Shown here: positions 1 through 64,000 of the stretch, in pieces | Numbering within the stretch: position 1 is the first letter of the stretch | Layout: every line of letters starts with the position of its first letter | NCBI GenBank assembly: GCA_038065655.1 | Contig: JBBTQO010000001.1 | Coordinates: forward strand, 2,517 to 66,516 | Origin: Patescibacteria group bacterium | GTDB lineage: Bacteria > Patescibacteriota > Minisyncoccia > Phycocordibacterales > WO2-35-19 | Reading direction: 5' to 3' | DNA length: 64,000 nucleotides | Made by a program: the position numbers and the translations under genes | Notes under the pieces: generated by a model | Told to the model about the DNA's origin: nothing | Databases searched by the model: none | The model's input: the letters and a program-made list of their open reading frames with translations, nothing else

Positions 1-271
1 TTTGGGTAATTCCCATAACATCACAATCAAAGAATGAAAAATTTTATAATAAATTTATATTTGATGAAAAAATATATTTTAGTTGTATTACTCAAATAAG
101 GACATTGAGTACCAAAAGATTTTTAAGAAAAATAGGTATGATGCAAGAAAATGATTTTAATAAAATAATAGATAAAGTGGGGAGTTTCTTAAAAAACGAA
201 ACCCCGCCAAATGACGGAGAATCTCGGAGGCCGAAGCCATAATCAAAGATAGTATAGCAAGTACAAAATAA

Positions 272-2056
272 ATGTCAAGAAAAATATTTAAAAAAATAAT
301 AATAGCGATACCTATACTCATCATCACTTTTGTAATGGTTTTTAATTATGAACCGACTGAAATAAAAGCTTTGACAGTGACTGGCTCGCCAAGTGCTGGC
401 GCTGGGGTGGGGGACAGTGGTACCAGTTGCAACAATGCCGACGGGGACTGGGCTAATCCAACTTTTGCCGCTAGTTCCAATAACTCATATACAGATTTTG
501 GTGGAAACTTTTTTGACGCCAATGAAATTTCTGATGAACTGCAAGTCTCTAATCTTGGTTTAGCATTGCCAGCCGGTTCAACTATTGATGGGATTACAGT
601 AGAAATTGAAAAATATGCCGGTGGGGGCGACTTGGCAGTAGATTATGATGTAAGACTGACAAAAACAGCTGGAGTGCAAATCGGTACCAATAAAACTGAT
701 ACGGCGACTAATTGGGCGACTGCAGATCCAAACTCCTATGTCTCATATGGTGGAGCAACTGATAAATGGGGCACGACTTGGACTGAAGCTGAAGTAGAGA
801 CAACAGGTTTTGGTTTGGTTTTTTGTGGCAAATCAAACAACGATGCTAATGTGAATTTATATATTGATCATATTCAAATTACGGTCTACTACACACCAGC
901 AATTTCAGTTGATCTGTCAGGGACGGTTTATCAAAGTAGCGGGGGTTCAAATATTGGGGCAAGTAAAACTATAACAGTTTACAAAAATGGTTCTACCTCT
1001 TTGGGTAGTGATACTACTGATATAAATGGAGCTTGGGCTTTGACCGGGCTCAATATTTCTTCGGGCGATATTATAAATGTATATATAGATGGAGATGCTA
1101 CATATAAAGGGAATACAGTCTTTGTCTCTGACGGCAACAATCAAACTAATGTTGATATTTACGGTAGCACCTTGATTGTTCGCCACGATACGGGAAGCAA
1201 CATAACAAATACAAATCTCTCTACTGCTAGAGTGGGGACTGACGCGAATGATATGGTCTATTCTGTTTCAGGTACAAATTTAACTGCTACTACTAGTGCT
1301 GAAATTCATGTTTGGACGGGGGACACATTTGCACCAGATGGTTTTATTAAAACTAATGGAGCTGTAAGCAATTTGCATATTGACGATAATGCTAGTGTAT
1401 CTCTCTCAACGACCGACAATATTATAAATGGAAATATCACGATTAATACTGGAGCAACACTTACCATATCAGCAGATACCAAACTTGGCGGCAACTTAAC
1501 CAACAACGGCACATTTACCCATAGCGCCAATACTTTGGAATTTATAAATAGCGCTACTCCATCTACTATTTTAAGCGCAACCGATATTTCGTTTAGCACT
1601 CTCAAATCAAGTGCGGCCGGTAAAATTATAAAATTCCAAAAACAAATCGCCGGCTCACCCAAGTTTACCATCACCGGACAATTTAATTTTCAAGGTCTTG
1701 CTGGTAATCCAATCAATATTAGTTCTGATACGTCAGGGACAGAGTGGCATATACATCTAAATTCAAGTCAAAGCAGTGTAAGTAACATCAGAGTCACTGA
1801 TTCGGCTTGCGCCGTTGGTACCAATTCAATATCAGCAAATGCCTCCATCATTGATGGGGGTAATAATGGTAGTTGCTGGGGGATAATAAATGTGAATGCT
1901 CCGCCTGCTGTTGGCGAAAGTCCTGGAGGGGGAGGGGGGACATTGAAAACCGGAGGTGGTCGAGGAGGTCAACAACCATCTGGCGCGACAGCAGATGGTG
2001 GCGGAGATTTAGAAACGGGAGGCACTGTTGCCCCGCCGACAGTAATATCACCGTAG
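272..2056 (+). CDS. Secreted/cell-surface protein with N-terminal signal-anchor, Thr/Ser/Gly/Asn-rich beta-rich body and a Gly-rich C-terminus
   Basis: 594-aa ORF; hydrophobic N-terminal helix (IIIAIPILIITFVMVF); low-complexity T/S/G/N-rich repeats; C-terminal GGGGGTLKTGGGRGG stretch; no recognisable catalytic motif. Confidence 0.5.
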   Translation: MSRKIFKKIIIAIPILIITFVMVFNYEPTEIKALTVTGSPSAGAGVGDSGTSCNNADGDWANPTFAASSNNSYTDFGGNFFDANEISDELQVSNLGLALPAGSTIDGITVEIEKYAGGGDLAVDYDVRLTKTAGVQIGTNKTDTATNWATADPNSYVSYGGATDKWGTTWTEAEVETTGFGLVFCGKSNNDANVNLYIDHIQITVYYTPAISVDLSGTVYQSSGGSNIGASKTITVYKNGSTSLGSDTTDINGAWALTGLNISSGDIINVYIDGDATYKGNTVFVSDGNNQTNVDIYGSTLIVRHDTGSNITNTNLSTARVGTDANDMVYSVSGTNLTATTSAEIHVWTGDTFAPDGFIKTNGAVSNLHIDDNASVSLSTTDNIINGNITINTGATLTISADTKLGGNLTNNGTFTHSANTLEFINSATPSTILSATDISFSTLKSSAAGKIIKFQKQIAGSPKFTITGQFNFQGLAGNPINISSDTSGTEWHIHLNSSQSSVSNIRVTDSACAVGTNSISANASIIDGGNNGSCWGIINVNAPPAVGESPGGGGGTLKTGGGRGGQQPSGATADGGGDLETGGTVAPPTVISP

Positions 2057-2153
2057 AAGAAATAGGACCAATAAGACCTATCAGTCCTATTTGACTTAAC
2101 AAAATTTTTAAATTTTATGATAAAATATTAGTATATTAATATATATAACTACT

Positions 2154-2642
2154 ATGAATGAAATTAGATTTAGTCAACCAGTTAGAGAAACTCCACCAGT
2201 AGAAAGTTCTTTGCCACAACCACCCAAAACTCCTTTTTTAAAAACTTTCTTTAAAATTGTCGGCTTGATTGTTGTTTTTGGTTTGATCATTTATGGAGCA
2301 ATACTTGTAAAGGGCAATTTTTTGGATAACTCAATTGAGGCTAGAAGTTCTTCTTACAGCGCCGTGTTTCTCATAAACGGGCAAGTTTATTTTGGCAAAA
2401 TGGTTAAAAATAATAATGAAGAAATAGTTTTAAATGATGTGTATTATCTTCAAGTAAACTCCGACAATCTTTCGGGAGGTCAGACAAATGCTCTAAACCA
2501 ATCGACCTTTAATTTGGTCAAACTGGGCAATGAACTTCATGGCCCAACCGATGAACTCTTTGTCAATAAAACGCAGGTTATATTTTATGAATATTTGAAA
2601 GATGATAGCAAAGTAGTGCAGTCTATAAAAAACTATAAATAA
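2154..2642 (+). CDS. Hypothetical membrane-anchored protein
   Basis: 162-aa ORF with a single TM helix (IVGLIVVFGLIIYGAILV) after a Pro-rich N-terminus; no recognisable family. Confidence 0.4.
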   Translation: MNEIRFSQPVRETPPVESSLPQPPKTPFLKTFFKIVGLIVVFGLIIYGAILVKGNFLDNSIEARSSSYSAVFLINGQVYFGKMVKNNNEEIVLNDVYYLQVNSDNLSGGQTNALNQSTFNLVKLGNELHGPTDELFVNKTQVIFYEYLKDDSKVVQSIKNYK

Positions 2643-2644
2643 TA

Positions 2645-2661
2645 CAGAAGGTGCCTTTCTG
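2645..2661. repeat. REP-like hairpin (family 1) upstream of RAYT: cagaagg-tgc-ctttctg
   Basis: 7-bp stem (one mismatch), 3-nt loop, 29 bp upstream of RAYT start; same motif at 2848-2864 and 3352-3368. Confidence 0.6.
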
Positions 2662-2689
2662 CAATTTACAATATATATAGAATAGGGGA

Positions 2690-3349
2690 ATGAGAAATAG
2701 AGATTATAAAATTTTTGCTCCAGATAGTTATTATCACGTATTTAATCGTGGAAATGCCAAAATGAAAATTTTTCTAGACCAGGAAGATTACAGATTTTTT
2801 CTTTGGCGTTTAAAAGAAAACTTATTTCCTGAACAAGTTGAAAAAAACAGAAGGGCACCTTCTGCAAATCTCCCAAAAGAAAGATATGTTCGCAAACTTC
2901 TACCGCCCAATTCGTTCAGTTTGATATGCTATTGTCTTATGCCGAATCATTTTCATCTTTTAATTAGGCAAAATTCTAAAATAAAAATAAGCGAACTAAT
3001 GCTTCGTGTTTGTGGTAGTTATGCAAAGTATTTTAATAAAAAATATGATCGTGTTGGGTCACTTTTTCAAGATCAATTCAAGGCTACTTTGGTAAACAAA
3101 AATAATTATTTGCTTTGGTTATCTGCGTATATACACGAAAATCCTCGAAAAGGAAAACTGGTAGATGAATTGGGGGATTGGGAATGGAGTAGTTACCTGG
3201 ATTATACGAGTCAAAAGCAAGGTGGTTTCTGTGAAAAGGAAATAATACTGGATCAATTAAACTCTAATGGTTACAAGGCATTCGTTAATCAGAATTTTGG
3301 TAAAAAAAGAGCTATAGAATTAAATGCTTTTCTTTTAGATTTTGAATAG
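2690..3349 (+). CDS. REP-associated tyrosine transposase (RAYT; IS200/IS605-like Y1 transposase, COG1943-type)
   Basis: 219 aa; N-terminal YHVFNRGN motif and HuH motif LMPNHFHLLI, typical of Y1 transposases; flanked on both sides by the same hairpin repeat. Confidence 0.8.
   Translation: MRNRDYKIFAPDSYYHVFNRGNAKMKIFLDQEDYRFFLWRLKENLFPEQVEKNRRAPSANLPKERYVRKLLPPNSFSLICYCLMPNHFHLLIRQNSKIKISELMLRVCGSYAKYFNKKYDRVGSLFQDQFKATLVNKNNYLLWLSAYIHENPRKGKLVDELGDWEWSSYLDYTSQKQGGFCEKEIILDQLNSNGYKAFVNQNFGKKRAIELNAFLLDFE
2848..2864. repeat. REP-like hairpin (family 1) copy inside the RAYT coding sequence: cagaagg-gca-ccttctg
   Basis: Perfect 7-bp stem with 3-nt loop; encodes in-frame residues (..NRRAPSANL..) of the RAYT itself. 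Confidence 0.6.
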
Positions 3350-3351
3350 TA

Positions 3352-3368
3352 CAGAAGGTGCCCTTCTG
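3352..3368. repeat. REP-like hairpin (family 1) downstream of RAYT: cagaagg-tgc-ccttctg
   Basis: Perfect 7-bp stem, 3-nt loop, begins 3 nt after the RAYT stop codon. Confidence 0.6.
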
Positions 3369-3613
3369 TATGGTGTTTTTATCCACTGTTTTTGCTTGAT
3401 AAAAAACCTAGATTTGCCAAAATATAGTTAGATTTATCAGTAGGTTATTAGTTAATAATAGTCTTTTCAAAGCTCCTTATTTTAGGAAGAAAAAAGAATC
3501 CGGATCTTTTTGCAGGTTTGCCGTCCTCGCTAAGCGGGGCACAGGCGAACGGAAAGAGATGGAATGCTGTTTTTTCTTCTTTTAAAACAAGAGGGAATAG
3601 GAAGGACCCAAAT

Positions 3614-6067
3614 AATATGGAACAAAATGTGGAGGCTCAAGTGAGCCAAAATAGTTCGGGTATGCCTGCGCATACAGGAAATGTGCTAGTCAAAAAACTG
3701 GGAGTTATTCTTTCGGTTTTTGTTTTTTTAATACCGGTGTTTTTTATGCCGGTAGCAGGAATTAGTTTGTATGTGGCTAAAATAACTCTCCTCGCAACGG
3801 GGCTGGTAGCCATGTTTTCAGTTTTTCTCTCCTCGGTCCTTTCAACCGGAGTGATTGAAATGCCTAAAGTTAAGTACCTTATACCCCTCAGTCTTTTTGC
3901 GGTAATAGCGCTAATATCATCAATACTCTCTGGGACGATTGAGTCCTCAATTGCAGGGGACATCTTTGATCCGGGTACTTCAGGTTTTATTTTGATGTTG
4001 GTTTTTTCGCTATTTCTGACGGTAGTGTCAGTTAGAAATATTGGTACGGTCGGCAAGGTGATGACGGCTTTTATTTATTCCACTATCGCTTTGGCGGTTT
4101 ACACATTGTTAGGAACATTTGGCTCATCACTGTTGCCAGAAGCTCTCGCTTCAAGAATGCCCATTTTCCTTTCCGGAGGTCTCATTGATACGGCTATAAT
4201 ATTTGGTGCGGCTGTCATACTCTCTCTTTGCGCTCTCAACATGACTGAAATATCCAAAAGAATGAGATACATTCTTTTGACTTTGATCGCTTTTTCTCTA
4301 CTGTTTATTGGCGCTGCCAATTTTTTGCCCGTAGTCGTGATGCTTGGCGTAGTTTCTCTAGTTTTCTTTGTCTATATTTTGTCATGGTCATTTGGCAGTC
4401 GCAGTGGATCGGGGGATGACTATATGCAAAATGCTTCAAATGGTGAAGGCGTTTATCAAGAAAATCCTGAGACCCACCAGAAAAAGATTTCTCTTTCATC
4501 GCTCGTGGTGCTCATTGCCATGGTGGTCCTTATCTTGGGCGGTTCAAGTATTGGTGGTTATCTTTCAAGAGTAATGAAAGTGCAATCAACCGAAATCAGA
4601 CCAAATTTTGAAACTACAATGAATTTGGCGATGAGCTCGTGGAAGCAAAATTTTGCTCTTGGTATCGGTCCAAATCGTTTTGCTTCATTCTGGGCTTCAC
4701 ACAAGCCGGTAGAAATTAATCAGACTCAATTTTGGAATTCAGATTTTTATACCGGCTCCGGTTTTGTACCGACTCTCGCTATCACTACCGGACTTCTCGG
4801 TTTACTCTCTTTGCTCGCATTTATCGTGATGTATATGATGAGTGGTATAAAAGCCATTTTCGCTCAAGCCAATGCGGGGCGTTCTAGATATCTTGCCACG
4901 GCTTCTTTCCTAGTTTCTCTTTATTTGTGGGTAATGCTTATTCTTTATACACCAAGCATTGCCGTCCTTGTCTTGGCTTTTGTTTTCACCGGTCTATTTA
5001 CTGTCACCCTAGTTCCTCAGGGGATTGTTGGTCTTTGGAGAATAAATATATTCTCAAATCCTAAAACTAATTTTCTTTCTGTTTTGACTACTGTGATTTT
5101 GCTTATAATGTCTGTGGCTGGCGGTTACTTTGTTTGGGAGAGAGCGGCCGCATCATATGTTTTCCAAAATGGCGTCTTGGAATATCAAAAGACGGGTAAT
5201 GCGGTTCTCGTCAAAGAATCAATAGTCAAATCCATCAATTTAGTTTCCAGAGATGTTTATTGGCGTGGCTTGGCTGAAATTTCTATGACTGATCTTGGTG
5301 TAGTTTTGGGAAAAATAACAAATCAAAATCAAATCACAGATACCGTCAGGACCGAAGCCCAGACTTTGATGGCCAATGCAGTTGAATCAGCTAAAAAAGC
5401 AGTAGAAATTGACAGAAGTAGTTTTCAAAACTGGTTTGCTTTGGCTAGAGTTTATGAAATCCTGGCTTCTAATGGTATAGAAGGATCATTAGATAGCGCT
5501 CGCGCTGCTTATGCTGAGGCGGCTTTGCGCTCGCCAAGCAATCCTTCGGTGCCACTTGCCGTCGCTAGATTGGACGCTATGGCTGGTAAAATTGATGATG
5601 CTAGAGCGAATATAATAAAAGCTTTGGAACTTAAGAATAATTACACTGATGCTTATTTTACTTTAGCTCAACTTGAAGTTGGGGCTAACAATATTCCAGC
5701 AGCTATAAGGTCAGTCGAGGCGGCCACTGTAGTAGAACCAAACAACGCGGGTCTTTTCTTCCAATTGGGTCTGCTCAAATATAATCAAAGAGACTTTGTT
5801 GGAGCTATTGGGGCGTTTGAAAGGTCAGTTACACTAGTCCCAGATTATGCTAATGCCAAATATTTCCTCGGGCTTTCTTATTATCAATCAAATAAAAAGG
5901 AAGATGCTCTAAAGCAATTTGAAGAAATTGGTGTCTCTAATCCAGATAATGAAGAAATAAAAACGATTCTGGCCAATCTGAGGGCGGGTAAGGCAATTTT
6001 CCAAGATGAGAAACCACCAGTTAGTACTCCAGAAAAAAGAACTGAACCGCCTATAAAGGAGGAATAA
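3614..6067 (+). CDS. Polytopic membrane protein (O-antigen ligase/Wzy-like region) with C-terminal TPR repeats
   Basis: ORF 3518-6067; proposed start at ATG 3614 preceded by GAAGGA SD. At least 10 predicted TM helices, then a C-terminal ~250 aa with TPR-like A/L/Y-rich repeats (..ALARVYEILASNG.., ..YFLGLSYYQSNKKEDALKQFEE..). Confidence 0.55.
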   Translation, partial: NMEQNVEAQVSQNSSGMPAHTGNVLVKKLGVILSVFVFLIPVFFMPVAGISLYVAKITLLATGLVAMFSVFLSSVLSTGVIEMPKVKYLIPLSLFAVIALISSILSGTIESSIAGDIFDPGTSGFILMLVFSLFLTVVSVRNIGTVGKVMTAFIYSTIALAVYTLLGTFGSSLLPEALASRMPIFLSGGLIDTAIIFGAAVILSLCALNMTEISKRMRYILLTLIAFSLLFIGAANFLPVVVMLGVVSLVFFVYILSWSFGSRSGSGDDYMQNASNGEGVYQENPETHQKKISLSSLVVLIAMVVLILGGSSIGGYLSRVMKVQSTEIRPNFETTMNLAMSSWKQNFALGIGPNRFASFWASHKPVEINQTQFWNSDFYTGSGFVPTLAITTGLLGLLSLLAFIVMYMMSGIKAIFAQANAGRSRYLATASFLVSLYLWVMLILYTPSIAVLVLAFVFTGLFTVTLVPQGIVGLWRINIFSNPKTNFLSVLTTVILLIMSVAGGYFVWERAAASYVFQNGVLEYQKTGNAVLVKESIVKSINLVSRDVYWRGLAEISMTDLGVVLGKITNQNQITDTVRTEAQTLMANAVESAKKAVEIDRSSFQNWFALARVYEILASNGIEGSLDSARAAYAEAALRSPSNPSVPLAVARLDAMAGKIDDARANIIKALELKNNYTDAYFTLAQLEVGANNIPAAIRSVEAATVVEPNNAGLFFQLGLLKYNQRDFVGAIGAFERSVTLVPDYANAKYFLGLSYYQSNKKEDALKQFEEIGVSNPDNEEIKTILANLRAGKAIFQDEKPPVSTPEKRTEPPIKEE

Positions 6068-6084
6068 AAAGTATTTAAACATTT

Positions 6085-6122
6085 AAGCATTCAAACAAAG
6101 CCTTATGTTTGAATGCTTTTAT
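6085..6122 (+). terminator. Rho-independent terminator after the TPR membrane protein gene
   Basis: 12-bp perfect stem aagcattcaaac / gtttgaatgctt with 10-nt loop, followed by TTTTAT. Confidence 0.5.
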
Positions 6123-6136
6123 GTTAATATGTTAGT

Positions 6137-7765
6137 ATGGTAAGGAAAACCTTAAAGGCAATCACCGCTAAAATCAGCGGCTTACACGAGGCCGCTTTTT
6201 GGCTAGCTGGATTTTCCATTTTTTCTCAAGTTTTAGCTTTTTTAAGGGATCGTCTCTTGGCTCATTATTTTGGCGCTGGCCAAGCTTTGGATATTTATTA
6301 CACCGCCTTTCGGATTCCGGATTTTATTTTTGTGACCGCAGGCTCTCTGGTTTCAATTTCTGTGTTGGTGCCTATGTTTTCAAAAAAAGCGGTTGACGGA
6401 AATAGTGATGAGGTGAAGTCTTTTGTTAATTCTATATTTACCAGCTTTTCCATTTTGATTGTAGCCAGTTGTCTGCTGGCCTTTGTCTTTATGCCCCAAA
6501 TAATCCCTTTTTTGTTTAGAGGTTTTGATACAGAAACATTAACTCAAATAATAAAGCTTTCAAGAATATTGCTTTTATCCCCGCTACTGCTTGGGTTTTC
6601 AAATTTTTTTAGCAGTATCGTTCAGTATGAAAAAAGATTTTTATTGTATTCTTTAAGTCCACTTCTTTATAATGTTGGTATTATTGTCGGTACTTTTTTG
6701 GGAGCCAATAATTTTGGGGTGATGGCAGTAGTTTTTGGAGTAATATTGGGGGCAATACTGCATCTGGCAACCCAAGCTGGCTACGTCATTTTTTCTGGTA
6801 ATTCGCCTAAATTGACCACTAAAATAAATTTAAAAGAAGTAAAAGAAACAGCTCTCATTTCTATTCCGAGAGCTTTGGCCCTATCTGTGACTCAAATCAT
6901 CAACATTGTTTTTACAACAGTGGCTTCATTTTTTGGTATTGGCGCTGTGGCGGTCTTTAATTTGGCTCTTAATTTGCAATCAGTGCCACTTTCCATTGTC
7001 GGAGCTAGTTATTCCTTGGCCGCTTTTCCTACTCTTTCTGAACATTTTGCTAAAAAAAATATTAAAGAATGTGGCCGTTATATAAGTGAATCTTTGCGTT
7101 ATATGATTTTTTGGACCTTGCCATTATCGGCTCTTTTTATTATTTTAAGAACTCATATTGTGAGAGTAGTATTGGGTTCCGGTGCTTTTGATTGGACCGA
7201 TACCAAGTTGACCGCCGCTGTAATGTCTATTTTTGCTCTGTCTTTTGTTTTTCAAAGCATTCAACTTTTTTTAACCCGAGCTCACTATGCTCTTAATAAA
7301 ACTAGGGTGCCACTTTTATTAGGATTTTTGGGAGCATTTATTACCATTATTTTAGCTTATTTATTGTATTTTGATTTCTTGTCACCACTCGTAGTCTGGT
7401 TTGAAAAATTTCTTGAAATAGAAAATGTCACTGGATCAAAAATAATTATTTTGCCGATGTCCTTTTCTCTCGGAGCTATGTTCACTTCCATCGGCCTTTG
7501 GTTTTTCCTAGACAAAGAAACAAAATATATAGCCAAAGAAGGTGTTTTTAAAGCTTTTGTAAATGTTTCTTTTGCTTCTGCCGTAATTGGTTTGGTAACT
7601 TTTTATTCTCTAAGAATTTTTGATAATTTCTTCACGCTTGATTCGCTTCCTAATGTTTTCGGGCACGCGTTTATTTCAGGAATGGTGGGGATTTTGGCGG
7701 GGATTGTAGTTTTGTATTTTATTAAAAACAAAGAGTTAAAAGAGGTCATAACTAAATTCCGTTAA
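6137..7765 (+). CDS. murJ: Lipid II flippase MurJ (MviN family)
   Basis: 542 aa, ~14 TM helices, N-terminal LAHYFGAGQALDIYYTAFRIPDF motif typical of MurJ/MviN. Confidence 0.8.
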   Translation: MVRKTLKAITAKISGLHEAAFWLAGFSIFSQVLAFLRDRLLAHYFGAGQALDIYYTAFRIPDFIFVTAGSLVSISVLVPMFSKKAVDGNSDEVKSFVNSIFTSFSILIVASCLLAFVFMPQIIPFLFRGFDTETLTQIIKLSRILLLSPLLLGFSNFFSSIVQYEKRFLLYSLSPLLYNVGIIVGTFLGANNFGVMAVVFGVILGAILHLATQAGYVIFSGNSPKLTTKINLKEVKETALISIPRALALSVTQIINIVFTTVASFFGIGAVAVFNLALNLQSVPLSIVGASYSLAAFPTLSEHFAKKNIKECGRYISESLRYMIFWTLPLSALFIILRTHIVRVVLGSGAFDWTDTKLTAAVMSIFALSFVFQSIQLFLTRAHYALNKTRVPLLLGFLGAFITIILAYLLYFDFLSPLVVWFEKFLEIENVTGSKIIILPMSFSLGAMFTSIGLWFFLDKETKYIAKEGVFKAFVNVSFASAVIGLVTFYSLRIFDNFFTLDSLPNVFGHAFISGMVGILAGIVVLYFIKNKELKEVITKFR

Positions 7766-7769
7766 TTTT

Positions 7770-9659
7770 ATGAATAACATCAGAAATTTCTGTATCATTG
7801 CTCATATTGACCACGGTAAATCTACTCTGGCAGATAGGATGCTTGAGATAACTGGCACCATAGAAGCTCGTAAAATGAAGGCTCAAGTGCTGGATTCTAT
7901 GGAGCTTGAAAGAGAGCGGGGGATTACTATAAAAATGCAACCTGTGCGGATGCTATATCATCCGCAAGCACGAAATCCGAAATCCGAAATCCGAAATTTC
8001 GAATTTGATGCTTCGAATTTAGAATTTGCAAATTCAGAATATATTCTGAATTTGATAGATACCCCCGGCCATATTGATTTTTCATATGAGGTTTCAAGGG
8101 CATTGAAAGCGGTAGAAGGAGCGATTCTTTTGGTTGACGCTACTCAAGGTATTCAAGCGCAAACTTTGTCGGTACTGGCTATGGCTAGAACCCAAGGTTT
8201 GGTTGTTATCCCAGCTTTGAGTAAGTGTGATTCGCCTTTGGCTAGAGTGGAAGAAGTAAAAGCGGAGATAATTTCACTACTTGATTGTCAGGAGGAAGAA
8301 ATAATAGAAACTTCTGGCAAAACAGGGGAGGGAGTGGAAAAACTTTTACTTAATATTATAGAAAAAATTCCAGCGCCAAATCTTGCCAAAGATGCCCTTT
8401 GCCATTTTCCGCTTCAAGCTCTTGTTTTTGATTTTAAATATTCCGCTCATCGGGGTATTATAGTTTTTGCCAGAATAATGAAAGGAGAAGTTTCGGCTAG
8501 AGAAAATTTAATTTTTAGAGTGGCGGGGCAAAAATTTGTGGCCTTGGAAGTGGGTATTTTTAAACCAGATGAAGAAGCTCAAAAATCATTAAAAGCTGGA
8601 GAAACCGGTTATATTGTCACCGGTATTAAAACTCCGGGCATAGTTTCTGTCGGCGATACTATTGGCAAAGAAAAAGAAAATGGCAAAGCCTTAGAAGGTT
8701 ACACCCTGCCAAATCCAGTAGTTTGGGCATCTGTTTTTCCTGAGGATCAAAGCGATTTGGTGGCCCTAAAACAGGCTTTGGCAAAATTGAAATTAACCGA
8801 CTCCTCGCTTTTTTATGAAGAAGAATCATCGGGAGTTTTGGGTAAAGGTTTTAGATGCGGTTTTTTGGGGATGCTTCATTTGGAAATTATTACTGAAAGA
8901 TTGAAAAGGGAATTTGATCTGACTTTGATTATTACTCAACCGTCCATCACTTATCATTTAGAATATAAAAATGGTAAATTTGAAAAAATTTTTTCGCCAG
9001 CCTTTTTCCCGGAAGATGGTTTAATTGAAAAAATAGAAGAACCTTGGGTCAATGTTCACATTATTACCCCTTCTCAATATGTGGGGGGCCTTTTGCCGCT
9101 ACTTTATGAATATGAGGCTGAAATAGTTTCTGCCGAAGGGCATCTTCAAAATGCTCCGATCCCAGAAGATGCCCTTCGGCGGAAAACAAACATCCACACT
9201 CTGATGCCATTAAGGGAGTTGATGCGTGGTTTTTTTGATAAGCTTAAGAGTGTCTCTCAAGGATATGCCTCTCTCTCCTATGAAGAAGCGGGGATGAGGC
9301 GGGCTAATGTCACCAAACTCTGTGTTTTGGTAAATGGAGAAGAAGAACCGTCTCTTTCTCGAGTAGTTTCTAAAAGAATTGTCGAAAGAGAAGCGGAGTC
9401 TATTGTGGAGAAACTTAAAAATCTTTTACCGCGCCAAATGTTTGAGCTCAAAATACAGGCAAAAGCTCTCGGTAGAATCATCGCTTCGCGTTCTATTTCG
9501 GCTTATCGAAAAGATGTTACTCAACATATGTATGGTGGGGACATTACTCGCAAAATGAAGCTTAGAGAAAAACAGAAAAAGGGCAAAAAGAAAATGAAAG
9601 AAAGAGGTAAAATATTGATACCCCAAGATGTTTTTATAAAAATAATGCGCCCCGACTAA
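7770..9659 (+). CDS. lepA: Elongation factor 4 (LepA) with an in-frame low-complexity insertion in the G domain
   Basis: N-terminus NIRNFCIIAHIDHGKSTLADRMLE, DTPGHIDF, C-terminal LepA domain. An extra ~20 aa (PQARNPKSEIRNFEFDASNLEFANSEY) lies before DTPGH; it is encoded by the hairpin plus heptamer tandem repeat at 7944-8046. Confidence 0.9.
   Translation: MNNIRNFCIIAHIDHGKSTLADRMLEITGTIEARKMKAQVLDSMELERERGITIKMQPVRMLYHPQARNPKSEIRNFEFDASNLEFANSEYILNLIDTPGHIDFSYEVSRALKAVEGAILLVDATQGIQAQTLSVLAMARTQGLVVIPALSKCDSPLARVEEVKAEIISLLDCQEEEIIETSGKTGEGVEKLLLNIIEKIPAPNLAKDALCHFPLQALVFDFKYSAHRGIIVFARIMKGEVSARENLIFRVAGQKFVALEVGIFKPDEEAQKSLKAGETGYIVTGIKTPGIVSVGDTIGKEKENGKALEGYTLPNPVVWASVFPEDQSDLVALKQALAKLKLTDSSLFYEEESSGVLGKGFRCGFLGMLHLEIITERLKREFDLTLIITQPSITYHLEYKNGKFEKIFSPAFFPEDGLIEKIEEPWVNVHIITPSQYVGGLLPLLYEYEAEIVSAEGHLQNAPIPEDALRRKTNIHTLMPLRELMRGFFDKLKSVSQGYASLSYEEAGMRRANVTKLCVLVNGEEEPSLSRVVSKRIVEREAESIVEKLKNLLPRQMFELKIQAKALGRIIASRSISAYRKDVTQHMYGGDITRKMKLREKQKKGKKKMKERGKILIPQDVFIKIMRPD
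7944..8046. repeat. Intragenic structured repeat in lepA: 8-bp hairpin, 3.5 x heptamer cgaaatc, palindrome cagaatatattctg
   Basis: tgcggatg-ctatat-catccgca hairpin (7945-7966); tandem cgaaatc cgaaatc cgaaatc cgaaatt (7969-7996); perfect 14-nt palindrome at 8033-8046; shares an aatttagaatt core (opposite orientation) with the repeat in the methyltransferase gene at 28632-28703. Confidence 0.55.
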
Positions 9660-9738
9660 CTCACCCTAAATCCCTCTCTTACCCTAATAGAGGGACTTTC
9701 GAAAACCCCTCTTAAGATAAGAGGGGGTAGAGGGAGTT
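9660..9738. repeat. ~80-bp MITE-like element, copy 1 (terminal inverted repeats aactcaccct / agggagtt; two internal hairpins)
   Basis: Hairpins ccctct...agaggg (9672-9694) and cccctctt...aagagggg (9706-9727) separated by ctttcgaaaac; lies immediately after the lepA stop; near-identical architecture at 14330-14408. Confidence 0.6.
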
Positions 9739-9865
9739 ATGCAATTGGGATATATATCAAGACCATACCGATTATCAAAAATATGGCTATGATAAACCAC
9801 AAAACTTTTATTATTTTTTGTGCTTTTGGATTCCAGAGCATGATATTATGTTAACATAAAAACAT

Positions 9866-10249
9866 ATGAGCTTGAAAGGTATAAAAAACAGAGAAAGTGG
9901 GAAGTGGAAAAGGTTAGGGATTTTTTTAATATTACTTTTAGTGTTTGGGTTGCTTCTAAATTCAGTCAGTAAAGTTTACAAAAAAAAGCAGGAAGCGGAA
10001 AAGATTTTGGTCCGTATGGAGGAACAAGCAACTGAACTAAAACAAAGAAATCAGTTTTTAAAAGAATCTTTGGAAAAGCTGGCGACTGAAGAAGGTGTTG
10101 AATTTGAAATTCGTAAAAAATTGAATGTGGCGGAAGTAGGGGAGAGTGTGGCGATTATTGTAGAAGAAGAACCAATCGCTTCTACCTCTAACCCCCAAAT
10201 CTCCTCTTGGCAAAAATTCAAAAACTTTTTTACTGAGCTATTTGAATAA
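9866..10249 (+). CDS. Small bitopic coiled-coil protein, possibly FtsL/DivIC-like cell-division protein
   Basis: 127 aa; N-terminal TM helix then a coiled-coil region (EQATELKQRNQFLKESLEKLATEE); assignment by architecture only. Confidence 0.35.
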   Translation: MSLKGIKNRESGKWKRLGIFLILLLVFGLLLNSVSKVYKKKQEAEKILVRMEEQATELKQRNQFLKESLEKLATEEGVEFEIRKKLNVAEVGESVAIIVEEEPIASTSNPQISSWQKFKNFFTELFE

Positions 10250-10261
10250 ATAAAATATTAT

Positions 10262-10315
10262 ATTAGACGCTGAGCGTTTAGTATAGTTATTTTATAAAAA
10301 TATTGTGTAATAATT
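10262..10315. repeat. Intergenic motif containing hairpin gacgc-tga-gcgtc followed by tattgtgtaataat; second copy at 29073-29130
   Basis: ttagacgctgagcgtttagtatagtt...tattgtgtaataatt here versus ttagacgctgagcgtttcgtatagtt...tgttgtgtaattttaataatt at 29073-29130. Confidence 0.4.
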
Positions 10316-10321
10316 TGTTTG

Positions 10322-10392
10322 TGCGGGTAGGGGGAATCGAACCCCCGTCTCAACCTTGGGAAGGTCGCATCATACCACTAAACTATACCCGC
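10322..10392 (-). tRNA. tRNA-Gly (anticodon CCC)
   Basis: Minus-strand GCGGGTATAGTTTAGTGGTATGATGCGACCTTCCCAAGGTTGAGACGGGGGTTCGATTCCCCCTACCCGCA; acceptor stem GCGGGTA/TACCCGC; canonical T-arm GGTTCGATTCC; anticodon stem CGACC/GGTTG with loop TTCCCAA; CCA not encoded. Confidence 0.8.
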
Positions 10393-10659
10393 ATTGTTTT
10401 CTAAATAATTTTGGATTCTTTTATTTAAATACCCCCTACCAAAACCTGTTTTTAGTTGGAGCTCTCTTTTTCTGGAATCTGTTTTGTCCATACACGCTTC
10501 ATAGTAGACCAGTGTAATTCTATCAAATTTTTTTGTTGTTTGGACCTCACCTAATTTATGTTCCTTTAATCTATTGCGCAAATCACTTGTTGAGCCTATA
10601 TAAAAATTGTTTGCTCTTGTTTTCAAATTTTCACAATGTAGTACGTAAGTATAAAACAT
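10378..10659 (-). CDS. GIY-YIG family nuclease (small standalone Slx1/YhbQ-like or homing-endonuclease-like)
   Basis: ORF 10378-10755; likely start at MFYTYVLHC (10659). GIY-YIG signature: YTYVL..FYIGST.DL..RL.EH, conserved R and E (KRELQLK). C-terminal codons A-G-I-V-stop are read from the first 15 nt of the tRNA-Gly gene. Confidence 0.75.
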   Translation of the reverse strand: MFYTYVLHCENLKTRANNFYIGSTSDLRNRLKEHKLGEVQTTKKFDRITLVYYEACMDKTDSRKRELQLKTGFGRGYLNKRIQNYLENNAGIV

Positions 10660-10740
10660 ATTATTGCTTGCCCGCCAAAAGGTCTGCGAGACCATTTGGG
10701 CGGGTCCGTCTAAATGTTCGCAAAGCGAACTTTTGACGGA

Positions 10741-10774
10741 GGAAGGTCGCATCATACCACTAAACTATACCCGC
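10741..10774 (-). repeat. 34-nt duplicated copy of the tRNA-Gly 5' half (positions 1-34); direct repeat with 10359-10392
   Basis: Exact match GCGGGTATAGTTTAGTGGTATGATGCGACCTTCC then divergence. Supplies the last four codons (AGIV) and the stop of cysS. Lacks the T-arm and 3' half, so not a functional tRNA. Confidence 0.8.
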
Positions 10775-12154
10775 TAAGGTTTTTTTGATGATACTTTCTT
10801 TTTCTTTATCTTCTAATACATAACCTTCTCTCTCAATTTCTTTTCTTAGCTCGTCACTTTTTTGCCAGTTTTTTTGCTCTCGGGCAGAATCTCTCTCTTT
10901 TTTTAATTCTAAAATATGTTCGGGAATATTTTCTTTTGTTTCTTTAGCCAGTTTAGCAATATTTAATCCTAAGACTTTATCCATTTCTAATACTGTTTTT
11001 TGACTCTTTTTAGAGCTAAAAGTTTCGTGGAGGAGGGCCAAAACTTTTGGGGTATTCAAATCATCAGCTATAAATTCTTTAAATTGATTTATTGTTTCTT
11101 TGTCTATTTCTCCATCAGACAAGTTATCAAATTCAAAGACCAATTTTTCCAAAGCCTTTTGAGAACCTAAAACAGAATCCCAAGTAAAGTTCATGGGGGA
11201 CCCATAATGACCAGAAAGAAGCAAAAATCTAAATGATAATGGATGAATTTTTCTCTGCTTTAAATCTGAAATGGTGTAGGTATTTTTTAATGATTTGGAC
11301 ATTTTTTCACCTTCTATCGTCAGAAATTCATTGTGTAGCCAGAAGTTGGCTAGTGGTACTCCAAAAGCACATTCGGACTGGGCGATTTCATTGTTGTGAT
11401 GAACAGGGATATGATCAATGCCACCAGTGTGGATATCAAAAGGTTGACCCAAATACTTTTGGCTCATTGCCGAACATTCAATATGCCAGCCGGGAAAGCC
11501 AACGCCCCAAGGACTCTCCCATTCTTGTAATCTGGAAGATTGCCCCGAGCCCGCTCCCGGGCTAAATTTCCACAAAGCAAAATCAGCGGGGTTTCTTTTT
11601 TCGCTGTTTTTTTCTATCCGAGAGCCCTCTTTTTGTTCTTTTATGTTTATATTACCGAGTTTGCCATAATCTTTAAATTTGCTAGTGTTAAAATAAACGC
11701 CATCAGTAGTTTGATAAGCAAAACCCTTTTCTTCTAATATTTTTATTATTTCTATTTGCTCTGTTATATGCTCAGTGGCTCTTGGGAAGATGGTGTTTTG
11801 AGTATTTATATTTAAATCTTTTAAATCTTCCAAGTAGGCCTTCTCATAAAAACGAGCAATTTCGGTTACTGTTTTCTTTTCTTTTTTTGCCACCTCCTCA
11901 ATTTTATCATTTCCAGTATCGCTCTCGTCGGTTAGATGCCCGACGTCAGTAATGTTTATGACTTGTTTTACCTCATACCCGAAATATTTAAGAGTTTTTC
12001 TTAAAATATCAGCAAAGACATAGGCTCGCATATTGCCAATATGGGCAAAGGAATAGACCGTCGGCCCACAATTATACATATGAACAGCTTTTGATTTTAT
12101 AGACTTAAACTCTTCTTTTTGATTACCCAGAGTATTATGTAGCTTTATTTCCAT
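10760..12154 (-). CDS. cysS: Cysteine--tRNA ligase
   Basis: 464 aa; HIGH-type motif HMYNCGPTVYSFAHIGN, KMSKSLKN, Zn-binding Cys/His residues; class I CysRS. Confidence 0.9.
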   Translation of the reverse strand: MEIKLHNTLGNQKEEFKSIKSKAVHMYNCGPTVYSFAHIGNMRAYVFADILRKTLKYFGYEVKQVINITDVGHLTDESDTGNDKIEEVAKKEKKTVTEIARFYEKAYLEDLKDLNINTQNTIFPRATEHITEQIEIIKILEEKGFAYQTTDGVYFNTSKFKDYGKLGNINIKEQKEGSRIEKNSEKRNPADFALWKFSPGAGSGQSSRLQEWESPWGVGFPGWHIECSAMSQKYLGQPFDIHTGGIDHIPVHHNNEIAQSECAFGVPLANFWLHNEFLTIEGEKMSKSLKNTYTISDLKQRKIHPLSFRFLLLSGHYGSPMNFTWDSVLGSQKALEKLVFEFDNLSDGEIDKETINQFKEFIADDLNTPKVLALLHETFSSKKSQKTVLEMDKVLGLNIAKLAKETKENIPEHILELKKERDSAREQKNWQKSDELRKEIEREGYVLEDKEKESIIKKTLAGIV

Positions 12155-12169
12155 CAGAATTTAAATTAG

Positions 12170-13072
12170 TTATACCCATCTTTTATACTTGAAGTAGACA
12201 AACATAGCAATACTGACAAAAAACATAATACCTATTACTATCCAAAAATCATTTTGCCAGCCGACTATGGGAATAAAAGAAGTATTCATTCCAAATATGC
12301 TTGCTATAAGTGAAAGTGGGAAAGTAACAAAAGCTAATATTGTAAGAATTTTCATCACCTCATTTTGTTTAGTGGAAAGCATTGAATTGTTTGTTTCTCG
12401 GAGCTGGGTGATTAAATCTATTTGGTTGTTTACGATTCTCATCACATGGCGCCAATCTTCAATTAGTATTTTTGTTTGAGTGCCAAATTCCCGACCAAAT
12501 TTTTCAGTCCCATTTTCTTTTAAGAATTCAAAAATACCTCCATGAGGGTCAACGATTCTTCTAAAATTTAAAATATTTCTACCGGTGTTGGATATGGCAA
12601 ACACCATTTCTTTTTCCTGTCCGTCAAAAATATTTTTTTCAATTTCTTTCATCTGGTCTTCCATATAAGAAAGCTCGTCTCGCATTGCGTTGTAGACCTC
12701 TTTCATCATGCCAAAAAATAGATGAACATTTTCTCCTTTATTTAATATTTCACTCACCTCAATTTGTTTAGCAAAATAATGCAAAGCATCAATTGAATCG
12801 TATCTGGCGGTTATTAAATTATCGGCTGATAGGATAATATCTACTTCCTGAGTATCGCAAATAGAGCGGGAACGCTTAAAAGTCGGTAAATGTAAAATAG
12901 CATAAATACTCTTACCTCTGTCTTGGGCATGCTGTGCCGGTGTTGGCGCTACCAAATCTTTGGCAACGGACGGATCTATATTATGAGTTAAAACCAATGA
13001 ATCCGCCTCTTCTTTGGTGGGAGAGTTTAGGTCAATCCATGTTTGATTCATAAATGAACGAGTTGTAATCAT
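12170..13072 (-). CDS. corA: CorA family magnesium/cobalt transporter
   Basis: 300 aa; two C-terminal TM helices with the signature GMN motif (FGMNTSFIP) and cytoplasmic N-terminal domain. Confidence 0.8.
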   Translation of the reverse strand: MITTRSFMNQTWIDLNSPTKEEADSLVLTHNIDPSVAKDLVAPTPAQHAQDRGKSIYAILHLPTFKRSRSICDTQEVDIILSADNLITARYDSIDALHYFAKQIEVSEILNKGENVHLFFGMMKEVYNAMRDELSYMEDQMKEIEKNIFDGQEKEMVFAISNTGRNILNFRRIVDPHGGIFEFLKENGTEKFGREFGTQTKILIEDWRHVMRIVNNQIDLITQLRETNNSMLSTKQNEVMKILTILAFVTFPLSLIASIFGMNTSFIPIVGWQNDFWIVIGIMFFVSIAMFVYFKYKRWV

Positions 13073-13117
13073 TTTATTTTTGATAAGGACTAAATATATG
13101 ATATATTATAACAGAAA

Positions 13118-14329
13118 ATGAATAAGGAAAGATACACCCAAATTACAGCTTCAGTACTCATCGCAGGAGTTTTATTTACCACTGGTTTTTATGTTGGTAA
13201 AAATAATTTACAAGGCAATGAATCAACCCAATTTCTAAATGCTACCAGTACTAAAAATGTTGATATGGCTGTCTATTGGAAAGCGTGGGGGATATTGGAC
13301 GAGAAATTTGCAGCATCATCCTCTACTACTCCAGCAGTAAGTAGTGAAGATAAACTCTGGGGCTCCATTGAAGGCTTGGCTAGTTCCTATAAAGATCCCT
13401 ACACCGTATTTTTCCCTCCCATAGAGTCAAAAGCTTTTGAAGAAGAAATAAGCGGTTCTTTTGGGGGGGTGGGCATGGAAGTGGCATTACAAGAAGGAGG
13501 GCTCACTGTGGTGGCGCCTCTCAAAGGAACTCCAGCCGAGAAGGCCGGTGTTTTGGCTGGGGATAAAATTCTTATGATTGGAGATAAATCTACCGCAAAA
13601 ATGTCTACCGATGAAGCTATAAAATTGATTAGAGGTGAAGTGGGCACTCCTATCATTGTCACTTTTAGCAGAAAAGGAGCAAAAGAGCCAATCATTAAAA
13701 CTTTGATTAGGGCCAATATTGAAATACCAACCATAAACACAAAACTCTTGCCGGAAAATGTTTTTGTGATCAGTCTTTATAGTTTCTCGGCTATTTCTCC
13801 AAATTTGTTTCGGGGAGCATTGCGAGAATTTGTAGAATCCGGCTCTGATAAATTAGTATTGGATTTACGCAATAATCCGGGTGGTTATTTGGAAGCGGCT
13901 CTTGATATGGCTAGTTGGTTTTTGCCAACTGGTAAAGTGGTGGTTACTGAAGATTTCGGAAATAAAAAAGAACCAAAAATGTATAGAAGCAAAGGTTATA
14001 ATGTTTTTATCGATGATTTGAAATTTGCTATTTTAGTAAACGAAGGTTCGGCTTCAGCTTCTGAAATTTTAGCTGGAGCTCTAAGAGAGCACAATAAAGC
14101 TATTCTTATTGGTAACAAGACTTTTGGTAAAGGTTCGGTTCAGGAATTGGTCTCTTTAACTTCAGATACTTCTCTTAAAATAACAGTAGCTCATTGGTTA
14201 ACGCCACTTGGTACATCTATCTCTAATGGTGGTCTTGCTCCTGATATTGAAGTCAAGCTGACTTCGGAAAACACTAAAGATGGTAATGACCCCCAATTAA
14301 ATGCAGCTGTTAAATATTTGTTGAAATAA
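13118..14329 (+). CDS. ctpA: C-terminal processing (tail-specific) peptidase, S41 family, with PDZ domain
   Basis: 403 aa; N-terminal TM anchor; PDZ region (GVLAGDKILMIGDK); S41 motifs NNPGGYLEAALD and catalytic region GSASASEILAGAL. Confidence 0.8.
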   Translation: MNKERYTQITASVLIAGVLFTTGFYVGKNNLQGNESTQFLNATSTKNVDMAVYWKAWGILDEKFAASSSTTPAVSSEDKLWGSIEGLASSYKDPYTVFFPPIESKAFEEEISGSFGGVGMEVALQEGGLTVVAPLKGTPAEKAGVLAGDKILMIGDKSTAKMSTDEAIKLIRGEVGTPIIVTFSRKGAKEPIIKTLIRANIEIPTINTKLLPENVFVISLYSFSAISPNLFRGALREFVESGSDKLVLDLRNNPGGYLEAALDMASWFLPTGKVVVTEDFGNKKEPKMYRSKGYNVFIDDLKFAILVNEGSASASEILAGALREHNKAILIGNKTFGKGSVQELVSLTSDTSLKITVAHWLTPLGTSISNGGLAPDIEVKLTSENTKDGNDPQLNAAVKYLLK

Positions 14330-14408
14330 CTCCCCCCAACCCCCCTCTTACATTAAGAGGGGGGCTTTCCGAACCCTCTCTTGTTGTAAGAGAGGGCAGG
14401 GTGAGTTA
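14330..14408. repeat. ~80-bp MITE-like element, copy 2 (TIRs aactcccc / agggtgagtt; two internal hairpins)
   Basis: Hairpins cccccctctta...taagagggggg (14340-14364) and ccctctc...gagaggg (14374-14396) separated by ctttccgaac. The right terminus agggtgagtt is the exact reverse complement of the copy-1 left terminus aactcaccct. Confidence 0.6.
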
Positions 14409-14418
14409 TGATATGTTT

Positions 14419-14862
14419 ATGAAAGTAATTCTTAAAGAGAACATAAAAGGAGTAGGGCATAAATATGAAATAAAAGATGTATCTGATGGTTATGCCAACA
14501 ATTTTCTGATACCAAAAAAACTAGCTGAGTATGCCAGTCCAGATGCTGTCAAAAAAGCTGAAATTTTGAAATCAGCAAACGAAGCGGAAATTGAAATAAG
14601 AGAAAAATTAACTGAAAAACAGATAGAGATGCTAAAAGGAGTAACAGTTGTTTTAAAAAAGAAAGGCAACGAAAAAGGACATTTATTTGAAAAAATTCAT
14701 CCAGAAGAAATATCGGCTGTTTTAAAAGAACAGGCAAAAATAGAAATTGATTCAGAATTTATTATTCTTGAAAATCCTATTAAGGAAATAGGGGAGCACA
14801 CAATAGCTGTTAAGGTGGGCAAGAGTAAGGGAGAATTTAAATTAAAAATAGAGCTAATCTAA
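14419..14862 (+). CDS. rplI: 50S ribosomal protein L9
   Basis: N-terminus MKVILKENIKGVGHKYEIKDVSDGYANNFLIPKKLA is canonical L9; the ORF finder extended to 14401; ATG at 14419 chosen. Confidence 0.85.
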   Translation: MKVILKENIKGVGHKYEIKDVSDGYANNFLIPKKLAEYASPDAVKKAEILKSANEAEIEIREKLTEKQIEMLKGVTVVLKKKGNEKGHLFEKIHPEEISAVLKEQAKIEIDSEFIILENPIKEIGEHTIAVKVGKSKGEFKLKIELI

Positions 14863-14871
14863 AAACTCTTT

Positions 14872-14980
14872 CTCGTCATAAGTTTTGAAAAGCACGCATA
14901 ATTTTCTGCTGAAAATTTGCTCACGCTCGCCTCAGTCAGTCTGCGCGAGTCTTTTCAAAACTTACGACCACGACGAGTTT
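14872..14980. terminator. Bidirectional structured terminator between convergent rplI and rpmA
   Basis: Long imperfect stem ctcgtcataagttttgaaaag ... cttttcaaaacttacgaccacgacgag enclosing smaller hairpins (aattttc-tgctg-gaaaatt), followed by TTTTTT. Confidence 0.5.
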
Positions 14981-14981
14981 T

Positions 14982-15254
14982 TTAAACTACAGTGGCGATT
15001 TTTTTGACAATAGTGGAGCCGTCAAAGTGGACTTTTCTTTTGGAAGCCATTTTGACTTTGCCGTCTTTGAGAGCAAAAAGAGTATAATCTCTGCCCATAC
15101 CGACACCATTGCCGGGTAGGATGTTTGAACCTCTTTGACGCACCAAAATACAGCCCGTATTGCAGGAGCTTCCGTCTGAGAGCTTAATTCCTAGAAATTT
15201 TGGGTTGGAATCTCTCCCGTTTTTAGTTGTACCGGCGGCTTTTTTATGTGCCAT
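14982..15254 (-). CDS. rpmA: 50S ribosomal protein L27
   Basis: [24 protein letters not shown]... canonical L27 N-terminus. Confidence 0.9.
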
Positions 15255-15283
15255 ATAAAGAGTATAATAGATAATAATCTAAA

Positions 15284-15724
15284 ATGCAAGATGACAAAAA
15301 AATAGAAGAATATATAGAAGAAGAGGATTTTGAGAATAAAGGGGGTAGGGGATGGAAAGGAAAATTTATAGATTTTATTGGGGGAAAATATTTTGTGCCA
15401 ATTACTATCGTTTTAGTAGCTATAATAGCTTTTTCTTTAGGGAGAATCTCGGGATTACAGGAAAAAAGGGAGCCGGTGAGGGTTTTAAATAACACAGTTT
15501 CTGTGGAAAACCCAACATCCAATGTTGGGCAAACGGCAGCGGTTGGTGCAAGTAATGCTAGTGGAGGATCAGTGGTGGCGTCAAAAAATGGTACTAAATA
15601 TCATTATCCTTGGTGTGCCGGCGCTAAACAAATATCAGCCAAAAATTTGGTTACTTTTGATTCTATTGAAAAAGCTCGCACCGCTGGCTACACTCCAGCT
15701 AGTAATTGTAAGGGACTCAAATAA
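15284..15724 (+). CDS. Membrane-anchored protein with C-terminal Ada-like metal-binding domain
   Basis: 146 aa; TM helix (ITIVLVAIIAFSLG); C-terminal KYHYPWCAGAKQISAKNLVTFDSIEKARTAGYTPASNC resembles the Zn-binding N-terminal domain of Ada (..CRPSC...NV.F.S...A...GFRPC..). Confidence 0.4.
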   Translation: MQDDKKIEEYIEEEDFENKGGRGWKGKFIDFIGGKYFVPITIVLVAIIAFSLGRISGLQEKREPVRVLNNTVSVENPTSNVGQTAAVGASNASGGSVVASKNGTKYHYPWCAGAKQISAKNLVTFDSIEKARTAGYTPASNCKGLK

Positions 15725-16077
15725 TAGAGAGAGGTAATAAATGGCTTAAATAAAGGGGATTTGGTAGAATTTTAGAAATAAATTTGACCACATTTTCTCC
15801 TTGACAGCAAGGTTTAAAAATGCTACACTATACGTAAGTCCAGTAAATGCTGGATTTTGTCGTTATAGGGATGTTCTTTGGCTCAGGCAACAATTTTAGG
15901 TTCGCGCTTGAGGTTTATCTGATTTGCATCTCTATCCAGCCCTAACTTCCTTAGTTATTAAATTAATTCTTAATAGGAATAAGAATTAATGAAATAGGCT
16001 AGGGGGGTTATAATCTAAAAAATGAGTTAGAGCTGGAATTAAAATTAAACAATAGGCTTATTTTTCAGACTACTGCT

Positions 16078-16554
16078 TTGGGGTTTATAATGATAGCTTC
16101 AAATATTACTGGTTTTGGTGGGGCATCGTTTGTGCCAAACACCTTACCACCAGAAGTTATAAAAATTAAAGAAACTCTTCCAAGTGACAATAAAAAAATT
16201 GTAACTAAGAAGAATATAACCGTCGAAGAGTATGTGAGAAATTATTTCTCAGACATACCAGTTTTGGTTGAAATCGCTAGATGCGAATCTCGTTTTCGTC
16301 AACATGATAAAGAGGGAGGAGTTTTGCGTGGTGAAGAGAATAATCTTGATCGTGGAGTTATGCAGATCAATGAATACTATCACAACGAAAATTCTGACAA
16401 ACTTGGATATGACATCCTTACTCTAGAAGGGAACACCGCCTACGCTAGACACCTTTTTGAAAAGTATGGTGTCAAGCCTTGGAAGTCCTCTATCAGGTGT
16501 TGGGGGGGGACTGTTGCCTACTCTGAATATAAAGACCTGGCGGTTAACAAGTAA
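16078..16554 (+). CDS. Lytic transglycosylase-like (SLT/lysozyme-like domain) protein
   Basis: 158 aa; IARCESRFRQ (candidate catalytic Glu-Ser), GVMQINEYYH, AYARHLFEKYG motifs reminiscent of SLT-domain transglycosylases. Confidence 0.5.
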   Translation: MGFIMIASNITGFGGASFVPNTLPPEVIKIKETLPSDNKKIVTKKNITVEEYVRNYFSDIPVLVEIARCESRFRQHDKEGGVLRGEENNLDRGVMQINEYYHNENSDKLGYDILTLEGNTAYARHLFEKYGVKPWKSSIRCWGGTVAYSEYKDLAVNK

Positions 16555-16571
16555 AATTAAAAAAGGAAAAA

Positions 16572-16600
16572 TAGCTCCTCCAAACGGGGGAGCTGTTTTT
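16572..16600 (+). terminator. Rho-independent terminator after the transglycosylase-like gene
   Basis: agctcc-tccaaacggg-ggagct hairpin followed by TTTTTC. Confidence 0.5.
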
Positions 16601-16668
16601 CTTAGTAAAAGCCAAAGGGCACCTTCTGGGACCGGGGCATTCTGAAGGTGCCCTTTGGCTTTTACTAA
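16600..16668. repeat. 26-bp perfect inverted repeat (REP family-1 doublet) with 17-nt spacer
   Basis: cttagtaaaagccaaagggcaccttc / gaaggtgccctttggcttttactaag; arms contain the gggcaccttctg core of the RAYT-associated hairpin at 2645-3368. Confidence 0.7.
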
Positions 16669-16776
16669 GAGATGGTAGGAACGTCGCACAATATATCTTC
16701 GCGACTCAACCAAAGGTTGGGTCGCGAAAGATAACGCCCATTTTTAGAATAAAATAATTATATTAAAAATATTCCC

Positions 16777-17037
16777 CTACTTTAACTTGGCTATGAGATT
16801 TTTTGCAAATTCAGAAACGTAATTCCAGACCCTGATTATGGCCCCGTTGTATTTTTCCCAGCCTTGAGAGCCCAGGCTGTAAAATTGATCCAAGAGCTCC
16901 TTAAATCGGCCTTGGGTCAAGAAACCCACAACATCTATGTTGTATACATATTTTAGAAGCACTAATGCGCCGATAATTATAATAATTATTTGGATAAAAC
17001 CAGTTTTTTTAGGAGATTTTATTTTTTTGTTTTTCAT
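16777..17037 (-). CDS. Small hypothetical membrane protein
   Basis: 86 aa, one TM helix (IQIIIIIIGALVLL); no recognisable family. Confidence 0.3.
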   Translation of the reverse strand: MKNKKIKSPKKTGFIQIIIIIIGALVLLKYVYNIDVVGFLTQGRFKELLDQFYSLGSQGWEKYNGAIIRVWNYVSEFAKNLIAKLK

Positions 17038-17064
17038 ATAATTTTAGATATGATTTTTAATTTA

Positions 17065-18363
17065 TTAAAAGTATAACATAGGGTCTAAGTAAGCATTGAT
17101 ACCTGATACCGGGATACTTACATTTTTACAATTAATACTAGAAGAATATTTTTGGATTTGAACTCCTTGACTAGCGTAAAGAGTAAGATGAAGATGAGGT
17201 CCGGTTGAATAGCCAGTTTGGCCGCTGTAACCAATCACCTCTCCGGTTACAACTTTTTGGCCAGCTACTACCTTAATTAAATCAAGATGACCGTAAAGAG
17301 TTGATAAACCATTTGGATGCTCTACTAAAACCCATTTACCATATGAATAGCACCCTTTTTGTTCGTCTGTGTTGCCGGTGCCAATTACGGTTCCATTAAG
17401 AGCTGCTTTAACTGGAGTGCCACGACTCGCTCTAAAATCAATTCCATTGTGAGTACCTGATGTGTAGAGGCGTTTAGCATCAATTGTTTTACCAAAATAT
17501 TGAGTGATAAAGACATTGTCCAATGGCCACGAAAGGATACCTTTACCAGAAGAAGGATAGCTATTTGGGTCAATGGCTCTTTTGAGTTGAGATTCAAATA
17601 AGAAAAGTTCTTTCTCAAATCTCTCCTTTTCCGCTTGCCTATCGGTTAACATTTTTTTGTATTCCGTCTCTTTATTTTTGGTAGTGGTTAACAGAGTACT
17701 TTTTTCTTTTTTATTTACATCTAAAATTTTGTTTTGGTCACCAAGCTCTGATTTAAAAAAAACTAATTTGTTTTTTTCTGTTTCGCTGACAGCTTTTTTA
17801 TTAAATAATTCATTTCTATAAATTTCAAGCTCTTTTGATTGGGCCCTTACTTTTTGCTGAAATTGGCCGATTGATTCATATTCATCTAAAACATCAGCTA
17901 AACTCTTGTTGGTTAAAAAACTTTCAATAAGTGATTCATCATCTTTTTGTCGCATATCGCCTAGAATTTTTGAGATAGCTAAAACATTAGATTCTATTTT
18001 TTTTTCCATGTCCCCTATTTCGCTACCGAGATTTTTAATGGTCAGGTTAGTTTTTTGGATATTAGTTTCGGTTTTCTTTATTTCTGTACCAATTTTTTGT
18101 TTGTTGATGTCAAGAACTTTTATAGCATTCTGTAGAGTTTTAGTCTCTCCGCCAACAACCTCAATTTGTTTTTCATAAACTTTTATTTCTGCGTCAAGTT
18201 GTTTAATTTTATCATTGTGACCTTCGATATTTTGTTTTATTTGGTCTACCGATTGAGCATTAGCATAATATCCTATGATAATAATAAATCCGATAAGTCC
18301 CACAAGACAAATTTGACTTATAAGTTTAATGTGGTTTATTTTTTTAAAGTGTTTGTATGGCAT
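17065..18363 (-). CDS. M23 family metallopeptidase with N-terminal coiled-coil (EnvC-like murein hydrolase/activator)
   Basis: 432 aa; TM anchor; ~250 aa coiled-coil; C-terminal M23 motifs HNGIDFRASRGTPV and GYSGQTGYSTGPHLHLTLY. Confidence 0.8.
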   Translation of the reverse strand: MPYKHFKKINHIKLISQICLVGLIGFIIIIGYYANAQSVDQIKQNIEGHNDKIKQLDAEIKVYEKQIEVVGGETKTLQNAIKVLDINKQKIGTEIKKTETNIQKTNLTIKNLGSEIGDMEKKIESNVLAISKILGDMRQKDDESLIESFLTNKSLADVLDEYESIGQFQQKVRAQSKELEIYRNELFNKKAVSETEKNKLVFFKSELGDQNKILDVNKKEKSTLLTTTKNKETEYKKMLTDRQAEKERFEKELFLFESQLKRAIDPNSYPSSGKGILSWPLDNVFITQYFGKTIDAKRLYTSGTHNGIDFRASRGTPVKAALNGTVIGTGNTDEQKGCYSYGKWVLVEHPNGLSTLYGHLDLIKVVAGQKVVTGEVIGYSGQTGYSTGPHLHLTLYASQGVQIQKYSSSINCKNVSIPVSGINAYLDPMLYF

Positions 18364-19705
18364 TTTTAATTCTATTTATTACTTCTGGTATGCCAAGTAT
18401 TTCAATAAGTGTAAATGGATCTGGCGACTTTTCTCTGCCTGATAGGGCATAGCGTAATGGCCAAAGTACCTCCCCTTTCCCTTCTTTTTCCGCCAACTTC
18501 CAAATTTCTTCTTTTATTTTTTCATAATCTTTCTCATCCATAATACTTAATACTTCTTCCGTAATACTTTTAGCCTTTTCTTTGCCTTCTCCTTTCCAGC
18601 ATATCTTGTTAGTCTCTAAAACTGGTTTTTCAAAAAAATAATCGTATTCTCCCATTTCTACTAATTCTTTTACCTCTCCCCATCTATGAATCTTGTCCAA
18701 AAATAGTTTTAGAAGTTTTTGCATAAATACCTCATCTTTTGTTTTTTCACTACCTCCCCATTTAGTTTTTGAAAATTCTGAATTAAAATTTTCAAATTTC
18801 TCTTTATCTGAAAGATGAAGAATATATTCACGGTTTAACCAATCGAGTTTCTCTACATTAAAAATTGCTCCCTTTTTTTGAACTTTTTTAATATCAAATA
18901 TTTTGATGAGTTCTGTCATACTAAATATTTCCTGGTCTATCCCCGGATTCCAGCCAACCATAGCCAAAAAATTTTTAATCGCTTCTGGCAAATATCCTTT
19001 TTCTCGATAATAAGAAACCGAAACTTGTTCGCCGTGCTTCCTTTTTGAAAGTTTTGTTTTGTCCGGCGCTAATATTAATGGCAAGTGGGCATAAATTGGT
19101 CGAGGAGCGCCAATTGCTTCTTGGATAAGGATTTGTCTAGGAGTATTGGAAATGCCATCATCGCCTCTGATAACATAATTTACCCCCATTTCAAAATCAT
19201 CTATGACCACTGCTAAGTGATATACGGGCTCTTCTAAACTTTTGGCAATAACAAAATCCTTGAGTTCGGTAGTATCAAACTCAATATCACCCCTTATAAG
19301 ATCATTAAATACTATTTTTTTGTTTGGATTTCTAAATCTAATAACTTGCCCCGAGCTTGTCGAATAGGCTTCATCATTTTCATCTTTTCTCTCTTCGGCT
19401 AAATAAGCTTTATCTTCGCTTATTAGTTTCTCCAAGTATTTTTTATAAATTTCGCTTCTTTCAGATTGCTTAACAGTTGTAGCAAAATCTGGCTCGATAC
19501 CAAGCCATTTTAAATTTTCTATTATATCGTTCGCATATTCCTTCTTAGATCTTTCTTTATCGGTGTCTTCTAGTCTAAAAACTATTTGGCCGTCATTCTG
19601 TTTGGCAAAAAGATAGTTGAAAAGAAAGGTTCTAGCGTTACCGATATGAAATAGCCCGGTTGGACTTGGTGGAAATCGTACCACCACTTTTTCTTTGTTT
19701 TCCAT
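18344..19705 (-). CDS. gltX: Glutamate--tRNA ligase
   Basis: 453 aa; class I motifs RFPPSPTGLFHIGNARTFLFN (HIGH) and KLSKRK (KMSKS). Confidence 0.85.
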   Translation of the reverse strand: MENKEKVVVRFPPSPTGLFHIGNARTFLFNYLFAKQNDGQIVFRLEDTDKERSKKEYANDIIENLKWLGIEPDFATTVKQSERSEIYKKYLEKLISEDKAYLAEERKDENDEAYSTSSGQVIRFRNPNKKIVFNDLIRGDIEFDTTELKDFVIAKSLEEPVYHLAVVIDDFEMGVNYVIRGDDGISNTPRQILIQEAIGAPRPIYAHLPLILAPDKTKLSKRKHGEQVSVSYYREKGYLPEAIKNFLAMVGWNPGIDQEIFSMTELIKIFDIKKVQKKGAIFNVEKLDWLNREYILHLSDKEKFENFNSEFSKTKWGGSEKTKDEVFMQKLLKLFLDKIHRWGEVKELVEMGEYDYFFEKPVLETNKICWKGEGKEKAKSITEEVLSIMDEKDYEKIKEEIWKLAEKEGKGEVLWPLRYALSGREKSPDPFTLIEILGIPEVINRIKNAIQTL

Positions 19706-19775
19706 AGGGCTATTATAACAGAAAATCGAATTCTGAGGATGGATAATTAAAAATCAAAATAGCTAAGATAATATA

Positions 19776-20909
19776 TTATCCTAAATTCTCGTGAGAAAGA
19801 ACGATGGAAAGTAGTTCGTGGGCGATGGTATCACTGGCACCGGGCTTGAAGAAATTTTTAGCTCCTTCTATCATTTTTCCACTGATTTCTTTACTTTCTA
19901 TTATTCTTTTTATTTCAGTCAACAAGATGTTTGGTTTCAGATTTTCTTCTTGAATAACAGAACAAGCTCCAATCTTGGCATAGGTAAAAGCATTTTTCAC
20001 TTGATGATTTCCGTTAGAATTGGTAATCGGAATTATGATGGCAGGTTTGCCCCAAGAAGCAATTTCAAATATAGTCGAACCGGCCCTGCTAATAATTAGA
20101 TTTGCTACACCGGCGGCCATTCTCATTTCAAGACCATTTAGATAAGCAAAAGGTTTATATCTAGCTCTGTGCTGATTTTCTAAAAGTATGGCGGCGGCCG
20201 ACTCTTTCATTATTTCAATATTAGCCTGGCCCGTTTGATGTATTATTTGAAAACTTTTAACTAAGTCTGGTAGGATATCTAAAATGGCATTATTAATAAA
20301 TTCGGCGCCTTGAGATCCGCCCATAATAAATAAAGTAGGAATAGTTTGATTAAAGCCAAAAAATTCAGTGGCGCTATTGGTAATAGGGGTAAGTCGTTCT
20401 TCTAAAATTGGTTGACCGGTATGAATAGTTCTGTCTTCCTTAAAAAAGGGAAAGGCTTCTTTGTAGGAAATTCCAACTCTAGTGGCAAATTTACCGGCCC
20501 ATTTGTTGGCTTTACCGGGAACAGAATCTGATTCATGTATGAATACGGGAATACGCAAAATGCGAGCGGCTAAAACAGTCGGGAAACTACCAAAACCTCC
20601 TTTGCTAAATACCACATCAGGATAGATGTCAAAAACATCTAAAAGAGCGCCAATCACCCCCCAAGCAGTTTTAAACAGATCAAAAAAATTTAAAATAGAA
20701 AAATATCTACGGATTTTGCCGGCAGTCACTTTTTTAAATTTGATATTGTGGTCGTAAAGCAGACCCTGATTATATGGAGCGGGTGCAAAAAAATACATTT
20801 CTGGCGTTATCAGTTTTTTTTCTTTAGCTATTTTTTGGATTGATTCAATAATAGCAATAATCGGATAAAAATGTCCGCCTGTTCCCCCGCCTGTAAAAAT
20901 TATTTTCAT
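19776..20909 (-). CDS. murG: UDP-N-acetylglucosamine--N-acetylmuramyl-(pentapeptide) pyrophosphoryl-undecaprenol GlcNAc transferase
   Basis: 377 aa; MKIIFTGGGTGGHFYP N-terminal glycine-rich motif and GT28 C-terminal domain. Confidence 0.85.
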   Translation of the reverse strand: MKIIFTGGGTGGHFYPIIAIIESIQKIAKEKKLITPEMYFFAPAPYNQGLLYDHNIKFKKVTAGKIRRYFSILNFFDLFKTAWGVIGALLDVFDIYPDVVFSKGGFGSFPTVLAARILRIPVFIHESDSVPGKANKWAGKFATRVGISYKEAFPFFKEDRTIHTGQPILEERLTPITNSATEFFGFNQTIPTLFIMGGSQGAEFINNAILDILPDLVKSFQIIHQTGQANIEIMKESAAAILLENQHRARYKPFAYLNGLEMRMAAGVANLIISRAGSTIFEIASWGKPAIIIPITNSNGNHQVKNAFTYAKIGACSVIQEENLKPNILLTEIKRIIESKEISGKMIEGAKNFFKPGASDTIAHELLSIVLSHENLG

Positions 20910-20945
20910 ATTGTTAAAATTTTCAATTTTAAATTAAAAATTCTG

Positions 20946-22055
20946 CTACCCCTTTGACCTTGCATATCTAGATATATTCATTACTATTCCGACTTCGACT
21001 AAAGTAATGAAAAGAGCGGTTCCACCGTGACTAACAAAGGGCAGGGGTATGCCAGTCAAGGGTAAAACGCCAATCATCCCACCTATATTTACAAAAGCCT
21101 GAGACACTATCATTATAACAATTCCCAGGGCCAAGAGTCTACCAAAATGGTCATTAGAATTTGAAGCTATTTTTAGACCTTCCAAACCAAACATTATGAA
21201 GAGAGCAATAATAATAAAGGCGCCAACAAAACCAAACTCTTCGGCGGCTACTGCAAAAACCGAATCCCCCACTGGTTCTGGCAGGTAGCGAAACTTCTGA
21301 ATACTTTGGCCAAATCCCCTACCCCAAATCTGACCAGAACCGACGGCGATAAGTGATTGATTGAGTTGATAACCACTAGTTTGATTGTTGGCCGATGGGT
21401 CGAGCATCACTTGGATTCTTTGTTTTATGTAAGGTCTGGTGAAATAAAGGATCACTAAAATGGCCGCACCGGCAACTAGTATTGTTAAGATATGACGCCA
21501 TTTAGCGCCAGAGGCAATATACATTGATAAAGCAGCAAAAAGAATTACCGCAAAAGTATCTGTATCTGGTTGAGCCAACAAAATTACTCCGAGTATTCCA
21601 ATGAATATTCCGAAAGGCAAAAGTCCCCAAGAAAAAGTGCCCACTTTATTTTTGATTCCAGAAAGCCAAGCGGCAAAATAGGCAATAAAGGCAATTTTTA
21701 AAATTTCAGCGGGCTGAAAAGAAATAAAACCTAAATTAATCCAACGCTTAGCGCCACCGTGCTCTATCCCAATACCGGGCACAAAAACCAAAAGAGTTAA
21801 AACAATAGCACCTATCAAAAAAACAAAAGAATATTTTTTCCAAACGTGGTAATCAATTTTGGCAAAAATAAGACAAGCAATCGAACCCAAAAATAATCCG
21901 TAGAAAATTTGATTGAAAGCGACATTGGAAAATTTGACTTCGTCTCTCGCTAAAACTCCGAGTGAGGCAGAACTAAAAATAAAAAAACCAATCACAATCA
22001 AAGTGATTGTCCACGCTAAAAAAGGTCGACTTATTTTCCCGAGTCTGGTTGCCAT
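20946..22055 (-). CDS. ftsW: SEDS family peptidoglycan polymerase FtsW/RodA
   Basis: 369 aa; ~10 TM helices; conserved SEDS region LPEPVGDSVFAV and GGTALF. Confidence 0.8.
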   Translation of the reverse strand: MATRLGKISRPFLAWTITLIVIGFFIFSSASLGVLARDEVKFSNVAFNQIFYGLFLGSIACLIFAKIDYHVWKKYSFVFLIGAIVLTLLVFVPGIGIEHGGAKRWINLGFISFQPAEILKIAFIAYFAAWLSGIKNKVGTFSWGLLPFGIFIGILGVILLAQPDTDTFAVILFAALSMYIASGAKWRHILTILVAGAAILVILYFTRPYIKQRIQVMLDPSANNQTSGYQLNQSLIAVGSGQIWGRGFGQSIQKFRYLPEPVGDSVFAVAAEEFGFVGAFIIIALFIMFGLEGLKIASNSNDHFGRLLALGIVIMIVSQAFVNIGGMIGVLPLTGIPLPFVSHGGTALFITLVEVGIVMNISRYARSKG

Positions 22056-22083
22056 ATAAACATTTTAGCATATGTTTTCTTGG

Positions 22084-23157
22084 CTACCCAATTAAAGCTA
22101 AAGTGATGCCGAGGAGGGCGCAGACAAGGGAGAAAATCCAGTAACGCATAGTGACTTTATAAGCGGGCCAACCAATGGCTTCAAAATGGTGGTGTAAGGG
22201 TGCTACCAAAAATACTTTCTTGCCTCTTATTTTTTTAGATATGACCTGAATAATGTTGGATAAAACAGTGATAACTAAAGGCAAAGCGATAACTGGTAAA
22301 ACCAAAAGACCATAACCTTCTCCTAATCTATCGGTCATAAAAGCAACAACCGTCAAAGTAATGGTCAAGCCCATTGTTCCCGTCTCAGACATATAAAATC
22401 TGGCCGGTGGAATATTAAACCAAAGAAAGGCCAAAATACCTCCAGTAACAGTGGCACAAAAGGCTGCCAAGTCTATTTGTTGTTGATAAAAAGCGATACC
22501 GGCATAAGCAGCAAACATAGTGGCAAAAACGCCGCCAGCCAAACCATCGAGCCCGTCAATCACTCCCCCTGCATAAATAAAAAGTGCGGTTCCTAAAAAT
22601 AATAAAATAAAAATCGGTCCAAGATAAAGTTCTCCCCCGTTTAAGCCAAATGGGAGGCCGATACTGACAACATCTAGTTTTATAAAAAACCACCAAGCGC
22701 AGGCTAAAGCAATTATTGAAACTATTGATAAACGTATTCTCAGCGATAGACCTCCGCCATTAGTAGAACCTTTTATTTCTAAATAATCATCAATGAGTCC
22801 TGCTAATGCGCCGAGTATTAATGTAGCCAATGGTACCCAAGTTTGGCTTCGAGAAAGAAAATCGAGTTTGATGGTTGATTCGGTTGGTATTAAATAAGAA
22901 AGAGCCCAAATCAAAAACATCATTAGCCCAGCGCTAAACCAAATAATAACGCCACCCATTCTCGGAGTGTTTATTTCTTTTTCCTTATGAAGTTCATTAA
23001 AAATTTTGGCCTCAGTGCCATCAAGAGCCGTCTTGCCACTTTTCTTTTTCCACATCTGATGGGAATAAAGATAATTGGTCAAAATTGGCGTTAGCAAAAC
23101 TCCGAGCACGAACGCCCCCACCGCTGGCAAAAAAACTTTTACAATATCTATCATCAT
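22084..23157 (-). CDS. mraY: Phospho-N-acetylmuramoyl-pentapeptide transferase
   Basis: 357 aa; PTMGG-like TPRMGGVII, DDYLEIKG, HHHFE motifs of MraY. Confidence 0.85.
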   Translation of the reverse strand: MMIDIVKVFLPAVGAFVLGVLLTPILTNYLYSHQMWKKKSGKTALDGTEAKIFNELHKEKEINTPRMGGVIIWFSAGLMMFLIWALSYLIPTESTIKLDFLSRSQTWVPLATLILGALAGLIDDYLEIKGSTNGGGLSLRIRLSIVSIIALACAWWFFIKLDVVSIGLPFGLNGGELYLGPIFILLFLGTALFIYAGGVIDGLDGLAGGVFATMFAAYAGIAFYQQQIDLAAFCATVTGGILAFLWFNIPPARFYMSETGTMGLTITLTVVAFMTDRLGEGYGLLVLPVIALPLVITVLSNIIQVISKKIRGKKVFLVAPLHHHFEAIGWPAYKVTMRYWIFSLVCALLGITLALIG

Positions 23158-23178
23158 AAATTTAAATTATACTACTTT

Positions 23179-24123
23179 TTATTTCTCTTGTTGAATATAT
23201 TTTAAACTTGAATCTACTAATTTCAAAGCATCGGTGAAGCGACCATCTGCGGAAGAACCAAGAATAGAGACAATAATGGGGCGGCCAAGCCCGGCATCAA
23301 AAGCAATAACTAAATTACCGCCAGCCAAATCGGTGTAGCCGGTTTTGGAGGCGATAAGGTTTGGTATTTGATCGACGAAATCGTTGGTGTTTGTGGCAGA
23401 GTAAACTTTTTCGGCACTTTTGAATTCCAAATTTTTATAACGAGTGGCCTCTAACATTTCGGGAAAATTTTTAAGCGTGTATTCAAAAAGGAGTGCCGTA
23501 TCTTTGGCCGAGCCATAGGCGCCCCCCCTATCAACCGTCCTATCTAAACCGTGCTCATTAAAAAATCTACTATTAGAAAGACCGATTTCAGATGCGGTAT
23601 TGTTCATTTCTTCTATAAATTTATTTCTCAAATCTTCATTTTTTAGAGTATTATTTTCAAATGCGTTTTCTTTGGCCTCAGCCACTGCCGCCAAAGCAAA
23701 AGCGCCATCATTGGACGAAGTGAGTAGTGTAAAATCCCTTAAATCATTTGCTTGCCAAATGTCGCCTACTACTAATTTTGAGTCCCCTTCTGGCTCTAAA
23801 TATTCTTGCAAAATTTCTATATTGGAGGAATTTGGAAATTTGGAAATTATTACTAACGCCGTCATCACCTTGGTTAGTGAAGCCAAAGGCAAAGAGATAT
23901 CAGCATCTTTAGAAAATAATTCTCTATTATTTATCACATCCCAAACTACGGCGCTTTTAGCTTCTAACATTATTTCTTGGAATGGGTTTGGTTTTTTAGT
24001 CGCTAGGTCATTTTTTCTTCCCATCAAAGATTTTTGACCAATAATCAAAAGACCGAAAACTATGGCCGAGGCAATAAAAAGAAAAACAAGAACATTAATA
24101 AAATATTTTGTTCTTTTTTCCAT
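23179..24123 (-). CDS. Serine-type D-Ala-D-Ala carboxypeptidase (PBP5/DacA-like, S11)
   Basis: ORF to 24204 overlaps scpB; start chosen at MEKRTKYF (24123). SxxK motif LPLASLTKVMT, SxN and KTG (SKTGYT) motifs. Confidence 0.7.
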   Translation of the reverse strand: MEKRTKYFINVLVFLFIASAIVFGLLIIGQKSLMGRKNDLATKKPNPFQEIMLEAKSAVVWDVINNRELFSKDADISLPLASLTKVMTALVIISKFPNSSNIEILQEYLEPEGDSKLVVGDIWQANDLRDFTLLTSSNDGAFALAAVAEAKENAFENNTLKNEDLRNKFIEEMNNTASEIGLSNSRFFNEHGLDRTVDRGGAYGSAKDTALLFEYTLKNFPEMLEATRYKNLEFKSAEKVYSATNTNDFVDQIPNLIASKTGYTDLAGGNLVIAFDAGLGRPIIVSILGSSADGRFTDALKLVDSSLKYIQQEK

Positions 24124-24142
24124 TTCAAAAAATTTTTTTGAA

Positions 24143-24685
24143 TTATTCCACATTTTCTTTTTCTGTGTTTCCTGCTTCTTTAATTTTATTTTTAAACATT
24201 TCAAACTCCGGCAACTCTCTTATTGTTTTTAAACCTAAATGAGCTAAAAGAGATAAACTGCCTTTGTACTTAAAAATTCTCTGATCCTTAGAATCTAGCT
24301 CTCTTTCAACCAATCCTCGGATACAAAGATTTCGCAATATAAAAGTCGAATTGACTCCCCTCACATAATCAATCTCTCTTCTGGTTACAGGCCCATTATA
24401 TAGTATAATCGCCAATGTTTCCAAGCTCGCTTTACCTATTTCTTTGCTCATTTCATCTCTAGCGATTCCTTCAATTAAGTCTTTTACGCCTTCCGCGGTC
24501 GCCAAACTTACCTCTTCTTCAGTTTTTATTAAACAAATTCCTCTACCTTCTAATGATTCTGTCAAATTTTTTAGGGCTTCCTCAATTTCTGATTCTTTTA
24601 CATCTAGCAACTGTGAAAGTTTTTTTATTTCTAAAGGCTCATTTTTGTAAAAAAGCACCGCTTCTATTTTTTGTTCTAAATTCAT
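24143..24685 (-). CDS. scpB: Segregation and condensation protein B
   Basis: 180 aa; winged-helix ScpB signature (EAVLFYKNEPLEIKKLSQLL, NGPVTRREIDYVRGV). Confidence 0.8.
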   Translation of the reverse strand: MNLEQKIEAVLFYKNEPLEIKKLSQLLDVKESEIEEALKNLTESLEGRGICLIKTEEEVSLATAEGVKDLIEGIARDEMSKEIGKASLETLAIILYNGPVTRREIDYVRGVNSTFILRNLCIRGLVERELDSKDQRIFKYKGSLSLLAHLGLKTIRELPEFEMFKNKIKEAGNTEKENVE

Positions 24686-24695
24686 AATTTAAAAA

Positions 24696-25448
24696 TTAAT
24701 AATTAGGTGTTCCCAATTCTTCTGATTCTATCTCTATATCTTTGAAGTGTTCCTCTTGACTAGCCCGTACTGCTCCTCGCTTTACCAATTCTAACATAGC
24801 CAGAAAGCCAACAATTATGTTAATTTTCTCTTCCTTCTCCATGCCAGCCCGCCCTGAGCTTGTCGAATGGGAAAAATTCTTAAAACTCATTTTAATACTG
24901 GTTTTTATTCTTTCTGTTAATTTATCAATCATCTCCTCCAAACTTATTATTTTCTGGACTACAACCTTTGGCAACTTCTCTATTTTTTGAGGCATATTTT
25001 TTAATACTTCAGCTAAGGCGCTCTTAAGAGAAGATAAAGAAATATCCGATGTTGGCGAAAAAACAACATTTGCTTTTTTATTTTCCCTAGCAAAATATAA
25101 AAAATTACCAAATATTTTACTTAAACCTCCGGACAATTCCTTATATTTTTTGTAGGAAATTAGGCGGCTTTCTAAATCTTCAATGCTCCCTTGTTCCTCT
25201 TCAGTGAGGGGAAGATTGGGCAGAAGTGATTTTGATTTTATGAGAAGCAAAGTAGAAGCGACCAAAATAAAATCAGCCGAATCAGACATAGGGAATTCTT
25301 CAAATGACTTTATATGTTCAATAAATTCATCAGCGACTTGCGAGAGTGAGAGGTCGCTGATGTGGAGTTTCCTTTTTTCAATTAAGTCCAAGACTAGCTC
25401 CAAAGGTCCTTCAAAATCCCCCACTTTAACTTTGAAATCTTCCGGCAT
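24696..25448 (-). CDS. scpA: Segregation and condensation protein A
   Basis: 250 aa; N-terminal FEGPLELVLDLIEKRKLHISDLSLSQV typical of ScpA (kleisin). Confidence 0.8.
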   Translation of the reverse strand: MPEDFKVKVGDFEGPLELVLDLIEKRKLHISDLSLSQVADEFIEHIKSFEEFPMSDSADFILVASTLLLIKSKSLLPNLPLTEEEQGSIEDLESRLISYKKYKELSGGLSKIFGNFLYFARENKKANVVFSPTSDISLSSLKSALAEVLKNMPQKIEKLPKVVVQKIISLEEMIDKLTERIKTSIKMSFKNFSHSTSSGRAGMEKEEKINIIVGFLAMLELVKRGAVRASQEEHFKDIEIESEELGTPNY

Positions 25449-25449
25449 T

Positions 25450-26886
25450 TTAATCCCTTACTTTTATGTGTAATTCACGGAGTTGTTTTTCGGAAATTTC
25501 AGACGGAGAATTCATCATAAAATCTTTACCTTCACCAGTTTTAGGAAAAGCAATCACCTCGCGAATGTTGGGCTCATTTTGGAGGAGCATCACAAGCCTA
25601 TCAAGCCCCCAAGCAATACCACCGTGTGGCGGGGTGCCAAGACGGAAAGCTTGAAGCATATGGCCAAAATCTGATTCAATTGTTTTAATATCATAACCCA
25701 AAATTTCAAAAACTTTTTGCAAAGCTTCATATTGGTGGTTGCGGATACTGCCGCCCCCTATTTCATAACCATTCAAAACAATGTCATATTGAGAAGTTAT
25801 AATATTGCCAATATTTTCTTTTTTGATTAACCATTCCATATGTTCTGGAATTGGTCGGGAAAATGGATTGTGAGTGAAAGTCCAATCCCCTTGCATTTGC
25901 TTGTTGTCAGAAGCTTTGGTTTTTTCAAAAAATGGAAAATCAATAACCCAACAAAATGCCAAAAGGTCTGGATCATTTTTGTCTTTACGTAAATCTGGTC
26001 GGTCAGTACCGTATTTTTCTGTGGCTTCTTTATAAGAAATTCTGGGGAATGGTTTTTCTTGGATTTTTTTGTTTGGATACAAATTTTCCACAATGGCGGT
26101 CAGGATTTTTTCGTTGACCTCTATCACGTCTTCTCTTTGGACAAAACTCATCTCCATATCAAGCTGAGTAAATTCGGGCTGTCTATCCCCTCTTGAATCT
26201 TCGTCGCGCAAACATTTGGCAATCTGGAAATACCTTTCAACACCGCCGGTCATAAGAAGTTGTTTGTATTGTTGCGGTGACTGAGGCAAGGCGTAAAACT
26301 TGCCCTTGTAGAGTCGTGAAGGTACGACAAAATCGCGAGCACCTTCGGGAGTTGATTTGGTGAGGAGCGGAGTTTCAACTTCTATAAAATCATTTTTAAC
26401 AAATTCGTCTCGCGTCATTTTTATTATTTCATGGCGCATTCGCATATTTTTTTGAACTCTTTGATTTCTTAAATCCAAATAACGGTATTTTAGTCTGGTG
26501 TCTTCGTTAACACCCATAGTGTCGTCTGATATGTCAAAAGGTAGAGCTTCAGCTTTATTTAGGATTTCAATATTTTTAACTTCCAATTCTATTTCGCCAT
26601 TTAAAACTCCTACTTTAATATTTTTTTCTGGGCGTTTGTTTACTACACCACTTATAGCCAAAACCCATTCGGTGCGTATTTCCCTTGACTCGCCGTAGCC
26701 TTGGCGAAGGAGACTTTGGTTTATTTCATCTATATTGTTAGTAAGCACGACACACTGGACTAATCCGGTCATATCGCGCATATCCATAAAAACCATTTTG
26801 CCTTGGTCGCGTCTGACATTAACCCAACCCTTTATAATGACTTCCTTTCCAATATGTTCTTTTAAATCTCTTATATATGTTCTCAT
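25450..26886 (-). CDS. aspS: Aspartate--tRNA ligase (archaeal/eukaryotic-type, probably non-discriminating)
   Basis: 478 aa; OB-fold N-terminus; class II motifs FRLGTPPHGGIAWGLDRLVMLL, QSPQ loop. Confidence 0.85.
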   Translation of the reverse strand: MRTYIRDLKEHIGKEVIIKGWVNVRRDQGKMVFMDMRDMTGLVQCVVLTNNIDEINQSLLRQGYGESREIRTEWVLAISGVVNKRPEKNIKVGVLNGEIELEVKNIEILNKAEALPFDISDDTMGVNEDTRLKYRYLDLRNQRVQKNMRMRHEIIKMTRDEFVKNDFIEVETPLLTKSTPEGARDFVVPSRLYKGKFYALPQSPQQYKQLLMTGGVERYFQIAKCLRDEDSRGDRQPEFTQLDMEMSFVQREDVIEVNEKILTAIVENLYPNKKIQEKPFPRISYKEATEKYGTDRPDLRKDKNDPDLLAFCWVIDFPFFEKTKASDNKQMQGDWTFTHNPFSRPIPEHMEWLIKKENIGNIITSQYDIVLNGYEIGGGSIRNHQYEALQKVFEILGYDIKTIESDFGHMLQAFRLGTPPHGGIAWGLDRLVMLLQNEPNIREVIAFPKTGEGKDFMMNSPSEISEKQLRELHIKVRD

Positions 26887-26894
26887 TATATTTT

Positions 26895-27851
26895 TTAAAT
26901 TACTCCGATAGCTTTTTTAACTTGTAACATTTTTTTATCAGCTGTTTCTCTGGCCTTTTCTTTACCATCTGCCAAAACTTTATTTATAAAATTCAAATCT
27001 TTAGCTATCTCGACTCGCCTCTCTCGCATAGGCTCTATAAATTTCTTCAAATCTTCAATCAGTATTTCTTTCAAAATTTTATACTTTCCTTTATTTTCCT
27101 CATAAATTTTTTCTAATTCGTTCTCGTCTCTAACTAATTTGTGAATAGCAAAAACGTTTTCTGGTCGCTCCCCCGCTGAGTCGGTGACGATAGCCATTAC
27201 AAATTTTTCTATCTCTTTATCTTCAGCAAATAAACCCAAATCATTTTCATGGCTCTTGCTCATCTTTTTGCCATCAGAACCGGGTACTATTTCAACATCT
27301 TTTAAAATATAAGGTTCTGGTAATTTAAATGTCTCGCCAAATATTCTGTTAAATTTTAGGGCGGTGTCTCGGGCAAATTCAATGTGTTGTTTTTGATCTT
27401 GGCCGACAGGCACGATATCAGTATCGTAAAGTAAAATATCGGCGGCCATAAGCATTGGGTAAGTAAAAGTGCCAGCGCTGACATATTCTTCGCCACCTTT
27501 GGCCACGGCATCCTTATAAGCGTGCGCTCTTTTCAAATATGGCACGGTAGTGATGGTGTCAAAAATCCAAGCCAGTTCGGTATGTTCCAACACATCTGAT
27601 TGTTTAAAAATCACCGATTTTTTTGGGTCAAGACCAATCGCCAGAAAATCAATAGCCACATCAAGCGATAATTTTCTCATTTCTTCGGCATTTTGCACTA
27701 GATTTAAAGCGTGGTAGTCAACTACACAAAAATAATTTGTACCACCTTCATTTTCATTTTGCAATTTTACAAACTGACGCATTGCGCCAAAATAGTTACC
27801 AATATGTGGCCTACCAGTCGGCTTTATTCCTGAAAATATGGTTTTTTGCAT
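26895..27851 (-). CDS. trpS: Tryptophan--tRNA ligase
   Basis: 318 aa; IFSGIKPTGRPHIGNY (HIGH) and KMSKS motifs. Confidence 0.85.
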   Translation of the reverse strand: MQKTIFSGIKPTGRPHIGNYFGAMRQFVKLQNENEGGTNYFCVVDYHALNLVQNAEEMRKLSLDVAIDFLAIGLDPKKSVIFKQSDVLEHTELAWIFDTITTVPYLKRAHAYKDAVAKGGEEYVSAGTFTYPMLMAADILLYDTDIVPVGQDQKQHIEFARDTALKFNRIFGETFKLPEPYILKDVEIVPGSDGKKMSKSHENDLGLFAEDKEIEKFVMAIVTDSAGERPENVFAIHKLVRDENELEKIYEENKGKYKILKEILIEDLKKFIEPMRERRVEIAKDLNFINKVLADGKEKARETADKKMLQVKKAIGVI

Positions 27852-27868
27852 AACTTTATAATAGCAAT

Positions 27869-28132
27869 TTATTTCTTTATTTCAAACACCTTGTTTTTAG
27901 AGGAAGTGCCGGAAAGGAGGGTGATATTTGAAGTGGAAATTTTTAAATATTCGGCCAAGAGTTTAATTATGGCTTTGTTGGCCTTGCCAGCGACCGGCGG
28001 TTCTTTAACCCAAACCGTAAACCACTCTTTTTGATCAGAACCATTATTTTCTTTTTCTTGCCATAGTCTTTGTGGTGGTGGAATTACTTTGTTTTCTTTG
28101 GCCTTGACTTTTGCTTTGACAAATATTTTCAT
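27869..28132 (-). CDS. DUF167/YggU (UPF0235) family protein
   Basis: Start chosen at MKIFVKAKV; motif GKANKAIIKLLAEYLKISTSNITLLSGTSSKNKVFEI typical of YggU family. Confidence 0.7.
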   Translation of the reverse strand: MKIFVKAKVKAKENKVIPPPQRLWQEKENNGSDQKEWFTVWVKEPPVAGKANKAIIKLLAEYLKISTSNITLLSGTSSKNKVFEIKK

Positions 28133-28139
28133 ACATATT

Positions 28140-29036
28140 TTATTTTGCTTGCCAGAGAGCGAAAATAGAGAGAGGCAGTAATTTTTCTGAACCCTCTTGC
28201 TTAATGGCGAGCTCACCGGACTCTATTGTGCCCCCTAAACCGTTAGTCATATCAGAAAGTAAATTAGCAACGGATATAGAGGAAAACTCAGTGGAATACA
28301 TATTGAAAATTACAAACAAAGGTTTATCGCTCAAAATTTCTCGGCAAGCAGAAATTAATTCTGGTAGCCCCTCTTCTATTTTCCAAACTTCGCCTTTTGG
28401 TCCTTTACCATAACTTGGCGGGTCCATTATTATGGCGTCATACTTTTTATCTTGCTTCGTTTCTTTTTTTATAAATTTAATTACATCGTCAACAATCCAT
28501 CTAATGGGCGCATTTTCTAATCCTGAAAGTTTTTGATTTTCTCTCGCCCAATTAACACTCTGTTTTGATGCATCTACATGTGTGACTTTTGCTCCCATCT
28601 TCGCACAAACTAAACTCGCAATGCCCGTATAGCCGAACAGATTTAAGACACTTAAACTGTTCGGAATTTTCAATTTAGAATTTTCAATTTTCAATTTTTC
28701 AGAAATCCATCGCCATTGTGAGAACTGCTCTGGGAAAATGCCGATATGTTTTGAAGTATTTTTGTATTTAATTTTGGCTTTTATCCAATCAAAAATTTCT
28801 ATTACCGTTTCTAATGAGTCATTTTTTATTTTTGAACTAGATGCTAGATACTGACTACTAGCTACTGCTTTCTCCCATTCTTCTTTTGAAAGTTCTGGTT
28901 TCCACCAAGCTCTTGGCTCACTTCTCACTATTTTAGTTCCATTGATTTCTTCCAGTTTCTTTTTATTCCCTGAATCCAGCAATTTATAACCGCCCATCTC
29001 TCCCACCCATATTTTTATGGTTTTTTTATTTTCCAT
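28140..29036 (-). CDS. Class I SAM-dependent rRNA methyltransferase (RlmI/RlmK-like), with an in-frame intragenic repeat
   Basis: 298 aa; SAM motifs VLNLFGYTGIASLV, DAIIMDPPSYGKG; an 8-bp hairpin plus aattttc tandem repeat at 28632-28703 encodes EKLKIENSKLKIPNS. Confidence 0.75.
   Translation of the reverse strand: MENKKTIKIWVGEMGGYKLLDSGNKKKLEEINGTKIVRSEPRAWWKPELSKEEWEKAVASSQYLASSSKIKNDSLETVIEIFDWIKAKIKYKNTSKHIGIFPEQFSQWRWISEKLKIENSKLKIPNSLSVLNLFGYTGIASLVCAKMGAKVTHVDASKQSVNWARENQKLSGLENAPIRWIVDDVIKFIKKETKQDKKYDAIIMDPPSYGKGPKGEVWKIEEGLPELISACREILSDKPLFVIFNMYSTEFSSISVANLLSDMTNGLGGTIESGELAIKQEGSEKLLPLSIFALWQAK
28632..28703. repeat. Intragenic structured repeat in the methyltransferase gene: 8-bp hairpin plus ~4 x heptamer (g/c)aatttt
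   Basis: ccgaacag-atttaagacacttaaa-ctgttcgg hairpin, then gaatttt caatttagaatttt caatttt caattttt; same architecture as the lepA element. Confidence 0.5.
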
Positions 29037-29140
29037 ACTTAAAAGATAGCAAAAATTCTCTCACCTGTCTCTAGACATCTTTATTAGACGCTGAGCGTTT
29101 CGTATAGTTTTTTTGAGAAAATGTTGTGTAATTTTAATAA

Positions 29141-30805
29141 TTACAAAAACAAGCGGACGAGGCGAAGATCGTCGTAGGAGTATTTTGGACCCAAGAGTTC
29201 TTTGACTGAGACCAGTTTATATCTTTCGCCTTCACTGACGCCGACTTTGTGAAAAGCGCTCCAAATTTCCTTGAATTTATTTTTAGTAATATCATCTCGC
29301 AAGTTGTAAATATTGTATTCCGGGTTGGCTTCTTTTATTTGTTCTATATGATATAAAATAGTACCAAGTTTCAATCCCCTTTTTTGAGCGATATCTTTTG
29401 TATTTAATCCCTCATCTAGCATTTTTCGAGTTTCGCCCACGGTGTCTAATTTCTTCTCTTTTATTTTTGTGCCTCTTATTTTATCAGCGAACTCACGGTG
29501 CATTTTTGAAAGCTTCTCATCACCCATTGTTCTAATGTGAAAAGAATTGGTCTTGGAAAAATCTCTAAATTTATTATCAAATTCTAATACTTCTTCATTG
29601 ACTCGAAGAGCCATATCGTTGATACCCTTTAGGAAAAGTCCTTCCAGCGAACGGACGCGTGAGAGGGCGACGTAGCCCATACCCTTTTCAAAAGAATTGG
29701 ATAAGTCAACCAAGGCGGTATCAAGAGACATTCCTTGGCTTTTATGGACAGTAATGGCCCATGCTAGCCGCAGGGGGTACTGATTTATCTCGGCTTTGCT
29801 TTTGCCTTCTTCTTCAATACGCCATGTTTCTCTTTCTACATCAATAACATTGCCTGAAAGGGTTTTGACTCTTATTTCTTCAAAGCCGCATTTGATAATA
29901 GTGCCCAAAGTGCCATTAACATAATCGGCCTCAAAATTATTTTTGACAAACATTACTTTGGCTCCCACCTTTAATCGGAGTGTCTCTGGTGCTAAGCAAC
30001 TTTTTTTCAAGGATTCTACTAAATGGCGCTTACCCCTTTCTTGCATTTCATATTCAGAAATTTTGCCTGGGATTTTTATTAACTCTGCTTCATTTTCCGC
30101 GTCAACATCCCTGTTGTGAGAATAAAGTTTAGTTGATTCAAACTCAGCCTTTTTATTAAACCGACTTCTTAAAATATCTACAATTTTATCTGAGACTGAA
30201 TTTTCTCTAATGGCATTTAATATTTTCAAATACTCCATATCACTTTGACGATGCTGTTCGGAAAGATAGCAAACTTTTAAATTAAGGTCCTTCCAAGCTT
30301 TTGAATGATAGGCAAAAAATACCTCTGGCTCTTGAGCCCTTCTAATTGGTGGTAGTTGGAAAAAATCACCACAAAAAACAACTTGTATGCCTCCAAACGG
30401 GTCAGTTGAATTTTTAACTTCTTTTATTATTTTTTCTATCAAATCAAGCCGAAAATGATGGAGCATCGATATTTCGTCGATGATGAGGACGGAGGCGTTT
30501 TTTATTTTACTTCTTATATGCTTTTTTTCGGCGATTTCGGCTATATCGCTTTTACTCAAGCTGTCTTTGATGCCAATTCCGCTCCAAGAGTGGATGGTTA
30601 CGCCACCCATATGAGTGGCTGCAATGCCTGTGGAAGCCGTAATTCCCGCATCAGCACCTAGTTCTTTTAAATACTCTATATATTGCCTTAAAACATAGGT
30701 TTTGCCACTACCGGCGGCGCCAGTCAAAAATACATTTCGGCCGGTTTTTAAAATGTCCAAAGCTTCTTTTTGAGTCATAGCTGGCATTTTAGCAGACTTT
30801 TTCAC
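29141..30805 (-). CDS. PIF1/RecD-like superfamily 1 ATP-dependent DNA helicase with C-terminal HTH
   Basis: 554 aa; Walker A GAAGSGKT, DEISM (Walker B), QG/motif V, C-terminal helix-turn-helix-like region. Confidence 0.7.
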   Translation of the reverse strand: MKKSAKMPAMTQKEALDILKTGRNVFLTGAAGSGKTYVLRQYIEYLKELGADAGITASTGIAATHMGGVTIHSWSGIGIKDSLSKSDIAEIAEKKHIRSKIKNASVLIIDEISMLHHFRLDLIEKIIKEVKNSTDPFGGIQVVFCGDFFQLPPIRRAQEPEVFFAYHSKAWKDLNLKVCYLSEQHRQSDMEYLKILNAIRENSVSDKIVDILRSRFNKKAEFESTKLYSHNRDVDAENEAELIKIPGKISEYEMQERGKRHLVESLKKSCLAPETLRLKVGAKVMFVKNNFEADYVNGTLGTIIKCGFEEIRVKTLSGNVIDVERETWRIEEEGKSKAEINQYPLRLAWAITVHKSQGMSLDTALVDLSNSFEKGMGYVALSRVRSLEGLFLKGINDMALRVNEEVLEFDNKFRDFSKTNSFHIRTMGDEKLSKMHREFADKIRGTKIKEKKLDTVGETRKMLDEGLNTKDIAQKRGLKLGTILYHIEQIKEANPEYNIYNLRDDITKNKFKEIWSAFHKVGVSEGERYKLVSVKELLGPKYSYDDLRLVRLFL

Positions 30806-30846
30806 TTCTCTTTTTAATAGATGGGAGTATGCTGTTGATATTGGTG

Positions 30847-30887
30847 AGTATAAAAATGAGGGCCGTCACGACAAGTCGCGACGGCCC
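30847..30887 (-). terminator. Rho-independent terminator downstream of the 105-aa hypothetical gene
   Basis: GC-rich stem gggccgtc / gacggccc followed on the minus strand by TCATTTTTAT. Confidence 0.55.
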
Positions 30888-30895
30888 TAAAATCA

Positions 30896-31213
30896 TTACG
30901 GAATGAACTGGCATTTCCTTCTTGGGAAAAAGAGATATCTCTCCGAGGGAAATTCTCTCAAAAAATCAGCTGCCCGTTTCTTCCCCGCTTTTTCTAGGGC
31001 TTGGGCGACTGCTTCTTTAAGGACCATGTAATCTTCTGTGGCCAAAGAAGAAACAAAGGCATGAGTGATTGGCGGGTTTTTCCTGAAGTCTTCTGCTGTT
31101 GGCAGTGAGACTTCAATCCCCTTCCAATCGTCTCTCAGTTCGGTGGGAGTTGCGGCTCCCGTTGGCGCTTCAAAAATTTTGATTCTTTCCATCAGCTTTG
31201 TGTTCCTTTCCAA
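30896..31213 (-). CDS. Hypothetical protein
   Basis: 105-aa ORF with its own terminator; no recognisable motif. Confidence 0.35.
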   Translation of the reverse strand: MERNTKLMERIKIFEAPTGAATPTELRDDWKGIEVSLPTAEDFRKNPPITHAFVSSLATEDYMVLKEAVAQALEKAGKKRAADFLREFPSERYLFFPRRKCQFIP

Positions 31214-31255
31214 AAAAATATTAACATTATGATGCTTTTTGTCAAATGTTATTGT

Positions 31256-32815
31256 TTATAAAGGTAATTCGATAGTGAAAGTACTGCCCTTACCTACTCC
31301 GTCAGAGGAAACTTTAATGTCGCCCCCATGAGCTTCGGTCATCTTTTTTGCTATATAAAGTCCTAGGCCCGTGCCAATAACATTAACTTTGTTTGCATCT
31401 TTAGCTCGGGAGAATTTATTAAACAACTTATCTATTTCGCTCGGGTCAATACCAACGCCACTGTCTTTGACTGAAATTTTGACTTTATTTTCATCTTTAT
31501 AAACTGAAACAAATATATTACCTTTTGGTGTGTATTTCATTGCATTGTCTATGATATTGCTCACCACTTGCTTTATCTTACTTCGGTCGGCCTTGATTTT
31601 GATTTCTTCGGTTGGTATATCGGTACCAAAAGAAAGGCCGGTTTTATCTATGTTTGGTTTTATTTCGGTTATCACTTCTTTTACTAATTCATTCACATCA
31701 AAAACACTTTTTTCATAAACCATCCTTCCCTGCTCAATTCTTGAAATATTTAAAAAGTCGCCAACAATATTTATCAAATTTTGGCAGGATTTCATTATGG
31801 TATCTACCGAGTCTTTGGCCTTTTGAGGCAAGATTCCAAAGTCACCATCTAGAAGCATAGAAGAATAACCCTTGATGGCAGTGAGTGGTGCTCTAATCTG
31901 ATGGGTCGCTAACGACAAAAATTCCGATTTCAACTGGTCCAACTCCTTCAACTTCTCATTGGCCTCCCCCAACTCCCCCGCCAACTTTTCTAAGGATCCA
32001 GCATATTTTCTCCAAATATAGATAATAACTATTGTAAGGATTGTAATTATTAATGTTAGGATTACAATAAATATCAAGAATGGTTGCAGCGTCTGTCTTG
32101 TTATTGTAAAAAAATCATCAGCTTTAATATCTGTCGCTAAAATTGCAACCACATTCCCATATCTATCTTTTATCGGAGCATAACCAGTAATGACTGTACC
32201 GTATGCGTCTGTGTATAAATCTTTATTTGTTAGAGGACCATTATAAGCTTCCCAAGCTTCCGGAATGTCAATTGCTTCGGGATAGTCTTGCCCAGGCCAT
32301 TGAAGCTTATCTGGTCCGTCTGGCTCTATTTTACCGTCACGATTTACATCGATATATTTTGATGAGTTATCACTTGTGTTAGCGTATGGATCAACAGAAT
32401 CGGCATCGGCCACAAACTCCATTCTTGTCGGATCATCTTTTTTCTTTCGGAAAATATACATAAAGACAATATCTTTGTTGCTGTACTTAGCTTTATGCAA
32501 CTTACTTGTCACATGTGTCCATTCTGGTTTTTTCCAATCCTCTTCTGTTTGGAGTGCATCAAGATCTTCCGAATCGATGTTGGTTGCTGCTGTAATGGAT
32601 ATTGTTAAAATACGTTCCCTAAGATTTTCTGTTAAAAGAGTAACTGTGCGTTCATAAAGTATTCTGGATGCAAAAATAAAGATGATGATTAAAATAGATA
32701 TGATCACAATACCAGTCCAAATCGGATTTCTTACTTTTTTGGTTATTATGTTAAGCATAATAATTAATATTATACATCTAAAAGTGTATCTACTTCCTTT
32801 TTTTCCACATCCCAC
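31256..32815 (-). CDS. Sensor histidine kinase with periplasmic Cache-like sensor domain (orphan; no response regulator in window)
   Basis: 519 aa; two TM helices flank an extracytoplasmic domain; HisKA H-box SLATHQIRAPLTAIKGY; HATPase N, G1 (DSGVGI), G2 (GTGLGL) boxes. Confidence 0.8.
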   Translation of the reverse strand: MGCGKKGSRYTFRCIILIIMLNIITKKVRNPIWTGIVIISILIIIFIFASRILYERTVTLLTENLRERILTISITAATNIDSEDLDALQTEEDWKKPEWTHVTSKLHKAKYSNKDIVFMYIFRKKKDDPTRMEFVADADSVDPYANTSDNSSKYIDVNRDGKIEPDGPDKLQWPGQDYPEAIDIPEAWEAYNGPLTNKDLYTDAYGTVITGYAPIKDRYGNVVAILATDIKADDFFTITRQTLQPFLIFIVILTLIITILTIVIIYIWRKYAGSLEKLAGELGEANEKLKELDQLKSEFLSLATHQIRAPLTAIKGYSSMLLDGDFGILPQKAKDSVDTIMKSCQNLINIVGDFLNISRIEQGRMVYEKSVFDVNELVKEVITEIKPNIDKTGLSFGTDIPTEEIKIKADRSKIKQVVSNIIDNAMKYTPKGNIFVSVYKDENKVKISVKDSGVGIDPSEIDKLFNKFSRAKDANKVNVIGTGLGLYIAKKMTEAHGGDIKVSSDGVGKGSTFTIELPL

Positions 32816-34632
32816 AGGAATGGCGCAAGCCGAGGACCGAATCTTTTCCCTAATAACAACTGATACACATGTCGGAAAAAGTGGTGTTGGCGTAACATAT
32901 TATGTGTCTTGGTGGCATGTGGTTCTTTTGGTATGGTGTAGAGCAAAGAGCAAAATTTATCTAAAGAAATAGTAGATCTGCGATTAAGCAATATTCTTAG
33001 GGCACTAATTAATTTAATATCATCCGGTTTTAATGCGACGATATGTTCCTTATTCTTTTCTTTCAGAAGCTTATAAGTGTTACATTCTTCAATTTTTATG
33101 TAACGCGGACTGGTTCTTTTGGTTAGTCCCAAATCTAAATACATTGTTCCATTTATCCCGGTGAACAGATTTCGCTCATCAGATTTAAATGGTCTTAACC
33201 TTAATAATTTTTCCACATCTTTTTTTTGTATTTTTGTGAATTGTTGTAATTGCGATTTTTCTGTTTTGATTGATTTTTTCTGAAGGATAGGTTTAGCAAT
33301 CCATTCATATATATCGCGTTGTGGTAATGTTGGCATTGTAATTATCTTCCCATTAATACTAATATTGGAAGCCCCATAACCATATCCTCCGTATGGTTGT
33401 GTTCCTCGTTCTACGCCGGGTGCATGCAAGTGTGTGTTGCGAAGTAAGGAAAATTTATTATGAAGTATTTTCTCCTTATTAGATTGTATCAATCTAATAA
33501 TGTATTTGCTTGTTCCGTATAAAGTGACGTACATTGCATTATGTATATAATGGGGGTCTTCAAAATAATATTTGAGTTCAGGATCGTTTGTGTACTCTTG
33601 AATAAAAATGATCGGAGCGAATATCTCATTGAAATTACCCCCCTTTATTAGTGGTTTGCAGATAATAGTAGGTTCGACGATGGCATCATGCGTACGAATA
33701 ATTCCTGGAGTGAAAGGATCAATCCATCCACCATTTTCAACAAGAAAATTTTGTATCCTAACAAGATCCTTGGGGTCGCTGATTGGACCGATCCGACACG
33801 ACCTATCTTTGTAATGACCAACTCTAACATGATTTATTTTGTCGCGTAGTATTTGTAAAAAATTTTGCAAGACAGCTTTATGGACAAGAATAGCATTTGG
33901 TGCTGCACAATCTTGCCCTTGATTATAGAATTGGAGAGTAATAACTGCTTCAACTGCTTCAGAAATATTGGCATCTTTGCTTACCACTACCGGATTGTGA
34001 CCAGCTCCGTTTGTAATAAATAGGGTGCGTCTATCAAATACTAGACGCAACTGGTCAGAGTGAGCGGGAATGCCTGTAAAAATAACGATGTCAGTGACCG
34101 GTCTATTTTCTTTGGTTTTTGGATTTATACGAAGAGCGGACCTATCTTTTAAAAATTCGATTCTAGTTTTAGGAGAAACAACAATATTTGGAAATGATTT
34201 AGAAATATCTAAAAGAGCGAGGACCCCTGAGAAAAAATAGCGCATACTATTAGGAATACGAAAATGCACCTCGCTTGCCATCAGTGCTGGCACGACGACA
34301 AAACATGCGAAAGCATACAAGGGCTGATTTCTGGGCAGAAATGAAGTAACTGCACCAACGCGTAAACGAAAATATTTCTTATTTTCTTTAAGGTTTCTCA
34401 AAAGATCTAGTGTCCGAGCTACTTCATCTTGAACCACTTCGTAACTTTCGTATTTTAATAAAATGTCGGTTAGATCTTTCAAACGATCTTCAATAATATC
34501 TGCCAAGTTTTTGGCTTGCTGATCAATTTCGGAAAAATTGAGAGTCGTATACGGTATATATTCCGTATCTAAGACTGGGTATTTTACGACAGAGCGTCTA
34601 TTTAGTGGCATTGGTGTCTTATAGGTTCTCAT
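32770..34632 (-). CDS. Aldehyde dehydrogenase superfamily protein (LuxC-like acyl-CoA reductase-like) with ~200-aa C-terminal extension
   Basis: 620 aa; ALDH catalytic-Cys motif FYNQGQDCAAPNAILVHK; N- and C-terminal extensions without recognisable motifs. Confidence 0.5.
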   Translation of the reverse strand: MRTYKTPMPLNRRSVVKYPVLDTEYIPYTTLNFSEIDQQAKNLADIIEDRLKDLTDILLKYESYEVVQDEVARTLDLLRNLKENKKYFRLRVGAVTSFLPRNQPLYAFACFVVVPALMASEVHFRIPNSMRYFFSGVLALLDISKSFPNIVVSPKTRIEFLKDRSALRINPKTKENRPVTDIVIFTGIPAHSDQLRLVFDRRTLFITNGAGHNPVVVSKDANISEAVEAVITLQFYNQGQDCAAPNAILVHKAVLQNFLQILRDKINHVRVGHYKDRSCRIGPISDPKDLVRIQNFLVENGGWIDPFTPGIIRTHDAIVEPTIICKPLIKGGNFNEIFAPIIFIQEYTNDPELKYYFEDPHYIHNAMYVTLYGTSKYIIRLIQSNKEKILHNKFSLLRNTHLHAPGVERGTQPYGGYGYGASNISINGKIITMPTLPQRDIYEWIAKPILQKKSIKTEKSQLQQFTKIQKKDVEKLLRLRPFKSDERNLFTGINGTMYLDLGLTKRTSPRYIKIEECNTYKLLKEKNKEHIVALKPDDIKLISALRILLNRRSTISLDKFCSLLYTIPKEPHATKTHNMLRQHHFFRHVYQLLLGKRFGPRLAPFLWDVEKKEVDTLLDV

Positions 34633-34653
34633 GTCTTATAGATGTACCCAATC

Positions 34654-35010
34654 TTACTTATGAAATTGCATCAGAACAATTCCTAAAAGTGCGAGGGTCA
34701 TCCCAAAATACTGATATAGAGAAACATTACTCCATTCATGAAATAAGAAAAGCCCAACAAGAATAGTACTTATGGTTAGTAATGAATCTACGGTTGCGGA
34801 ACTCACAGCCAAACCTAGTTTTGTCGTTGCCAATCCAAAGGTAATGAAAACAAATGGAGAAATAATAACAACTAACAAAAGCCATATTGTGAGCTTATTT
34901 TCCTTACTGGCCCAAATTGCACTTATGGAATTTGCTGCAAGGGCAATAAGAACAGCACTAATAACATAAAACCAAATTTGAAATTTACCCATTATAATAA
35001 TCTTATACAA
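34654..35010 (-). CDS. Small multidrug resistance (SMR/EmrE-like, DMT superfamily) transporter
   Basis: 118 aa; four TM helices; conserved membrane-embedded Glu in TM1 region (WASKEN..); typical SMR size. Confidence 0.65.
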   Translation of the reverse strand: MYKIIIMGKFQIWFYVISAVLIALAANSISAIWASKENKLTIWLLLVVIISPFVFITFGLATTKLGLAVSSATVDSLLTISTILVGLFLFHEWSNVSLYQYFGMTLALLGIVLMQFHK

Positions 35011-35021
35011 GACATAATATA

Positions 35022-35246
35022 TTATACTACAAATTTAAACTTTTTATTACTCACCTGCTCTAAAATTTCAATGGTGGCTTGGACGGAAGGATTGTCAGAT
35101 TTTTTTAATAAGAGCCTATCTTCAAATCTATCTAATAGTTTGGACAGAAATTCATCACCCCAAGATGGCAAAAAAGCCGAATAAGCCTCTCTTCCGGTTT
35201 GCCTGAAAATAAGTGTCGTTCTAAATTTTTTTAATTCAATTTTCAT
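35022..35246 (-). CDS. Hypothetical small protein
   Basis: 74-aa ORF; no motif. Confidence 0.25.
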   Translation of the reverse strand: MKIELKKFRTTLIFRQTGREAYSAFLPSWGDEFLSKLLDRFEDRLLLKKSDNPSVQATIEILEQVSNKKFKFVV

Positions 35247-35348
35247 ATATTTAATATTCTAACATCAAATAATACAAAACCATAACAGATTTTATCTAAA
35301 TCTATGCAAGTTCTTTGCAAAATCCTAGTAAATCCAAACATTTTTTAA

Positions 35349-35710
35349 TTATACCAAATGTACTGGACCCCTTTCTTTAGACACTAACCTTGTTAACTGA
35401 ATTGTATTCCCTGGCCACCAAAAGTGCAAATTGCTGTGGTGGCATTTTGAGTGCTGAGTGGATGCGTGAATTGTTGTAGCAATAAATCGTTTGATATATT
35501 TCGTATACCAATTCACCAAGTGTTTTGAATCTAGACGGATCACTCATATCAATTTTGAATTTATCATAGATTGTTTTGTAAAGCGTTCATGAATGCTGAT
35601 AACACAAGTTGCACGGAGTGTGTGGTGTAAACCGACACCCCATCGTTTTTAATTCGATTGATAATCTGATCCTTCACATCAGAAGCTATTTTGTGTCTTT
35701 TCATATGTCT
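35349..35710 (-). pseudogene. Internally deleted, frameshifted IS-family transposase remnant (HTH N-terminus plus rve-like C-terminus)
   Basis: Minus frame A: MKRHKIASDVKDQIINRIKNDGVSV (HTH-like transposase N-terminus), then stop. Minus frame B (around 35400-35570): ..DMSDPSRFKTLGELVYEIYQTIYCYNNSRIHSALKMPPQQFALLVAREYN, matching the canonical C-terminus of IS3/IS481-type DDE transposases (..IF.YIE.FYN..R.HS.LGY.SP..F). Confidence 0.65.
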
Positions 35711-35776
35711 TGTATTAATTATTATCTGCTAATTATATACAAGATTGGTGTTCAAATTTTGGGGTCCGGGCCACTT

Positions 35777-38700
35777 TTAAAATTCTTTATAATTTGGGTC
35801 AACGGCAAAGTTGGCAATGACGGTTTTGTTACCAGACATATTGATGGTGCAAGAAATGTTTCTGCCGCATGATGTGCCATCTCCTCCCCAACCGGTAAAT
35901 ATTCTTCCACTCACTATCTGGGCAGTAAGTATAACATCATCACCTTCATCATAAGTCCAACAATTTGGAATATCGGGGATCCCAGTTGGATTACGGCTGA
36001 CTGTTCCCTGTCCTGATTTTACAATACACAGATTATAATCAGATCCTATTGGTGGGGCGACATTTACTGTGACACTGTCGGAAACCGGTCCGGGGTTGCA
36101 GGAGAGAGTATAAGTTTTTGATGCTGTTAAGTTGCCAGTAGATTGAGTGCCGGAAAGACCGGTCCAGCCAGTTGGAGAAACAGAACAAGAAGTAGCGTTA
36201 GTTGATGACCAAGTAATATTTGTAGCTGTATTATACGGAATATTTGTAGAATCAGCGCTTATGTTGGCAGTAGTTGAAACGGGCAGAGGACACTGAGCGC
36301 TGACACCATAAAACATAGCTGGGTTAGATTGGTTGTTGTATTCGGTCGCTATCCATTGTGCGGAGCGGATGCTGTTAGACAACCTAAACTCATCTAGTTT
36401 ACCGTTAAATGCTCTATCATTTAAACTCCTATTTCCGATCGTTAAAGTTGCAGATCCAGTTTGTAAGGTTCCAGATGGAGCGGTAACTTCCGTAACTGAT
36501 TGAGCCACACCATCTAGATAATAAATAGGATCATTTGAAATTGAACTCCCATTATAGGTAATAGCAATGTGATGCCAGGCCCCTGTACTTGGAGTAGGTA
36601 TTCTCCAAGCTGCAGCTCCAGACCAGCCAACCTGAAATTGCAATAAATTTGTTGAGTCAATAAATAACTGGTCTTTTAAGTTGCCATGTTCCCAAAACCT
36701 TCGGGCTGATGCATCAATAGCATTAACAAAAAACCAAGTTTCCCATGTTCTCTGTGCAGTAGCAGTGATAGTAGATGTAATCTTGTGCATATTGGTACTG
36801 CCACCAAAACTGGCTGAGCCGTCTATTTTCCCAGTAGTAGCTGACGCTCCGGAAATCGTCCCATTTTTATTATTGATAGTAGAATCAAGAGCAGATAATG
36901 TTGAGCCATTTGGATAATGATAAACTGCGGCATAATTACTATCCCAAGTCCCGGCAACATTTTGCTGATTTATTGCGCTGGGGTTACCATAATACATATA
37001 TATTTTTGTGTCCGCTGTACTGGAAAGACTTGGTACTTTTACCCAAGCAATGAGTTCGCCTGTCCCAGAAACATATTTTTCTATTTCGTGATCAAGTTTT
37101 GTTCCACTTGAGTTAGTAAATAAAATATCAAAACCATCTGGCCGAGCGTTGGCTTGCAATCCAGCATCAGAAGTTAGAGAAATCATAACAGGAAAGTTTG
37201 ATTGGGTAGCTGGGACTTTTGCGTCATCAATCTGGAAAATCTTACGATAACCCCAAATTCCACCAGTTGAATACCAAGGAGTCGCATCGGTACAAGAAGG
37301 ATTTACAACTCCTCCCCCAGCCGCACTCACAGTCACTGTTGTCCAAGCACTACAGTTATTCCCCTCATTTGATTCGGTGATAGTTCCAACCATTGAAGCA
37401 TTATTATCTGCGCATACTTGTACAGAATATGTTCCCGCCGAGGGGAATGTGTAAGAAGAAGATATGACAGTTCCAGAAGCACCCGCATTAAGAGCGCCTA
37501 GTTGAGTAACTGAAATTGTAGAAACTGTTCCAGTTCCACCTGCACCAGTTGCTACTCGGAAAAAATTGTTGAATGAAGCACCGGTAGCTGCTGTTCCGCT
37601 GTTTGTGATTGTAGATGAAAATGCTTGTGGTGTCCCGGCTGTTGCGGCAGTTGGAGTTATAACGCCTGGGGTTAGGTCTGGGGAGGAAGTATTTACACAA
37701 TCAATCTGACCTCCTATTGGATCACTCCATGAGTAAGGTGATGATGTGAGTTTTGTTTGAACTCCCCAGTAATATGATATACCAGCCGTTGTAAGAAAAT
37801 TTGTTTTTGCTGTCCCAACAAAATTATTATCCCATGCAGTAGATCCAGTAAGAGATGTCCAAGCTGGAAGTTCATACAACCTCGTATAAAAAGTACCCCA
37901 ACTGCTTATACCACCAACGCTTTGAGTTGGGGCTATCCATGAAAATGAACCGAGGTTGCCCGGACTTGGACAGGAACCTGAGCCATTGGTGGGTGGAGGT
38001 GGAATATTTATGATGACAGAATTAGATGCCGTATCTCCACTTGAACTCGTACAAGATAATGTATAAACCAGACTTGTGGTATTTAGAGGATAAGTATACG
38101 TATCTACAGTACCTCCAGATACACTTACTGGTGAACCATTCAATGTACAAGAAGATGCATTACCCACAGCACCCCATGTTATTTTATATGGAGCTTGACC
38201 ATAAGCCCAAAGTGGCCCATCACCAGTTTGGCTACCAAAAATAACCGATCTTCCGCCATCATTCCAAATAGTTGCCTTTACATCTACTCCGGTGGGAGGA
38301 GAGGGTGGTTCACAATTGTAAGTATCAGTATAAGAACCACCAGGTTTATAATACTCGCAATACACACCAGTTGGTTCTTGGAAAAGACATCCAGGTTGAG
38401 TACCTACAAATTCTGGAGCACAAGAAGAAGGAGATACAGTTCTTTTTGACCCAGTAATTTTCGTCTCAGAGCAAGAGTATGTCCTCTGGCACCACCCTCC
38501 ACCAATAGGTTTATCTTCTACTAAAGTTATTACACCCCCATTTGCGGTGGATTTACAACCCATAAGTTCTGGAAGACAATATGTTCCGCCACCAGTATCA
38601 GTAGTGCCTGCGGCACAATAATCCAGCGATGTATTATAGGTAGTCCCAACATTATGCTTAAAAGGATAATTTGTGCATATTACACCAATTGGTGGATATG

Positions 38701-38971
38701 TTGAAGGAGTACAAGAATATTCACTACCAGGAACGATTAAAGGACAAAATGATTGACAATTCGTCATATCATTAAACCATGCTTTACCTTCATAAACTGA
38801 AAATGGAGAATTCACATAAGCTGGCATATTTTCATAAGATGTGACGGTTACACCCTGAGAAGCGTTACATTGAGCGGCTGCATCTACACTAGAAGTCGGC
38901 AGAAAAACAAAAAATAAAAGTATAAAAATGAATAGAAAGTGATTTAAATTTATTTTTTTTAGGTAATTCAT
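35777..38971 (-). CDS. Giant secreted cell-surface protein with Cys-rich N-terminal region, Ig-like/Thr-rich repeats, DUF2341-like and LamG/concanavalin-like domains
   Basis: 1064 aa; signal peptide; DUF2341-like segment (GGIWGYRKIFQIDDAKVPATQSNFPVMISL...KIYMYYGN); LamG-like segment (..WHHIAITYNGSS...LDGV...GKLDEFRLSN). Confidence 0.6.
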   Translation of the reverse strand: MNYLKKINLNHFLFIFILLFFVFLPTSSVDAAAQCNASQGVTVTSYENMPAYVNSPFSVYEGKAWFNDMTNCQSFCPLIVPGSEYSCTPSTYPPIGVICTNYPFKHNVGTTYNTSLDYCAAGTTDTGGGTYCLPELMGCKSTANGGVITLVEDKPIGGGWCQRTYSCSETKITGSKRTVSPSSCAPEFVGTQPGCLFQEPTGVYCEYYKPGGSYTDTYNCEPPSPPTGVDVKATIWNDGGRSVIFGSQTGDGPLWAYGQAPYKITWGAVGNASSCTLNGSPVSVSGGTVDTYTYPLNTTSLVYTLSCTSSSGDTASNSVIINIPPPPTNGSGSCPSPGNLGSFSWIAPTQSVGGISSWGTFYTRLYELPAWTSLTGSTAWDNNFVGTAKTNFLTTAGISYYWGVQTKLTSSPYSWSDPIGGQIDCVNTSSPDLTPGVITPTAATAGTPQAFSSTITNSGTAATGASFNNFFRVATGAGGTGTVSTISVTQLGALNAGASGTVISSSYTFPSAGTYSVQVCADNNASMVGTITESNEGNNCSAWTTVTVSAAGGGVVNPSCTDATPWYSTGGIWGYRKIFQIDDAKVPATQSNFPVMISLTSDAGLQANARPDGFDILFTNSSGTKLDHEIEKYVSGTGELIAWVKVPSLSSTADTKIYMYYGNPSAINQQNVAGTWDSNYAAVYHYPNGSTLSALDSTINNKNGTISGASATTGKIDGSASFGGSTNMHKITSTITATAQRTWETWFFVNAIDASARRFWEHGNLKDQLFIDSTNLLQFQVGWSGAAAWRIPTPSTGAWHHIAITYNGSSISNDPIYYLDGVAQSVTEVTAPSGTLQTGSATLTIGNRSLNDRAFNGKLDEFRLSNSIRSAQWIATEYNNQSNPAMFYGVSAQCPLPVSTTANISADSTNIPYNTATNITWSSTNATSCSVSPTGWTGLSGTQSTGNLTASKTYTLSCNPGPVSDSVTVNVAPPIGSDYNLCIVKSGQGTVSRNPTGIPDIPNCWTYDEGDDVILTAQIVSGRIFTGWGGDGTSCGRNISCTINMSGNKTVIANFAVDPNYKEF

Positions 38972-38978
38972 ATAAATT

Positions 38979-39458
38979 TTATTTTTGGCTAAAGTGAACT
39001 TGAACTTCTACTTTTTTGCTTTGAGAATTTTCAGTTATAAATATATTTAATGTTGTATTATTTTTTTGTCCTGTGAGAGACATTACTTTGGGAACTACCT
39101 CCATTACAAATGGATTCCAGCCACCTGTCTCCATATATGTCCTGAATGTGTCCACATTCTCATTAAAAGAAAAAGGACTATCCCAAACCAAAGTATATTC
39201 TAAATAGCCATTTATTTCCCTCTGAAATTCTTGCGTTGGAGTAGCGCCATTTACAGGCAAAGGAAAATCACTCGGCACAAGCTCTTTTTTAGATTCAGTG
39301 GTATTTAGAGAATACACTGGCACTTGGGGCTTTTGATTTTTATATTTATTTAACCAAAAAAGTGATAAAAATCCCACAACTAATATCATGAAAATAACAA
39401 TTATCCAAACAAACTTTCTTTTTTTTTGGGTCTCTTCCATTGTATTTGAAAATAACAC
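38979..39458 (-). CDS. Hypothetical membrane-anchored protein
   Basis: 159 aa; one N-terminal TM helix; no motif. Confidence 0.35.
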   Translation of the reverse strand: MLFSNTMEETQKKRKFVWIIVIFMILVVGFLSLFWLNKYKNQKPQVPVYSLNTTESKKELVPSDFPLPVNGATPTQEFQREINGYLEYTLVWDSPFSFNENVDTFRTYMETGGWNPFVMEVVPKVMSLTGQKNNTTLNIFITENSQSKKVEVQVHFSQK

Positions 39459-39545
39459 TAAATAATTGTCTATATTATATCATTTTTTCATTATGCAAAT
39501 ACTAATCTGTTTATAAAAACTGTGCATAAGGTTTTTAAAGTTTAG

Positions 39546-39586
39546 GTATGAAAAAAGCCGTCCCGCGCGAACGCGAAACGGCTTTG
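39546..39586 (-). terminator. GC-rich rho-independent terminator of the GC-rich foreign ORF
   Basis: Minus strand: AAAGCCGtttcgcgttcgcgcgggaCGGCTTT followed by TTTTTC; a second hairpin gcgaccCGGAggtcgc lies at 39595-39610. Confidence 0.6.
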
Positions 39587-39615
39587 ATTTGTTGCGACCC
39601 GGAGGTCGCTGTGTG

Positions 39616-40458
39616 CTATTTAGAGAAGAGGCGCCTGTACTGGGCTTGGAGGGAAGCATTTGCGTCAACCTCCCCATTTGGTCCAATCACTGGGACTTCC
39701 CCACCGAGCAATGGAACAACGCACGACACCCCATGTTTGTCCGACAGGTGAACGAATAGGGGTTCCCCGACCAGAAAAGCACTCATAGGAACTTCAATCT
39801 TTTCGACTGAGTAATCCCCGGAATAGACCTTCTGAAAGGTTGCTTCGTTCCCACTGTTATCCTGAACGAGTTGGAATACGACAGCTTGCGTGGGTCCATT
39901 TCCACCAATCTCGACGGATAGTTTGTTGTCGCTTGAGCTCTTACTCAACACGACAGCCCCCAATTCAGCAAACACAGGGAGTTCGTCTGGTACTCCCACT
40001 ACCAGTAGCGGAACCTCCGAGTGTAGAACCACACTGGAACAGGTTTTACTTGTTCTACTGGTGAGGTTTTCTGCCACCACCATATAGAGACCGGGCTGGA
40101 CCCCATTGAGCCAGAGACCATGGAAACTGTAGAGATGCCGTTGCGCTTGGAATCTCCCGGCAAACCCTGAAGACACCATATTCCCGAGTTGGAGTTTTCC
40201 TGTGCCATTCCCCACCTGCATCATGTACCACAGCCCGTCGTATTTGATGGCGTGGTACAACTGAAAAGTTGCCTCATATTCACTGACACAGGTCGGACTG
40301 ACCTGGATGACCCCGAGATCAATCCCATCATTAGTCTTGGTCAACGTCAGAGCGACGCTGGCCACCTGTTGTTCTGGCACGACCTGTGCCGGAATCACCA
40401 TCATGCTCATGCTCGACAAGAGCACGAGCAAAAACATTGAAAAGTACTTGCTGAGCAT
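39616..40458 (-). CDS. Secreted hypothetical protein encoded on a GC-rich (~50% GC) foreign cassette
   Basis: 280 aa; N-terminal signal peptide (MFLLVLLSSMSMMVIPA); codon usage and GC content strikingly different from the flanks (~35%); no recognisable family. Confidence 0.5.
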   Translation of the reverse strand: MLSKYFSMFLLVLLSSMSMMVIPAQVVPEQQVASVALTLTKTNDGIDLGVIQVSPTCVSEYEATFQLYHAIKYDGLWYMMQVGNGTGKLQLGNMVSSGFAGRFQAQRHLYSFHGLWLNGVQPGLYMVVAENLTSRTSKTCSSVVLHSEVPLLVVGVPDELPVFAELGAVVLSKSSSDNKLSVEIGGNGPTQAVVFQLVQDNSGNEATFQKVYSGDYSVEKIEVPMSAFLVGEPLFVHLSDKHGVSCVVPLLGGEVPVIGPNGEVDANASLQAQYRRLFSK

Positions 40459-40569
40459 GTTGATGCCCTCCTTTTGCTATTATACAGATAACCCCAATCT
40501 TGTCAAGGGGTCATATTATTTGTCAATATTTTAGGTCGTTGTGAATTTGATGGATTATTCAAGGTCTAT

Positions 40570-42369
40570 TTACATAAAACCACTCATTTGGAGGTCCCAC
40601 AACTTTTTATAAAGTCCACTTTCTTTGTTTGAAAGTTCATCATGAGTTCCGTCTTCAACGATTGAACCTTTGTCCATAGATATTATACGGTCCATTTTTT
40701 TGATGGTAGAAAGTCTGTGTGCGATGACGATGGTGGTGCAGTTTTCCATTAAGATTTTCAAAGCATCTTGAATGAGCGATTCGGAATAGGAATCTAAACT
40801 TGAAGTAGCTTCATCAAAAATTAGAATAGGAGCCTTTTTGAGGATTGCTCTGGCGATGGCTATCCGCTGGCGCTCTCCACCAGAAAGCTTAATTCCCCGC
40901 TCACCGACATACGTCTCATATTTCAAAGGTAAATTTTCGATAAATTCATCACAATGAGCGAGTCTGGAAGCCTCTTTGACTTCTTCGTCAGAAACATTTC
41001 GGCAACCATAACGGATATTTTCCAGTAGTGTTCGATGAAAAAGGACAGGATCTTGTGGCACGAAACTTATGTTTTCCCTTAAACTGTCTTGGGTGATAGT
41101 GCGGATATTTTGACCATCAATAATGATAGAGCCAGAGGTCAAATCATATAGGCGCATTATAAGTCTTACAAAAGTCGTTTTGCCTGAACCTGAGTGTCCC
41201 ACCAGCGCCACCTTTTCTCCACTCTTTATTGTTAGATTTATATTGTTTAATGTTTTATTTCCTTGATTGAATTCAAACGACACATTATCAAAAACTATTT
41301 CTCCCTTGGTTACAATTAATTTTTTTGCATTGGGCAAATCTTCTATATCGTGTTTGGTAATTAATATGTCAACCATTTCTTTGGAATCGGCCAAACTTTG
41401 AAAGATACTGCGAATAATTTTGTTTAGTCCCCAAAGTTGTTGAGATAGGCCGATTATGTAGGTTTGAGCCAATACAAAGGTTCCTATAGTGATTAATCCC
41501 CTTTCCCAATATTTTATAGCGTAATAAAACACGAAGAACTCTACCAAAAAAATGAGCAATACTTGTATTCCATCAACTAATTCGGCTAATCGCCAAGAAA
41601 ATAGGGTTTTTCTAGCCTGTTCGTTAGAAATTTTTTGGAAACCCTTAGATTCGTGTTTGTGTCCTGTAAAAAAGGATATGGCGTTGTTATTTGTGATTGA
41701 ATCTGCCAAATAACCAGTAGTGTGGGAATCAGCTTCAGCAGACAATTTGTCATATTTTAATTTCCATGTTGAAAATGAAATACTAAATACTGATATGATA
41801 AATACCCATGAAATCATAATAATAGAAACTATTGGGGCGATGAAATACATTATCCATATTGAACCGACGACGGTTATAACAAGCGGTATGAGATTAAAAG
41901 CGAGACTATCGGCTAGAGATTCAAATGCACGACTGAATCGGTTTACTTTTTGGACCAACCCACCACTAAAATTGTTGGCAAAAAAAGTGTGAGAATGTCC
42001 CATCATATAATCAAAAGAGTTTTGCTTCAGTTTTGCCATTACCCGCGTTTCCATCATGTCAAAGAGAAACATTCCGACTCTAAAAAAGACCCAGTTAATA
42101 GCGTGGAAAATTAATATAAAAGTTACGATTTTAATAAGGGCAAGAGCGGTTTCGCTTGGGCTCACAGATTTGCTTATAACGTCAAAAAAATCTTTATAAT
42201 ATAAAGGGATAAATAAATTAATTAAATGGGCAACAAAAAATAAAAAATATGCACTAAAAAACAAGCCTTTGACTGACCTTACTCCTTTCCAAAACTGACT
42301 CATTATTTGGCCGACAGTTGTTTCTTTGGTTGGTTTGCTTTTGGTTTCTTCTCTACCAATGGTGTCCAT
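40570..42369 (-). CDS. ABC transporter, fused permease/ATPase (type I exporter, MsbA/multidrug-like)
   Basis: 599 aa; 6 TM helices; Walker A GHSGSGKTT, signature LSGGERQRIAIARA, Walker B ILIFDEATS. Confidence 0.85.
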   Translation of the reverse strand: MDTIGREETKSKPTKETTVGQIMSQFWKGVRSVKGLFFSAYFLFFVAHLINLFIPLYYKDFFDVISKSVSPSETALALIKIVTFILIFHAINWVFFRVGMFLFDMMETRVMAKLKQNSFDYMMGHSHTFFANNFSGGLVQKVNRFSRAFESLADSLAFNLIPLVITVVGSIWIMYFIAPIVSIIMISWVFIISVFSISFSTWKLKYDKLSAEADSHTTGYLADSITNNNAISFFTGHKHESKGFQKISNEQARKTLFSWRLAELVDGIQVLLIFLVEFFVFYYAIKYWERGLITIGTFVLAQTYIIGLSQQLWGLNKIIRSIFQSLADSKEMVDILITKHDIEDLPNAKKLIVTKGEIVFDNVSFEFNQGNKTLNNINLTIKSGEKVALVGHSGSGKTTFVRLIMRLYDLTSGSIIIDGQNIRTITQDSLRENISFVPQDPVLFHRTLLENIRYGCRNVSDEEVKEASRLAHCDEFIENLPLKYETYVGERGIKLSGGERQRIAIARAILKKAPILIFDEATSSLDSYSESLIQDALKILMENCTTIVIAHRLSTIKKMDRIISMDKGSIVEDGTHDELSNKESGLYKKLWDLQMSGFM

Positions 42370-42466
42370 TATAGATATCTTAACATTATTGGATTAAAAC
42401 TTGAAGATTATTTGACAAAATGGTATAAATATATTAACTTAATAATCAGAAAGGTTGTAAAAACAA

Positions 42467-43477
42467 ATGAAAAAGAAAAAAGAGTCATTAGTCTTGGGGC
42501 GTATGTTGCAAAAAATCGCGTCTCGCATTGGGGCAACTATCATTTTGGAACCTGAATGGGGTATTGTTGGCCAAATTACCTTCAAGAGTGGCCGCTTTTC
42601 CTATTTCAGGTATAACACTGTGGATTTGAATCCAATGGGAGCTTCGGAAATTGCAAAGGATAAAGACTATGCCAACTTCTTTATGAAGCGCATGGGCTAC
42701 CCCATTGTTCCGGGCAGTAAGACATTTTTTTCGGATTCATGGGGTAAGGCTATCGGAGCATCTCATCGCAACACCCTTGCTGCTTATCGGTATGCTCAAA
42801 CGCTGGGCCTGCCGGTTATTGTAAAGCCAAACAGCGGTAGTCAAGGAAGAGGGGTCACTCTCGTTCATAACAAACGCGAATTCTACCGAGCAATGCGCAC
42901 AGTCTTTGAGATTGATCGCGTCGCTTTGGTCCAACAGCCTGTGCATGGCAAGGATTATAGAATAGTCGTTTTAGACGAAAGAGTGATTTCAGCTTACGAG
43001 CGGATACCACTCAATGTTATTGGCAACGGGAGGTCAACGATAAGTAATTTGCTCAAAAAGAAGCAGCAAGAATTCGTTGCTTCAAGCCGTGACACCAATA
43101 TCAAGAAGAATGACCCTCGCATAACTGAGAAGCTGAAGCATCAAGGGTTAAATCTTCAGTCAGTTTTGGCTCAAGGGGAGAGGGTTTTTCTTCTTGATAA
43201 TGCCAATCTGTCTGCTGGTGGAGATTCGGCAGATGTCACAGCAAACATGCACCCAACCTTTGGTAAGATTGCCATAAAGCTGACCAAAGATATGGGGCTT
43301 CGTTTGTGTGGGGTTGATCTTATGATTGATGGCGACATCAGCCAAAAATCATCACCTTTTTGGGTCCTTGAGATTAATTCTGCACCTGGTCTTGATCACT
43401 ATTCAAGGTCCGGTAAGGCGCAGGAGAAAATTGTTGAGGATTTATATCTCGAAGTACTGAAAAGTATGGAGAGATAA
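42467..43477 (+). CDS. Standalone ATP-grasp ligase resembling the ATP-grasp (G) domain of cyanophycin synthetase CphA
   Basis: 336 aa; motifs IVKPNSGSQGRGV, DYRIVVLDERVISAYERIPLNVIGNGRSTI, DNANLSAGGDSADVT, VLEINSAPG. From memory these align with the CphA ATP-grasp core (..VIGDGRSTI.., ..ANLSTGG.., ..EVNAAPG..); also RimK/CofF-like. Confidence 0.65.
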   Translation: MKKKKESLVLGRMLQKIASRIGATIILEPEWGIVGQITFKSGRFSYFRYNTVDLNPMGASEIAKDKDYANFFMKRMGYPIVPGSKTFFSDSWGKAIGASHRNTLAAYRYAQTLGLPVIVKPNSGSQGRGVTLVHNKREFYRAMRTVFEIDRVALVQQPVHGKDYRIVVLDERVISAYERIPLNVIGNGRSTISNLLKKKQQEFVASSRDTNIKKNDPRITEKLKHQGLNLQSVLAQGERVFLLDNANLSAGGDSADVTANMHPTFGKIAIKLTKDMGLRLCGVDLMIDGDISQKSSPFWVLEINSAPGLDHYSRSGKAQEKIVEDLYLEVLKSMER

Positions 43478-43520
43478 TGCTGGGGTATCCTACCCCAGCA
43501 TTTTTTAATAAACCTTTATT

Positions 43521-43979
43521 ATGAAAACCAAATCTTCTCTTCAAAAAATAAAACAGATAATATCAAAGTATGACTCATTTATTCTTTATAAACCACTATC
43601 TGATGAAGTTGATTATAATAATTTATCTTTTCCCTTGAAATTTTTTTCAGAAAATATTATGTTGCCAAGCAATAAAAATAGCAACCCGCTCTTATGGGCA
43701 ACTAAGTGTATTTCTAAATATAAAAATAGTAATCCTTGTGTCTTAGTCCCCGGCACTCGGTTTGATATTTATGGAACCCGTCACGGAAGAGGAAAGGGTT
43801 GGTATGACCGCTTTCTTTCTAAAATACCAAAAAAATGGTTTCGAGTAGGGATTACTCATGCATCAAAATTTTCGTTATTTCCAATTTCGTTTCAAGAATG
43901 GGATGAACAGGTTGATTTGGTTATAACCCATGATGGTTTTCACTGGATGGTTTATGAGACTTCTGCTCGGAATAAGTAA
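43521..43979 (+). CDS. 5-formyltetrahydrofolate cyclo-ligase (MTHFS) family protein (short)
   Basis: 152 aa; motif VLVPGTRFDIYGTRHGRGKGWYDRFL matches the 5-FCL family PG..FD..G.R.G.G.GYYDR core. Confidence 0.6.
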   Translation: MKTKSSLQKIKQIISKYDSFILYKPLSDEVDYNNLSFPLKFFSENIMLPSNKNSNPLLWATKCISKYKNSNPCVLVPGTRFDIYGTRHGRGKGWYDRFLSKIPKKWFRVGITHASKFSLFPISFQEWDEQVDLVITHDGFHWMVYETSARNK

Positions 43980-44658
43980 ATATCTTTGAGTAAATATCTG
44001 TCTTTGGTGAAAGTGCCAAACTTGTCTTTTTAAATGTTTTTTTATTTGTAAATTCTATGGGAGCATTTTTGATTATAACAATAGGAATTTGTTCAATTCC
44101 TTCCCCCATTACAAGCACTGCGCTAGTTGCTAAGGCATCAGCAATATTGCTTTGAGTTAGACGACTTTTCCGCCCAAATAAATCTTTTTTCCCGATGTAA
44201 CTCCTCAATGGATTAAAACCAATATATGCAATCGGTCTGCCAACGGTACCAACCCTAAGTGGTATACTTTTTGTGTCTGTGATGATAACGCCAATATGTT
44301 TGAGAGAAAAATGTTTCAGCAAATTTTTTTGTATTTGCTCGGCAACTTTAAAAGGATTTTTTGGTAAAAGAATTACATTATTTTTTGCATTTGATTCATC
44401 GATTCCCGCATTGATGCACCACTCCCCTTCAGTTAGGGTAAGCAAAGCCCAAGGGGTCTCAATTATTTTTTGAGAATTTTTCTTTATTAATTTTTCTTTA
44501 TCCTTTATTTTTCCAGTTCTTCCTTGAGACAGGGCGATAATTTTTGAGGTAATAACAATGATATCGTTATCATTAAGAGAGTTAATTTGCTTATGTAAAA
44601 AATTTATTAAATTTTCGTTTTCCTTAAAGATTGGAGTTTTGATAGCCAGTATTTGCAT
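43921..44658 (-). CDS. CofE-like F420-0:gamma-glutamyl ligase family protein
   Basis: 245 aa; motifs VITSKIIALSQGR and ADALATSAVLVMGEGIEQIPIVII characteristic of the CofE/FbiB-N gamma-glutamyl ligase fold; 3' end overlaps the convergent 5-FCL gene by 59 nt. Confidence 0.6.
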   Translation of the reverse strand: MQILAIKTPIFKENENLINFLHKQINSLNDNDIIVITSKIIALSQGRTGKIKDKEKLIKKNSQKIIETPWALLTLTEGEWCINAGIDESNAKNNVILLPKNPFKVAEQIQKNLLKHFSLKHIGVIITDTKSIPLRVGTVGRPIAYIGFNPLRSYIGKKDLFGRKSRLTQSNIADALATSAVLVMGEGIEQIPIVIIKNAPIEFTNKKTFKKTSLALSPKTDIYSKIFTYSEQKSHKPSSENHHGL

Positions 44659-44670
44659 AAAAGAATTTAA

Positions 44671-45738
44671 TTACATTCCCTCTTCTTTTAATTTTTGGAC
44701 CGCTTCGTTTTTGGATCTTTCGACCATAAATTTTACAGCCTCGTTCATATTTATATTTTGGATTTTTATGTTCGGTCTTTTGTCTTTAAAAACTCGGTAT
44801 ATTTCATCAGCAAAAGCTTGACCGATTGTCGGTACGCGGTCATAATCCATTATGATTATTTTAAATTTTTCAAGACCTGATAATATTCTGCGGGCTTGTG
44901 ATCTAGATATATGAATTCCGCCCATTGTGTATAAACGCACCCTTATTTCAGTCTTATCAAAACCATAATCGCCATCTTTCTCCATATCGGTATGTTCTTT
45001 AAAAATATCATTCAAGTGGCGGGTGTTGCTTGTATCAATGCGAAAAGTCACCCTGGTTCCCTGTTTTTGCCCTTTGGTTTTTTTAATAAAAACATCTTTT
45101 ATTTTATTGTTTACCGTTAACTCATAACCATAACTGTCCAATATAAATTCGTCCCCCGCTTTTGAGGTAAAAAATATACCCTCTCCGGAATGAAGCTTGG
45201 GGGCGGTTGTTGTTTTACCCTTCAATAGATCTTGGATTGCTTCCATTTCTGAATTTAATCTCCTTTTCTCCATAATATTTTTGAAAACTCCTACGCCAAA
45301 ATCATCAACTATAAAAAATAAAGTGTTTTTGTTTAAACCAACAGAGAATTTTATTTTTTCAGATTTTGAATGTTCAATGGCGTTATTAAACATCTCGGAA
45401 AAAGCGTATTCAAAAATACTTTTTATGTTTTCAGGAAATTTAGCCAGATTTTGAAAATTGTGTTCAATGTCGTCAAAAATTTTGTGTTCCTCTAGTTGCT
45501 TGTTTATCAATGTTTTTGAATAACTCGCTGGGATAAGACTGGGATTTTTTTGCAGATACTCCGCTGTGACATAAATAGCTGATCTGGTTGAGCCAATCTT
45601 CACAAGTTTTTTTTCGGTTACAAGTTTGGATATAAGTTTTGAGGCGTATTGCCTAGATACACCAAAATCACCAATAAAATCTATTGTTTTTATAGTTCCC
45701 TTTTTACTAGCCAGATTCAATATTTTTTGGGTGGTAAG
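44671..45738 (-). CDS. Fusion regulator: winged HTH + GHKL/histidine-kinase-like ATPase (RsbW-like) + STAS-like (DUF4325-like) domain
   Basis: Start chosen at MLTTQ. N-terminal wHTH (..FGVSRQYASKLISKLV..). HATPase N-box NAIEHS, G1 DDFGVG, G2 GEGIFF. C-terminal ~90 aa resembles STAS/DUF4325. Located immediately downstream of dnaJ. Confidence 0.55.
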   Translation of the reverse strand, partial: LTTQKILNLASKKGTIKTIDFIGDFGVSRQYASKLISKLVTEKKLVKIGSTRSAIYVTAEYLQKNPSLIPASYSKTLINKQLEEHKIFDDIEHNFQNLAKFPENIKSIFEYAFSEMFNNAIEHSKSEKIKFSVGLNKNTLFFIVDDFGVGVFKNIMEKRRLNSEMEAIQDLLKGKTTTAPKLHSGEGIFFTSKAGDEFILDSYGYELTVNNKIKDVFIKKTKGQKQGTRVTFRIDTSNTRHLNDIFKEHTDMEKDGDYGFDKTEIRVRLYTMGGIHISRSQARRILSGLEKFKIIIMDYDRVPTIGQAFADEIYRVFKDKRPNIKIQNINMNEAVKFMVERSKNEAVQKLKEEGM

Positions 45739-45809
45739 CATATGTAAACACAATTGTAAACCTATGGTTAGTGATTGTCAACCAATTGTCAACTAACTGT
45801 TAAATACTC

Positions 45810-46925
45810 CTAAATTCCCTCTTGTTTGAGCCGCTCAATTGCTTCGCGGGCAGATTTGGAGAGTTTTTTGGGAAGGGCCACGCGGACATGAATCAAAATA
45901 TCACCACGATTGCGGTTTTGATTTGGCACACCCTTGCCTTTGATTTGCAAAATATCACCGGTGTTTACACCTTCTGGAATATTAAGAGTCGAAAGTCCGT
46001 CCAATGTTTGGATATCTATTTTGGCGCCAAGTAAGGCATCAGAAAGTTTAACATTTAAATTCATTATCAAATCATTGCCTTCTTTGTGAAAGGTTTTGTG
46101 TTTTTTGACGTGAGTTTTTATATAGAGGTCACCCGAAGTACCGCCCTTAATCGCTTCCCCGCCTCCAGAAAAACGAATCATCTCGCCGTTGTCTATGCCA
46201 ACCGGAATTTTTATTTTTATTTCTTCTTCTTTTTTGAGAATACCTAAACCATCACAGATATTGCACTTTTCTTTTGGCACTTTGCCATTACCGGTGCAAG
46301 CTTCACAGGTACGAGTCATTTCAATAGAGCCAAAAATGGACCTCTTCATTTCTCTGATTTTGCCTTTGCCGTTGCAGGTCTGACAGGTGATTTGCTCTGT
46401 CCCCTTTTTGCCACCGGTACCGTTGCAGGTCTGACAAACTGAAATTTTATTTAAAAGAATAGAACGGTCTACACCAAAAACGGCTTCTTCAAAATTAAGC
46501 TCTATATCAATTGAAATATCTCTCCCTCGCTTCGCTCGGGATCTTCGATTCCCACCACCAAAAAATTCACCAAATATATCTCCTAAATCAAATCCTTCGG
46601 CTGAAAAACCCCCCGCACCTGCGGGGCCATTGGTAAAACCCGAAAAATCAAAGCCAGATTGCTGAGCAAAATCCTGCCAATTACCCTGGAAGCCATTAAA
46701 ACCCCCACCATTGCCACCAGCAAAAGTTTGACCGTAAGTGTCGTATTGAGCTCTTTTTTGGTCATCAGAAAGGACGCTGTAAGCTTCGTTGGCCTCTTTA
46801 AATTTCTCAGCATCTCCACCTTTTTTATCGGGATGATATTTGTGGGCTAGCGTTCTAAAAGCCTTTTTAATCTCGTCTTTTGAGGCTTTTTTGTCTATGC
46901 CTAAAATGTCGTAGTAATTTTTCAT
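45810..46925 (-). CDS. dnaJ: Chaperone DnaJ
   Basis: J domain YYDILGIDKKASKDEIKKAFRTLAHKYHPDK, G/F-rich region, four CxxCxGxG zinc-finger repeats. Confidence 0.9.
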   Translation of the reverse strand: MKNYYDILGIDKKASKDEIKKAFRTLAHKYHPDKKGGDAEKFKEANEAYSVLSDDQKRAQYDTYGQTFAGGNGGGFNGFQGNWQDFAQQSGFDFSGFTNGPAGAGGFSAEGFDLGDIFGEFFGGGNRRSRAKRGRDISIDIELNFEEAVFGVDRSILLNKISVCQTCNGTGGKKGTEQITCQTCNGKGKIREMKRSIFGSIEMTRTCEACTGNGKVPKEKCNICDGLGILKKEEEIKIKIPVGIDNGEMIRFSGGGEAIKGGTSGDLYIKTHVKKHKTFHKEGNDLIMNLNVKLSDALLGAKIDIQTLDGLSTLNIPEGVNTGDILQIKGKGVPNQNRNRGDILIHVRVALPKKLSKSAREAIERLKQEGI

Positions 46926-46949
46926 AATTACGACCATTATATCAAATTT

Positions 46950-48848
46950 TTAGCTTTTTGTCTCGTCTGGTTTCTCTTCTTCTTTCGGTTCTTCAGGTTT
47001 TGGCTCTTCTGATTTCTTTTCCTCGCTACTAGATGCTTGCTGTTGGCTGCTATTTTTCATATACTCCCCTATCTTTTGGATTTCTTTGGAGAGATTTTCG
47101 GTGGCAACTTTAATCGCTGAAATGTCATCTTTATCTTTTGTATTTTTTAATTCAGTCACTTTTTCTTCCACACCCTTTTTAATTTCTTCAGAAATTTTAC
47201 CTTCGGCGTCTTTGAGCGCTTTTTGGCTTGTGTAAATAAGCTGCTCGGCTAGGTTTTTGGCTTCAATCATTTCCTTCTTTTTGAGGTCATCAGTGGCGTG
47301 GGCTTCGGCATCTTTTTGCATTTTTTCAATTTCTTCTTTTGATAAGCCGGAGCTACCTTCTATTTTTATGGACTGTTCTTTTCCACTTGATTTGTCTTTG
47401 GCTTTGACGTTTAAAATACCATTGGCGTCAATGTCAAAAGTAACTTCAACTTGTGGCATACCACGGGGAGCCGGAGGAATACCGTCTAAAATAAAGCGAC
47501 CGAGTGTGCGATTGTCGGTGGCCAATGGTCTTTCTCCTTGAACTACGTGTATTTCAACGCTGGTTTGATTGTCAGCGGCGGTAGAAAATACTTGAGATTT
47601 GGAAGCTGGGATAGTGGTGTTTCTTTCAATAAGTTTGGTGGCTACGCTCCCCATAGTTTCGATACCTAGTGAAAGCGGGATAACATCAAGAAGCAAAATA
47701 TCCTTGACATCACCGCCTATGATACCACCCTGAATGGCGGCGCCTAAAGCAACCACTTCGTCGGGGTTGATACTTTTGTTTGACTCTTTGCCAAAAAACT
47801 TTTTAACTTCTTCAATTATTTTTGGCATACGAGTCTGACCTCCGACCAAAACTATTTCTTCGATTTCACCGACTTTAAAAGGCGAAGCTTCTATAGCGCG
47901 TTTGGTAATTTCCATTGCGCGTTGGATAAACTCATCAGCCAATTCTTCTAACTTGGCGCGGTTCATTTTAATTAACAAATGTCTTGGCCCGGAAGAGTCT
48001 GAGGTTATAAATGGAATATTAACTTCTGTGTCAGTGGCGGTGGAAAGCTCAATCTTGGCTTTTTCAGCGGCTTCGTCCAATCTTTGAAGAGCCAACGGGT
48101 CTTTGGTTATATCAATACCACTTTCTTTTTTAAATTCACTCGCTAACCAATGAATGATTTTTTGGTCTATGTCTTTACCACCGAGATGGGAGTCGCCGTC
48201 GGTCGCTTTTACCTCTACCACATCATCGCCCACTTCTAAAATAGAAATATCAAAAGTACCGCCACCGAAGTCAAAAACAGCGATCTGCTCGTTTTTCTTT
48301 TTATTAAATCCGTAAGCTAAGGCAGCGGCGGTCGGTTCGTTTATAATTCGGAGGACATCAAGACCAGCGATTTGACCAGCGTCTTTTGTTGCCTTCCTTT
48401 GAGCGTCGTTGAAATAAGCGGGCACAGTGATGATGGCTTGGGTAATCTTTTCGCCCAATTTGGCTTCGGCATCAGCTTTGAGTTTGGAAAGAATCATGGC
48501 GGAAATTTCTTCGGGTCGGTAAATGCTATCATTCATTTTGACTTGCACACTGCCGGTACTAGACGCGGAAATTTCAAAAGGCACAGTGTTCTTATCTTTT
48601 TGTACCGCTTCCTCTTTGAAATCGTGGCCGATAAATCTCTTGATGCCAAAAACGGTGTTTTGGGGATTGGTGACAGCTTGTCTGCGAGCCAAAAGGCCTA
48701 CCAGCCTCTCGCCGGTTTTGGAAATCGCGACAATAGAAGGTGTGGTGCGTGCCCCTTCAATATTTTCAATTATTTTTGGATTGCCGGCTTCCATCACAGC
48801 GACGGCACAGTTGGTTGTTCCTAAATCTATTCCTATGATTTTTGACAT
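46950..48848 (-). CDS. dnaK: Chaperone DnaK (Hsp70)
   Basis: 632 aa; [22 protein letters not shown], canonical Hsp70 motifs. Confidence 0.95.
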
Positions 48849-48909
48849 ATGATATACGAATTAATGAATAATTTTTGTTTTGTGAATCGAATTATACTCG
48901 TCCTCTAAT

Positions 48910-49449
48910 TTATTTCAACTCCCCGACTTTAACTTTAGGGGCGCGGATGATTTTGTTTTGGAGTTTGTAGCCGACACTCATTACCTCAATTATTTTGCCA
49001 TTATCTTTTTCATTTTCTACTGCTACATTTTCTATTGCTTCGTCTCTTTGGGGGTCAAACTGCTCACTGAGTGGATTTATAACGGAGACTCCGTGATTAC
49101 CCAAAACATTTATAAGCTGGCTGTGGATGTACTCTACTCCCCTTCTCCAATTTTCATCTACTTTTTCCCAAGCCTCTTTATTTTTAAAAGCTGAATCAAA
49201 TGAGTCTAAAACAGAAATGAGCTCAGTTGAAATATCTTCTTTGGCAAATTTAGTAAAATCCTTTTTTTCCTCGTCTAGTCTTTTTCTCAAATTTACTCCA
49301 TCAGCCCTTTCTTTTTGCCAGCCAGTCAAATATTCTTGGCTTTTTTCTTCTAGTTCTTTTATTTTTTGTCGCAGTTTTTTTATTAAAACGGCTGAATTAT
49401 TTTCTTCTGTTTCGTCAGAAAAAATTATGTCATTATTTTCATCTTGCAT
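48910..49449 (-). CDS. grpE: Nucleotide exchange factor GrpE
   Basis: 179 aa; coiled-coil N-terminus and C-terminal GrpE beta domain (..VISVGYKLQNKIIRAPKVKV). Confidence 0.85.
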   Translation of the reverse strand: MQDENNDIIFSDETEENNSAVLIKKLRQKIKELEEKSQEYLTGWQKERADGVNLRKRLDEEKKDFTKFAKEDISTELISVLDSFDSAFKNKEAWEKVDENWRRGVEYIHSQLINVLGNHGVSVINPLSEQFDPQRDEAIENVAVENEKDNGKIIEVMSVGYKLQNKIIRAPKVKVGELK

Positions 49450-49457
49450 ATTAATTT

Positions 49458-49871
49458 TTATCTCTTAGACCACTGAGGAGCTTTGCGGGCTTTTTTGAGG
49501 CCGAATTTGCGTCGTTCTTTGGCTCGGGGGTCGCGTTTTAGGAAACCGGCGGTTTTGATTTTGGTTTTGAACGATTCGTCATGTTTGACTAAGGTGCGAG
49601 CAATGCCGTGCCTTATAGCTTCAGCCTGAGAGTGGACACCGCCGCCTTTAACATTTATGGTAATAGTGAAATTACCAGCTTTTACTTTGTTTAGTGCTTC
49701 TTCTATCACTTTTCGAAGTTCAGCTGTTGGGAAATATGAAGCCAGGTCGCGGTCATTTATTTTGAAAGTATTTTTAGCAGACGGAGTGATGCGTACTCTA
49801 GCGACTGAGGTTTTCCTTCTGCCTACCGCTTCTATGTATCGCTCAGTTTTTGTTTTTTCTTTTGTTGTCAT
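49458..49871 (-). CDS. rpsI: 30S ribosomal protein S9
   Basis: C-terminus RRKFGLKKARKAPQWSKR is canonical S9. Confidence 0.9.
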   Translation of the reverse strand: MTTKEKTKTERYIEAVGRRKTSVARVRITPSAKNTFKINDRDLASYFPTAELRKVIEEALNKVKAGNFTITINVKGGGVHSQAEAIRHGIARTLVKHDESFKTKIKTAGFLKRDPRAKERRKFGLKKARKAPQWSKR

Positions 49872-49872
49872 A

Positions 49873-50217
49873 TTAATTCAGTATTATTAAATTTTTCATC
49901 ATTCTATCTCGCAACTTGTTTTTTGGGAGCATACCTTTGATAGCAATCCGCAAAGTCTCTTTCATTCCTTTATCAGCCACTACTTTTTTCATAGTTCTTT
50001 CCCGCAAGCCACCAGGATAGCCAGAATAATTTTTGTATATTTTTTGATTCAACTTTTTGTTGGTGACAGAAATCTTTGAAGCGTTTATCACTTTCAATTT
50101 TAATTCAGGGATGGCATTACGAACAAAATCAGCGCGATTTTTGCCTATCAAGATAACGGCGATTTCGCTGGCCAATCTGCCTAACTTTTTATTTTGTGCG
50201 TCAATTTCGTAATTCAT
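49873..50217 (-). CDS. rplM: 50S ribosomal protein L13 (short form)
   Basis: 114 aa; L13-like N-terminal region (..GRLASEIAVILIGKN..); shorter than typical bacterial L13. Confidence 0.75.
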   Translation of the reverse strand: MNYEIDAQNKKLGRLASEIAVILIGKNRADFVRNAIPELKLKVINASKISVTNKKLNQKIYKNYSGYPGGLRERTMKKVVADKGMKETLRIAIKGMLPKNKLRDRMMKNLIILN

Positions 50218-50226
50218 AAATATTTG

Positions 50227-50574
50227 TTATACAAACTCTATTATTGCCATCTTGCTACCGTCGGAAAGTCTGGGTTTGGTTTTGGTAATTCGCAAATAAC
50301 CACCCTTTTGGTCCATATATTTTTTTAAAAGTGTGTCCATCAGTATTTTTGTGGCATTTGGCCCCACTTTTTCAATGATAGCTCTTCGGGCAGCCACTGT
50401 CTGAGCCTTGCCTTTGGTCACTAATTTTTCTACAAATGGTCTGATCTCTTTGGCTTTTGGTTCGGTGGTTCTCATCTTTTGGTGCAATATTAATGAACGA
50501 GCAAGTGAATTTATCAAAGCTTTTCTTACTTTGCGCACTCTGCTAAATTTTCTGTTTGCGTTGTGGTGTCTCAT
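50227..50574 (-). CDS. rplQ: 50S ribosomal protein L17
   Basis: MRHHNANRKFSRVRKVRKALINSLARSLILHQKMRTTEPKAKEIRPFVEKL canonical L17. Confidence 0.9.
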   Translation of the reverse strand: MRHHNANRKFSRVRKVRKALINSLARSLILHQKMRTTEPKAKEIRPFVEKLVTKGKAQTVAARRAIIEKVGPNATKILMDTLLKKYMDQKGGYLRITKTKPRLSDGSKMAIIEFV

Positions 50575-51563
50575 TACTTTAATGTGATTCCGTGTTCTCC
50601 TAAAACCCTTTTAATTTCGGCAACTCCTTTGGCTCCCAAACCTTCTACTTCCAAGATATCCTTCTCTTTCTTTCTAGCCAAACCGCCGATAGTTCTGATG
50701 TTGGCGCTAGAAAGAGCGTTCAAAGTTCGAGCGGAAAGGTTTAGGTTTTCAATGCGAGTTTTCAAAAACTCCGGGTCCATTTTTTGAGTGCTATTATCAC
50801 TATCTTCTTTGCCACCTTCGGAATCTTCAGTTGCTAGTTTCTCGCTTACTTCTTCTTTGTCTTCAAACCCGGTAATAGCCTTCAATTGTTCTATCATAAT
50901 GTTGATAGAACTTTCAAGGGCCTCTCTTGGGGTGAGACTGCCGTCGGTTTCCATAGATATTCTTAGACGATTGAAGTCAGTACGGTCACCAACTCGCATA
51001 TTTTCTACTTCGTAACTAACTTTTAGGATTGGAGTGAAGTTTGCGTCTAAAATAATGGTGCCAATATCAACTTTATTTTTACCAATCATATCGCGACCAA
51101 CAAAACCTAGACCTTTTTCCACAGTCATTTCCATATTTAATTCTGAATCTTTGTCGGTTAAAGTAGCAATCACCATTTCGGGATTTATGATTTCTACTTG
51201 TCCGGGTGCTTCAATGTCTTTAGCGGTGACCGTCTTTACCCCTTTAGCTTTTATGGAAAGAGTTTGGGGTTCGTCGGTCAGCATCTTGATGCGAAGTTTT
51301 TTTATATTAAGCATTATCATTACCAAATCCTCCTTGATTCCTTTGATTGAAGAAAATTCGTGCTCGACTCCGTCTATCTTGATTGAGGTGATGGCGGCTC
51401 CGGGTAGAGATGACAAAATAATACGACGCAAACTGTTGCCAATGGTAAATCCATAGCCGGGATAAAATCCGTCAATCTCATAAATTCCTCTGCTTTCTTC
51501 TTCCAAAATAATTTTTGGTCTTGAAGGCAATATAATAGCTTTGTCAAAATTGTCCGTAGTCAT
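50574..51563 (-). CDS. rpoA: DNA-directed RNA polymerase subunit alpha
   Basis: 329 aa; N-terminal dimerisation domain and C-terminal alphaCTD (LSARTLNALSSANIRTIGGL). Confidence 0.9.
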   Translation of the reverse strand: MTTDNFDKAIILPSRPKIILEEESRGIYEIDGFYPGYGFTIGNSLRRIILSSLPGAAITSIKIDGVEHEFSSIKGIKEDLVMIMLNIKKLRIKMLTDEPQTLSIKAKGVKTVTAKDIEAPGQVEIINPEMVIATLTDKDSELNMEMTVEKGLGFVGRDMIGKNKVDIGTIILDANFTPILKVSYEVENMRVGDRTDFNRLRISMETDGSLTPREALESSINIMIEQLKAITGFEDKEEVSEKLATEDSEGGKEDSDNSTQKMDPEFLKTRIENLNLSARTLNALSSANIRTIGGLARKKEKDILEVEGLGAKGVAEIKRVLGEHGITLK

Positions 51564-51601
51564 AATATTAAAAAATTAGAGTTATAAAATTTCTATTTAA
51601 A

Positions 51602-52216
51602 TTATCTTTGATAATATTCAATCACTTGACCGAGATTGAATATTAGGTCAGCTTTTTCAGTGAAAGAGCCGTCCTTGACGTTAATTTCTTTCTTGTCTTC
51701 ATCCCAAGATAGCCAATTTATCATCAAAGTTTCGGTTTTTTTGTCTGCGACATCGCTAAACAATTTGCTGGCGCGGCTGCCTTCACGAATACTGATTTTG
51801 TCTCCATTTTTGACAGAAAAGGATGGAACATAAACCTTTTTACCGTTAACCAAAAAATGACCATGAGAGACAGCTTGTCTGGCAGATAAGTGAGTTGGCA
51901 AGATACCGGCTCTCCAAACGACATTATCAAGACGGTGCTCCAAAGATTTCAAAAGATTGACCGCTGGTGAATTGGTTTTTTTGGCTAAAGCTTGTTTAAC
52001 GTATTTAGCAAATTGTTTTTCGGTAACACAATAAAACATTCTAGCTTTTTGTTTTTCGTTTAGCTGAATACCAAAATCAGTTTTTGGTCGACCAAAAGAT
52101 TTCTTCCTACCTTTGCCCTTGCGTTCTTCACGAAGAGCAAACTTTTGGGTTTGAGTTTTTTCAAAGATAGGGGCTTTTAGTCTGCGGGCTATTTTGTATT
52201 TTGGACCAATTTTCAT
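51602..52216 (-). CDS. rpsD: 30S ribosomal protein S4
   Basis: 204 aa; S4 domain (SRLDNVVWRAGILPTHLSARQAVSHGHFLVNGKKV). Confidence 0.9.
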   Translation of the reverse strand: MKIGPKYKIARRLKAPIFEKTQTQKFALREERKGKGRKKSFGRPKTDFGIQLNEKQKARMFYCVTEKQFAKYVKQALAKKTNSPAVNLLKSLEHRLDNVVWRAGILPTHLSARQAVSHGHFLVNGKKVYVPSFSVKNGDKISIREGSRASKLFSDVADKKTETLMINWLSWDEDKKEINVKDGSFTEKADLIFNLGQVIEYYQR

Positions 52217-52230
52217 ATATTTTTTATAAA

Positions 52231-52674
52231 TTAAACTCTCCTTGGTTTCTTTGGTTTTGGACCGTTATGAGGAACAGGGGTGACATCTTTTATAGAAGTG
52301 ATATTTATTCCTTTTGAAATAAAACCTCTAATTCCTGACTCTCTACCCGAACCGACACCTCGCACTACTACTGAAATCTCTTTGATGCCAAGGGTTTGCG
52401 CTTTAATACCTAAGGTTTCGCCGACCTTAGCGGCCGCAAAGGGAGTACCTTTCTTAGCTCCTTTAAATCCTAAACTGCCGCTGGAAGCGGTGGCGATGAC
52501 ATTGCCTTTTTTATCGGTCAGTATAAGCGCGGTGTTGTTGTAGGTTGATTGAACATGTAAAATACCGGTGTCAAACCTCTTCTTGCCAGAAACCGCAGCA
52601 ACTGAGACATCTTTTGTCTCGACTGTTTTTTCTGTCCCTTCCTCTTCTGTTTTAACGATTCTTTTCTTTCCCAT
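52231..52674 (-). CDS. rpsK: 30S ribosomal protein S11
   Basis: 147 aa; ..GFKGAKKGTPFAA.. and C-terminus TPVPHNGPKPKKPRRV canonical S11. Confidence 0.9.
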   Translation of the reverse strand: MGKKRIVKTEEEGTEKTVETKDVSVAAVSGKKRFDTGILHVQSTYNNTALILTDKKGNVIATASSGSLGFKGAKKGTPFAAAKVGETLGIKAQTLGIKEISVVVRGVGSGRESGIRGFISKGINITSIKDVTPVPHNGPKPKKPRRV

Positions 52675-52683
52675 AATTATAAA

Positions 52684-53064
52684 TTATTTTTTATCAACTG
52701 CTCGACGACCGGTACCCATAGTCTTTCGGGTATTACCTCTACGAGTTCGAGAGTTTGTTTTCGTTCTCTGGCCTCTGGTTGGTAGGACGCGACTATGTCT
52801 TACTCCACGGTAACATTTTATATCTTTTAGTCGTTTGATGTTTCCGGAAATTTCTCTTTTTAAATCACCTTCAATTTTTAAACTTTCTACTATTTTTCTG
52901 ATCTCGTTTTCTTTTTCTTGACTCAAATCTTTTGCTCTGGCGCCCCAGTCTACTTTAGCTTTATCTAAAATTTGTTGAGCGCGAGAACGGCCGACTCCAA
53001 AAAGAGTGGTCAGCCCAATTTCAAGTCTCTTTGTTTCTGGTATTGTAATTCCTAAAATTCTCAT
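52684..53064 (-). CDS. rpsM: 30S ribosomal protein S13
   Basis: MRILGITIPETKRLEIGLTTLFGVGRSRAQQIL canonical S13. Confidence 0.9.
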   Translation of the reverse strand: MRILGITIPETKRLEIGLTTLFGVGRSRAQQILDKAKVDWGARAKDLSQEKENEIRKIVESLKIEGDLKREISGNIKRLKDIKCYRGVRHSRVLPTRGQRTKTNSRTRRGNTRKTMGTGRRAVDKK

Positions 53065-53076
53065 ATTTTTGTCTTT

Positions 53077-53193
53077 TTATCCTTGTCTTTGTTTATGTTT
53101 TGGGTTACTTTTGCAAACTACAAATAAAACGCCTCCTCGGCGAACTAATTGGCATTTTGGACACATCTTTTTTATTGAAGCCTTTACTTTCAT
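53077..53193 (-). CDS. rpmJ: 50S ribosomal protein L36
   Basis: Not in the ORF track (38 aa). Manual minus-strand translation: [38 protein letters not shown], canonical L36 with C-x2-C...C...H zinc ribbon. Confidence 0.85.
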
Positions 53194-53202
53194 TTTTATG
53201 AA

Positions 53203-53433
53203 TCAAACTATTTTTCTATTATCAAGTCTGTGCACAATCCTCCCCTTCCCCCCATAAGGGTCGAGAACAACCTCTACAGAATCGCCGATTAAAACTTTGA
53301 TTCTGTTCATCCTCATTTTACCGGACAAATACGCTAGTATTTCTTGTTCTTTAAATTTAACACGGAAAAACGCATTTGGAAGCGCTTCCATTACCATACC
53401 AACACTTGTCTCTGGTCGCTCTTTTTCAATCAT
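53203..53433 (-). CDS. infA: Translation initiation factor IF-1
   Basis: 76 aa; S1-like OB fold; ..GKMRMNRIKVLIGDSVEVVLDPYGGKGRIVHR canonical IF-1. Confidence 0.9.
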   Translation of the reverse strand: MIEKERPETSVGMVMEALPNAFFRVKFKEQEILAYLSGKMRMNRIKVLIGDSVEVVLDPYGGKGRIVHRLDNRKIV

Positions 53434-53480
53434 TTTAACAATGCAAAGAGGTTATCATATAAACCTTATCAATGTCAAGC

Positions 53481-54908
53481 TTATTTAGCGACAACGACTT
53501 GGACACGTATTTTTGATGAATCAGTAGGAAATGTCCGTTTCCAAATAGGCCTTATTACTGCGGTTATACTCGAAATACCGGCAAATTCATCCATTATTTT
53601 CTGGAGGTCCTTTTTTGGAGCTCCTAGTAGTTTTTGGCTTATAGTATCTGTGTTTATCTCTGCCCAAGCTAGAACTCGGCCTTTTATTTGTAGGCTTATT
53701 TTCTCGCTACCCTCTAAATTGCCAGCTATCTTTTCAACCACTAAAGGAGAGAAATCAATAATTTGAGATTTTATATTATTCCAGCTATCAAATTCGGAAG
53801 CATAAGCTACAATTATTTTGTCTGATAATTCTTTTTTATTTAACATCAGGGCATAAGCGGTAATCTCTTTTCCTACCAAAACAGATGAAGACTCTTCTTT
53901 TTGAGGTAATTCTCTGGATTTGTAAATAATAGAATTGGATAATAATACTAACTCCACTGGTACTTTTGATTGCAATTCTTTTTCTAAATCGACTTGTATC
54001 TCTGTGTCGATATTTTGCATAGCTACTTGCTTTTCGGTTGGAAGCACCGTTTTCATTTTGCCAACGAATCCACCAGTCATCTCAGTGGCAGATCTAGCAT
54101 AAAAATTGTTGTAACGCTGAGGGTCGCTCTTAAAACCGGGGATAATAAAATCAGTCTTGCCTATGTTGTACTTTTCTCCCGGTTCATCGGCAAAAACTTC
54201 CACTTCTATACTGCCGGGAGTTTCGGCGCCATTTTTGGTTGTTTTGCCTGGTACCACTATTGATTCGGGGATTCTAAAAATAAGACCTTCTTTAGTTTCA
54301 AATCGGGTGCGAATGATTAATCTTTGAGGTTGGGAGGAAAAATTGTTGTAAACTATTATTTTACCAGAAGACTTAAGTTCAACAGCTTCCTCACCGGTAG
54401 CAGGGATAGAGACTGTTTTAGATTTGGCAAGTTTAACAACTTCATATCTAACACCCCCTTTCTCTATTTCTTTTACACCAGCTATCTCAGTGGCTACGTT
54501 AAGGTTTTGACTTCTGGGTGTGATATTGACTGTAGCTGAGGCAAACACAGTCATCATTCCTACTATGAAAATAACAATCAACACAGCAATAATGCTACCA
54601 AATATCCACGTTTTCTTTCTTGATTTGGTTGAGCCGTTATTGTAATTTGATACTTCTTTATTTTTTGGGTAATAATATTCGTAAGCGTTGTTGCTTTTAT
54701 TTTCTGTAATCTCTGACCCTTTGGTTTCAAAAGTCGGAGTATTCAATGGCATAGGGGCAATCTTTGGAGGCGGTGTTATTTCTGGTTTGATATTAATAGG
54801 CGCTTTTCTTTTGCCGCCATTGGGAATAGGAATATCCCTAATGCTTCGTCTATTGTCTGGTGGAGTAACATCACTAAATTGTATTCTTGGCATAACTTTA
54901 TTATACAC
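53481..54908 (-). CDS. Hypothetical membrane-anchored protein (Pro-rich cytoplasmic N-terminus, single TM, large extracytoplasmic domain)
   Basis: 475 aa; TM helix WIFGSIIAVLIVIFIVGMMTVF; no recognisable catalytic motif. Confidence 0.4.
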   Translation of the reverse strand: MYNKVMPRIQFSDVTPPDNRRSIRDIPIPNGGKRKAPINIKPEITPPPKIAPMPLNTPTFETKGSEITENKSNNAYEYYYPKNKEVSNYNNGSTKSRKKTWIFGSIIAVLIVIFIVGMMTVFASATVNITPRSQNLNVATEIAGVKEIEKGGVRYEVVKLAKSKTVSIPATGEEAVELKSSGKIIVYNNFSSQPQRLIIRTRFETKEGLIFRIPESIVVPGKTTKNGAETPGSIEVEVFADEPGEKYNIGKTDFIIPGFKSDPQRYNNFYARSATEMTGGFVGKMKTVLPTEKQVAMQNIDTEIQVDLEKELQSKVPVELVLLSNSIIYKSRELPQKEESSSVLVGKEITAYALMLNKKELSDKIIVAYASEFDSWNNIKSQIIDFSPLVVEKIAGNLEGSEKISLQIKGRVLAWAEINTDTISQKLLGAPKKDLQKIMDEFAGISSITAVIRPIWKRTFPTDSSKIRVQVVVAK

Positions 54909-54951
54909 CCACTCTTTGCATTTTGTGCAACAAATATGTGGAAAAATAAAA

Positions 54952-55692
54952 TTAGTCGGTTAAATTGTTCCCAACGTCGGACGTTTGGATATCAAAATTG
55001 TTGGGGTTAAGCGATAACCATTCAAATATTTCTTTTTTTAATATTTTTGGATCTACGAAATATTCTGGAAAATCTTTTTTAGACAAAATTTCTTTTTCCA
55101 TTCTATTTTTCCCACAGTAATCTTGATAACTACTCCACCCATAATCTTCTAAAAACTTTTTTGCCTTTTCTATATCTTTGATACCATTTTCTTTCCACAT
55201 TGGATCAATAAGTTTTACTGGATTTAGATGAATGTAAGAAAAAATGTATTTTGAGTATGGATCAGTGTCTACATAAGAACCTTTAAAATTAGTTTCAAAA
55301 AGTCCACCAGTACGTTTATATTTTGTATTGAAATATTTTGAATAAGAAGTGCAAAGTTTTTTCATAAAAAGACTTATTCCGTTCCTTTTGTGTTTCTCAC
55401 TAATGTTGGACGTTTGTTCAGGGGAAATAGTTATGAGGAGATGAAAATGATTTGGCATGAGGACCCATGCACCGATTGAAACAATTGGTTTTCCTCTGTC
55501 AAATTCCCAAACATCTATTTTTCTTCTAACTATGTCCTCTCTAAAGTTAATATATTTTTTTGAGTTAGAGAGATATAGCATTTTTACAAATCTTTTTCTA
55601 TCATAATCATCAAGAAAAATATTTTGTTTACTATTTCCTCTATTATAGAGATGGTAAAACTCACCTTCTACAAAAGGTTCTTTTCTTTGCAT
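54952..55692 (-). CDS. Second REP-associated tyrosine transposase (RAYT; IS200-like Y1 transposase), distinct family from the one at 2690
   Basis: 246 aa; YHLYNRGN and HuH motif LMPNHFHLLITI; flanked by direct copies of cccaa(c/t)gtcggacgtttggatat (54962-54984 within its 3' end; 55713-55736 upstream of the start). Confidence 0.8.
   Translation of the reverse strand: MQRKEPFVEGEFYHLYNRGNSKQNIFLDDYDRKRFVKMLYLSNSKKYINFREDIVRRKIDVWEFDRGKPIVSIGAWVLMPNHFHLLITISPEQTSNISEKHKRNGISLFMKKLCTSYSKYFNTKYKRTGGLFETNFKGSYVDTDPYSKYIFSYIHLNPVKLIDPMWKENGIKDIEKAKKFLEDYGWSSYQDYCGKNRMEKEILSKKDFPEYFVDPKILKKEIFEWLSLNPNNFDIQTSDVGNNLTD
54962..54984. repeat. REP family-2 element (cccaacgtcggacgtttggatat) overlapping the RAYT-2 C-terminal codons
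   Basis: Near-palindromic core aacgtc-g-gacgtt; same sequence at 55713-55736; inverted doublet at 63598-63643. Confidence 0.6.
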
Positions 55693-55712
55693 ATAAATAT
55701 TTTAACACACTT

Positions 55713-55736
55713 CCCAATGTCGGACGTTTGGATATG
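55713..55736. repeat. REP family-2 element (cccaatgtcggacgtttggatatg) between alaS stop and RAYT-2 start
   Basis: Direct repeat of the 54962-54984 copy, 21 bp upstream of the RAYT-2 start codon. Confidence 0.6.
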
Positions 55737-55737
55737 A

Positions 55738-57486
55738 TTATTCCAAAACTGCTTTGATGCGGCGGACGCCGAGAGAGACTGCTTCTTCTTTCAAAATTTT
55801 AAATTTACCGAGATCCTTTGTGTTAGAAATGTGGGGACCGCCGCAAAATTCCTTGGACCAAGCGGTCTCTAGCGAATCACCAACAAAGTAAATAGAAACT
55901 TCATTACCGTACTTATCACCAAAAGCGTGGACGGCGCCAGTTTTTTCGGCATCAATTTTTTTCATTACAATTTTATTGACCGGCAGATTTTCTGAAATTT
56001 TTTGGTTAACTAAATCTTCAACTTTTTGTTTTTCTTCATCTGTCATTTTGCGGCCAAAACCAAAATCAAAACGCAATCGCTCACTATTGATGTTGCTCCC
56101 CTTCTGCCTGATAGGTTCACCCAAAATAATTTCAAGAGCTTGGCGTAAAAGATGAGTAGTAGTATGAAGTTTTTTTGTTTCTTCTCCCGCATCCGATAGT
56201 CCGCCCTTAAACATACCAGCGCTGGAAGTACGTGAAAGTTCTTGATGTTTTTTTAATTCTTCATTAAATTTATTCTCATCAATTTCCTCTCCTTTTTCTT
56301 TAGCTAATTCCTTGGTGAGCTCTAGTGGAAAACCATAAGAAGTGAAAAGAGTGAATGGATCTACTCCCTTTTCAAATTCTTTCAAACCATTTTCCAAAGT
56401 TTTTTCAAATTTTTCTTCTTCTTGAGATAAATTAGATAAAACAAAATCTTTATTTTTGTTTAATTCCGGATAAACATCTTTATATATTTCTATTACAACC
56501 TCGGCAATTTCTTTGGTGAAAGATTTGAGACCAAGCTGTTTGCCGTATCTTACTGCGCGTCTAATCAATCGGCGCAAAACATAACCTTGGCCCGTATTGG
56601 CTGGAGCAATCCCCTTTTCATCACCTAAAATAAAAGCAGAAGCTTTTAAATGATCGGCGATAATACGCATAGCTCTCACATTTTGACCCCCATATTTTTT
56701 ACCAGAGAGTTTTTCTATTTTTTGCATAATAGGCCAGAAAAGTTCTGTTTTATAATTATCATCCAATCCGTTCATTACCGCCAAAGTTCTTTCCAGGCCC
56801 ATTCCGGTGTCTACATTTTGTTGGGTTAGAGGTTCAAATTTGCCACCAGATGTTTTGTTATATTGCATAAAAACATCATTCCAGATTTCCAACCATTGGG
56901 GGTTATCATCATTAAAACTCTTAGGTACTTCTTTTGGATCTCCTACCCAATAAAACATTTCGGTGTCGGGTCCACATGGTCCTGTTTTCCCCGCTGGCCC
57001 CCACCAATTATTTTTTTTGGACAATTTAGCTATTCTTTTTTCTGGAATTCCCAGAGATTTCCATTTTTCAAATGCTTCCTCATCAAAAGGAGCATCATCA
57101 TCTCCTTGGAAAACTGAAACAGCAAGTCTGTTTTTATCAAGGTCGAGCCACTCCTTTGAGGTTAAAAATTCAAAACTCCACTCAATGGCTTCTTCTTTAA
57201 AATAATCTCCGAGCGACCAATTGCCGAGCATTTCAAAAAAAGTGTGATGACTACCATCCCCGACTTCATCTATATCTCCGGTCCTAATGCATTTCTGAAC
57301 ATCAGCAAGTCTATTTCCGGAAGGATGTTTTTCGCCTAAAAGATAAGGAACAAGTGGATGCATACCTGCGGTAGTAAAAAGTACTGACGGATCGTTTTCG
57401 GGCACTAAAGAAGAGCTCGGGATTATTTTATGCCCTTTCCCTTCAAAAAACTCTAAATATTTTTTTCTGATTTCTGCCGGGGTCAT
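55738..57486 (-). CDS. alaS: Alanine--tRNA ligase, short form lacking the C-terminal C-Ala domain
   Basis: 582 aa versus ~870 in typical bacteria; N-terminal catalytic motifs (..FTTAGMHPLVPYL..), editing-domain HxxxH and C (..TTHLLRQAL.., ..FCGGPH..). Confidence 0.85.
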   Translation of the reverse strand: MTPAEIRKKYLEFFEGKGHKIIPSSSLVPENDPSVLFTTAGMHPLVPYLLGEKHPSGNRLADVQKCIRTGDIDEVGDGSHHTFFEMLGNWSLGDYFKEEAIEWSFEFLTSKEWLDLDKNRLAVSVFQGDDDAPFDEEAFEKWKSLGIPEKRIAKLSKKNNWWGPAGKTGPCGPDTEMFYWVGDPKEVPKSFNDDNPQWLEIWNDVFMQYNKTSGGKFEPLTQQNVDTGMGLERTLAVMNGLDDNYKTELFWPIMQKIEKLSGKKYGGQNVRAMRIIADHLKASAFILGDEKGIAPANTGQGYVLRRLIRRAVRYGKQLGLKSFTKEIAEVVIEIYKDVYPELNKNKDFVLSNLSQEEEKFEKTLENGLKEFEKGVDPFTLFTSYGFPLELTKELAKEKGEEIDENKFNEELKKHQELSRTSSAGMFKGGLSDAGEETKKLHTTTHLLRQALEIILGEPIRQKGSNINSERLRFDFGFGRKMTDEEKQKVEDLVNQKISENLPVNKIVMKKIDAEKTGAVHAFGDKYGNEVSIYFVGDSLETAWSKEFCGGPHISNTKDLGKFKILKEEAVSLGVRRIKAVLE

Positions 57487-57490
57487 GTGG

Positions 57491-57898
57491 TTATTTTATA
57501 TTATTTAAATCTCCATTTAAAACAATTCCATCAAAAGAAACCAATTCATCATTGATGTATTTTTGGTTTGGTAGGGGGTTGAGAATAAAAATCTTATTAC
57601 CATTATGGTGAGCAAAAGCCATTTCAATAAATGTATTGGCTCCGATATAATTTTTAATATCACCTTTTGTGTAATTTGCTACCAAAATGGCATCTGATTT
57701 CTCAATCTTATTTAAATGTTCGTTTACAAGTCCTAATCCTTTTTTGGCTTCAATCCGACTTTTTCCATCTTCGGACCAATAGTCTACCCCGACAACTTTT
57801 ATTGGCATAAATACTTCGTGACCGTTTGCTTTGAGCTGTTTCTGAAACCCAACCATTTCATCGAAAAATTTTATTGATCCGCAAATTGTTATTTTCAT
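57491..57898 (-). CDS. DNPH1/Rcl-like 2'-deoxynucleoside 5'-phosphate N-hydrolase / nucleoside 2-deoxyribosyltransferase family protein (copy 1)
   Basis: 135 aa; N-terminal KITICGSIKF (Rcl VYFCGSIRGG) and catalytic-Glu region NYIGANTFIEMAFAHHNGNKIFIL (Rcl ..GVGYELGRAVALGKPIL). Confidence 0.6.
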   Translation of the reverse strand: MKITICGSIKFFDEMVGFQKQLKANGHEVFMPIKVVGVDYWSEDGKSRIEAKKGLGLVNEHLNKIEKSDAILVANYTKGDIKNYIGANTFIEMAFAHHNGNKIFILNPLPNQKYINDELVSFDGIVLNGDLNNIK

Positions 57899-57901
57899 AT
57901 A

Positions 57902-58369
57902 TTAAATTATTTTTAATTCTTTAAACCATTCATACATTACCGGCTCAAGTCCGGGATTTTGGTTCCATTCTTCTTCTGGGATTTCTTTTTTGTTGTATCT
58001 TTCTGTTTTATTTCCAAGCTCCCTTATTTGATCTTTGGTGTACCAATTTGCCTGTTTGGTCTCACTTTCACTTCTTTCAATATTACCTTCTATATTAACT
58101 TGATATATTTTCCAATAATGCCAAGTGCCACTTTCTCTTCTACAATGGTTTTCTTTCTTGCCCTCAATGACCAATTTTATTTCTTTTGTATCTAGACCAA
58201 CTTCTTCTTTCAGTTCTCGCATCGCTGATTCTTCAAATGTTTTGTCTCCATCTACGTGACCTGCTGGAATAGCAAAACCAAAAGGAAATTTTGCTCTTTC
58301 AATTAACAACAATTTATCATCTTTCCAAACTAACATCCCTACACTTGTGTGGTCGCAAACTTTAGACAT
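57902..58369 (-). CDS. NUDIX hydrolase
   Basis: 155 aa; Nudix box GHVDGDKTFEESAMRELKEEVGL (G-x5-E-x7-REUxEExGU). Confidence 0.8.
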   Translation of the reverse strand: MSKVCDHTSVGMLVWKDDKLLLIERAKFPFGFAIPAGHVDGDKTFEESAMRELKEEVGLDTKEIKLVIEGKKENHCRRESGTWHYWKIYQVNIEGNIERSESETKQANWYTKDQIRELGNKTERYNKKEIPEEEWNQNPGLEPVMYEWFKELKII

Positions 58370-58700
58370 ATTTTTTTATATTATTTACATAAGCCATTCC
58401 CATTTCCATCAAACAGTTTCCACCGATATAATTTTGGACTCCTTTTTTCTCTAGATTTACAATAAGAACTGCATCGCTCTCAAGAATATGTTTGTAATGT
58501 TGGCGAATATAATCGTTTTGCTTTTTCCATTCTGCGTGTTCACCAAGAGAAAGTGCTTCTACGATTTGTTGTTTATCTCCGCGAATATGAGCTTCATAAT
58601 CTGGATGTATCCAACCATCATAACCAAACTCACACAACTCATCTTTGTATTCAACCATTTCTTTTATAAAACTATTGCTCCCTAAAACATATATTTTCAT
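58362..58700 (-). CDS. DNPH1/Rcl-like nucleoside 2-deoxyribosyltransferase family protein (copy 2, paralog of 57491-57898)
   Basis: 112 aa; MKIYVLGSNSF N-terminus and NYIGGNCLMEMGMAYVNNIKKYV Glu motif; paralogous to copy 1. Confidence 0.55.
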   Translation of the reverse strand: MKIYVLGSNSFIKEMVEYKDELCEFGYDGWIHPDYEAHIRGDKQQIVEALSLGEHAEWKKQNDYIRQHYKHILESDAVLIVNLEKKGVQNYIGGNCLMEMGMAYVNNIKKYV

Positions 58701-58795
58701 ATCCCCATTTTACAACAAAAAAGCTTTATTTCCAATAATTGATTTTAGGCGGGTTTAAGGTTATATTTGTGGAACTATTATTTTAATTTATAAAA

Positions 58796-60064
58796 ATGAA
58801 TTACAAAAAAAAGGTTTTAAAAAATGGTTTGAGGATTGTAGTAGTACCCATGAAGGGCTCACCTTCGGTTACTGTTATGTCACTTATTGAGGCCGGTTCA
58901 AAATACGAAAACAAACAAAATAATGGTATTTCACATTTTTTGGAACATATGTGTTTTAAGGGGACGAACAAGAGAACCAAGGCTGGAGATATCGCTAAAG
59001 AATTTGATTCTCTTGGCGCTCAAAATAATGCTTTTACTGGCCCGGAAGTAACCGGTTATTGGGGCAAAGCACACAAAAAACATACAGATAAAATGTTGGA
59101 TATTACCGCTGATATGTATTTGAATCCAACTTTTCCTGAAAAAGATTTGGAGACTGAAAAAGGAGTAATAGTAGAAGAAATAAATATGTACGAAGATTTA
59201 CCTCAAATACTTGTAAATGAAGTTTTTGACAAACTTCTATATGGAGACCAACCGGCCGGATGGAGTGTCGCTGGTACCAAAGAAAATGTTCGCTCGTTTA
59301 ATAGGAATGATTTTATAAATTACAGGAAACAGCATTATGTGGCTTCTGCGACTACTATTGTTGTTGCTGGCGATGTGGATGAAAAAGATATATTTAAAAA
59401 AGTGGAAAAATATTTTGCTAATATCCCGAAAGGCAAGAAAACAGCTAAGAAAAAAGTTATTGAAAAACAAACATCACCAGCGGTAAGTGTCAAATTTAAA
59501 GAAACTGACCAGACCCATTTGGTTTTGGGAGTGCGGGCTTTTGGCCTTTATGACAAAAGAATACCAGTTCTTAATTTGTTATCGTCTATTTTGGGTAGAG
59601 GTATGAGTTCTCGACTTTTCCAAAAAATGAGATATCAACTTGGCATTTGTTATTATGTGAAATCTCACATTGAAAATCTTACCGACCATGGCTATATGGC
59701 TATCTCTGCTGGAGTTGATTCAAAAAGAGTTGGAGAGGCCATTAAAGGGATTTTAGAAGAGCTTACAAAAATCAGAGATGAAAAAGTTCCGGAAGAAGAA
59801 TTGCGTAAGGTTAAAGACCTTGTTATTGGAAGAATGTATCTAAGTTTGGAATCTTCAGATGCTTTGGCCAACTTTTTTGGCGGTCAGGAAATAATGAAAG
59901 AAAAAATAAAAACACCAAAAGAACTAGAGGAAGAAATTGAAAAAATAACTACCGCTGACATAGCAAAAGTGGCAAAAGAAGTTATCCAAAACAAAAAACT
60001 CAACCTTGCTATTGTTGGTAAATATAATGATGAATCTCGCTTCAAAAATATTCTGAAAGTTTAA
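58796..60064 (+). CDS. M16 family zinc metallopeptidase (insulinase/pitrilysin-like)
   Basis: 422 aa; inverted zinc-binding motif HFLEHM (HxxEH) and downstream E (..EE..). Confidence 0.8.
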   Translation: MNYKKKVLKNGLRIVVVPMKGSPSVTVMSLIEAGSKYENKQNNGISHFLEHMCFKGTNKRTKAGDIAKEFDSLGAQNNAFTGPEVTGYWGKAHKKHTDKMLDITADMYLNPTFPEKDLETEKGVIVEEINMYEDLPQILVNEVFDKLLYGDQPAGWSVAGTKENVRSFNRNDFINYRKQHYVASATTIVVAGDVDEKDIFKKVEKYFANIPKGKKTAKKKVIEKQTSPAVSVKFKETDQTHLVLGVRAFGLYDKRIPVLNLLSSILGRGMSSRLFQKMRYQLGICYYVKSHIENLTDHGYMAISAGVDSKRVGEAIKGILEELTKIRDEKVPEEELRKVKDLVIGRMYLSLESSDALANFFGGQEIMKEKIKTPKELEEEIEKITTADIAKVAKEVIQNKKLNLAIVGKYNDESRFKNILKV

Positions 60065-60670
60065 TTACAAATCTTTCAAAATAGCGAAGTCGGTTTTGAG
60101 TTGATCGAGGGTGTGGGAATTGTAGACGGCGACGGCAGGATGGTAGAGCGGAACGATTTTGATGGCGCCATAGGTAGCAGTGCCGTCAAAAACTTTGCCA
60201 TGATTTTGGCTTATTGGTTCCAGTTCAAATTCCAAACCGAATTTAGGCATTATGTAGTACATGGCATACCGACCGAGAGTAGCTATAATTTTGGGCTGTA
60301 TAATTTCAATTTGTCGATCCAAAAATGGTCCGTAAATTTCTATCTCTTCCGGTAGAGGGTCGCGATTCATTGGTGGTCGGTCTTTGACAATATTTGTTAC
60401 ATAAACATCTTCTCTTTTTATACCGACAGAATTTAAGAGTTCATCTAAAATTTGGCCAGCGCGACCACAAAATGGACGGCCCGTCTTTGCTTCGTTGCGG
60501 CCGGGCGCCTCGCCGATAAACATTATTTTGGCGGAATGGCTTCCCTCGCCTATCACCGGCAAATTTTTATTTTCAATTCTAAATTTATAAAGTGGCGACT
60601 TCTTCAACGCTACCACCTCATCTTTTATCTTTTTCATCAATTCCTTCCTTTCTTCTATAGTTTGGGTCAT
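60065..60670 (-). CDS. Uracil-DNA glycosylase, family 4
   Basis: 201 aa; family-4 motifs GEGSHSAKIMFIGEAPGRNE and FCGRAG, C-terminal HPA(A/V) region. Confidence 0.8.
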   Translation of the reverse strand: MTQTIEERKELMKKIKDEVVALKKSPLYKFRIENKNLPVIGEGSHSAKIMFIGEAPGRNEAKTGRPFCGRAGQILDELLNSVGIKREDVYVTNIVKDRPPMNRDPLPEEIEIYGPFLDRQIEIIQPKIIATLGRYAMYYIMPKFGLEFELEPISQNHGKVFDGTATYGAIKIVPLYHPAVAVYNSHTLDQLKTDFAILKDL

Positions 60671-60748
60671 GCTGGAATAATACCAGAGTTAACTAATTTT
60701 ATAAACTATTTACCTATTCGCACGAATTAGAGAATACAAAATTACTTT

Positions 60749-61378
60749 CTACTTTAATTTAACGAATGCAAAACCCGGATATTCAGTGAACTCAACTTTA
60801 TCACTTTCTTTTTTATGAATTCTAAACACAGATTGTCTTATCGGAATTACCATAACTCCTCTGGGTTTTAGAATTTTAACTAGATTTTTAGGAATTTCTT
60901 CAGCGGTGGCGTTTACCAAAATTCGGTCGAATTTTTCCTTCTCGCCAACGAATAATCGGCCGTCTTTGCATTTTATTTCCGCATTTGGGAAACCATATTT
61001 TTTTAAATTATTTTTTCCCATCCTCGCAAGTTCAGGGATGATTTCCAACCCAAGCACTTCTCCGTTCGGGACAAGATGAGCTATAAGAGCAGTCGTATAA
61101 CCAGATCCAGATCCGATATCAAGAACTTTATGATCCGGTTTTAAATCAATCAGTTCAAGCATGAAAGCAACTGTGGTTGGCTGGGAAATAGTTTGTCCAA
61201 AACCTATAGGCAAAGGATAATCTTCGTAAGCTTCATTTTTGTAATTAGTATTTACAAAATCTACCCGGTCAATTTTTTCAAATGTTTTCTTAATCCCAAG
61301 TGTCTGCAAGACCTTGGTCTCTTCTAAATGTCTAATTAATTGCTCTTTGGTATTCATTGGCGTATTTGCAATACTCAC
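60749..61378 (-). CDS. pcm: Protein-L-isoaspartate O-methyltransferase
   Basis: 209 aa; SAM motif VLDIGSGSGYTTALIAHLV and PIMT-type pre-motif ISQP. Confidence 0.8.
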   Translation of the reverse strand: MSIANTPMNTKEQLIRHLEETKVLQTLGIKKTFEKIDRVDFVNTNYKNEAYEDYPLPIGFGQTISQPTTVAFMLELIDLKPDHKVLDIGSGSGYTTALIAHLVPNGEVLGLEIIPELARMGKNNLKKYGFPNAEIKCKDGRLFVGEKEKFDRILVNATAEEIPKNLVKILKPRGVMVIPIRQSVFRIHKKESDKVEFTEYPGFAFVKLK

Positions 61379-62090
61379 AATTTGGATTGGCTTTGGGAAT
61401 GTCGTCAGAATCCAAACATTTTTTCATATTCATTAAGGTTTTTTCTACCCAATCATCTTTACCAGTGTAAGGAATAAGTTTGATATCAAATTCAAGTTTG
61501 CCGTCAAAAGCTTCCCTATCACGCTTGCCATTGCAATAAACAAAATAGCCGGTGTCAGAAACTTTTAAATCATTATGTCGTAAGAGCCACTGATAAACTT
61601 CCATTTGTCTTTTGTAGCCGTCTTGCCACTCGGCATCCAAATTTACTTCTTCATCTTTGCTAGTCGCTTTGTAATCAACCACTATTAATTCCCCGCTTCC
61701 TCCGTCAGCACCTTCGGCGTTTTTTTGCCAAATATCATCAACGGCGCCAAAAACCACAAAATTGGCTGGTTCAAAAAAGGCTTCCACACCTGTAAAATTT
61801 TCACGCCATTTTTCTATTCGTGTATCTTGAAATGGCACTGCGTCTATACCATAACTTTCCATAAGAGGATGGGGAGTTTTTTGTTTGCGATGAATATCAA
61901 ATTCTTTTTTAAGCAAGGTATCAACGGCACTATTTAAATTGAAAGGAAATCCTTGTGGCCGAGAAACACCGATTCGACGATCTAAATAAAAACATCTCGG
62001 GCACTCAACAAACAAATCAATCTTTGAGCGACTTACTTTAAAGGCTTCTTCTGCCTTTGGATTGTATAATTTTTTTCGGTAAAATGCCAT
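61332..62090 (-). CDS. PD-(D/E)XK superfamily nuclease with N- and C-terminal Cys pairs (Cas4/RecB-like fold; standalone)
   Basis: 252 aa; core ..GAVDDIW...IVVDYKATS.. (D...D/E-x-K); Cys motifs ECPRCFY (N-term) and NPNCEYCKY (C-term) suggest a metal/Fe-S site. Confidence 0.55.
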   Translation of the reverse strand: MAFYRKKLYNPKAEEAFKVSRSKIDLFVECPRCFYLDRRIGVSRPQGFPFNLNSAVDTLLKKEFDIHRKQKTPHPLMESYGIDAVPFQDTRIEKWRENFTGVEAFFEPANFVVFGAVDDIWQKNAEGADGGSGELIVVDYKATSKDEEVNLDAEWQDGYKRQMEVYQWLLRHNDLKVSDTGYFVYCNGKRDREAFDGKLEFDIKLIPYTGKDDWVEKTLMNMKKCLDSDDIPKANPNCEYCKYANEYQRAIN

Positions 62091-62091
62091 T

Positions 62092-62922
62092 TCACTTTTG
62101 AATCAAATCTATTTCGGCCAGCATTTTGGAAATTTTTTCGTCGGAAAGACCAGCCTGTTTGAGAATGTCGGGGTTGTCTTTGGCTTGTTTGCAAAGGACG
62201 ATGCCAGCCTGCATCAAAAGCTTTTCATCACTGGGAGTGCTTGAGTTGAGACAAGTAATAGGGTGCAAATGTGCTTCTTCAATCAGATCCTGCAAGTTGC
62301 CAACTTCTGGATAATTCCAACCGACTAATTTCATATTTCTGCATTTAGCGTACTTGATAGCGGATTCGGAAAATTTAGTATTGGTCACGAGCCAACCTTC
62401 GCTCATTTTTTTATTTTGACTAAACTGTTCAAATTCCTGATTTTCTAAATCATCCCATCTGGCTTTTATATAAAGCGCAATTTTGAGGTCTGATTTGATA
62501 CCGAGCTCATTGTGAAATTTGGCTTCAACAAAAATTAATTTTTCTTTGTTCCAAGCAACAATATCAATCTCGTGGTCGGCGCATTCTCCCTTAGCAATAA
62601 AATCAGTGGTGGTTTCAAACCCTTTGGCTCTGAAAATTTCTGCCACGAATTGTTCAAAAGGAAAACCGGTTGGACCAAGTTCCATCACTGCGCGACGAAG
62701 CGAATATCTAGCGGCGGCCGGGCTCTCTTCTTTGCCTAAAAGTTGAAAGGCGTGTCTGTAAATATCTCTAGTGGTATCACCGTCTTTGAGCTCATTTTCT
62801 ATTTGGCTAACAATTTTTTCAGTAATTTCTGAGCCGGCCTGAGCTCGCAATAAAGAATCTTTTAATTTTTGAGGGTTAAATTCTTCTCTTTCCCCTATTG
62901 CCTTTATTATATATTTTGCCAT
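62092..62922 (-). CDS. ATP-cone domain fused to Mrr-like restriction-endonuclease catalytic domain, with C-terminal HhH-like tail
   Basis: Start chosen at MAKYIIKA. ATP-cone (IIKAIGEREEFNPQKLKDSLLRA..). Mrr_cat-like core FVAEIFRAKGFETTTDFIAKGECADHEIDIVAWNKEKLIFVEAKFH (D...D-x..E-x-K). C-terminal LMQAGIVL..ILKQAGLSDEKI HhH-like. Confidence 0.55.
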   Translation of the reverse strand: MAKYIIKAIGEREEFNPQKLKDSLLRAQAGSEITEKIVSQIENELKDGDTTRDIYRHAFQLLGKEESPAAARYSLRRAVMELGPTGFPFEQFVAEIFRAKGFETTTDFIAKGECADHEIDIVAWNKEKLIFVEAKFHNELGIKSDLKIALYIKARWDDLENQEFEQFSQNKKMSEGWLVTNTKFSESAIKYAKCRNMKLVGWNYPEVGNLQDLIEEAHLHPITCLNSSTPSDEKLLMQAGIVLCKQAKDNPDILKQAGLSDEKISKMLAEIDLIQK

Positions 62923-62924
62923 CA

Positions 62925-63998
62925 TTAATCTATTATACCACCCCCCAAACAAATTTCACCATCATATAAAACCAAAGATTGACCGGGAGAGATGCCTATT
63001 TGAGGTTGGTCAAAAATGACTCTTGTTTGCCCGTCCTTGATTTGAATTTTGCATTTTATTTTTTCTTGACGGTATCGGATGCGACAAGATAAATTTTTGT
63101 TTGGGATTTTTCCGATTAAATTTATATCCTTGATAGAAATTTCTTGGGACAAATTTGACGACCGTCCAAAATGTCGTAACTCTTGTTTTGAACTTACTGT
63201 TATCAAGTTTTTTTCAACATTTTTAGCAATTACATACAAAGGCACTTCGCTCTCTGTTTTTTGGGTAATGGTAAAGCCGTGGCGTTCGCCGATAGTGAAA
63301 AAGAGAGCACCGTTGTGGTGGCCGATTATTTCCCCATCCAGATCTAAAACGTCACCTCTTTTTTGAGGAATATATCTGGCCAAAAATTCTTTCATATTAA
63401 TTTTGCCCAAAAAGCAAAGCCCTTGGCTATCCTTCCTTGTTTCTTGTGGCAGGCCAAATTTACCTGCAAGTTTTCGAACTTCTGATTTTTGCAGATGGCC
63501 GATAGGAAAAAGAATGTGTTTAAGTTGTTCTTGGGTTAAGGTCCAGAGGAAGTATGATTGGTCTTTGTTTTTATCAATACCTTCAAGAAGCTGATTTCCC
63601 AATGTCCGACGTTTGCAACGGTTCCCAACGTCGGACATTGGGGGCATTCTTGCATAGTGTCCGGTAGCTACAAAATCAGCGCCATTTTTTAAAGCAAATT
63701 TTAGAAAGTGGCCAAACTTTATTTCTTTATTGCACATCACGTCTGGATTGGGAGTCCGCCCTTGCCTGTATTCATCAATCATATAATCAACCACTTCTTT
63801 TTTATATTCTTTTTCTAAATCAAGAGTGATGAAAGGAATATTTAAAATCGCGGCCACCTTCATGGCGCTCCGCCTATCTTCCTTCCAACTGCAAGGATAA
63901 CCTTCTGGTGTCCAAGCCTTAATAAAAACTCCAGTCACATCATAGCCATCTTTTTGCAACAAAGTTACTGAAACAGCGCTATCTACTCCGCCCGACAA
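62925..63998 (-). CDS. mnmA: tRNA-specific 2-thiouridylase MnmA (5' end runs off the window), carrying an in-frame REP family-2 doublet
   Basis: PP-loop SGGVDSAV, ..GHYAR.., NKDQSYFL, C-terminal domain. The ORF-finder start is a TTG; the true start is likely beyond coordinate 64000. The insert MPPMSDVGNRCKRRTLGN is encoded by the palindromic repeat at 63598-63643. Confidence 0.85.
   Translation of the reverse strand: MSGGVDSAVSVTLLQKDGYDVTGVFIKAWTPEGYPCSWKEDRRSAMKVAAILNIPFITLDLEKEYKKEVVDYMIDEYRQGRTPNPDVMCNKEIKFGHFLKFALKNGADFVATGHYARMPPMSDVGNRCKRRTLGNQLLEGIDKNKDQSYFLWTLTQEQLKHILFPIGHLQKSEVRKLAGKFGLPQETRKDSQGLCFLGKINMKEFLARYIPQKRGDVLDLDGEIIGHHNGALFFTIGERHGFTITQKTESEVPLYVIAKNVEKNLITVSSKQELRHFGRSSNLSQEISIKDINLIGKIPNKNLSCRIRYRQEKIKCKIQIKDGQTRVIFDQPQIGISPGQSLVLYDGEICLGGGIID
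63598..63643. repeat. REP family-2 inverted doublet (perfect 16-bp arms cccaatgtccgacgtt / aacgtcggacattggg) inserted in-frame in mnmA
   Basis: Arms are exact reverse complements separated by tgcaacggttccc; 48 nt total, a multiple of 3, in a variable loop of MnmA between GHYAR and NKDQSYFL. Confidence 0.7.
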
Positions 63999-64000
63999 TC

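Follow-up and report, generated by a model that had tools for sequence, protein, structure and literature searches.

A Nudix gene flanked by two NDT-superfamily genes in a Patescibacteria genome: a candidate housekeeping cassette for dismantling nucleotides

The window we analyzed, 64,000 nucleotides from a Patescibacteria group bacterium (contig JBBTQO010000001.1), holds three tightly packed genes on the minus strand. Read in the direction of transcription, these are gene B (58362..58700, 112 aa), of subfamily 'B' of the NDT superfamily; gene N (57902..58369, 155 aa), a Nudix hydrolase; and gene A (57491..57898, 135 aa), an intact member of NDT subfamily 'A'. B and N overlap by 8 nt and N and A are separated by 3 nt, just as in the preliminary description of this DNA. 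A promoter-like site, TTGGAA-17-TAAAAT (58707..58735, minus strand), which is a consensus match only, occupies part of the 95-nt spacer that precedes B. That description called the trio a compact operon; the three genes open a longer run of genes transcribed in one direction. The next gene is that for alanyl-tRNA synthetase, alaS (55738..57486, minus strand), which lies outside the module and starts 4 nt after the stop codon of A. We found no terminator-like site between A and alaS, and alaS is probably co-transcribed with the cassette. On the far side is an M16 peptidase gene (58796-60064, plus strand), which together with AlaRS marks the syntenic slot holding the cassette. The surrounding genes are those of housekeeping: ribosomal proteins, AlaRS, M16, UDG and PCMT.

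The contents of this slot vary among relatives. Between M16 and AlaRS we found B–NTPase_I-T–C154 (loci L085-87), B–Nudix (L147) and B–Nudix–A (L171 and the window), a case of non-orthologous replacement in which NTPase_I-T takes the place of the Nudix gene. L171 has the same order as the window, M16-B-Nudix-A-AlaRS, but its B is intact. The window's B has 112 aa against 142–146 aa in its own family, and DNA alignment with the syntenic relatives traced the difference to a 99-nt (33-codon) in-frame deletion of sequence present in L147 and L171. The junction (58377..58385, minus strand; codons Asn-Asn|Ile) joins ...AYVNN to IKKYV*, and the A-rich flanks of the deletion resemble each other. So clean an in-frame loss excludes a frameshift, or a C terminus lying in another frame, as the cause of the short B. 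What has gone is the last β-strand, the C-terminal helix and a conserved LNDxP..Y..EI motif; Tyr4, His68, Asp76 and Glu99 remain. With its C-terminal motif lost, the window's B is probably crippled or inactive, which would leave N and A as the working pair. The 112-aa allele also occurs on another contig (P0121, 99% identical).

A and B are paralogs, as first proposed, with 31% identity by BLASTP (E=2e-13). A recent tandem duplication can be rejected: each gene belongs to a separate conserved family whose members are 60–77% identical, against only 31% between A and B. They are, in other words, two distinct, separately conserved subfamilies, and B is a second, non-redundant paralog. Two sequence motifs had been ascribed to both proteins. 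The N-terminal CGS motif is present in A (ICGSIKF) and absent from B, which has VLGSNSF in its place. The catalytic Glu motif, IGxN..E.A, occurs in both, and its Glu is invariant within each family (E92 in A, E99 in B), which rules out the loss of this residue from the alignments. Classification as LOG/SLOG proteins, by a PGGxGTxxE motif or a LOG-type structural match, did not hold for either protein. Searches against domain collections were less generous. A scores 13.9 bits against PF15891 (threshold 30, E=0.072) and B has no Pfam match, so both lie under the gathering thresholds of PF05014 and PF15891, the families that the preliminary description had proposed for checking them, while its Nudix assignment of N stood. 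Some relatives come closer to the threshold of 28.8: Ap scores 26.1, P0242 scores 27.7 and P0277 passes with 30.1. Searching PDB sequences with A, B and a profile of the A family returned matches at chance level or none, and NCBIfam searches with A and B gave nothing meaningful.

The AlphaFold2 model of A has a pLDDT of 94.3, and its top Foldseek matches are NDT, BcmB and DNPH1. The modeled fold is a flavodoxin-like α/β arrangement around a five-stranded parallel sheet, closest to the solved structures of NDT, DNPH1 and MilB. The presumptive nucleophile follows β-4 in a G-x-x-x-x-x-E-x-G-x-A context, and this Glu occurs in all six subfamilies. For residue correspondence, and for that purpose only, we used hhalign comparisons of A and B profiles with single DNPH1 or NDT sequences, which are weak (E 0.0031–0.13, individual scores including 0.038 and 0.0031), together with manual alignment. 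These place A Glu92 on DNPH1 E104 and NDT E98, and the A loop C6-G-S-I-K10 on the C26-G-S-I-R30 loop of DNPH1, the backbone of which binds the 5'-phosphate (PMC10483697). The characteristic features of A are thus a DNPH1-like N-terminal loop (ICGSIK), Thr4, Pro32, His61, Asp69, Gly86 and the invariant Glu92. Gly86 stands where NDT has Asp92 and DNPH1 has Ser98, and its equivalent in B is Gly93; members of the superfamily specific for monophosphates carry an uncharged, space-saving residue at the NDT Asp92 position (PMC12884076). The Tyr/Asp/Glu triad is a different matter. By alignment, its equivalents are Thr4/His61/Glu92 in A and Tyr4/His68/Glu99 in B, and the His is conserved across all six subfamilies. 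With two of its three triad residues altered, A may have lost catalysis or may follow a different chemistry.

Gene N scores 63.2 bits against PF00293 (cut-off 21.1) and carries a Nudix box, G37...R51-E52-L-K-E55-E56-V-G-L. The box had been called canonical, which is right for REUxEExGU, intact here, but not for the first Glu of Gx5E, which is Lys at position 43 and is not conserved in 32 orthologues. On these sequence grounds the change is a minor deviation and N is a member of the Nudix family. It represents one specific orthologue group of ~155 aa that travels with NDT-like genes, with C5, D6, R25, H38, D40, N74, C76, R77, R78, H84, E103, K105 and E142 invariant. Its best NCBIfam match is a weak hit to NAD diphosphatase; Nudix enzymes act on too broad a range of substrates for one to be deduced from sequence.

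What binds these genes together is the company they keep across genomes. Taking the best 80 matches to each of B and A, sets that are partly redundant, we found a Nudix or NTPase_I-T gene as a fusion partner, as a direct neighbor or no more than 700 bp away at 58/80 of the B loci and 26/80 of the A loci, where 0.015 and 0.036, respectively, would be expected, an enrichment of ~10- to 50-fold over background. The extent of redundancy can be judged from the 75 B-subfamily ORFs (120–165 aa) typed across all loci, which comprise 66 distinct sequences. No NTP hydrolase lies near A at 48/80 loci, so adjacency is not essential for A. The bracketing of a Nudix gene by two NDT-like genes had been thought unusual; it is common, with the three-part cassette present at 22/80 B loci. 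Gene order is fluid (N-A, A-N, B-N-A, B-A-N, Ap-N-B and B-NTPase-C154), and fusions occur: A with Nudix (L034, P0244, P0295), Nudix with B (L137, L139), A with NTPase_I-T (L062, L067, L081 and 10 cluster representatives), an A-like domain with Maf (P0384) and, marginally, one with MazG (P0242). The possibility that the genes fail to co-occur in related genomes can thus be set aside. Neighbor clustering for other conserved partners (deoC, deoB, kinases) yielded no family in more than 8 of ~170 loci, and the recurrent neighbors AlaRS, UDG, ATP-cone+Mrr_cat, ABC transporter and YchF reflect local synteny. The clade is large, ~2,500 clusters at 50% identity with relatives in 460 GTDB species, and members of the family occur chiefly in Patescibacteria (CPR) and DPANN archaea. 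A phage origin was considered and rejected: the scan of 2.9 million viral contigs turned up only 2 distant relatives, and tblastn against phage genomes gave few, weak and distant matches.

We think it somewhat more probable than not that the locus is a housekeeping two-enzyme cassette for dismantling nucleotides, typical of CPR and DPANN, with sanitation of the nucleotide pool as its favored role. To judge from its family, N would hydrolyze a nucleoside triphosphate or NDP-X to the 5'-monophosphate. Fold, motifs and gene linkage suggest that A would then break the N-glycosidic bond of the monophosphate, with Glu92 as nucleophile and His61 in place of the usual general-acid Asp, to give free base and (deoxy)ribose 5-phosphate. 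The cassette's purpose would be to clear non-canonical or surplus nucleotides from a scavenged pool, since every partner enzyme is of the 'house-cleaning' type, and any base and sugar phosphate regained would come as a side benefit. Several points count against this proposal: the sub-threshold Pfam scores and weak profile alignments of A and B, the altered triad of A, the breadth of Nudix substrates and the 48 A loci lacking a nearby hydrolase. In addition, E. coli YjjX has been reported to release diphosphate rather than monophosphate, and its product would not be a direct substrate for a monophosphate glycosidase.

A two-step route from dNTP to base and deoxyribose 5-phosphate was part of the preliminary description. 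Comparative genomics gives it good support, because the Glu is invariant and the genes co-occur widely and are also fused, and it has a phage precedent (PMC12884076), although the upstream NDT-like copy is damaged here. That precedent, DutZ–DmtZ of Z-genome PurZ0 phages, is the closest characterized analogue, by analogy of architecture only. DutZ is a dNTP pyrophosphatase and DmtZ an NDT-family dAMP hydrolase/transferase, encoded by adjacent or fused genes (PMC12884076). As in the cassette under the proposed reading, an NTP pyrophosphatase is paired with an NDT-superfamily protein that cleaves the N-glycosidic bond of monophosphates, the middle position of the triad departs from the canonical Asp, with Asn in DmtZ and His here, and the 5'-phosphate pocket residues are uncharged and space-saving. 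The differences are that DutZ is Dut-like whereas the cassette's partners are Nudix, NTPase_I-T, Maf or MazG, and that the phage pair is a viral system with dZTP synthesis as its purpose whereas the present family is cellular, in housekeeping surroundings.

DNPH1 (Rcl) offers a second comparison (PMC10483697, PMC10603095). Its fold, the position of its Glu nucleophile and its phosphate-binding loop (C26-G27-S28-I29-R30 against C-G-S-I-K) resemble those of A, and its role as a nucleotide-pool sanitizer (PMC10483697, PMC10603095) agrees with the partner enzymes of the cassette. Its triad, Tyr24/Asp80/Glu104 (PMC10483697), is less well kept: A retains only the Glu, B the Glu and Tyr, and Asp80 is His in both. 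The DNPH1 5'-phosphate site comprises the backbone NH groups of Ile29-Arg30-Gly31, Ser98 and Ser128' of the partner subunit (PMC10483697). The loop is matched in A, Ser98 gives way to Gly86 (A) or Gly93 (B), and the region where an equivalent of Ser128' would be expected is deleted in the window's B. Unlike classical NDTs (PF05014; 1f8x, 7o62, 6evs), A and B have Gly for the 5'-OH-binding Asp and His for the triad Asp, fall below the Pfam thresholds and are linked to NTP pyrophosphatases, which points to phosphorylated substrates. The N-glycosidases of CMP and hydroxymethyl-CMP, MilB, BcmB and BlsM, share the NDT fold and act on ribonucleoside 5'-monophosphates (PMC4081090). Ribo specificity in such enzymes goes with a residue other than Tyr near the Glu, and F17Y in MilB reverses its preference from CMP to dCMP (PMC4081090). 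At this position, which governs the preference for 2'-deoxy substrates in the superfamily, A carries Thr and B has Tyr; the two proteins may accordingly prefer different sugars or bases. On the hydrolase side, Nudix (MutT), ITPase/YjjX, Maf and MazG are recognized house-cleaning NTP pyrophosphatases (PMC3899018). N is a Nudix protein and fusions join an NDT-like domain to every one of the four families (YjjX-type in the case of NTPase_I-T), yet the enzymes are normally described as stand-alone, and a dedicated downstream glycosidase lies outside the classical picture.

The same chemistry could serve nutrition, with scavenged nucleotides supplying salvageable bases, plus (deoxy)ribose 5-phosphate to be used for carbon and energy. 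This is a possibility we take seriously but hold to be unlikely. It would suit symbionts lacking de novo nucleotide synthesis, and the family's concentration in Patescibacteria and DPANN, its housekeeping context and the direct usability of the proposed products all speak for it. CPR and DPANN have, moreover, been reported to catabolize nucleotides through an AMP phosphorylase/RuBisCO route. On the other hand, deoC, deoB and pentose-phosphate genes do not recur beside the cassette, hydrolyzing NTPs for carbon wastes energy, and Nudix, NTPase_I-T, Maf and MazG are low-flux house-cleaning rather than bulk catabolic enzymes (PMC3899018). It is likewise doubtful, if conceivable, that the activity of A and B is phospho(deoxy)ribosyl transfer (NMP + base' -> N'MP + base) instead of hydrolysis, which would rebalance a scavenged pool with donor monophosphates coming from the NTP pyrophosphatase. 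Genes supplying acceptor bases are not linked; hhalign puts the Pro position of A on DNPH1 His56, an alignment result only, and mutation of the Pro in DmtZ left transfer unchanged (PMC12884076).

Other readings depart further from sanitation. We consider it improbable that the locus is an NAD/ADP-ribose module, in which the NDT/TIR-like proteins would cut nicotinamide from the ribose of NAD or NMN, with the Nudix protein acting as an ADP-ribose/NAD diphosphatase. The anti-phage role raised in the preliminary description, depletion of (d)NTPs or destruction of modified phage nucleotides upon infection, gained no support and seems very improbable. Nucleotide depletion is a known defense logic, and N weakly matches the PADLOC candidate model PDC-S07 (E=1.2e-5). 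PADLOC and PHROGs gave zero matches for A and B, however, viral collections contain hardly any members of the family, and a sensor or regulatory component is absent. The slot between alaS and the M16 gene is conserved, syntenic and near ribosomal protein genes, and proteins 60–77% identical across many lineages are unlike fast-evolving defense genes. Least credible of all is that compactness of CPR genomes packed the genes together with no functional link. Such genomes do have long co-directional arrays, and alaS follows closely here, but independent fusions, which involve four hydrolase families and occur with either partner first, effectively refute this, and the enriched linkage persists while the flanks vary.

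CPR and DPANN presumably rely on nucleotides that they scavenge, and how they clean and balance the pool is poorly understood. A literature search for a CPR module of NDT-like and Nudix proteins found no description. The locus is part of a large, uncharacterized NDT-fold clade coupled, by operon and fusion, to house-cleaning NTP pyrophosphatases. Were the proposed chemistry right, prokaryotes would have a second, irreversible sanitation step, the destruction or re-use of monophosphates, known so far from human DNPH1 and one phage system. A bolder idea, which we regard as quite a long shot, is that the six CPR/DPANN NDT-like subfamilies are phospho(deoxy)ribosyltransferases or glycosidases of distinct specificities, forming hetero-oligomers docked to an NTP pyrophosphatase as a nucleotide-editing hub. 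The Tyr-bearing B would then act on deoxy substrates, and the Thr/Val-bearing A and others on ribo substrates. If true, such a hub, using a His-variant triad, would let organisms with no de novo nucleotide synthesis keep their scavenged nucleotides clean and convert them into one another as monophosphates. The His-for-Asp variant runs through the clade, and its members are small, stable candidate biocatalysts for nucleotide-analogue synthesis.

The cassette comprises three minus-strand genes lying exactly where the preliminary description had placed them: gene B (58362-58700, 112 aa), the Nudix gene N (57902-58369, 155 aa) and gene A (57491-57898, 135 aa), with B and N overlapping by 8 nt and N separated from A by 3 nt. 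Nor does the block stand alone: the start codon of alaS lies 4 nt beyond the A stop, and outside the cassette all ORFs of 100 aa or more, down to ~45.8 kb, share its strand in a co-directional array. The 95-nt spacer preceding B contains a sigma-70-like match (TTGGAA-17-TAAAAT, 58735->58707), and no minus-strand terminator-like site was found between B, N, A and alaS. Housekeeping genes surround the cassette, encoding ribosomal proteins S13 and S11, AlaRS, an M16 peptidase, a family-4-type UDG, PCMT and a PD-(D/E)XK nuclease. A MAG labeled 'Patescibacteria group bacterium' has an annotated copy identical to A.

That A and B are paralogs was borne out (31% identity, E=2e-13). Neither is recognized by standard tools: in Pfam, A reached no better than E=0.072 on PF15891 and B gave nothing; NCBIfam gave nothing meaningful for either, and neither matched PDB sequences. 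A few family members do carry the label 'nucleoside 2-deoxyribosyltransferase' in some databases. The A family has 587 proteins, mainly of 134-135 aa (identity 60-76%), and the B family 460, usually of 142-146 aa (60-77%). A confident AF2 model of A (pLDDT 94.3) matched NDTs best, followed by SARM1 TIR (11.8), YtoQ (11.7), MilB (10.9) and Rcl/DNPH1 (9.6), with LOG-like proteins lower (9.2-9.4), a ranking with which Foldseek agreed.

To place the active site, human DNPH1 and Lactobacillus leichmannii nucleoside 2'-deoxyribosyltransferase (NDT) sequences, verified against PDB chains, were aligned to the family profiles; scores were weak and correspondences consistent, the equivalences being those of alignment, not of superposed coordinates. 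Glu92 of A (Glu99 of B) falls on the nucleophile, Glu104 in DNPH1 and Glu98 in NDT. C6-G-S-I-K10 of A aligns with DNPH1 C26-G-S-I-R30, the loop whose backbone binds the 5'-phosphate (PMC10483697). An invariant histidine, His61 in A and His68 in B, occupies the position of the usual general acid (DNPH1 Asp80, NDT Asp72), and the uncharged, space-saving Gly86 (B Gly93) that of DNPH1 Ser98 and NDT Asp92. From these correspondences, A and B are NDT-superfamily proteins that keep the nucleophile; the Rcl/DNPH1-like label first given to them survives at the level of the superfamily, not as DNPH1 orthology. The 5'-OH position carries no acidic residue and the N-terminal loop is DNPH1-like; both features fit a 5'-phosphorylated substrate, an argument also put forward for phage DmtZ (PMC12884076). 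Thr4 of A and Tyr4 of B align with DNPH1 Tyr24, a sugar-preference determinant in MilB, where Tyr or non-Tyr sets deoxy versus ribo preference and F17Y flips specificity (PMC4081090, PMC7308715); by analogy, A and B may therefore differ in the sugar they prefer.

N scores 63.2 bits on PF00293, which makes it a Nudix protein. The Nudix box had been called canonical, which is true of its REUxEExGU half, invariant in 32 distinct N orthologs, but not of the first Glu of Gx5E, which is unconserved and is Lys43 here. Residues invariant in the N group are C5, D6, R25, H38, D40, N74, C76, R77, R78, H84, E103, K105 and E142. Of these, Cys5, His38, Cys76 and His84, with the N74-x-C-R-R78 motif outside the box, may form a metal site or specificity element.

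With iterated HMMs we assembled two sets of 80 loci, one from GTDB centered on relatives of A and one from metagenomes centered on relatives of B. In these best-hit, partly redundant sets, an NTP hydrolase gene was fused, adjacent or within 700 bp at 58 of the 80 B loci (background expectation 0.015) and 26 of the 80 A loci (0.036); in 13 of the 22 B loci without one, the flank on one side was shorter than 500 bp. MAG taxon labels, such as the 'Gammaproteobacteria' TPA bins, may sometimes be unreliable. The NDT-like proteins fall into at least six subfamilies (A, B, Ap, C154, D147 and E156) that share common motifs and are combined in every order, including N-A, A-N, Ap-A-N, Ap-N-B, B-N-E156, B-N-C154, B-D147-N and B-A-N. 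Paralogs bracketing a Nudix gene, first thought unusual, are thus a common layout, with three-part cassettes at 22 of the 80 B loci. No further neighbor family recurred in more than eight of ~170 loci; the conserved unit is the cassette itself. Four loci (one at L105:76-633, plus strand) have a CYTH-domain (triphosphate tunnel metalloenzyme) gene immediately upstream of a B-family gene, which may be an additional triphosphate-acting partner. In a Minisyncoccia locus, L090:8353-8429 (minus) matches the NDT-related PF14359 (DUF4406), PF24963 and, weakly, PF09152, ~4 kb from a B-D147 pair; genomes of this type seem to hold many NDT-fold paralogs.

NDT-like and hydrolase domains are also fused in frame, with either one leading: A+Nudix (L034, 294 aa), Nudix+B (L137 and L139, 291 aa) and A+NTPase_I-T (L062, L067 and L081). 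Searching 1.84 billion cluster representatives with a profile, we obtained 2,514 relatives at E<=1e-3, 964 of them at E<=1e-10. The domain scan covered 20 of the longer ones: ten carried NTPase_I-T, two Nudix, one Maf and one, marginally, MazG (22.1 bits, cut-off 22), while several were NDT-NDT tandems and one had a class II aminoacyl-tRNA synthetase. That last protein (P0367, 628 aa) is an Asp/Lys/Asn-type synthetase with a C-terminal A-like NDT domain, and may be read-through from a neighboring gene or a genuine fusion; a tRNA synthetase gene, alaS, likewise abuts the cassette in the window. Nudix, ITPase/YjjX-type, Maf and all-alpha MazG proteins are the recognized 'house-cleaning' nucleotide pyrophosphatases (PMC3899018). 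The case that the NDT-like domain would act in series with NTP hydrolysis on nucleotides draws its strongest evidence from these recurrent fusions, which also argue against an alternative in which the cassette handles NAD or ADP-ribose.

We lean, by a little, toward a two-step scheme in which N would convert a (d)NTP to the monophosphate and A, through Glu92, would then cleave or transfer its N-glycosidic bond, yielding base and sugar-5-phosphate. By analogy we favor a role in sanitation, given the kind of partner enzymes and DNPH1's role as a pool sanitizer (PMC10483697, PMC10603095); nutrition or salvage would be a closely related version. That A and B are transferases is a serious rival: the best structural matches of A are NDTs, a Pro after beta-2 is kept in all six subfamilies, and DmtZ, the only known natural dR5P transferase, likewise has a dNTP pyrophosphatase next to it or fused with it (PMC12884076). 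The anti-phage role raised in the preliminary description is unlikely, since PADLOC and PHROGs gave no match for A or B, the slot is syntenic and housekeeping, conservation of the proteins is high and viruses almost lack the family.

The same trio fills the same slot in L171: M16 (78% identical), an intact B of 145 aa, Nudix (80%), A (73%) and AlaRS. L147 reads M16, B, Nudix (90%) and AlaRS, without A; L085-87 read M16, M29, B, NTPase_I-T, a third NDT-like gene and AlaRS. Judged from these contents, the slot between M16 and AlaRS retains 'NDT-like + NTP hydrolase' while individual genes are exchanged. Identities to L147 are mosaic (N 90%, B 60%, AlaRS 54%), and the closest intact relative of the window's B (77%) is in L085-87, whose hydrolase is NTPase_I-T; such a pattern hints that related genomes have recombined or exchanged cassettes.

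B itself is probably inactive in the window. It ends ...AYVNN-IKKYV*, where relatives read ...AYVNN-KKIFLLN...GDLxN-IKKYV*, and DNA alignment with L147 reveals a clean in-frame 99-nt deletion between two A-rich stretches. The 33 missing residues are, by alignment to the A model, the last beta-strand and C-terminal helix, with the motif K-K-I-x-x-L-N-x-x-P...Y..E-E that is conserved in five of six related subfamilies (in Ap it is only partly recognizable, as K-P-I-Y). In DNPH1 and NDTs, the C-terminal region contributes to the active site of the partner subunit (PMC10483697). A 112-aa allele on another contig (P0121, 99% identical) rules out assembly error.

Our literature search found no paper describing the A/B subfamilies or their hydrolase linkage. 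Phage DutZ-DmtZ shares the logic of an NTP pyrophosphatase with an NDT-fold monophosphate glycosidase; new here is that the clade is cellular and large, centers on CPR and DPANN lineages, is predicted to carry His for Asp in its triad, has cassettes with several paralogs and can swap one hydrolase partner for another.

The surroundings hold curiosities of their own. Bacterial AlaRS is typically ~870 aa with a C-terminal extension; the window's (55738-57486, minus, 582 aa) lacks it, its only domains being the catalytic one (PF01411) and the second additional one (PF07973), and those of relatives have 588 aa. Downstream of alaS, a 246-aa ORF (54952-55692, minus) scores below threshold against the IS200-like Y1 transposase family PF01797 (E=4e-4, 20.9 bits against 23) and may represent a tyrosine transposase-like gene that is domesticated or REP-associated, and a 475-aa ORF within the array (53481-54908, minus) has no Pfam match at E<=1e-3. 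The PCMT ORF (60749-61378, minus), with its listed GTG start, overlaps the upstream PD-(D/E)XK nuclease gene (61332-62090, minus) by 47 nt, and its true start is probably further downstream. Cys motifs close to both ends of that nuclease (CPRC...CEYC) suggest a Cas4/AddB-like iron-sulfur cluster. Finally, a 286-aa protein (62092-62952, minus) joins an ATP-cone to an Mrr_cat restriction-endonuclease-like domain, an odd pairing of an allosteric nucleotide-sensing domain with a nuclease fold, and homologs lie near the cassette in eight further loci (for example, L140:2573-3430).

Follow-up and report, generated by a model that had tools for sequence, protein, structure and literature searches.

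To our knowledge, work on ATP-cones has dealt with them solely as the switch that turns ribonucleotide reductases (RNRs) and their repressor NrdR on and off. In those proteins the cone is joined to a reductase (NrdA, NrdB, NrdD) or, in NrdR, to a Zn-ribbon; in the protein described here it is joined to a nuclease. The closest described relative of that nuclease is AF1548 of Archaeoglobus fulgidus (PDB 1Y88; Mrr_cat plus AF1548-like_C, PF22357), which comes from structural genomics and whose function is only predicted (PMC1821046). Homology to AF1548 spans both the nuclease and the C-terminal domain (residues 92–272, E 1.4e-30), whereas the ATP-cone has no counterpart there, since the first aligned residue of AF1548 is number 22 in a chain of 199. 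The type IV restriction endonuclease Mrr belongs to the same catalytic family, Mrr_cat, but reads modified DNA through a winged-helix domain (Mrr_N); our protein gave no Pfam match to Mrr_N, has the ATP-cone at its N-terminus instead, and sits in a housekeeping rather than a defence context: it is no member of an Mrr system. A further comparison is with the PD-(D/E)XK nucleases Can2, Card1, NucC and Cap4, which cyclic oligonucleotides activate and in which a CARF or SAVED sensor reads a second messenger: by analogy, the ATP-cone would read ordinary adenine nucleotides, and the CRISPR or CBASS context of those nucleases is missing.

The gene encoding this protein lies in a window of 64,000 nucleotides (the whole stretch of DNA that was analysed) whose host is a Zambryskibacteria-like CPR bacterium. 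The features of the locus are as follows.

62925–63998, minus strand: mnmA, tRNA 2-thiouridine synthase, directly upstream of the ATP-cone nuclease gene, its stop overlapping the start of that gene; its own 5′ end is probably beyond the window edge
62092–62925, minus strand: ATP-cone nuclease gene, encoding a 277-aa ATP-cone / PD-(D/E)XK / HhH protein of the AF1548 family (ORF, Pfam, PDB match, AlphaFold model)
62677–62925, minus strand: ATP-cone domain, residues 1–83, a beta-hairpin plus helices
62311–62676, minus strand: Mrr_cat-type PD-(D/E)XK nuclease core, residues 84–205, with E91, D121, E134 and K136
62095–62310, minus strand: C-terminal helical tail, residues 206–277, of AF1548-like_C / (HhH)2 type
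61332–62090, minus strand: Cas4-like gene, encoding a 252-aa Cas4/RecB-like PD-(D/E)XK nuclease with CxxC...CxxC (Pfam, fold, orthologue alignment)
60749–61357, minus strand: pcm, protein-L-isoaspartate O-methyltransferase, overlapping the 3′ end of the Cas4-like gene
60065–60670, minus strand: family-4-type uracil-DNA glycosylase (UDG), a conserved member of the gene block (profile match)

Both nuclease ORFs are present on the minus strand, although the boundaries given in the initial annotation require adjustment. The ORF list has the ATP-cone nuclease at 62092–62952, a 286-aa frame with a TTG start. We dropped that start: translation almost certainly begins with the ATG at 62925, because this codon overlaps the stop of mnmA (TAATG), agrees with where the ATP-cone match begins, and yields a product identical to a protein in the public database that is likewise 277 aa long. 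The Cas4-like gene does lie directly downstream, at a gap of 1 nt rather than the 2 nt first reported, and the reported overlap with pcm is borne out, amounting to some 26 nt if pcm begins, as is most likely, at the ATG at 61357. The start and stop overlaps indicate that the ATP-cone nuclease is co-translated with mnmA and the Cas4-like gene. A promoter and terminator scan of 59900–64000 gave counts not above those of shuffled sequence.

The three-domain architecture originally proposed – ATP-cone, Mrr-like nuclease, HhH-like tail – is real: Pfam matches exceed their cut-offs, the nuclease and tail match 1Y88, and a confident AlphaFold model matches both AF1548 and the ATP-cones of NrdR. The match to Mrr_cat (PF04471) reached 43.4 bits (cut-off 21). 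Its E...D...ExK core (E91, D121, E134, K136) is invariant in two sets, one of 41 sequences 35–50% identical to the query and one of 92 CPR orthologues, and a check for lost catalytic residues thus found none. The HhH-type tail probably binds DNA non-specifically. The substrate of the nuclease is presumed to be DNA; it could be RNA.

The profile search also upholds the ATP-cone (PF03477), at 29.8 bits for residues 13–85 of the 286-aa frame: a marginal score, only 4 bits over the cut-off of 25.8. The fold is as expected, with a beta-hairpin at the N-terminus and then a bundle of helices. When a family profile of the cone was compared with PDB sequences, NrdR and class III RNR appeared at E 0.0025, and genuine ATP-cones spanned E 0.0025–0.3; the best matches, designed helical repeat proteins, were rejected as low-complexity artefacts.

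A central issue is whether such a cone could bind a nucleotide. Contacts made by NrdR with its nucleotides include K50, E56, F58 and K62 (PMC9110341). The equivalents here, K8, E14, F16 and K20, are invariant or nearly so – K8 and K20 wholly, E14 in 83/92 CPR orthologues – and G11, S24, T52, Y56 and Y74 (the last in 92/92) are conserved along with K8, F16 and K20. Across lineages only 35–50% identical overall, K8, E14, F16, K20, T52, Y56 and Y74 are kept at 90–100%. The cone is therefore under selection and not decaying, and nucleotide gating becomes a reasonable inference from the conservation of most contact positions. There is one departure. The canonical cone motif K-R-D-G contains a phosphate-contacting Arg (R51 in NrdR, R10 in NrdA), whereas position 9 here is Ala, and the family as a whole has Ala (62/92 sequences), Ser (17/92) or Asn (6/92); this family may therefore use another ligand or bind it in another way, or may bind only weakly. 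That the protein binds nucleotides is inferred, and so is the direction in which they would regulate it.

The family is large: clustered at 50% identity it falls into 1,174 groups, of which 448 have E below 1e-30. A metagenome scan for relatives used a 12-sequence alignment; a search of genome contigs with the single protein reached Zambryskibacteria and Kaiserbacteria only. Literature searches, AF1548 included, turned up no study of any ATP-cone nuclease, so the earlier description of the architecture as annotated but uncharacterised holds.

Within CPR genomes the gene occupies a collinear block, seen at 97 loci, that runs c8, membrane protein, MltG, mnmA, ATP-cone nuclease, variable genes, UDG, PepF (variable) and AlaRS, where the variable genes between the nuclease and UDG are MgtC, Cas4-like, MGMT and pcm. 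Linkage to mnmA is tight (no more than 800 nt upstream in 63/70 related CPR loci); in 32 of the 55 loci with enough sequence UDG follows at a distance of up to 4 kb, and pcm is a variable insertion carried by only six related loci. A YfbR-like 5′-deoxynucleotidase joins the block at some CPR loci, and in one (L037) is directly downstream of the nuclease. Within Zambryskibacteria the nuclease is 70–88% identical among orthologues, equal to or above MnmA from the same loci. The gene thus lies in a vertically inherited housekeeping block and is core-like in one CPR lineage, with the caveat that synteny among related CPR genomes may reflect inheritance merely and say little about function.

The Cas4-like neighbour also proved to be what the initial annotation had supposed, a second PD-(D/E)XK nuclease with N- and C-terminal Cys pairs: it has a Cas4/RecB-like nuclease fold, a PDDEXK_1 match of 44.2 bits (cut-off 22), and four Cys (C30, C33, C238, C241), putative ligands of a metal cluster, that are conserved in 96–98% of 46 orthologues. 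It falls short of the curated Cas4 cut-offs (PF01930, 18.2 against 22.7; TIGR00372, 27.8 against 65). Cas4 and AddB have a 1+3 Cys pattern, unlike the 2+2 arrangement (CxxC...CxxC) found here. No cas genes lie near it, and cas1 and cas2 were not found among the recurrent neighbour clusters of related loci. Of 83 CPR loci with enough sequence, 46 have a Cas4-like gene downstream of the ATP-cone nuclease, directly adjacent in 31; in the other 37 it is missing there, and where present it is often separated by MgtC. The pair is therefore facultative. The idea of a nucleotide-gated nuclease pair is partly supported: most cone contacts are conserved, which makes gating reasonable, but the pairing is not obligate, and other phyla have a beta-CASP nuclease in its stead.

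That substitution is seen in Bacteroidota and Chlamydiota, where a beta-CASP gene directly follows the homologue at 7/9 loci. Four of these seven add an archaeal-type thymidine/AMP-phosphorylase-like gene (TIGR02645, above cut-off), and three of the four also carry a ribose-phosphate diphosphokinase, the fourth locus ending inside the phosphorylase gene. The phosphorylase and PRPP synthetase neighbours are an independent tie to nucleotide metabolism. None of the three genes (beta-CASP, phosphorylase-like, Prs) was found in the window or at any of the CPR loci, and the mnmA linkage is missing outside CPR. Non-CPR homologues lie among metabolic or stress genes rather than in defence islands; some are plasmid-borne, adjoining an integrase or IS element. 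The repair-like block of CPR and the metabolic or stress island of Bacteroidota and Chlamydiota do not indicate a single role. The nuclease and beta-CASP gene pair occurs in the cultivable Bacteroidota Pontibacter actiniarum and Psychroserpens ponticola. Homologues of the nuclease include WP_237151220 from Pontibacter and WP_176454803 from Criblamydia.

Our preferred reading, to which we assign a probability of roughly 0.5, is that the protein belongs to the AF1548 family as a metal-dependent endonuclease with a housekeeping role, and that adenine nucleotides at its ATP-cone control its activity allosterically. If the cone works as it does in RNR and NrdR, the way in which cones pair would depend on whether ATP or dATP (or ADP/dADP) is bound; altered pairing would change the oligomeric state or the orientation of the domains, and the active site of the PD-(D/E)XK core would in turn be exposed or occluded, together with the DNA-binding tail of HhH type. 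Nucleic-acid cleavage would thereby depend on the nucleotide pool. Such cleavage could serve DNA maintenance or repair, as part of a block with the Cas4-like 5′–3′ exonuclease, MGMT and UDG, or else the breakdown of nucleic acid for nucleotide salvage. Cas4/RecB-like and beta-CASP families are both known for 5′–3′ exonuclease activity. The downstream nuclease – a frequent but dispensable partner, Cas4-like here and beta-CASP in Bacteroidota and Chlamydiota – would process the ends made by the endonuclease, with which it presumably cooperates.

An extension of the salvage option sees in the protein a catabolic mirror of RNR regulation: an adenylate/deoxyadenylate switch that cuts nucleic acid and, via a 5′–3′ exonuclease partner, feeds the products into salvage or pentose catabolism. 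We consider this unlikely and offer it tentatively. The salvage and catabolism enzymes named for it are the AMP-phosphorylase-like enzyme, PRPP synthetase and 5′-deoxynucleotidase. If true, the scavenging way of life of CPR bacteria would have in this switch a core point of control, and in Bacteroidota and Chlamydiota the switch would form part of a transferable stress/energy island.

A second doubtful possibility, and one no stronger, is that the target is RNA, the protein being a nucleotide-gated ribonuclease that helps to turn over tRNA or rRNA and is followed by catabolism of the ribonucleotides. The close coupling to mnmA, both by distance and by overlapping stop and start, would make sense here given that mnmA acts on tRNA. 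The best scores of the beta-CASP partner, albeit below the cut-offs, are to the Cas14 and aCPSF1 RNase models, and the AMP-phosphorylase-like enzyme and ribose-phosphate diphosphokinase that then follow both handle ribonucleotide products. Card1 and Can2 are, moreover, PD-(D/E)XK nucleases that cleave RNA, and both are fold matches of our model. Yet both the tail, of HhH type, and the nearest fold matches (AF1548, AspBHI, NucS, FokI) are of a kind typical for enzymes acting on DNA, the CPR block holds DNA-repair genes (Cas4-like, MGMT, UDG), and the argument from mnmA fails outside CPR, where the linkage does not exist.

Rather less probable is that the neighbours are unrelated and the cone a structural or oligomerisation module lacking a regulatory ligand, in which case the protein would be a conserved housekeeping nuclease merely. 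Loss of the canonical phosphate-binding Arg and the marginal Pfam score of the cone accord with this, as do the 37/83 loci where the Cas4-like gene is missing and the frequent separation of the two genes by MgtC. Because CPR genomes are compact, overlaps between unrelated genes are common. Against it stand the seven cone residues kept at 90–100% despite overall identity of 35–50%, and the fact that another type of nuclease fills the same position in separate lineages, as though one partner had been replaced by a non-orthologous one.

The initial annotation had also raised a defence or DNA-repair module; of the two, the defence half is disfavoured, and the evidence agrees better with DNA repair or with nucleotide salvage. 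We regard as improbable an effector against phages or plasmids, in which a nuclease of restriction or abortive-infection type would be freed by upset of the ATP/dNTP pool and the Cas4-like protein would be a second effector. This reading draws on the fold, nearest to restriction enzymes (AspBHI, FokI and MspJI among them) and to ligand-gated defence nucleases, Can2, Card1, NucC and Cap4 included, on the plasmid homologues beside an integrase or IS element, and on the frequency of Cas4 relatives in defence contexts. The best PADLOC-DB match was to a candidate system, PDC-S02, but at a weak 24 bits, over the nuclease region only and with no partner genes. The suggested survey of the neighbourhood for methyltransferases or other defence genes found no DNA methyltransferase or defence gene recurring at the 97 loci; the sole methyltransferase nearby, pcm, acts on isoaspartate in protein. 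Restriction-modification is rejected because the locus has no DNA methyltransferase and pcm serves protein repair. A phage or viral origin is likewise rejected, tblastn of 50,697 phage records giving no match and a pattern scan of IMG/VR no relatives. Conservation at least equal to that of MnmA among species, vertical inheritance of a core-like gene inside a housekeeping block, the missing Mrr_N reader, the lack of cas1/cas2, and the metabolic or stress neighbours outside CPR all tell against defence. A non-enzymatic, NrdR-like nucleotide-sensing DNA-binding regulator is highly improbable: the cone resembles that of NrdR most closely and the HhH tail could bind DNA, but the protein has neither a Zn-ribbon nor a sequence-specific DNA-binding domain, and invariance of all four catalytic residues would be unexpected had catalysis been lost.

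Although the crystal structure of one relative dates from 2004, the large family is without an assigned function; occurrence of the nuclease and beta-CASP pair in cultivable Bacteroidota makes the question experimentally tractable. A nuclease under the control of an ATP-cone would extend a known allosteric logic from the synthesis of DNA precursors to the cutting of nucleic acid. CPR bacteria have minimal genomes and scavenge their nucleotides: a conserved nuclease gated by nucleotides could thus plausibly fill a gap in their DNA maintenance or salvage.

Every gene of the region that holds the ATP-cone nuclease lies on the minus strand:

62925-63998, minus strand: mnmA (NCBIfam MnmA, 404 bits)
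62092-62925, minus strand: ATP-cone nuclease, 277 aa from the ATG at 62925
61332-62090, minus strand: Cas4-like nuclease, 252 aa, 1 base after the end of the ATP-cone nuclease gene
likely ATG at 61357, minus strand: pcm (PCMT match), overlapping the end of the Cas4-like gene
60065-60670, minus strand: uracil-DNA glycosylase (UDG), after pcm

Both nuclease genes described in the initial annotation are real, as is the overlap with pcm, but the gap between them is 1 base and not 2 nt, and the first begins at 62925, not at 62952. The latter, a TTG start taken from a mechanical ORF list, is rejected for three reasons: the ATP-cone match begins just past the ATG; the mnmA TAA stop overlaps this ATG (gatTAATGATGGCAAAA), giving a TAATG coupling; and a database protein of 277 aa (P0001, labelled "restriction endonuclease [Patescibacteria group bacterium]") is identical. 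The pcm start is likely, given that in the longer ORF the PCMT match begins at residue 10. A promoter-like site (62932-62959, minus strand; extended -10, GTGAAA-16-TG-TATAAT, 10/12 matches) lies within the mnmA 3' end, ends 7 nt ahead of the nuclease ATG, and may be chance, since such sites are no more numerous in the region than in shuffled sequence. An antisense ORF inside the nuclease gene (62519-62746, plus strand), found at the equivalent position in 57 related loci (cluster c2), most probably reflects codon bias and the conservation of the coding sequence rather than a gene of its own.

The domain assignments proposed at the outset stand: profile searches place both Mrr_cat (43.4 bits; cut-off 21) and the ATP-cone (29.8 bits; cut-off 25.8) above their Pfam thresholds, and residues 92-272 – the HhH-like C-terminal part included – align to AF1548 of Archaeoglobus fulgidus (PDB 1Y88; E 1.4e-30). 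An AlphaFold model built on 62 homologues (pLDDT 90.9, pTM 0.82) agrees in fold, domain by domain: the cone matches ATP-cones of NrdR (11.0 and 10.5) and of NrdB, NrdD and NrdA (9.3-10.0); the nuclease part AspBHI (11.7) and FokI (9.6), both restriction enzymes, as well as NucS (11.2), a repair nuclease; and the tail the HhH N-domains of RAD51 paralogues (8.3) and Pol X. The catalytic residues are intact, E91, D121, E134 and K136 being invariant, together with K8, G11 and K20 of the cone, in 41 sequences 35-50% identical to the query.

The cone merits closer attention. In 92 CPR orthologues at least 90% conservation is seen at K8, G11, E14 (83/92), K20, S24, T52 (86), Y56 (90), Y74 (92) and a basic residue at 77, and on average the orthologues share with the window protein a fraction of 0.50 identical residues in the cone, 0.60 in the nuclease and 0.46 in the tail; the pattern clearly points to purifying selection on the cone. 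In NrdR of S. coelicolor the inner nucleotide is contacted by K50, R51 and E56, the base pocket is shaped by F58, and the outer nucleotide is contacted by K62 (PMC9110341). Alignment with E. coli NrdA and motif register equate K8 with NrdR K50/NrdA K9, E14 with E56/E15, F16 with F58, and K20 with K62/K21, whereas the family has Ala, Ser or Asn in place of R51/R10: four of five contacts are thus kept. With that Arg missing, the ligand of this predicted nucleotide-binding cone, or its mode of binding, may differ.

The closest relatives belong to Candidatus Zambryskibacteria (70-88% identity) and Kaiserbacteria (44-47%), and homologues also occur in Chlamydiota and Bacteroidota (Criblamydia, Pontibacter, Chitinophaga, Psychroserpens, Saprospiraceae). 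HMMER, run exhaustively against 1.84 billion representatives, returned 1,174 clusters with E no higher than 1e-3, of which 448 stay within 1e-30; nearly all of the 150 matches listed are about 280 aa long and align from end to end, hence a stable three-domain architecture. Databases label it "ATP cone domain-containing protein" or "restriction endonuclease", and our literature searches found no publication on any ATP-cone nuclease, bearing out its description as annotated but uncharacterised. The protein belongs with the AF1548-like and Mrr_cat nucleases and carries a genuine ATP-cone; for AF1548 itself there is a predicted function only (PMC1821046). Without Mrr_N it does not count as an Mrr type IV enzyme, nor is it part of a restriction-modification system. 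By its sequence it would be a ligand-gated PD-(D/E)XK nuclease with the ATP-cone as sensor, resembling CARF- or SAVED-gated nucleases in design principle only.

Gene context was compared across 16 genome loci, 80 metagenome loci and the window by clustering ORFs and annotating the recurrent clusters. The CPR loci form a single collinear block: a sigma-region-4/HARE-HTH protein, a 416-aa membrane protein, MltG (YceG), mnmA and the ATP-cone nuclease, followed variably by MgtC, the Cas4-like gene, MGMT and pcm (6 loci), then UDG, PepF (variable) and AlaRS. In 63 of 70 loci with enough sequence mnmA lies less than 800 nt upstream. The nuclease is conserved as much as or more than its housekeeping neighbours (in the related locus L001, 84% identity against 68% for MnmA and 85% for AlaRS); this profile fits a housekeeping gene passed on by vertical inheritance and does not fit a defence island. 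The proposed nuclease pair is real as an adjacency in the window, but it is not obligate: of 83 loci, 46 have a Cas4-like gene downstream, 31 of them in direct adjacency, and in the loci without such adjacency the next recognised gene is MgtC (15), UDG (9), AlaRS (3) or MGMT (1), with another gene or none in 24. Pairing is frequent but facultative. The partner is indeed a four-Cys PD-(D/E)XK nuclease (PDDEXK_1, 44.2 bits; Cas4 models score under their cut-offs), with C30, C33, C238 and C241 kept in 96-98% of 46 orthologues and D118/D119, D139-Y-K141 and Q162..Y166 invariant.

An MgtC-family membrane protein gene recurs beside the nuclease in 22 CPR loci (e.g. L062:1701-2186), often between it and the Cas4-like gene, and lies about 2.4 kb upstream in the flavobacterium Psychroserpens ponticola (L100:3304-4572). 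An HD_3/YfbR-like 5'-deoxynucleotidase occurs in the block in six CPR loci: L037 (8821-9429), where it directly follows the nuclease in the Cas4-like gene's place, L003 (5956-6573) and four others. Further observations concern the window itself:

57491-58700, minus strand: two small proteins (135 and 112 aa) flanking a NUDIX hydrolase gene (57902-58369)
55738-57486, minus strand: alanyl-tRNA synthetase of only 582 aa
54952-55692, minus strand: 246-aa ORF, sub-threshold IS200-like Y1 transposase match (PF01797, 20.9 bits; cut-off 23)
44671-45753, minus strand: 360-aa protein, DUF4325 (STAS-like) above cut-off

The small proteins, neither with a significant Pfam match, both match one single ORF in the related loci L001 and L012 (33-37% identity); the 135-aa protein faintly resembles nucleoside 2-deoxyribosyltransferase-like proteins (PF15891, E 0.07), and with NUDIX they may form a trio for the salvage of deoxynucleosides or nucleotides, a few kb away from the ATP-cone nuclease. 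The short synthetase recurs in related CPR loci; bacterial AlaRS typically has about 870 aa. The 246-aa ORF may be a degenerate mobile-element remnant. The DUF4325 protein, which also weakly resembles histidine-kinase-like ATPase and AbiEi-like HTH domains and whose gene adjoins one of the F420-0:gamma-glutamyl-ligase family, is an uncharacterised regulator-like or defence-like protein.

Outside CPR the company differs. On plasmids of Pontibacter actiniarum and Criblamydia sequanensis three genes come after the homologue (41-43% identity), encoding an MBL-fold hydrolase, a thymidine-phosphorylase-family protein and a ribose-phosphate pyrophosphokinase; this pattern recurs in seven more loci, from Bacteroidota and Chlamydiia. 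In 7 of these 9 loci the gene directly downstream encodes a beta-CASP/RMMBL nuclease (an uncalled Psychroserpens copy included). Four loci also carry the phosphorylase-like gene, and three of the four the kinase gene, the remaining one being cut off within the phosphorylase gene. For the beta-CASP protein the best-scoring models are Cas14 and aCPSF1, under their cut-offs; the phosphorylase exceeds the cut-off of TIGR02645 (archaeal-type putative thymidine phosphorylase) and reaches 480 bits on the AMP-phosphorylase model (cut-off 535); the kinase passes PRK07199. The full four-gene cluster – ATP-cone nuclease, beta-CASP/RMMBL nuclease, archaeal-type thymidine/AMP-phosphorylase-like protein, ribose-phosphate diphosphokinase – is conserved between unrelated phyla:

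L017:1972-6597, Pontibacter actiniarum plasmid NZ_CP021236.1
L018:7995-12602, Criblamydia sequanensis plasmid NZ_LK031773.1
L102:7001-11648, a further non-CPR locus

We found no description of this cluster, which often sits among Usp, GAPDH-like, 2-hydroxyacid dehydrogenase, DeoC and metal-efflux genes, and looks like a transferable nucleotide-catabolism or stress island. All of these neighbours recur in the non-CPR set, as do MgtC, AAA_28 and multicopper oxidase; Criblamydia adds phosphoketolase, glycogen phosphorylase and acetate kinase. The link to nucleotide and pentose catabolism is clear. The beta-CASP, phosphorylase and kinase genes are found neither in the window nor in the CPR loci; thus a second nuclease of different fold, Cas4-like in CPR and beta-CASP outside, follows the gene in two unrelated lineage sets. 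5'-3' exonuclease action is a known trait of the families that include these two folds.

The best-supported reading is of a housekeeping endonuclease, probably gated by adenine nucleotides through its cone. Its HhH tail would bind DNA non-specifically, and the downstream exonuclease would be an optional partner. The neighbouring Cas4-like, MGMT and UDG genes suggest DNA repair; the beta-CASP, AMP-phosphorylase-like, Prs and YfbR-like deoxynucleotidase genes, and the scavenging lifestyle of CPR bacteria, suggest nucleotide salvage. The data are compatible with either role or both, and choose none. The cone would gate by oligomerisation and occlusion, on the logic established for NrdR and NrdB-linked cones (PMC9110341, PMC5794259). 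RNA as the substrate is a minor possibility. Defence, at first proposed alongside repair, is unlikely given the vertically inherited housekeeping block, and the neighbour clusters of the CPR loci and the window contain no recurrent DNA methyltransferase, cas gene or recognised defence gene. The window shows nothing out of the ordinary that the many other members of the family would not show too; the finding, a housekeeping nuclease with a putative nucleotide sensor, is real, conserved and testable.

Follow-up and report, generated by a model that had tools for sequence, protein, structure and literature searches.

We find that the mnmA gene in the 64,000-nucleotide stretch of DNA analysed here in its entirety ('the window') contains, in its reading frame, an inverted doublet of the short palindromic unit, REP family 2 (REP-2), that also flanks the transposase-like gene RAYT-2 in the same window. 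Homologous doublets lie in mnmA of related species, their arms change in complementary pairs, and, in all three genomes that show both loci, their stems match the REPs at the resident RAYT gene. We consider it probable that the element is a REPIN of the RAYT-2 family that entered mnmA once, in an ancestor, and has been inherited since, its arms staying complementary and its stem drifting with the RAYT REPs.

A REPIN-like doublet in the mnmA reading frame

The window's MnmA, of which the N-terminal 7 codons lie beyond the window edge, is 98% identical to a 364-aa protein (P0001). It matches Pfam PF03054 tRNA_Me_trans (4.9e-70), PF20259 and PF20258 (M and C domains), and the sequences of solved MnmA structures (E 1e-91); in alignment, C96 and C202 are invariant and the SGGVDS motif is nearly so; and the AF2 model (pLDDT 88.9) superimposes on 2hma/2det/2deu/2der with TM 0.83-0.88. 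The protein thus has the three-domain architecture, PP-loop and catalytic Cys of MnmA. All 3 members of its 90% cluster, which come from independent assemblies, are 364 aa long; the insert described below is therefore not an assembly artefact, and none of the 3 represents an insert-free allele. The 90% clusters of the window's MnmA and RAYT-2 include, respectively, the NCBI proteins MEK7669030.1 and MEK7669020.1 (a 'transposase'), which share one contig.

The sequence-only reading had seen a palindrome with 16-bp arms inside the mnmA ORF, 46-48 nt in length and ending at 63643. The palindrome and its arms are confirmed, CCCAATGTCCGACGTT at 63598-63613 being perfectly complementary to AACGTCGGACATTGGG at 63627-63642, and the arms can be extended to 22 nt at 91% complementarity; the size has to be corrected to 45 nt, and position 63643 lies outside. 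The palindrome consists of two 19-nt units, each a short imperfect palindrome of the form CCCAAYG-TCSGA-CRTTKGG with a 7-bp stem and a 5-nt loop, inverted about a short spacer as in a REPIN hairpin (Table 1). We term the doublet REPIN-like because its 19-nt unit also flanks RAYT-2; in its intragenic location it departs from the extragenic placement that defines REPs and REPINs. As RNA, the 81-nt region containing it has a folding energy of -35.2 kcal/mol (z = -5.6), which none of 200 shuffles matches. The sequence 3' of the hairpin has no T-run of terminator type, and an Rfam search with the hairpin returned no family, the sole matches being sub-threshold chance matches to a miRNA hairpin. A GTAG tag is absent next to the window's REP-2 units, and CGTC is found in the window genome only, inside the stem, relatives having CATC or AGTC instead; by its terminal tetranucleotides, the doublet falls outside the GTAG- and CGTC-tagged REP superfamilies.

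Table 1. Positions of mnmA, RAYT-2 and REP-2 elements in the window
Feature	Position	Strand	Sequence or remarks
mnmA, tRNA 2-thiouridine(34) synthase	62925..>64000	(-)	Pfam and solved-structure matches
mnmA segment TGHY...KDQSYFL	63546..63665	(-)	40 aa; doublet at loop tip
REPIN-like inverted doublet, REP family 2	63598..63642	(-)	in frame within mnmA
Doublet unit 1 (mnmA sense)	63642-63624		CCCAATGTCCGACGTTGGG
Doublet spacer (mnmA sense), 7 nt	63623-63617		AACCGTT
Doublet unit 2 (mnmA sense)	63616-63598		GCAAACGTCGGACATTGGG
RAYT-2, HUH/Y1 transposase-like	54952-55692	(-)	PNHFH and SYIHLNP motifs; predicted fold nearest 4er8
REP-2 unit just upstream of RAYT-2 start codon	55713..55731	(+)	CCCAATGTCGGACGTTTGG
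REP-2 unit at RAYT-2 3' end	54970..54988	(+)	overlaps last codons (…QTSDVGNN…)
Degenerate REP-2 unit within RAYT-2 CDS	55400..55417	(+)	just past HUH motif; peptide EQTSNIS
Single REP-2-like unit in linker of ORF 15284-15724	15511..15529	(+)	CCCAACATCCAATGTTGGG; in frame (NPTSNVG)

Across the doublet the ORF reads ...GHYAR MPPMSDVGNRCKRRTLGN QLLEG...NKDQSYFL and, since the 45 nt hold no stop codon, they would be translated into about 15 residues. The segment that contains them is longer than the 30-31 aa of non-CPR bacteria and the 26-31 aa of empty-site CPR orthologs (30 aa in the syntenic, empty-site L084 and L085), and the sequences of solved MnmAs show a 9-residue gap exactly at the doublet. 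The lengthening relative to solved MnmAs and empty-site orthologs is 9-10 residues, in agreement with the earlier statement that the insert keeps the frame in a loop shorter in other MnmAs. Comparison with empty sites yields no definable insertion boundaries or target-site duplication, the loop tip being too diverged, and no clean excision that recovers the frame also leaves a known loop. The sole segment of the MnmA model with pLDDT below 50 falls within the insert, at the loop tip, and the REP-encoded segments of RAYT-2 and MnmA are all modelled at low confidence.

RAYT-2 and the REP-2 family

The core that the sequence-only reading had noted in common between the doublet and the RAYT-2 flanks is indeed present in the units at 54970-54988 and 55713-55731, which match the mnmA unit over 19 nt with 2 mismatches. 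With up to 3 mismatches allowed, the REP-2 core occurs 7 times in the window (0.24 expected; reached in none of 100 shuffles), and a stricter structural scan of the 64 kb finds 4 units (0.025 expected). The unit upstream of RAYT-2 is the only intergenic one, and two units overlap RAYT-2 coding sequence. With 4-5 sites in the 64 kb examined, density is low, the copy number typical of REPINs being tens to hundreds.

RAYT-2 carries the HUH motif, is 246 aa long, against 165 for the chain in 4er8, and scores below the curated thresholds of the relevant families: 41.3 bits (E 1.4e-10; residues 70-160 aligned) for NCBIfam REP_Tyr_transpos NF047646, with a cut-off of 80, and 20.9 for Pfam PF01797 Y1_Tnp, with a cut-off of 23. 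PF01797 is present in some of its homologs, and JGI gives one homolog the name 'REP element-mobiliz…'. Among 59 homologs, H82 and H84 of PNHFH and Y153/I154 of SYIHLNP are invariant, as they are in a 4-sequence alignment, and F83, H155 and P158 are nearly so; Y153 is the putative catalytic Tyr. A profile built from four RAYTs found nothing useful among the sequences of the PDB. Foldseek comparison of the AF2 model (pLDDT 82.8) with the PDB gave a single match at E <= 0.001, 4er8_A, which is the REP-associated tyrosine transposase of E. coli in complex with a REP hairpin (E 1.1e-5; TM 0.65, target-normalised), with IS608 and ISDra2 TnpA as second-tier matches. The predicted fold is that of a RAYT.

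RAYT-2 is flanked by REP-2 on both sides, the 'REPtron' arrangement, and so are its counterparts in L083, L168 and the distant relative L172, in which the RAYT architecture is confirmed and the unit reads CCCAAGG-AGTCA-CCTTGGG. In L083 and L168 the orthologs (70-78% identity) fill the corresponding slot, with AlaRS on one side and a gene of ~470 aa on the other, and REPs lie upstream of each ortholog, inside it and at its 3' end. The gene has thus been inherited vertically, at a fixed position, in three genomes; synteny around the distant homologs P0188 and P0156 differs from that in the window. Where the window has its degenerate internal unit, the orthologs in L083, L168 and L172 have an intact in-frame REP, and dozens of the RAYT-2 homologs listed have an embedded unit coding for PxSDxG. 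An apparent split of the RAYT gene in L167 (GCA_002771075.1) relative to L168 reflects not a polymorphism but an assembly gap, with N in place of bases, that coincides exactly with the internal REP. A second paralog in the window, RAYT-1, is 35% identical and has its own REP family, each RAYT gene bearing its own REP in frame.

Orthologous doublets and their origin

The best match listed in an MnmA search of our genome collection is 62% identical. We identified eight distinct mnmA doublets, that of the window and seven from related metagenomic species, all at the same place, in the same orientation and in the same frame, with the reading x-P-x-S-D-x-G. This overturns the notion of a fresh insertion private to one genome: related species hold homologous doublets at the same codon, in the same frame and with conserved junctions. 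Between species, the REPIN units are 92-97% identical, vs. 57-58% for flanking third-codon positions; as amino-acid sequence, the MnmA segments on either side are 76-90% identical. Taken as one 19-pair hairpin, the elements of the eight species are 96.7% paired, vs. no more than 51% for slid controls, and 9 of the 19 pairs (26 cells) have changes on both sides, which none of 500 shuffles reaches. Separate self-folding of the units gives 92.4% pairing; the long hairpin fits better.

The stem is specific to each genome. It reads AAY..RTT in the window genome, ..ATCGGAT.. in L083 and GAA..TTC in L168, in each case both at the RAYT REPs, recognised by the stricter family pattern in L083 and by direct reading in L168, and in mnmA; the match thus holds in 3 of 3 genomes that show both loci. 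The variants of relatives are ATCGGAT and AAGTCGGACTT. The doublet is present in relatives that have a RAYT-2 ortholog and missing from those whose slot does not contain RAYT-2: RAYT is absent from the slot in the empty-site syntenic orthologs L085, L093 and the contig of P0009 (the closest empty-site ortholog, compared by gene order), and at least 11 loci covering AlaRS have neither RAYT-2 nor an mnmA doublet of REP-2 type. A close relative lacking RAYT-2 and encoding the same peptide by unrelated DNA, the case named beforehand as contrary to a REP origin, did not turn up. A search of 10-20 kb around each ortholog with its own palindrome arm gave copies outside mnmA in the window alone; the RAYT-associated copies of L083 and L168 are those recognised by the stricter pattern and by direct reading.

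We infer a single ancient insertion, with RAYT involved in the upkeep of the doublet. Two 19-nt REP units of the family of the neighbouring RAYT-2, inverted about a 7-nt spacer, would have entered mnmA at the tip of the GHY-KDQSYFL loop in the ancestor of a Zambryskibacteria-like clade (Parcubacteria, CPR), and would have kept that codon position through all later descent, giving rise to residues that are predicted to be disordered and that MnmA evidently tolerates. That the arms stay complementary, and that the stem drifts with the RAYT REPs, points to continued RAYT/REP interaction, which could take the form of RAYT-mediated replacement or conversion, or of a shared constraint imposed by RAYT recognition. 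Protein-level domestication, proposed in the sequence-only reading, does not explain the drift of the stem. The insert alone has pLDDT below 50, and paired substitutions keep the complementarity of the DNA or RNA and not the peptide. We found no evidence of such domestication, only of tolerance.

Recurrent independent insertion, with the loop tip a preferred target or the sole tolerated site and with each lineage recently receiving its own REPs, is in our estimate unlikely. It would account for the perfect or near-perfect complementarity of the arms in each genome and for stems that match the resident RAYT REPs. In Paceibacteria, the indels of MnmA are concentrated in this loop, which is expanded in 89 of 121 sequences and hosts many other inserts that form hairpins (among 43 expanded loops, 51% fold with z < -3, vs. 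4.7% of control segments). The left junctions of the doublets differ by one or more codons, and in an NJ tree of MnmA computed without the loop the carriers do not form one clade but are scattered among empty sites and unrelated palindromic inserts, a pattern that several gains, losses or replacements explain no less well than one ancient insertion. However, at 60-78% identity that tree has little resolution; frame and orientation agree in all eight doublets; the right junction is GGG-C-TAC-CAR-CTT or a close variant in five of the eight, and GGGCTACCARCTT is common to species with different stem variants; and RAYT itself is syntenic and vertically inherited. A hairpin selected by the host, as an RNase III or ribosome-pausing site tuning MnmA or as a RAYT binding site, with the REP origin purely historical, is to be given a smaller chance still. 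The strong covariation, the conservation above that of synonymous sites, the 16-19 bp stem (MFE -35 kcal/mol over 81 nt) and the persistence across species whose flanking MnmA segments have diverged to the extent given above would fit such a function. Yet many close orthologs have no insert or an unrelated one at the site, and the hairpin is therefore dispensable; neither an Rfam match nor a terminator-like T-run accompanies it, and a generic function would not be expected to track the RAYT REP variant.

Two readings that dispense with a REP origin have very little probability. Template switching is well established as a source of mutations that correct quasi-palindromes, and a local quasi-palindrome perfected by such repair, independently of RAYT, would explain complementary arms without selection; the likeness to the RAYT flanks would then be coincidental. 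We consider this reading highly improbable in view of the 19-nt unit that the doublet shares with both RAYT flanks and that tracks them in three genomes, the 0.025-0.24 chance matches expected in the window, and the PxSDxG-coding unit in dozens of listed RAYT-2 homologs. Selection of the peptide motif P-x-S-D-x-G, with the DNA palindrome as its by-product, would fit the recurrence of the motif in three window proteins (MnmA, RAYT-2 and the product of ORF 15284-15724) and in many RAYT-2 homologs. Against it, unit 2 is read in the opposite sense and encodes unrelated peptides (RRTLGN, HPMLGY, CPTSGY), the models give all REP-encoded segments low confidence, and the RAYT-flanking copy at 55713-55731 is non-coding; substitutions in complementary pairs lead us to reject it, as the least credible reading of all.

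Significance and relation to known systems

REPINs are usually pictured as passengers that sit between the genes of large proteobacterial genomes. In the present case the RAYT/REP system of a CPR bacterium keeps a member within an important tRNA-modification gene, and comparison of this site between species offers a rare natural experiment on how hairpin repeat and transposase co-evolve. In these organisms MnmA would owe much of its length variation to translated palindromic DNA and not to adaptive protein evolution, the same probably holds for other CPR proteins, and such translated palindromes matter for CPR annotation, alignments and structure prediction. CPR genomes being ultra-compact, with almost no intergenic space, REPINs may survive in them in frame, in permissive protein loops; we put forward tentatively, at slightly worse than even chances, that the MnmA loop tip is a long-lived 'safe harbour' in which one REPIN has persisted across species and co-evolves with its RAYT, other palindromic families settling there, or displacing it, again and again. 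If so, hairpin mobile elements would rank among the main causes of loop expansion in the housekeeping proteins of CPR bacteria; the window's LepA likewise has two inserts of this sort.

The closest parallels are the REPIN-RAYT systems of Pseudomonas fluorescens and E. coli (Bertels & Rainey 2011, PMC3116915; Nunvar 2010; 4er8, PMC3479197), in which a hairpin unit likewise forms a longer hairpin as an inverted pair and in which, as here, the unit flanks a vertically inherited, syntenic HUH/Y1 gene and REP and RAYT co-diverge. In contrast to those systems, the mnmA doublet is in frame within coding sequence, the REP-2 unit lacks a conserved 5' GTAG tag, it seems to be present in very few copies (4-5 sites in 64 kb), the RAYT-2 reading frame itself contains REPs, past the HUH motif and at the C-terminus, RAYT-2 is longer and falls below the curated family thresholds, and the host is a CPR bacterium. 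No paper linking REPINs or RAYTs with CPR or Patescibacteria was among the top literature matches for these terms.

Rickettsia palindromic elements (RPEs) reportedly lie in frame in housekeeping genes, as Ogata and colleagues are said to have described in 2000. They share with the mnmA doublet in-frame palindromes, a tolerated extra surface peptide and a reduced genome, a functional likeness by description only; the mnmA element differs in being 45 nt long and in having an associated RAYT. The short RPE-4 and RPE-6 are CGTC-type REPs without a dedicated transposase, and RPE-1 is described just as a longer palindromic insertion (Di Nocera 2013, PMC3733652). The same survey reports REP singles and dimers wholly inside ORFs, including those of tRNA-related enzymes, more than half of intragenic REPs being dimers or groups encoding 20-30 aa, and different REPs at about the same site of recB in two Xanthomonas species (Di Nocera, De Gregorio & Rocco 2013, PMC3733652). 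Intragenic REP dimers are thus already known, from the Rickettsia RPEs and from that survey; orthologous persistence with covariation and with matching to a resident RAYT is not described there. GTAG and CGTC families are defined by a terminal tag, and CGTC REPs have no associated transposase (PMC3733652), whereas here CGTC occurs only in the stem of the window genome's variant and the unit flanks a RAYT-like gene. With the IS200/IS605 elements (IS608, ISDra2 TnpA), finally, the system has in common the HUH/Y1 fold and, presumably, the recognition of subterminal DNA hairpins; unlike them, RAYT-2 has no IS ends and sits at one fixed syntenic position, whereas it is the short hairpins that are dispersed.

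The mnmA palindrome and its predicted peptide

The REP family 2 doublet inside mnmA, a REPIN-like inverted pair of 19-nt units (CCCAATGTCCGACGTT-TGCAACGGTTCCC-AACGTCGGACATTGGG), had been described in the sequence-only reading as a palindrome of 46-48 nt at 63598-63643; the palindrome and its 16-nt perfect arms hold (22 nt at 91% complementarity), but the length is 45 nt and the end had been placed one base too far. The surrounding 81-nt RNA folds at -35.2 kcal/mol (z = -5.6; 0/200 shuffles as good), and an Rfam search of the doublet region returned no family. The 16-mer arm has 7 copies in the window at ≤3 mismatches (0.24 expected), and a structural scan of the window finds four 19-nt units (0.025 expected). 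As had been proposed, frame is kept: the minus-strand ORF is continuous across the doublet and encodes MnmA, the tRNA 2-thiouridine(34) synthase (Pfam tRNA_Me_trans, 4.9e-70, plus M and C domains; E ~1e-91 to solved MnmA structures), with an AF2 model matching 2hma, 2det, 2deu and 2der at TM 0.83-0.88. The claim that the insert sits where other MnmA proteins are shorter is likewise confirmed by alignment of orthologs and of solved MnmA sequences, which have a 9-residue gap exactly at the doublet. The TGHY…KDQ(S/T)YFL segment, 40 aa long in the window, has a fixed length of 30-31 aa in non-CPR bacteria, and two syntenic mnmA orthologs (L084 and L085; 72-73% identical) have a 30-aa segment without the palindrome (empty-site loops …NELRGMNYEL… and …NKKEGGLQIL…).

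Domestication of the doublet as coding sequence, also proposed in that reading, is not borne out. In the AF2 model of the 364-aa MnmA (61 sequences; pLDDT 88.9, pTM 0.86), residues 133-138, inside the insert, are the sole segment below pLDDT 50, and block 131-140 averages 48; in the AF2 model of RAYT-2 (pLDDT 82.8), the REP-encoded residues 95-101 and 233-246 are the only low-confidence segments. These models fit a tolerated, disordered passenger peptide rather than a domesticated module.

RAYT-2 and the REP units of the window

The palindrome core is, as first noticed, that of the repeats flanking the RAYT-like gene RAYT-2, since the CCCAAYGTCGGACGTTTGG unit lies at both RAYT-2 ends. RAYT-2 carries the motifs PNHFH (HUH) and SYIHLNP; across 59 homologs H82, H84, Y153 and I154 never vary, and F83, H155 and P158 hardly ever do. 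It matches NCBIfam 'REP-associated tyrosine transposase' at E 1.4e-10 (41 bits, under the 80-bit cut-off) and Pfam Y1_Tnp slightly under cut-off. In the PDB, its model has a single match at E ≤ 0.001: 4er8_A, the REP-hairpin-bound RAYT from E. coli (E 1.1e-5; TM 0.65, target-normalised), with IS608 and ISDra2 TnpA next. The family has 5300 homologs at E ≤ 1e-5 in Patescibacteria, some annotated as transposase or 'REP element-mobilizing'. In every RAYT-2 homolog examined, one in-frame REP immediately follows the HUH motif and a second covers the C-terminal codons; a REP within a transposase's own catalytic core is unusual. A distant homolog at a different genomic position (L172) shares this architecture with another hairpin, CCCAAGG-AGTCA-CCTTGGG. 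RAYT-1, the second RAYT-like gene, lacks the 11-aa internal REP segment of RAYT-2.

Several further features were observed. RAYT-1 has an upstream/internal/3' REP layout like that of RAYT-2, differing in REP family and internal position; its internal copy is in frame (…NRRAPSANL…). The core GGGCACCTTC of the intergenic palindrome matches REP family 1, so this palindrome is probably a REPIN of RAYT-1. The cumulative GC skew climbs over the first ~17 kb of the window and declines steadily over the rest; this switch in strand bias may correspond to an origin or terminus of replication. In L167 (NCBI), one of two assemblies of the same Zambryskibacteria CG10 MAG organism, an N run exactly at the internal RAYT REP splits the gene call, whereas L168 (JGI) is intact, illustrating how repeats break assemblies and annotations.

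Coordinates of the features (window unless another locus is named)
Feature	Position	Strand	Remarks
RAYT-1	2690-3349	+	35% identical to RAYT-2; flanked by ACAGAAGGTGCCYTTCTG units
RAYT-1 repeats	about 2644-2662, 2847-2868, 3350-3372		
LepA/EF4 ORF	7770-9659	+	E 5e-157 to solved EF4; two in-frame inserts vs. solved structures
LepA insert 1	7964-8054		~20 aa (…PQARNPKSEIRNFEFDASNLEFANSE…) over palindromic tandem-like DNA
LepA insert 2	9127-9185		~8 aa (…SAEGHLQNAPIPEDALRRK…) over 21-nt-arm doublet GAAGGGCATCTTC…GAAGATGCCCTTC, resembling REP family 1
ORF of 146-aa protein	15284-15724	+	
Single REP-2-like unit	15511-15529		CCCAACATCCAATGTTGGG; in frame in the 146-aa protein as NPTSNVG, linker from predicted TM helix to Cys-containing C-terminal domain
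Strand-bias switch	about 16000-18000		
Intergenic palindrome	16600-16670		perfect 27-nt arms (TCTTAGTAAAAGCCAAAGGGCACCTTC / …), 17-nt spacer
RAYT-2 ORF	54952-55692	-	
REP-2 unit	54970-54988		CCCAAYGTCGGACGTTTGG; over last RAYT-2 codons
Internal RAYT-2 REP	55400-55417		degenerate REP-2 copy
REP-2 unit	55713-55731		CCCAAYGTCGGACGTTTGG; just upstream of RAYT-2
mnmA ORF	62925..>64000	-	
mnmA doublet	63598-63642		
Internal RAYT-2 REP, L083	10099-10120		
Internal RAYT-2 REP, L168	17408-17430		
Internal RAYT-2 REP, L172	about 519		
N run, L167	~17357-17420		

Doublets in related species

Contigs encoding close MnmA homologs yielded seven further distinct doublets (L082, L083, L086, L096, L167/168, L169/170 and L171), all in the same MnmA loop. 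The frame of unit 1 is identical in all doublets (x-P-x-S-D-x-G), and five have a common right-hand junction, GGG-C-TAC-CAR-CTT, or a near variant of it. Complementarity of the arms is complete or nearly complete inside each genome, and stems vary between genomes (AAT/ATT, AAC…ATC-GAT…GTT, GAA/TTC, CAT/ATG, AAA/TTT). On the eight-doublet alignment (A2), a 19-pair long hairpin has 96.7% of cells paired, with both-sided changes in 9 pairs (26 cells); 0/500 shuffles reach this, slid controls are ≤51% paired, and a model of two units each folding on itself does worse (92.4%). REPIN units reach 97% (L082-L086) and 92% (L167-L169) identity vs. only 37-68% for flanking third-codon positions between doublet species, which indicates that the doublet is constrained, or homogenised, well past the silent-site level.

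L083 and L168 have RAYT-2 orthologs (70% and 78% identical, respectively) in the same syntenic slot, flanked by AlaRS and a ~470-aa gene. In both, one REP lies upstream of the RAYT gene, one is in frame within it immediately behind HUH, and a third, at the 3' end, covers its C-terminal codons. RAYT REPs and mnmA units are CCCAAYGTCGGACGTTTGG and CCCAATGTCCGACGTTGGG / GCAAACGTCGGACATTGGG in the window genome, CCCTACATCGGATGTTGGG (internal and 3') and CCCAACATCGGATATTGGG / CCCAATATCCGATGTTGGG in L083, and CCCGAAGTTGGACTTCGGG (internal and 3') and CCCGAAGTCGGACATCGGG / CCCGATGTCCGACTTCGGG in L168. Stem states specific to a lineage are thus common to both loci within a genome. Where the ~470-aa gene directly follows AlaRS, with RAYT absent (L085, L093 and the contig of MnmA homolog P0009), the mnmA loop is empty or short, and at least 11 AlaRS-covering loci have neither RAYT-2 nor a REP-2-type doublet. 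Internal and C-terminal REP peptides in 120 RAYT-2 homologs show the variants that also occur in the mnmA inserts (PTSDVG, PKSDFG, PMSDIG, PMSDMG, PRSHLG).

Origin of the doublet and known systems

We consider it likely that the doublet belongs to the RAYT-2 family as an old REPIN, which would have entered mnmA long ago, been passed down at an orthologous in-frame site, kept its hairpin ability, and followed the resident REP variant through RAYT-mediated replacement or conversion or a shared constraint of RAYT recognition. The main rival, recurrent independent insertion into a hotspot, is partly compatible with an old REPIN and seems to us unlikely. The loop is the main MnmA indel site (≥5 extra residues in 89/121 sequences; the second and third sites reach 26 and 23), ranges from 27 to 70 aa among 120 homologs from this part of Parcubacteria, and repeatedly holds unrelated insert types (e.g. 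SPQSRRGRDEVRVR, LPKKVLEKSLA…EDFSERSF, AETPLSLIRRGG…). Over all fetched loci, the 43 distinct expanded loops (≥37 aa) have a mean fold z of -3.7, and 51% have z < -3, vs. 4.7% of length-matched control segments from the same genes and 1.9% of unexpanded loops (n=108). On a weakly resolved NJ tree of MnmA without the loop, insert types are interleaved, which suggests turnover at this site. Secondary hotspots, with up to 41 additional residues, lie in the C-terminal beta-barrel after query residues 282, 321 and 345 (26, 23 and 13 of 121 sequences).

A role of the hairpin that benefits the host, as RNA or as DNA, is possible, though improbable; it need not be invoked, given that the doublet is missing from many close relatives. 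Local quasi-palindrome correction alone and selection on the protein motif are both disfavoured, as is an assembly artefact, which is ruled out as source of the insert because the three proteins in the 90% cluster of the window MnmA, from independent assemblies, are all 364 aa with the insert, and the doublet DNA in homologous locus L081 is identical.

In-frame palindromic elements have their classic case in the Rickettsia RPEs. In-frame REP singles and dimers, including in tRNA-related enzymes, have been catalogued (Di Nocera et al., 2013; PMC3733652). Among its top matches, a literature search gave no link of REPIN or RAYT to Patescibacteria or CPR. In contrast to known intragenic REPs, the unit described here lacks a GTAG or CGTC terminal tag, yet flanks a RAYT-like gene, and the REPIN occupies an orthologous site in several species, shows compensatory changes and matches the RAYT REPs of its own genome; in contrast to known REP systems, the RAYT has REPs in its own reading frame and the host is a CPR bacterium.
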